Source: Fidelibacterota bacterium (GTDB lineage Bacteria > Fidelibacterota > Marinisomatia > Marinisomatales > S15-B10). From it: a stretch of DNA of 16,106 bases. The notes below the pieces were generated by a model. That model did not search any database. It was not told the origin of the DNA and worked only from the letters and a program-made list of their open reading frames with translations. The translations under genes and the position numbers were made by a program. Location of the stretch: NCBI GenBank assembly GCA_046861655.1, contig JBHIAI010000032.1:1-16106 (forward strand). The letters run 5' to 3'. Shown here one piece after another: positions 1 through 16,106 of this stretch (its first letter is position 1; each line of letters opens with the position of its first letter).

Positions 1-6
1 GCAAGA

Positions 7-18
7 CCTGCACTCCTA
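7..18. repeat. Terminus of MITE-like repeat (CCTGCACTCC-TA) overlapping the rpsM stop codon; probably continues beyond the window start
   Basis: 7..18 cctgcactccta is identical to 5437..5448. Confidence 0.65.
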
Positions 19-399
19 TCCTTTCTTACCGACTTTCCTCTTGCCCAATCCCACAGTCCGCTTCCTCCCTTTTCTGGTCCTGGCGTTGGTCCTGGTTCGC
101 TGCCCCCGAACAGGCAGACCCCTGCGATGTCTCAGGCCCCGGTAGGTTCCGATATCCATGAGCCGTTTGATATTCATGGTGGATTCCGTCCGGAGTTCTC
201 CTTCGACCTTCCTCTTGTTCACCGCCTCGCGGATGGCAGTCACGTGCTTATCCTTGAGATCCTGAACCCGGATATCTCCGGGCACACCAGCCTCTTCAAG
301 GATTTGAGTGGACATGGTATGGCCGATACCGTAGATATAGCCCAGGGCATACTCCACATTCTTGTCATTGGGCAAATCAACCCCTGCTATCCTAACCAT
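16..399 (-). CDS. rpsM: 30S ribosomal protein S13
   Basis: [10 protein letters not shown]...IYGIG...[26 protein letters not shown], typical S13; follows rpmJ. Confidence 0.98.
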
Positions 400-401
400 G
401 G

Positions 402-515
402 CTATCCTTGCCTCTGCTTATGCTTGGGATTGGTACAGATCACCCGCACCACACCCTTTCTGCGGATGATTTTGCATTTGTCACAAATCTTTCGAACAGA
501 CGAGCGTACTTTCAT
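402..515 (-). CDS. rpmJ: 50S ribosomal protein L36 (zinc-ribbon, C+ type), not in the ORF track
   Basis: Manual translation [37 protein letters not shown] (37 aa), CxxC...C...H; lies between infA and rpsM. Confidence 0.97.
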
Positions 516-528
516 GATTTCAGAGAAC

Positions 529-756
529 TCACTTGTGACGGTATACGATGCGCCCACGACTGAGATCATAGGGTGAAATCTCCAGAGTCACCACATCGCC
601 CGGCAGGATTTTGATAAAATGCATCCTCATCTTTCCGGCGACGTGAGCCAGTACCTCATGGGGCTTGCCGCTGATCTCTACTTCCACCCTGAACATGGCG
701 TTCGGGAGCGCTTCTTTGATGGTACCGTCAAGGGTTATAGGTTTTTCTTTAGCCAT
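529..756 (-). CDS. infA: Translation initiation factor IF-1
   Basis: [10 protein letters not shown]...[17 protein letters not shown]...[13 protein letters not shown]. Confidence 0.97.
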
Positions 757-1525
757 TTTCCTCGCTGATTTCTTCGAGCTTTCCGTCGCTCAGAATACGA
801 CCGCCGCCGGAGGTGACCACCACAGTATGCTCAAAATGGGCCGACGGTTTGCCGTCACGGGTGCAGACCGTCCACCCGTCTTCCTTGGTGAAAATCTGGC
901 TGTCCCCCATGTTCACCATAGGCTCAATGGCCAGACACATGCCCTCCTTGAGAACGTCACCGCGCCCCCTGGGGCCGTAGTTGGGGATTTGAGGATCCTC
1001 GTGGAGCTTAAGACCGATCCCGTGACCCACCAATTCCCTGACCACGCTGTACCCGTACTCTTCCACGTGGGTCTGGATGGAATGGCCGATATCCGACACT
1101 CTGTTTCCTGCCCTCGCCTGCCTGATACCGAGATAAAGGGCCTCTTCTGTCACCTCGAGAAGCTTTTTCACCTCAGGGGAAATCTCCCCCACCGCAAACG
1201 TCCGGGCGCTGTCCCCGTAGTATCCGTTCTTTAGGACCCCACAATCGATGCTCACAACATCCCCTTCCCTGAAGGGACGACGATCAGGAATGCCGTGAAC
1301 AATCTCGTCGTTGATGGAAATGCACAGGGTGGAAGAATACCCCATGTAGCCTTTGAATGCCGGTGCCCCTCCCCGGGAGAGAATAGACTCCTCCGCCAGC
1401 CTGTCCAGTTCATCCCCGGTGACGCCGGGACGAATGTTTTCTCCCACCCTTTTCAGGGTTTCGTAGACAATCCGGCTGCTCTCCCGGATCAGATCGATTT
1501 CTCGTTGACTTCGAACGGTTACCAT
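749..1525 (-). CDS. map: Type I methionine aminopeptidase
   Basis: Motifs [38 protein letters not shown]; 8-nt overlap with infA. Confidence 0.97.
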
Positions 1526-1542
1526 CAGGAGTACAGGCCTAC

Positions 1543-2880
1543 CTAGAATCTTCGCCGCCCCCTGATCTTACCCCGCTTCAGGAATCCGTCGTAATTCCGC
1601 ATCAAGAGATGGGATTCAATCTGCTGCAGTGTGTCCAGGGCCACCCCCACAATGATCAGCAAACTGGTTCCGCCAAAAAAGGAGGCGAGATCGTACCCCA
1701 CATCCATGGTGTTCATGAGGATGTAGGGGAAAATGGCTATGAAGGCCAGGAAAACGGATCCCGGCAGGGTTACCCTCGTCAGAATGTTGTCGATAAACTC
1801 GGAGGTTTTCTTGCCCGGACGGACGCCGGGAATAAATCCCCCGTACTTTCTCATATTCTCCGCCACCTCCACTGGATTGAAAGCGATGGCCGTGTAGAAA
1901 TAGGTGAAAAAGACGATGATCAGGCCAAATAGCAGCCAGTAAAACCAATGATCGAATGAGAATACCCTCATCAATCCCTGAATGAAATCACTGTCCCGGA
2001 AGAACGTTGCCACGGTACTGGGCAAGAACATGATGGACTGGGCAAAAATGATGGGCATCACCCCCGCCGTATTCACGCGCATGGGTATGTGGGTGGACTG
2101 GCCTCCGTAGACCTTTCGTCCCACCACCCGCTTGGCGTACTGAACCGGGATCTTTCTCTGTCCCTGGGTCAAGAGCACCACGAACCCCACGATCACGAAC
2201 ATGATCCCCAACAGGACGATTTCCGTGAGCGGGCCCCGCACCTCTTCCTGGATCAACGAAATCTCGCTGATTACCACGTTGGGCAGCCTGGCAATGATTC
2301 CGATCATGATGATCAGGGAAATTCCGTTTCCGATGCCCCTTTCGGTAATCTGCTCCCCCAGCCACATGATGAAAATAGTCCCTGTCACCAGGGAAATGAC
2401 GGCCGTAAACCGGAACCCCAGGCCCGGATCGGGAACCACCATCATGCTGACACCCCCGGCGGTGGATTCCATGCTCTCCAGGAAGATGGAAACGCCATAC
2501 GCCTGGAGGGTGGAAATGAAGACCGTCCCGTACCGGGTGAGCTGAGTAATTTTCTTGCGGCCCTCTTCCCCTTCCTTCTGCAGTCTCTGAAAGTAGGGGA
2601 CAACCACACCCATCAACTGCATGATGATGGACGCGGAAATGTAGGGCATGATTCCCAGGGCGAAGAGGGTGGCTTTCTGGAACGCACCCCCGGCGAACAG
2701 ATCGTACAACCCAAACAGGGTGTTCTGGAAATTCTGAATGGCCGCTGCCAGGGCTTCGCTGTTCACCCCAGGAATGGGAATATGGGCACCGATTCGTACC
2801 ACCACCAGGAGAGACACGGTAAACAGGATGCGTTTCCGCAGCTCGGGAATATTGAAAATGTTCTTTATCTTCTCAATCAT
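1543..2880 (-). CDS. secY: Preprotein translocase subunit SecY
   Basis: LGIMPYISASII, WLGEQITERGIGNGISLII, GVMPIIFA, GGFIPGVRPG, FGGTSLLIIVGV; many hydrophobic segments. Confidence 0.99.
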   Translation of the reverse strand: MIEKIKNIFNIPELRKRILFTVSLLVVVRIGAHIPIPGVNSEALAAAIQNFQNTLFGLYDLFAGGAFQKATLFALGIMPYISASIIMQLMGVVVPYFQRLQKEGEEGRKKITQLTRYGTVFISTLQAYGVSIFLESMESTAGGVSMMVVPDPGLGFRFTAVISLVTGTIFIMWLGEQITERGIGNGISLIIMIGIIARLPNVVISEISLIQEEVRGPLTEIVLLGIMFVIVGFVVLLTQGQRKIPVQYAKRVVGRKVYGGQSTHIPMRVNTAGVMPIIFAQSIMFLPSTVATFFRDSDFIQGLMRVFSFDHWFYWLLFGLIIVFFTYFYTAIAFNPVEVAENMRKYGGFIPGVRPGKKTSEFIDNILTRVTLPGSVFLAFIAIFPYILMNTMDVGYDLASFFGGTSLLIIVGVALDTLQQIESHLLMRNYDGFLKRGKIRGRRRF

Positions 2881-3317
2881 GGTAGAACAGCCTTCCCCCC
2901 GGCCTTTTCAATCTTCGCCACGGCTGACCGGCTGAAGGCGTCGGCCCGGATGACCATGGGAGTGTCGATATCGCCATCCGCCAGTACTTTGACGGGCCGG
3001 GAGGTAGATTTGATGAGCCCTTTCTCCTTCATGGTATGGGCATCCAGTTCCTGTACATCCAGGGGTCGGATATCCCTGAGGTGGACCAGCTGATACACGT
3101 TCTCAAAGGGTGCGTTGGAGAAGCCGCGCTTCGGGATCCGCCGCTGAAGAGGCATCTGTCCCCCTTCGTACCAGGCCCGGCGCTTGCTCCCCGACCTGGA
3201 CCGGTACCCCTTGGTGCCGCGACCGGATGTGCCACCCTTTCCGGACCCCTGACCTCTGCCCAAACGCTTGGGAGTCTTCCGCCCCCTGCCGGGACCTCCG
3301 AGGGATTCAAGTTTCAT
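2877..3317 (-). CDS. rplO: 50S ribosomal protein L15
   Basis: KRLGRGQGSGKGGTSGRGTKG, EGGQMPLQRRIPKRGF, KIEKAGG. Confidence 0.98.
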   Translation of the reverse strand: MKLESLGGPGRGRKTPKRLGRGQGSGKGGTSGRGTKGYRSRSGSKRRAWYEGGQMPLQRRIPKRGFSNAPFENVYQLVHLRDIRPLDVQELDAHTMKEKGLIKSTSRPVKVLADGDIDTPMVIRADAFSRSAVAKIEKAGGKAVLP

Positions 3318-3505
3318 CAGGCCTCCTCCACCTCCACCATGAATTTCACCTTCTGGATCATTCCCCTGATCTGAGGGGTATCGGCGTGAACCACGGATTG
3401 ATTCGGCTTTTTCAGTCCCAGGGCTCGAAGGACCCGTCTCGTGTTTTCCCTGCGGCCGATGGTACTTCTTAACTGGGTTATCCTCAATTTTTTCTTCTCA
3501 GCCAC
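3317..3505 (-). CDS. rpmD: 50S ribosomal protein L30
   Basis: [12 protein letters not shown]...LRALGLKK...IRGMIQKV; between rpsE and rplO; GTG start. Confidence 0.96.
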
Positions 3506-3521
3506 GACTCTATGGCTTTCC

Positions 3522-4028
3522 TCATCTCCCGAATACTTGTTTTAGAGACATTCCTCTCCTGTTGGCCACCGAAACCGGATCCTCCAACATCCTCAGGGCC
3601 ACCTCGGCAGCCCGGACCACATTGTTCGGATTCGAGGATCCGTACCGCTTGGTGAGAATGTCCCGGATACCCGACTGTTGTACCAGGGCCCGAACGGATC
3701 CACCGGCGATGATTCCCGTTCCCGGCGACGCCGGTTTCATCAGCACACGACTGGCCCCAAACTTTCCCACAATCTTGTGGGGGATGGTGCCGTTGATGAT
3801 GGGAACCCGAAAGATATTCTTCTTGGCGTCTTCCTTCCCCTTGCTGATCGCCGCCAGGACTTCATTGGCCTTTCCGTGCCCGAGACCCACATGACCACGA
3901 CCGTCTCCCACGACCACCAGGGCCCCAAAACGGAAACGGCGACCACCGGCAACCACCTTGGCCACACGGTTGATCCTGATTACCGTCTCCTCCTGCAGGT
4001 CGAGTTCCGTTGGATCGATAGGGGTCAA
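3522..4028 (-). CDS. rpsE: 30S ribosomal protein S5
   Basis: [45 protein letters not shown] start overlapping the rplR TGA. Confidence 0.97.
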
Positions 4029-4396
4029 AACGTCAATCCTCCTTCCCGGGCACCGTCGGCAAGGGCCTTCACCCTGCCGTGGTAGAGAAAGCCGTTCCGG
4101 TCAAACACAACCTTCTTAATCCTTTTCTTCCTGGCCTTCTCTGCCAGAACCTGTCCCACCACCTGGCTTTTTTCCACTTTCGTTGTCGAATCTTTCAGTT
4201 TGGCCTTCACCCCTTTCTCCAGGGTGGAAGAGGCCACCACCGTCTCCCCCGTTTGATCGTTCACAATCTGCCCGTAGATATGCTTCAGACTACGGTAGAC
4301 CACCAGTCTGTACCGGCGGGACTGGCCAGGGAAAAGACTCTTGCTCCTTCTCCGGCGTCTTTCCCTCCTCAACCGTTTTCGCACCCCTGCCTTCAC
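4025..4396 (-). CDS. rplR: 50S ribosomal protein L18
   Basis: [44 protein letters not shown]. Confidence 0.97.
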
Positions 4397-4398
4397 GC

Positions 4399-4947
4399 CT
4401 AGATGCCTCCCGTTCCTCCGATGGTCTTACCCTTCTTAATCTTGACATATTCTCCCGCGTACCGGATTCCCTTTCCCTTGTAGGGCTCCGGAGGACGAAA
4501 AGAGCGAATCTTTGCCGCCACTTCACCCACCATCTGTTTGTCTATCCCGCTGACGACGATCACATTCCGCTGGGCTTTGATTTCGATTCCCTCAGGAGGT
4601 TCAAGGTAAATATCATGAGAGTACCCAAGAGTCAGTTTCAAGCGCTTTCCGTCCATGTTGGCGGAATAGCCCACTCCTTTGACCTGAAGCTCCCGGGAAA
4701 AGCCGTCGGTCACCCCTTTCACCATGTTGGCCAGAAGGGCCCGGGTGGTCCCGTGAAGAGCCCGGTGACTCTTGCTGTCTGATGGGCGGCGGACGGTTAC
4801 CTCACCGTCCGTTTTCTCGATTTCCATATCCTCATGGAAATCGCGCATCAACGTCCCCCTGGGACCGGCAACGGTCACTCGGCTTCCGGTCACCTCCACG
4901 GTGACCTTGTCTGGAATAGGGACCGGTTTTGTTCCTACTCTTGACAT
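4399..4947 (-). CDS. rplF: 50S ribosomal protein L6
   Basis: MSRVGTKPV start (ATG 4947 preferred over the track's 4959), GTTRALLANMVKGVT, RPPEPYKGKGIRY. Confidence 0.97.
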   Translation of the reverse strand: MSRVGTKPVPIPDKVTVEVTGSRVTVAGPRGTLMRDFHEDMEIEKTDGEVTVRRPSDSKSHRALHGTTRALLANMVKGVTDGFSRELQVKGVGYSANMDGKRLKLTLGYSHDIYLEPPEGIEIKAQRNVIVVSGIDKQMVGEVAAKIRSFRPPEPYKGKGIRYAGEYVKIKKGKTIGGTGGI

Positions 4948-4952
4948 CCCAC

Positions 4953-5351
4953 CTACCACAGGCGGCAGAGGACCTCTCCCCCCACATTCAACTTTCTCGC
5001 TACTTTGTCCGAGACCACCCCTTTGGAAGTCGTCAGGATAGCCACCCCAAGACCACCGAGCACACGGGGAATGCTGTCAGCGGTGGCATAGACCCGCCGG
5101 CCGGGCTTGCTTACCCGCTCAATATGCTTGATGACAGGTTCGCCATCCCTGTCCCGCCTCAGGAATACCCGGACCATCTTCTTAACCGGCTCATCGATGA
5201 TGAGGAAATCCTGGATAAAATGTTCCTCCTTCAGAACGTACAGAATGCGAAGTTTCAAGTTGGAGGCCGGTACGTCGGTCCACCTGGACCCGGCCTTCTG
5301 GGCGTTACGTATGCGGGTCAAAAGATCTGCTACCGGATCCGTCATGGTCAT
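4953..5351 (-). CDS. rpsH: 30S ribosomal protein S8
   Basis: MTDPVADLLTRIRNA, RVSKPGRRVY, GLGVAILTTSKGV, GGEVLC. Confidence 0.98.
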   Translation of the reverse strand: MTMTDPVADLLTRIRNAQKAGSRWTDVPASNLKLRILYVLKEEHFIQDFLIIDEPVKKMVRVFLRRDRDGEPVIKHIERVSKPGRRVYATADSIPRVLGGLGVAILTTSKGVVSDKVARKLNVGGEVLCRLW

Positions 5352-5353
5352 GA

Positions 5354-5428
5354 CTAGGAGTGCAGGATTCGAACAGAATCCGATTTAGAAGCCAAACGAT
5401 GAGAAGATTTCAAGGCGCGACGACGCAT
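5354..5428 (-). other. Putative 24-aa small ORF within the element (MRRRALKSSHRLASKSDSVRILHS*)
   Basis: ATG at 5428 preceded by CAGGA-TTTAGAC; TAG ends 2 nt before the rpsH ATG; translation not demonstrated. Confidence 0.3.
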
Positions 5429-5448
5429 GTCTAAATCCTGCACTCCTA
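5355..5448. mobile_element. MITE-like element: 90-bp core (5357-5446) flanked by TA, with terminal inverted repeats
   Basis: Perfect 15-bp IR TAGGAGTGCAGGATT (5355-5369) / AATCCTGCACTCCTA (5434-5448) including the TA. Removing it gives TAGGAGGGTTAGTCATG (SD AGGAGG + 7 nt + rpsH ATG). Same terminus at 7-18 and 9986-10001. No transposase in the window. Confidence 0.7.
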
Positions 5449-5454
5449 ACCCTC

Positions 5455-5640
5455 CTACCAGCTTGCCTTGGTTATGCCCGGGATCTCCCCTTTGAGGGCA
5501 AGTTCACGAAAACATAACCGGCACAGTCCAAACCGTCTCATGTAGGCCCGGGAACGCCCACAATTTCCGCAGCGATTGTACTTCCGGGTGGAGAACTTGG
5601 CAGTTCTCTTGGCCTTAACGACGAGCGATTTTCGAGCCAT
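5455..5640 (-). CDS. rpsN: 30S ribosomal protein S14, type Z (zinc-binding, 61 aa)
   Basis: YNRCGNCGR...[12 protein letters not shown]...IPGITKASW; two CxxC motifs. Confidence 0.98.
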
Positions 5641-6260
5641 CAGGCTCCCTCCCCGGTGGATTCGCCCGCGGGTACAGTCACTCTCTCCCTGAAGGGAAAC
5701 CCGAGCGATCTCAACAATTCATACCCATCGTCGTCCGATTCCGCCGTGGTCACGATGGACACATTCAAACCACGGATCTTATCGATTTTGTCGTAGTCAA
5801 TCTCGGGAAACACGATTTGTTCCTCCAGTCCGAAATGAAAATTACCCCGGCCATCGAACGACTTAAGAGAGAAACCGCTGAAGTCCCTCACCCGGGGAAG
5901 AGCGATTTTCACCAACCGCTCCAGGAACTCGTACATCCGCCAGCCCCTCAAGGTCACCCGGCAACCCACCGGATCTCCCGCCCTGATCTTGAAATTGGAA
6001 ATGGCTTTCCTGGCCCGTGTGATCACCGCCCGCTGTCCGGATATGGCCGTCAGATCGTCCATGGCGTGATCCAGGGATCCCGGCTCATCCTTGGCTTTAC
6101 CCACACCCACGTTCAGAACAATCTTCTCCAACCGGGACACCTGAAGGGGATGGCTCAGACCCAGTTTTTTCTGAATCTCGGGCACGGACGTCTCCCGGTA
6201 CTGAGTCAACAGGTTGGGCCTGTATCCGTTGTTGCCGGCGGGTATCTTGGTCTGTGGCAC
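5640..6260 (-). CDS. rplE: 50S ribosomal protein L5
   Basis: [50 protein letters not shown] start position less certain. Confidence 0.96.
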
Positions 6261-6268
6261 AGTATCCC

Positions 6269-6577
6269 CTATGAATCGATGTCTTCGCCCGTCTTGCGGG
6301 CAACTCTGATTTTTCGGCCCGTCTGCAGCCGGCGATGGCCAACCCGGGTGGGACTGCCGCCTGCCAGAAGCATAACGTTGGAGAGGTGGACGGGAGCCTC
6401 CTTCTCAATGATTCCCCCCTGGGGATTCTGCTGGGACGGCCGGGTGTGACGTTTCACAAAGTTAATCCCCTCCACCAGCACCCGGTTTCTCCGGGGGAAT
6501 ACTTTCAAGACTTTCCCCGTCTTTCCCCGGGCCTCACCCGCGATGATCTGAACGGTATCGCCCTTCTTGATTCGCAC
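6269..6577 (-). CDS. rplX: 50S ribosomal protein L24
   Basis: IKKGDTVQIIAG (KOW motif), VEGIN, GGIIEKEAPVHLSNV. Confidence 0.98.
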   Translation of the reverse strand: MRIKKGDTVQIIAGEARGKTGKVLKVFPRRNRVLVEGINFVKRHTRPSQQNPQGGIIEKEAPVHLSNVMLLAGGSPTRVGHRRLQTGRKIRVARKTGEDIDS

Positions 6578-6578
6578 C

Positions 6579-6947
6579 TTAGACCACCTCCGGCGCCATG
6601 GAAATAATTTTCATGAATCCCTTTTCACGAAGTTCCCTGGCTACGGGACCAAATATCCGCGTTCCCCGGGGATCGCCGGTTCCGGTCAACAGGACAGCCG
6701 CGTTGTCATCGAACCGGACGTACGAACCGTCCTTGCGGCGCCGTTCCTTCTTGGTTCTGACCACAACGGCCCGGGCGATGTCACCTCTTTTCACCATACC
6801 TCCGGGAATGGCCTGCTTTACCGTCACCACCACGATGTCTCCCAGGGAGGCGTACTTTCTCCGGGTTCCTCCCAGTACTTTGAAGCACAGCACTTCCTTC
6901 GCGCCCGTATTGTCCGCTACTTTCAATCTGGTTTCCGACTGAATCAT
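6579..6947 (-). CDS. rplN: 50S ribosomal protein L14
   Basis: [38 protein letters not shown]. Confidence 0.99.
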
Positions 6948-6977
6948 GGGTCTGCCTCAAGATGTTTGAACTCCCGG

Positions 6978-7241
6978 TTATCCTCCTGCACCCCTTGAAA
7001 TCACATCGACGACGCGCCATCTTTTGGTCTTGCTCATGGGACGGGACGCCACAATCCTGGCCCTGTCCCCCGGCTGACATCGTCCGTTGGCATCATGGAC
7101 TTTGTACTTCTTTTTCCTGACCACATACTTTTTGTAAACCGGATGAAAAACCCGCCGGGATACTTCCACCACCACGGTCTTATCCATCTTGTTGCTCAGC
7201 ACGGTACCCTCCAGGGTCTGCACCTTTCGAGTCTGGTCCAT
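6978..7241 (-). CDS. rpsQ: 30S ribosomal protein S17
   Basis: [31 protein letters not shown]. Confidence 0.98.
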
Positions 7242-7247
7242 GGAATC

Positions 7248-7463
7248 CTACTCGTCTCCTTCCGGTTTTCTGAGATCCAGGTCGATCTCCCTCAGCACCG
7301 TTTTTATCTGGGCTACTTCCCTCCTTAAGAGGCGGATCCTGATGGGATTCTCAAGCTGCTGCAGAGCCTTCTGAAACCGGAGGTTTTCCAGTTCTTCCAG
7401 GTCGTCTGACAGCCTGGATTTCAGCTCAGTTATTGTCATCGTCTTAAGCTCCGATGTCTTCAT
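7248..7463 (-). CDS. rpmC: 50S ribosomal protein L29
   Basis: ELENLRFQKALQQLENPIRIRLLRREVAQIKT; between rplP and rpsQ. Confidence 0.97.
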   Translation of the reverse strand: MKTSELKTMTITELKSRLSDDLEELENLRFQKALQQLENPIRIRLLRREVAQIKTVLREIDLDLRKPEGDE

Positions 7464-7486
7464 ACCGCAGCGTCTTTGACCGTTGG

Positions 7487-7906
7487 TTAGTGACCGTGTT
7501 CCCTTCGACCCACGAGCTTGGTCTTTACCGGAAGCTTGAATCCGGCCAGACGAAAGGCTTCGGCGGCCAGGTCTCTGTCCAGTCCTTCCACCTCAAAAAG
7601 AATCCGTCCCGGTTTTACAACCGCTACCCAGTGATCGGGAGCGCCCTTGCCCTTACCCATCCGGACTTCAGCAGGTTTCCGGGTAACGGATTTGTCCGGA
7701 AAGATCCGTATCCACATTCGTCCGTGCTTCCTAATCTTCCTCACGATAGCCACTCTGGCCGACTCAATCTGACGAGCTGTGATCCAACCGGCCTCCAGGG
7801 CTTTAAGGCCGTAACTTCCGAAAGCCACATAATTCCCTCTCGCGGCCATGCCGCGTCTCCGCCCTCGATGATGCTTCCGCCACTTGGCCTTCCTGGGTTC
7901 CAGCAT
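7487..7906 (-). CDS. rplP: 50S ribosomal protein L16
   Basis: [37 protein letters not shown]. Confidence 0.98.
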
Positions 7907-8532
7907 CAGGTGGGCACCTCCCCATTACATATCCACACTTTGATTCCGATGGTGCCATAGGTGGTCCGGGCCTCGGTGACCGCAAAATCGATGTCAGACC
8001 GGAGGGTATGCAGCGGAACCTTACCTTCCATGTAGGTTTCGCTCCGGGCAATCTCCGTTCCCCCCAGCCGTCCGGCCACTCGGATCCTGACCCCCTCAGC
8101 TCCCATTCGCATGGTGGACTGAATGGACTTCTTTACCGCCCGTCTAAAATTGATTTTCTTGGTGAGTTGCTGGGCTATGTTCTGACCCACGAGCTTGGCG
8201 TCCAATTCCGGCCGTTTGATTTCGGACACGTTCACCTGAGTTTCCCTTTTGGTCAATCTTTCGATTTCTTCTTTGAGCCGGTCAACCTCTTCCCCACCCT
8301 TTCCGATGACGATTCCCGGCCTGGAAGTATGAATGGTCACCGTTATCTGCTTGGAAGTCCTGGCAATATCCACCCTGGAAACGCCGGCGTTGGGGAGGCG
8401 CTTGGAGATGTACTTTCTCAAAGTAATATCTTCCATCACAAAATCCGGGAAATCTGCCCCTGCGAACCAGTTGGAGGTCCAGGGTTTATTGATTCCCAGC
8501 CTGAATCCCGTTGGATGTGTTTTCTGCCCCAT
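7906..8532 (-). CDS. rpsC: 30S ribosomal protein S3
   Basis: Start reassigned to [13 protein letters not shown] (ATG 8532); [10 protein letters not shown] (KH domain), [22 protein letters not shown]; 208 aa. Confidence 0.97.
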
Positions 8533-8537
8533 AGCGT

Positions 8538-8891
8538 TTATCCGTCTCCCTTTCCGTCTCCCAGAATGATGGTCAAATGGCTGGTCCTTTTCCGGATTCG
8601 CGACACTCTCCCCATAGCGGCGGGACGAAAACGCTTCAGGGCGGGTCCACCGTCGACGAAAGCTTCCTGGATGACCAGATCCTCTACATCCACCGATTTG
8701 CCCTCTTCCGTCTGCAACAGATTCGACACCGCGGACCGTATGGTTTTCTCGATCACCTCCGACGCCTTCTGGGGAGAGAAATGGAGAATATTGAGTGCAG
8801 ACTCCACATCTTTTCCCCGGACCAGGTCCAAGGTGCGAGCTATCTTCCTCGGCGACTGTCGAACGTAACGCGCCTTTGCCCTCGTTTCCAC
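8538..8891 (-). CDS. rplV: 50S ribosomal protein L22
   Basis: RQSPRKIARTLDLVRGK, VDGGPALKRFRPAAMGR, KRTSHLTI. Confidence 0.98.
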   Translation of the reverse strand: METRAKARYVRQSPRKIARTLDLVRGKDVESALNILHFSPQKASEVIEKTIRSAVSNLLQTEEGKSVDVEDLVIQEAFVDGGPALKRFRPAAMGRVSRIRKRTSHLTIILGDGKGDG

Positions 8892-8896
8892 AGTCT

Positions 8897-9163
8897 CTAC
8901 TTCCTGTCCCCTGAATGCACCCTGAATATCCGGGTGGGGGCGAACTCTCCCAGCTTGTGTCCAACCATATTCTCCGTGATGAAGACAGGGATGAACTGCT
9001 TCCCATTATGGACGGCCAGGGTCACGCCCACGAATTCGGGAGTGATGACGCTGGATCTACTCCAGGTCTTGATCACGCGCTTTTTCTTCTCTTTCCTGGC
9101 CCGTTCAATCTTCTTGACAAGTTTCTCATCAACGTAGGGGCCTTTTCGAAGGGAGCGGCTCAC
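8897..9163 (-). CDS. rpsS: 30S ribosomal protein S19
   Basis: [36 protein letters not shown]. Confidence 0.99.
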
Positions 9164-9164
9164 G

Positions 9165-9983
9165 CTATTTCCTCCTCTTCACAATATGACGGTCGGAAGG
9201 TTTGTTCCGTTTGCGGGTTTTGTACCCTTTGGTGGGTTTTCCCCACGGCGTGGACGGATGCCGTCCACCGGAGGACTTTCCTTCACCGCCCCCCAGGGGA
9301 TGATCCACCGGATTCATGGCTACCCCTCTCACCTTTGGTCTGCGTCCCTTCCACCGCCGACGGCCGGCTTTTCCCAGTAGAACGGCCTCGTGGCTCTTAT
9401 TGCCCACCTGACCGATCGTGGCCCGGCTGTTTCCACTGAACAAGCGGGTTTCTCCGGACGGCAGTTTGATCGTGACCGTATCCCCTTCCCTGGCCATAAC
9501 CTGGGCGCCGGACCCGGCACTGCGAACCAGCTGCGCCCCCTTCCCGGGCACCAGTTCGATGTTGTGAATGGTCACACCCGATGGAATCTTCTTGAGGGGA
9601 AGCGTGTTTCCAGTTTTCAAAGGAGCATTCTCACCGCTTATGACCTTGTCTCCCACCTTCAGGCCGTCCGGCGCTATGATGTACCGTTTTTCCCCGTCGT
9701 CATAATGGAGCAGAGCCAGCCTGGCAGACCGGTTGGGATCGTACTGGATCGATGCCACTCTTGCGGGTATATCCTGTTTGTCCCGTTTGAAATCCACGAC
9801 CCTGTATCTGCGCTTGTGCCCGCCGCCGCGGTGGCGAATCGTTGTTCGGCCCCCGGCGTTGCGTCCCCCGGTTTTCTTCAACGGCCGAAGCAGAGACTTC
9901 TCAGGATCGGATCGTTCCTTCGACTCTGAAACGGACCTGAACCGCTGGCCGGGGGTCACGGGCTTTAAGCGTCTTACGGGCAT
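9165..9983 (-). CDS. rplB: 50S ribosomal protein L2
   Basis: [41 protein letters not shown]. Confidence 0.99.
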
Positions 9984-9985
9984 CT

Positions 9986-10001
9986 TAGGAGTGCACTCCT
10001 A
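9986..10001. repeat. 16-bp perfect palindrome TAGGAGTGCACTCCTA, the fused termini of the MITE-like element, at the rplW/rplB junction
   Basis: Each half matches an end of 5355-5448; removal gives GGAGGCATAAGATG (SD GGAGG + 6 nt + ATG). Confidence 0.7.
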
Positions 10002-10322
10002 TGCCTCCGGCTCCATCTCAAACAGATCGATGGTGAAGCCCTCCCTCAGGGTGGCCACCGCTTTCTTCCAATCGGACCGTTTCCCCGAGGTACGAATCAC
10101 CCGCCCCCCGCTACGGATCGTTAGCTCCTTTTTCTTCCCCTTTACACGGATGGTACTTACCCTGGCCACCTGTACGTTGAATTTCTGTTCAATCGCCCTC
10201 TTGATCTCAATCTTGTTGGCCCTGGGATCCACCTGAAAGGCGTATTTTCTTTCTTTTTCCTCCAACCTCGACATTTTCTCGGTCAGAAGCGGACGCATCA
10301 GAATTCTTGAACCGGGATCCAT
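9999..10322 (-). CDS. rplW: 50S ribosomal protein L23
   Basis: RPLLTEK, YAFQVDPRANKIEIKRAIE, WKKAVATL; ATG 10322 preferred, TTG 10328 possible. Confidence 0.96.
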   Translation of the reverse strand: MDPGSRILMRPLLTEKMSRLEEKERKYAFQVDPRANKIEIKRAIEQKFNVQVARVSTIRVKGKKKELTIRSGGRVIRTSGKRSDWKKAVATLREGFTIDLFEMEPEA

Positions 10323-10324
10323 TT

Positions 10325-10954
10325 TCAATTCACCGCCAACTGTTCGCTCAGGAGTTTGATCCCTTCCCGGTCAAACAGAAGAATCTGACAATCGAGAAGG
10401 TCCCTCGCGGATGCCTGGGCGGCGGGCATGAGAGTGACCTTGGGAACATTCCTTGCGGAAAGGACCACGTTTCGGTCCAGCGTCCCTGGCAAGAAGGTTA
10501 TCTTTTTCCCCTCAAGATTCAGGTTCTTCAGAATCTGCACGAAGGCCCGAGTCCCCGGCTCATCCATGGTAATGGAGTCCACCACTACGATTTCCTTGTC
10601 CCTTGCCCGCTGGGAAAGAACGCTTCGCCGGGCCAGTTGCTTCATCTTCTTTGGCAAGCGGTTCCTGTAGGTGGCCGGCCTGGGACCGAATGTGACGCCC
10701 CCCCCTCTCCACAAGGGGGACCGAATGGATCCCACTCTGGCCCGGCCCGTCCCCTTCTGCCGCCAGGGCTTTCGACCGCCTCCCCTCGTTTCAGCCCGGG
10801 TCTTTGTAGAACGGGTGCCCTGACGGGAAGCAGCCATTTCAGCCACCACAGCCCGGTACACCACATCCTGGTTAGGCTCAATCTTGAACACGGTGTCGTC
10901 CACCCTCACCCGGGAAGAACTCTTTCCTTCTGTGTCCCGAACGGTCAACTGCAT
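10325..10954 (-). CDS. rplD: 50S ribosomal protein L4
   Basis: RQGT..TKTRAE, GGGRKPWRQKGTGRARVGSIRSPLWRGGG; start reassigned to ATG 10954 (MQLTV), downstream of the rplC stop. Confidence 0.96.
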   Translation of the reverse strand: MQLTVRDTEGKSSSRVRVDDTVFKIEPNQDVVYRAVVAEMAASRQGTRSTKTRAETRGGGRKPWRQKGTGRARVGSIRSPLWRGGGVTFGPRPATYRNRLPKKMKQLARRSVLSQRARDKEIVVVDSITMDEPGTRAFVQILKNLNLEGKKITFLPGTLDRNVVLSARNVPKVTLMPAAQASARDLLDCQILLFDREGIKLLSEQLAVN

Positions 10955-10968
10955 CACCCCGGCTCCCG

Positions 10969-11592
10969 TCACTTCATTACCGAAACCAGGCTGTTCCGGG
11001 CTCCTGGCACGGACCCTTTCACGAACAGGCATTGATGCTCCATGTCCACCTTCACCACCTCCAGGTTTCTTACCTCAACCTTCCGGTTTCCGTGCTGGCC
11101 GGACATCTTGACTCCCGGCCATACCCTTGAGGGATCGGAAGATTGCCCGATGGAGCCCGGAGCCCGGAGACGGTTCGATTGACCGTGAGTCTTGGGCCCG
11201 CCCCTGAAACCGTGTCGTTTCACCACACCGGCGAACCCCTTTCCCTAGGATACTCCCCGTACGGTAACCCGGTCTCCTTCCTTGAAGACGTCAACGGAAA
11301 TTTTCGCTCCCACCTCTGGGGTCTCATCTCCACCCTGGGGAAACTCCATCAGGTACCGCTTGGGCGAGACACCGGCCCGTTTGAAGTGTCCCCGGAGAGG
11401 TCGATCGGCGCGGGATTCCTTCAGTTCGCCGAATCCCAACTGAACGGCGTCGTATCCGTCCACCTCTCGGGTTCTTACCTGGGTGACCACGCAGGGACCC
11501 GCCTGAATGACCGTCACCGGAATACTCTCACCGTCAGAGCCAAACAGTCTTGTCATTCCCACCTTTTTTCCCATGAGCGCCGTCATCATCAC
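10969..11592 (-). CDS. rplC: 50S ribosomal protein L3, interrupted by an in-frame TAG at 11245-11247 (formally a pseudogene as sequenced)
   Basis: The two track ORFs (11245-11592 and 10969-11226) share a frame. Joined: [57 protein letters not shown]; 207 codons. Confidence 0.95.
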
Positions 11593-11897
11593 GCCTTGAT
11601 TTCTATGTCCACCCCGGCGGACAGATCCAGCTTCATAAGGGCATCGACGGTCTTGGGAGAAGCGTTCAGGATTTCGATGAGCCGCTTGTGGATCTTGGTC
11701 TGAAACTGTTCCCGGGATTTCTTGTCCACGTGAGGAGACCGCAGGACCGTGTACACGGTCCGCTTGGTGGGCAGGGGGATAGGACCGGAAATGGCGGCCC
11801 CGGTGGACTTGACCGTCTTCACAATCTTTTCCGTGGATTTGTCCACAAGGTTGTGGTCATACCCTTTCAGCGTAATCCTGAGTGCTTGCCCGGCCAA
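11589..11897 (-). CDS. rpsJ: 30S ribosomal protein S10
   Basis: [30 protein letters not shown] start. Confidence 0.98.
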
Positions 11898-11909
11898 GGG
11901 TAACCCCGC

Positions 11910-13100
11910 TTACTCCACGACCTCAGTGACCACGCCTGCGCCCACGGTATGGCCCCCTTCCCGGACGGCGTACCTCAGCTCCTTCTCCATGGCGATCGCT
12001 GAGATCAACTCCACCGTCAGTTCCACGTTATCCCCGGGCATCACCATCTCCGTCCCCTCAGGCAGGGTCACCACACCCGTCACATCCGTGGTCCGAAAAT
12101 AAAACTGGGGACGGTATCCATTGAAAAAGGGCGTGTGACGACCCCCCTCCTCCTTCTTCAGAACGTACACGTTCGTCTTAAACTTCGTGTGAGGCGTTAT
12201 ACTCCCTACCTTCGCCACCACCATCCCCCTCTTCAACGTCTCCTTCTCTATCCCACGCAACAACAACCCCGCATTGTCCCCCGCCTGGCCCTGGTCCAAC
12301 TCCTTGCGAAACATCTCCACCCCCGTCACCACCGTCTTGCGGGAAGGCCCTAACCCTACAAGCTCTACCTCATCCCCTACCTTCACAACACCACGCTCTA
12401 TCCGGCCTGTCCCCACCGTCCCCCGGCCCGTAATACTGAATACATCCTCCACAGGCATCAAAAACGGCTTGTCTATGTCCCGAACCGGCTCCGGAATGTA
12501 CTCATCGATCGTCTTGATCAACTCGTCCACACTCGACATGGCCTCATCATCCTCAGGATGATTCAACGCCGCCAGTGCACTCCCCTTGATGATCGGTATC
12601 TCATCCCCAGGAAACTCATACTCCGTCAACAACTCCCGTAACTCCAACTCCACCAACTCAATCAACTCAGGATCATCCACCATGTCCGTCTTGTTTAAAT
12701 ACACCACGATCGCCGGCACATTCACCTGCCGAGCCAACAATACATGCTCCCGCGTCTGGGGCATGGGTCCGTCCGCCGCCGATACCACCAGAATCGCACC
12801 ATCCATCTGAGCCGCCCCCGTGATCATGTTCTTGATGTAATCCGCATGACCCGGACAATCAATGTGAGCATAATGACGATTCTCACTCTCATACTCCACA
12901 TGAGCCGTCTGAATCGTAATCCCCCGCTCACGCTCCTCAGGAGCATTATCTATGGAATCAAACGTCCGAACCTCCGACAATCCCCGCTGAGATAAACGCA
13001 TCGTCATCGCCGCCGTCAACGTCGTCTTTCCATGATCTACATGACCAATCGTACCCACGTTTACATGAGGCTTCGTCCGCTCAAACTTTGCCTTTGCCAT
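11910..13100 (-). CDS. tuf: Elongation factor Tu
   Basis: [54 protein letters not shown] upstream. Confidence 0.99.
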
Positions 13101-13112
13101 GACTCCCTCCTT

Positions 13113-15212
13113 TCACCTTCCCGCCAGGGCGGGATTGCCGTGAAGTTTTTCCACGATCTTGTCGCCTAGGACCGGGGGAACCGGTTCGTAGGAATAGAAT
13201 TCCGAGGTAAACACAGCCCTGCCCTGGGAAATGGACCGGAGGTCCGTAGCGTACCCGAACAAATCACTCAGAGGGACAACGGCCCGGATGATCAAAGCGT
13301 CCTTCCGGTGGTCCGTACCCTGGATCTCGCCCCGCCGTGAATTCAGATCGCTCATCACGTCCCCCAGGTACTGTTCCGGCAACACCACCTCCACCTTCAT
13401 CCTGGGCTCAAGAATCACCGGTTGGGCCTTACTGCAGGCCTGTTCAACGGCGATGGATCCCGCAATCTTGAACGCCAGTTCCGATGAGTCAACGGGATGG
13501 TACGAACCATCCACAAGTTCCACCCTCACGTCCTCCATGGGATACCCCGCCAGAATACCGTTCTTCAACTTCTCCTGGATCCCCCGGTCCACGGACGGGA
13601 TGTATTCTTTCGGGACGGCTCCTCCCACAATCTTGCTCTCAAAGTGGTATCCCTTGCCCGGTTCGTTCGGTTCCACCCGGAGTTTCACGTGACCGTACTG
13701 ACCCCGTCCCCCCGACTGGCGGATGAACTTGCCGTCGGCCTCTGCACTCCGGGTGATGGTCTCCTTGTAGGCAACCTGGGGTTTACCCACGTGGGCATTC
13801 ACACCGAACTCCCGGCGAAGCCTTTCCACCAGGATTTCCAGGTGCAGTTCTCCCATCCCCGAGATAACCGTCTGGCCCGTTTCCTCATCGATGGAGACGC
13901 CAAAGGTGGGATCCTCATCGGACAGCTTGGCCAGGGCCCCGGTCAGGATTTCCTGCTCCGCCTTGCTGGCCGCCTCAATGGCCACGGACATGACAGGTTT
14001 CTGAAAATCCATGGCTTCCAGAATGATGGGGGCTGAAGGATCGCAAAGGGTATGACCGGTCTTTACCTGCTTGAGACCCACGGCAGCGGCGATCTCTCCG
14101 GCACTCACTTTGTCCCGGTTTTCGCGTTTGTTGGCGTGCATCAGAAGGATGCGGCCAACCCGTTCCTTTCTTCCCGTGGTGGTGTCCAGAACGACCTGTC
14201 CGGCGGACATCGATCCGGAGTAGACCCGGAAGAAGGTCAACCGTCCCACATACGGGTCTGTCGTGACCTTGAACGCCAGGGCGCTCAAAGGCTCCGATTC
14301 AGATGGCGCCCGGGACAACAAGATATCGGTATCTTCAGGGGCGTGACCCACGACCTCAGGCACTTCCAGGGGAGAGGGGAGATAATCGACCACAGCGTCC
14401 AGCAAACGCTGAACACCCTTGTTTCTCAGAGCGGCACCGCACAGAACAGGAACAAAGGCGTTGTCCAGACACCCCTGGCGGAGGGCCTTCTTTATTTCTT
14501 CTTCCGTCAGATCTTTCCCGGCGAGGTACTTGTCCATGAGCACTTCGTCATAACTGGCACATTCCTCCACAAGATGACGGCGGGCCTTTTCCGAGGCTTC
14601 CTTCATGTCCTCGGGGATATCCATGTACTCAAAATGAGTCCCCAGGGTGGATTCGTTGTACACGATAGCCTTCATCACGATCAAATCTATGAGACCGGCG
14701 AATAGATCCCCGCTCCCGATGGGAAGCACCACGGGGAGGGGACTGGCCTTGAGCCGTTCCTTCATCATCTTCAGAACGTTTTCAAAGTCGGCCCCCATTC
14801 GGTCCATCTTGTTCACGAAAGCGATCCGCGGAACACGGTAACGGTTCGACTGGCGCCAGACCGTTTCACTCTGGGGCTCCACGCCCCCCACGGCGCAAAA
14901 CACAACGACCGACCCGTCCAGAACCCGCAGCGACCGCTCCACTTCGGCGGTGAAATCGATGTGACCGGGGGTATCTATGATGTTAATTCTATGCCCATTC
15001 CAGAAGGTGGTGGTGGCCGCCGAAGTGATGGTGATGCCCCTTTCCTTTTCCTGATCCATCCAGTCCATAGTTGCGGCACCCTCATGGACTTCACCCATTC
15101 GGTGGACCCTGCCGGTGTAGTAAAGAATCCGCTCGGTGGTGGTGGTCTTCCCGGCATCGATGTGGGCCAGGATACCGATATTTCTTACTTTGTCAAGAGC
15201 GTAGGACTGCAT
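13113..15212 (-). CDS. fusA: Elongation factor G
   Basis: [63 protein letters not shown]. Confidence 0.99.
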
Positions 15213-15214
15213 CT

Positions 15215-15679
15215 TTATCGATAATGGGCAAAAGCCTTGTTGGCTTCTGCCATGCGGTGGGTATCTTCCTTTTTCTTGATGGCCCCACCCTCGTTATTGG
15301 CGGCGTCGATGATTTCCGCTGCCAGTTTTTCCTTCATGGACCGGCCCCTGCGCTTCTTGGCCTGAGAGATAATCCAGCGTGTAGCCACGGCATAGCTTCG
15401 ATGCCTGGCTACTTCCACCGGCACCTGATAGGTGGCGCCCCCGATTCTGCGGGATTTCACCTCCAGAACGGGACGAACGTTTTCAAGGGCTTTATGGAAC
15501 ATGTCCAAACTCTCCCCCTTGGTACGGGAAGAAATCAACTCCATGGCGCCGTAGAAGATCCCTTCAGCCACTCCCTTTTTCCCCCGCTGCATCAGGTTGT
15601 TGATGAACTTCTGGACCATTTTGTCCCCGTACTTCCAGTCCGGAGCCACCTGTCTTCTTTCGGGACGTCTTCTTCTCAT
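15215..15679 (-). CDS. rpsG: 30S ribosomal protein S7
   Basis: [35 protein letters not shown]. Confidence 0.99.
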
Positions 15680-15681
15680 GG

Positions 15682-16053
15682 CTACCTCGGACGTTTCGCA
15701 CCGTAACGGGAGCGACTGGTTTTCCGGTCCATCACACCCGCCGTATCCATGGTTCCACGGACGATGTGATAACGGACCCCCGGAAGATCTTTCACCCGGC
15801 CCCCTTCGATCAAGACGATAGAATGTTCCTGAAGATTGTGACCTTCACCGGGAATGTAGGCGATCACTTCGATACCGTTCGTCAGCCTGACCTTGGCTAC
15901 CTTTCTCAAGGCCGAATTGGGTTTCTTTGGCGTTGTGGTGTAAACACGCGTACACACACCCCGCTTCTGGGGATTATTCCCCAGGGCGGGAGTGGATCGT
16001 TTCTTTCGTTCCTTCTTTCGTCCCTTGCGAACCAGCTGGTTGATCGTGGGCAT
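15682..16053 (-). CDS. rpsL: 30S ribosomal protein S12
   Basis: [43 protein letters not shown]. Confidence 0.99.
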
Positions 16054-16075
16054 GTTTCAGGCTCCCTCTGTGGTC

Positions 16076-16105
16076 CTAACCGGCCTTTTCCTTCTCGGTG
16101 ACTGT
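16076..16105 (-). CDS. Probable 3' end of an upstream gene (...TVTEKEKAG*), possibly rpoC by synteny
   Basis: Open frame ending in TAG 22 nt before the rpsL ATG; only 10 codons are visible, so identity is inferred from the common rpoC-rpsL order. Confidence 0.3.
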   Translation of the reverse strand, partial: TVTEKEKAG

Positions 16106-16106
16106 T

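Follow-up and report, generated by a model that had tools for sequence, protein, structure and literature searches.

An amber codon within rplC of a Fidelibacterota draft genome is very probably an error of the assembled sequence

Ribosomal protein uL3 is essential, and an amber codon in the middle of its gene raises the question of whether the organism itself carries and tolerates the stop or whether the stop belongs to the assembled text alone. We addressed this question in a window of 16,106 nucleotides that makes up all of contig C43 in a metagenome-derived Fidelibacterota draft genome (G000; 2.06 Mb in 198 contigs, completeness 92.8%, contamination 0.9%). The window holds no tRNA and a minus-strand run of genes that we take, from protein likeness and order, to be rpsL-rpsG-fusA-tuf-S10-spc. 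Thirty genes were delimited in it, and the 29 other than rplC are without an internal stop.

A lone stop at an invariant lysine

Translation of the minus strand confirmed, as text of the assembly, the in-frame TAG that a first-pass annotation had reported in rplC (Table 1): the gene reads as a continuous L3 frame with one internal stop only. Its neighbours are presumably rpsJ and rplD, named from protein likeness and S10-operon order, and the TGA of rpsJ overlaps the rplC start. From ATG 11589, where the full-length database protein P0001 begins, rplC has 206 codons. The bacterial L3 profile (TIGR03625, L3_bact) matches the upstream half at residues 6–115 (profile positions 2–111) and the downstream half at residues 1–89 (positions 113–201), so the stop takes exactly one column and there is no indel, as the annotation had also held. 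Read through the TAG, the protein scores 272.6 bits (cut-off 142.9) over positions 2–201 of 202. With this full-length match above the curated cut-off and a position in the S10 operon between rpsJ and rplD, the gene is, as judged from its sequence, a member of bacterial uL3. Its nearest named homologues are L3 proteins labelled Fidelibacterota or Marinimicrobia, at 78% identity and lower, a likeness that puts the organism in this group.

Table 1. Features of the rplC locus and in-gene stops retained in the genome-wide screen
Feature	Location	Strand	Remarks
rplC (ribosomal protein uL3)	10969..11592	-	single frame, 207 codons from GTG 11592
Internal TAG of rplC	C43:11245..11247	-	codon 116 counted from GTG 11592; TAG facing K
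rpsJ (uS10), upstream of rplC	11589..11897	-	intact
rplD (uL4), downstream of rplC	10325..10957	-	intact
AAGGGG ... GTG 11226, re-initiation site suggested by the first-pass annotation	11224..11241	-	ordinary rplC coding
Stop in atpG (ATP synthase gamma), codon 6	G000:C128:4828	-	TAG facing Lys in the same-genus genome
Stop in batD	C114:3072	+	TAG facing Gln
Stop in yfhO-like membrane protein gene	C21:2976	-	TAG; G, K, E in 3 relatives
Stop in topA, ~24 codons before the end	C6:5524	+	TGA; relatives G, K, K, K

The residue displaced by the TAG had been described as a conserved Lys, and the alignment to relatives proposed as a check bore this out: the column is K in the rplC loci of 19 of 19 relatives (AAA in 14, AAG in 5) and in all 120 of the listed L3 homologues, among which the flanking G, G, F and G are likewise invariant (120/120). 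A same-genus genome, whose rplC is 77% identical to that of the window over its full length, has AAG at this column. TIGR03625 matched in 11 of 14 family relatives, and the match contains a stop in none of these 11 and only in the window's genome. The 206-aa database protein P0001 is identical to the window L3 except for K at the site, and its alignment to solved uL3 chains (9i5t_E, 7jil_C) is end to end and has K in this column. The rplC of one relative (G010) appeared to be in three pieces; its breaks are runs of N.

Other parts of the window also drew attention. Between the genes for S14 and S8, at 5350–5452, lies an intergenic element of ~100 nt that has long terminal inverted repeats and folds at -41 kcal/mol; related pieces, at 79–96% identity, occur on 14 other contigs. 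A short palindrome of the same arm sequence lies at ~9984–9998, between rplW and rplB, and the two have the look of a small mobile repeat and of a scar left by it. At 1543–749, map directly follows secY with no adk between them; in the expected gene order adk separates the two.

The codon in same-species metagenome contigs

Seven public runs are listed, all of DNA and all as contigs. Three of the seven, from one vent-metagenome study, cover most of the window, and the draft genome may have been assembled from one of these. We compared runs X1–X4 with the window over 10300–12300, listing differences from 1 in 100; X4 does not reach 11247. At plus-strand position 11247, where the window has A, all three covering runs have T, at depths of 5.66 (X1), 6.57 (X2) and 5.18 (X3), the full depth of the covering contig in each case. 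With T at this position the codon is AAG, for Lys. The annotation had named T at 11247 as the result that would make the stop an artefact, and this is what the runs gave, at the level of contigs; its preferred reading, a base-call or assembly error or else a minority allele, is favoured accordingly by three runs of three. A contig of 1424 nt from X2 bridges the position with more than 255 bases on each side and 2 differences from the window, whereas the T sits 15 (X1) and 23 (X3) bases from a contig end, X2 being the only run to bridge the site by at least 31 bases on both sides. P0001 derives from a contig of equal length (1424 nt) and is probably the same datum as this X2 contig, and so not a fourth witness.

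When the comparison was extended to the full 16 kb, at least one of the three runs departed from the window at 18 sites. Only at 11247 do all three runs disagree with it, and no other site is nonsense; the remaining 17 comprise 10 synonymous and 5 missense sites, 1 intergenic site and 1 that falls in a start codon placed by hand. Between X1 and the window there are only 2 differences in 16 kb (1678 and 11247), so X1 comes from the same or almost the same strain. Further strain alleles occur in X2 and X3, which nevertheless have AAG in rplC. The contigs of X1 break at the site, one ending at ~11248 and the next starting at 11233. A separate feature of X2 is a 118-nt loose end at window position 402, between rpmJ and rpsM, that begins with hairpin-like sequence and suggests an insertion in one strain only; a 10-base piece of this end has matches in the genome, but all in contexts that look unrelated.

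We conclude that the TAG is true of the assembly text and almost surely wrong for the organism. Very probably one base in the consensus of this thinly covered metagenome assembly is wrong, with A in place of T at 11247, in which case the organism likely makes an ordinary full-length uL3. Coverage may have dipped at 11247, where the draft genome may then owe its continuity to a single read in which one base was miscalled, a course of events that would fit the break of the X1 contigs exactly at the site.

The rare alternative nearest to this explanation is that the TAG is real, a fresh and probably lethal nonsense mutation in one or a few cells or damage to library DNA, and was picked by the assembler; the population overall would then still make full-length uL3. 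We think this unlikely. The population is polymorphic, with 17 other variable sites in 16 kb, and the X1 contigs do break at 11247, but those other variants are silent or mild, and with uL3 essential and rplC in a single copy, such an allele could not rise in frequency. No contig bearing A at 11247 was found in X1, X2 or X3, with differences listed from 1 in 100; this comparison rests on one contig per run, of word depth 5–7 and from one study, and contigs drop rare variants, so that a minority A allele is possible. Contigs cannot separate a miscalled read from a very rare real allele.

In-gene stops and amber decoding across the genome

As reference for a genome-wide screen we aligned to the draft genome 1557 greedy ORFs from 1.96 Mb of a family member (G002, ~2.1 Mb), which limits the screen to genes present in G002. 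Matches were kept for 846 ORFs, with 283,955 codons aligned; 557 matches reach the query end, and 503 have a stop at the expected place. Inside the alignments lay 26 stops, of which 5 were kept (Table 1) and 21 dropped. Eight of those dropped were judged to lie in opposite-strand shadow frames (four on C46, two each on C102 and C3) and 12, by eye, at a gene end, past it, or ahead of the likely start; the last, a TAG at C113:11575 that faces W in 3 of 4 relatives, is in a frame with a second stop and was judged to lie upstream of the likely start. The same comparison gave ten frameshift candidates against G002 orthologues (on C186, C127, C8, C44, C151, C14, C144, C34 and C88).

Each of the five retained stops is one step from a sense codon. 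Relatives are open at the stop positions of batD, the yfhO-like gene and topA; the batD stop faces CAG in 3 of 4 relatives and Q in 18 of the 19 homologues parsed (of 26). At atpG codon 6 the same-genus genome and 4 of the 5 closest homologues have K, with T or D further out. The TAG there is probably an error of the same kind as that in rplC. When same-species copies of the batD and atpG proteins were sought, nothing came up except truncated calls from the assembly itself (P0147 and P0241). Five stops in 846 genes imply ~1.7e-4 substitutions per base, or ~2.8 per 16-kb window, in line with the 1–2 private bases seen here. Nonsense changes make up 3.4% of random substitutions under the codon use of this genome; a nonsense outcome of an error is thus a priori uncommon, but this window was flagged for exactly that.

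Could a strain or subpopulation instead read TAG as an amino acid, by a suppressor tRNA or as pyrrolysine, and so tolerate it at a Lys of rplC and of atpG? Four of the five in-gene stops are TAG, and two of them, in rplC and at codon 6 of atpG, stand where the closest relatives have Lys. TAG would, however, account for 48% of random nonsense changes, so that four in five is no outlier (P = 0.16), and with 18% of new TAGs arising from Lys, the probability that at least one of the three TAGs beyond rplC faces Lys is ~0.44 (calculated by hand), which makes the second Lys-facing TAG unremarkable. Of the other two, that in batD faces Gln, encoded by CAG in the same-genus genome, and the second faces a variable G/K/E site. 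In all, 9 TAGs occur in the 283,955 aligned codons, of which 4 are in-gene (two opposite K, one opposite Q and one at the variable site), whereas TAG is a normal terminator, ending 188 of the 503 genes with a located end (TGA 221, TAA 94) and, as the first-pass annotation had counted, 12 genes of the window, among the 30 delimited. RF1 (prfA) is full length at 505 bits (cut-off 423), has no stops and retains its PTT and GGQ motifs. Genome-wide reassignment would leave TAG unused as a terminator and frequent opposite one residue, with RF1 lost or altered; here TAG is used and rare within genes, and RF1 is intact.

The decoding machinery gives a similar answer. ARAGORN at its default threshold found no tRNA with a CUA anticodon in G000; the tRNA set is also without Tyr, Asn and Ile, and in an assembly that is 92.8% complete a suppressor tRNA could be unassembled. 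Seven CUA hits from a relaxed ARAGORN search were set aside as noise, six lying in open frames of 117–726 codons and one overlapping a tRNA-Glu, and the Rfam tRNA model added only a tRNA-Asp to the ARAGORN set. Models for pylS, pylB and pylC (TIGR02367, TIGR03910 and TIGR03909) gave no match over their cut-offs in the 92.8% complete genome: there was no match at all for pylB, the best for pylS reached 31.7 of 178 bits, in a gene that scores far higher as HisRS, and the best for pylC 23 of 248 bits. In a control panel containing Methanosarcina, one genome exceeded each of the pylS and pylC cut-offs. The runs, moreover, read AAG in rplC. Read-through or pyrrolysine, which had been offered as an alternative, thus found no support, and we consider it very improbable that any strain reads this TAG as an amino acid. 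A sub-strain with real ambers at rplC codon 116 and atpG codon 6, an unassembled suppressor tRNA and RF1 retained would amount to early TAG recoding, a scenario to which we give very little credence. Amber read-through in an essential ribosomal protein with RF1 intact would be a surprise, and a narrow literature search, by title or start of abstract, found no precedent for it in rplC. The draft genome does have a tRNA-Sec with a TCA anticodon (G000:C126:6027-6120), so that the stop for which it has known recoding machinery is UGA rather than UAG.

Readings beyond error, a rare allele and amber read-through are, taken together, highly improbable. One would have uL3 made as two chains, with termination at the TAG and re-initiation at GTG 11226. 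The annotation was right that AAGGGG lies 9 nt upstream of this in-frame GTG; the purine run is, however, the K-G coding sequence of a conserved motif, and the proposed restart site codes for the conserved K-G-F-A-G-V stretch. Seven residues would be lost, including the K, G, G, F and G shared by all 120 listed homologues. The same-species runs have a continuous frame, no searched relative is split here and, given AAG in the runs, a restart is unneeded; the split gene is accordingly unsupported and we regard it as exceedingly improbable. Another would make rplC a true pseudogene complemented by a copy elsewhere, which could be missing from an assembly 92.8% complete. Searches of that assembly by tblastn, blastn and the TIGR03625 profile returned one rplC locus and no second intact copy, so that the annotation's alternative of a second copy found no support, and the locus has its normal operon position, no other lesion and full-length identity of 77% to the same-genus orthologue. 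With AAG in the runs as well, we find a complemented pseudogene scarcely credible.

A wrong base in the consensus, the reading we prefer, leaves the rplC TAG without importance as biology, the organism very likely having a normal uL3. Its consequences concern the draft genome, which probably holds false stops in core genes (rplC and probably atpG, batD, topA and the yfhO-like gene). Gene calls made from it yield truncated proteins, such as the 288-aa atpG entry P0241, and single in-frame stops in it should not be taken as recoding or gene loss.

Comparison with known systems

Set against bacterial uL3 (rplC; TIGR03625, PF00297), the window gene differs by one base in the assembly and by nothing else. 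It resembles pyrrolysine amber decoding (pylTSBCD) in having an in-frame TAG where a lysine-like residue would fit, and is unlike it in that pylS, pylB and pylC were not found in G000 and that the TAG is absent from the other sequence of the species. According to the part of the source used here, pyrrolysine in marine Deltaproteobacteria needs pylB/C/D, PylRS and tRNA-Pyl and sits in the active sites of methylamine methyltransferases (PMC8318568). Screens for codon reassignment likewise look for conserved residues aligned with apparent stops (Shulgina and Eddy 2021, PMC8629427). Reassignment, however, puts many stops opposite one residue, against 9 TAGs per 283,955 codons in G000, and the sections of that paper drawn on here name UGA alone as a reassigned bacterial stop, to Trp or Gly.

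The closest likeness is to spurious pseudogenes, for which low coverage, base miscalls and assembler choice create false internal stops, in the account that we take from part of Cooley and Wright 2024 (PMC11017572). That account concerns isolate genomes with raw reads reassembled, whereas we compared a metagenome-derived genome with contigs of runs. As in those cases, rplC has a lone internal stop, is otherwise intact and lacks the stop in near-identical sequence of the same species; as far as its marks could be tested, the rplC TAG thus behaves like the spurious internal stops of low-coverage assemblies.
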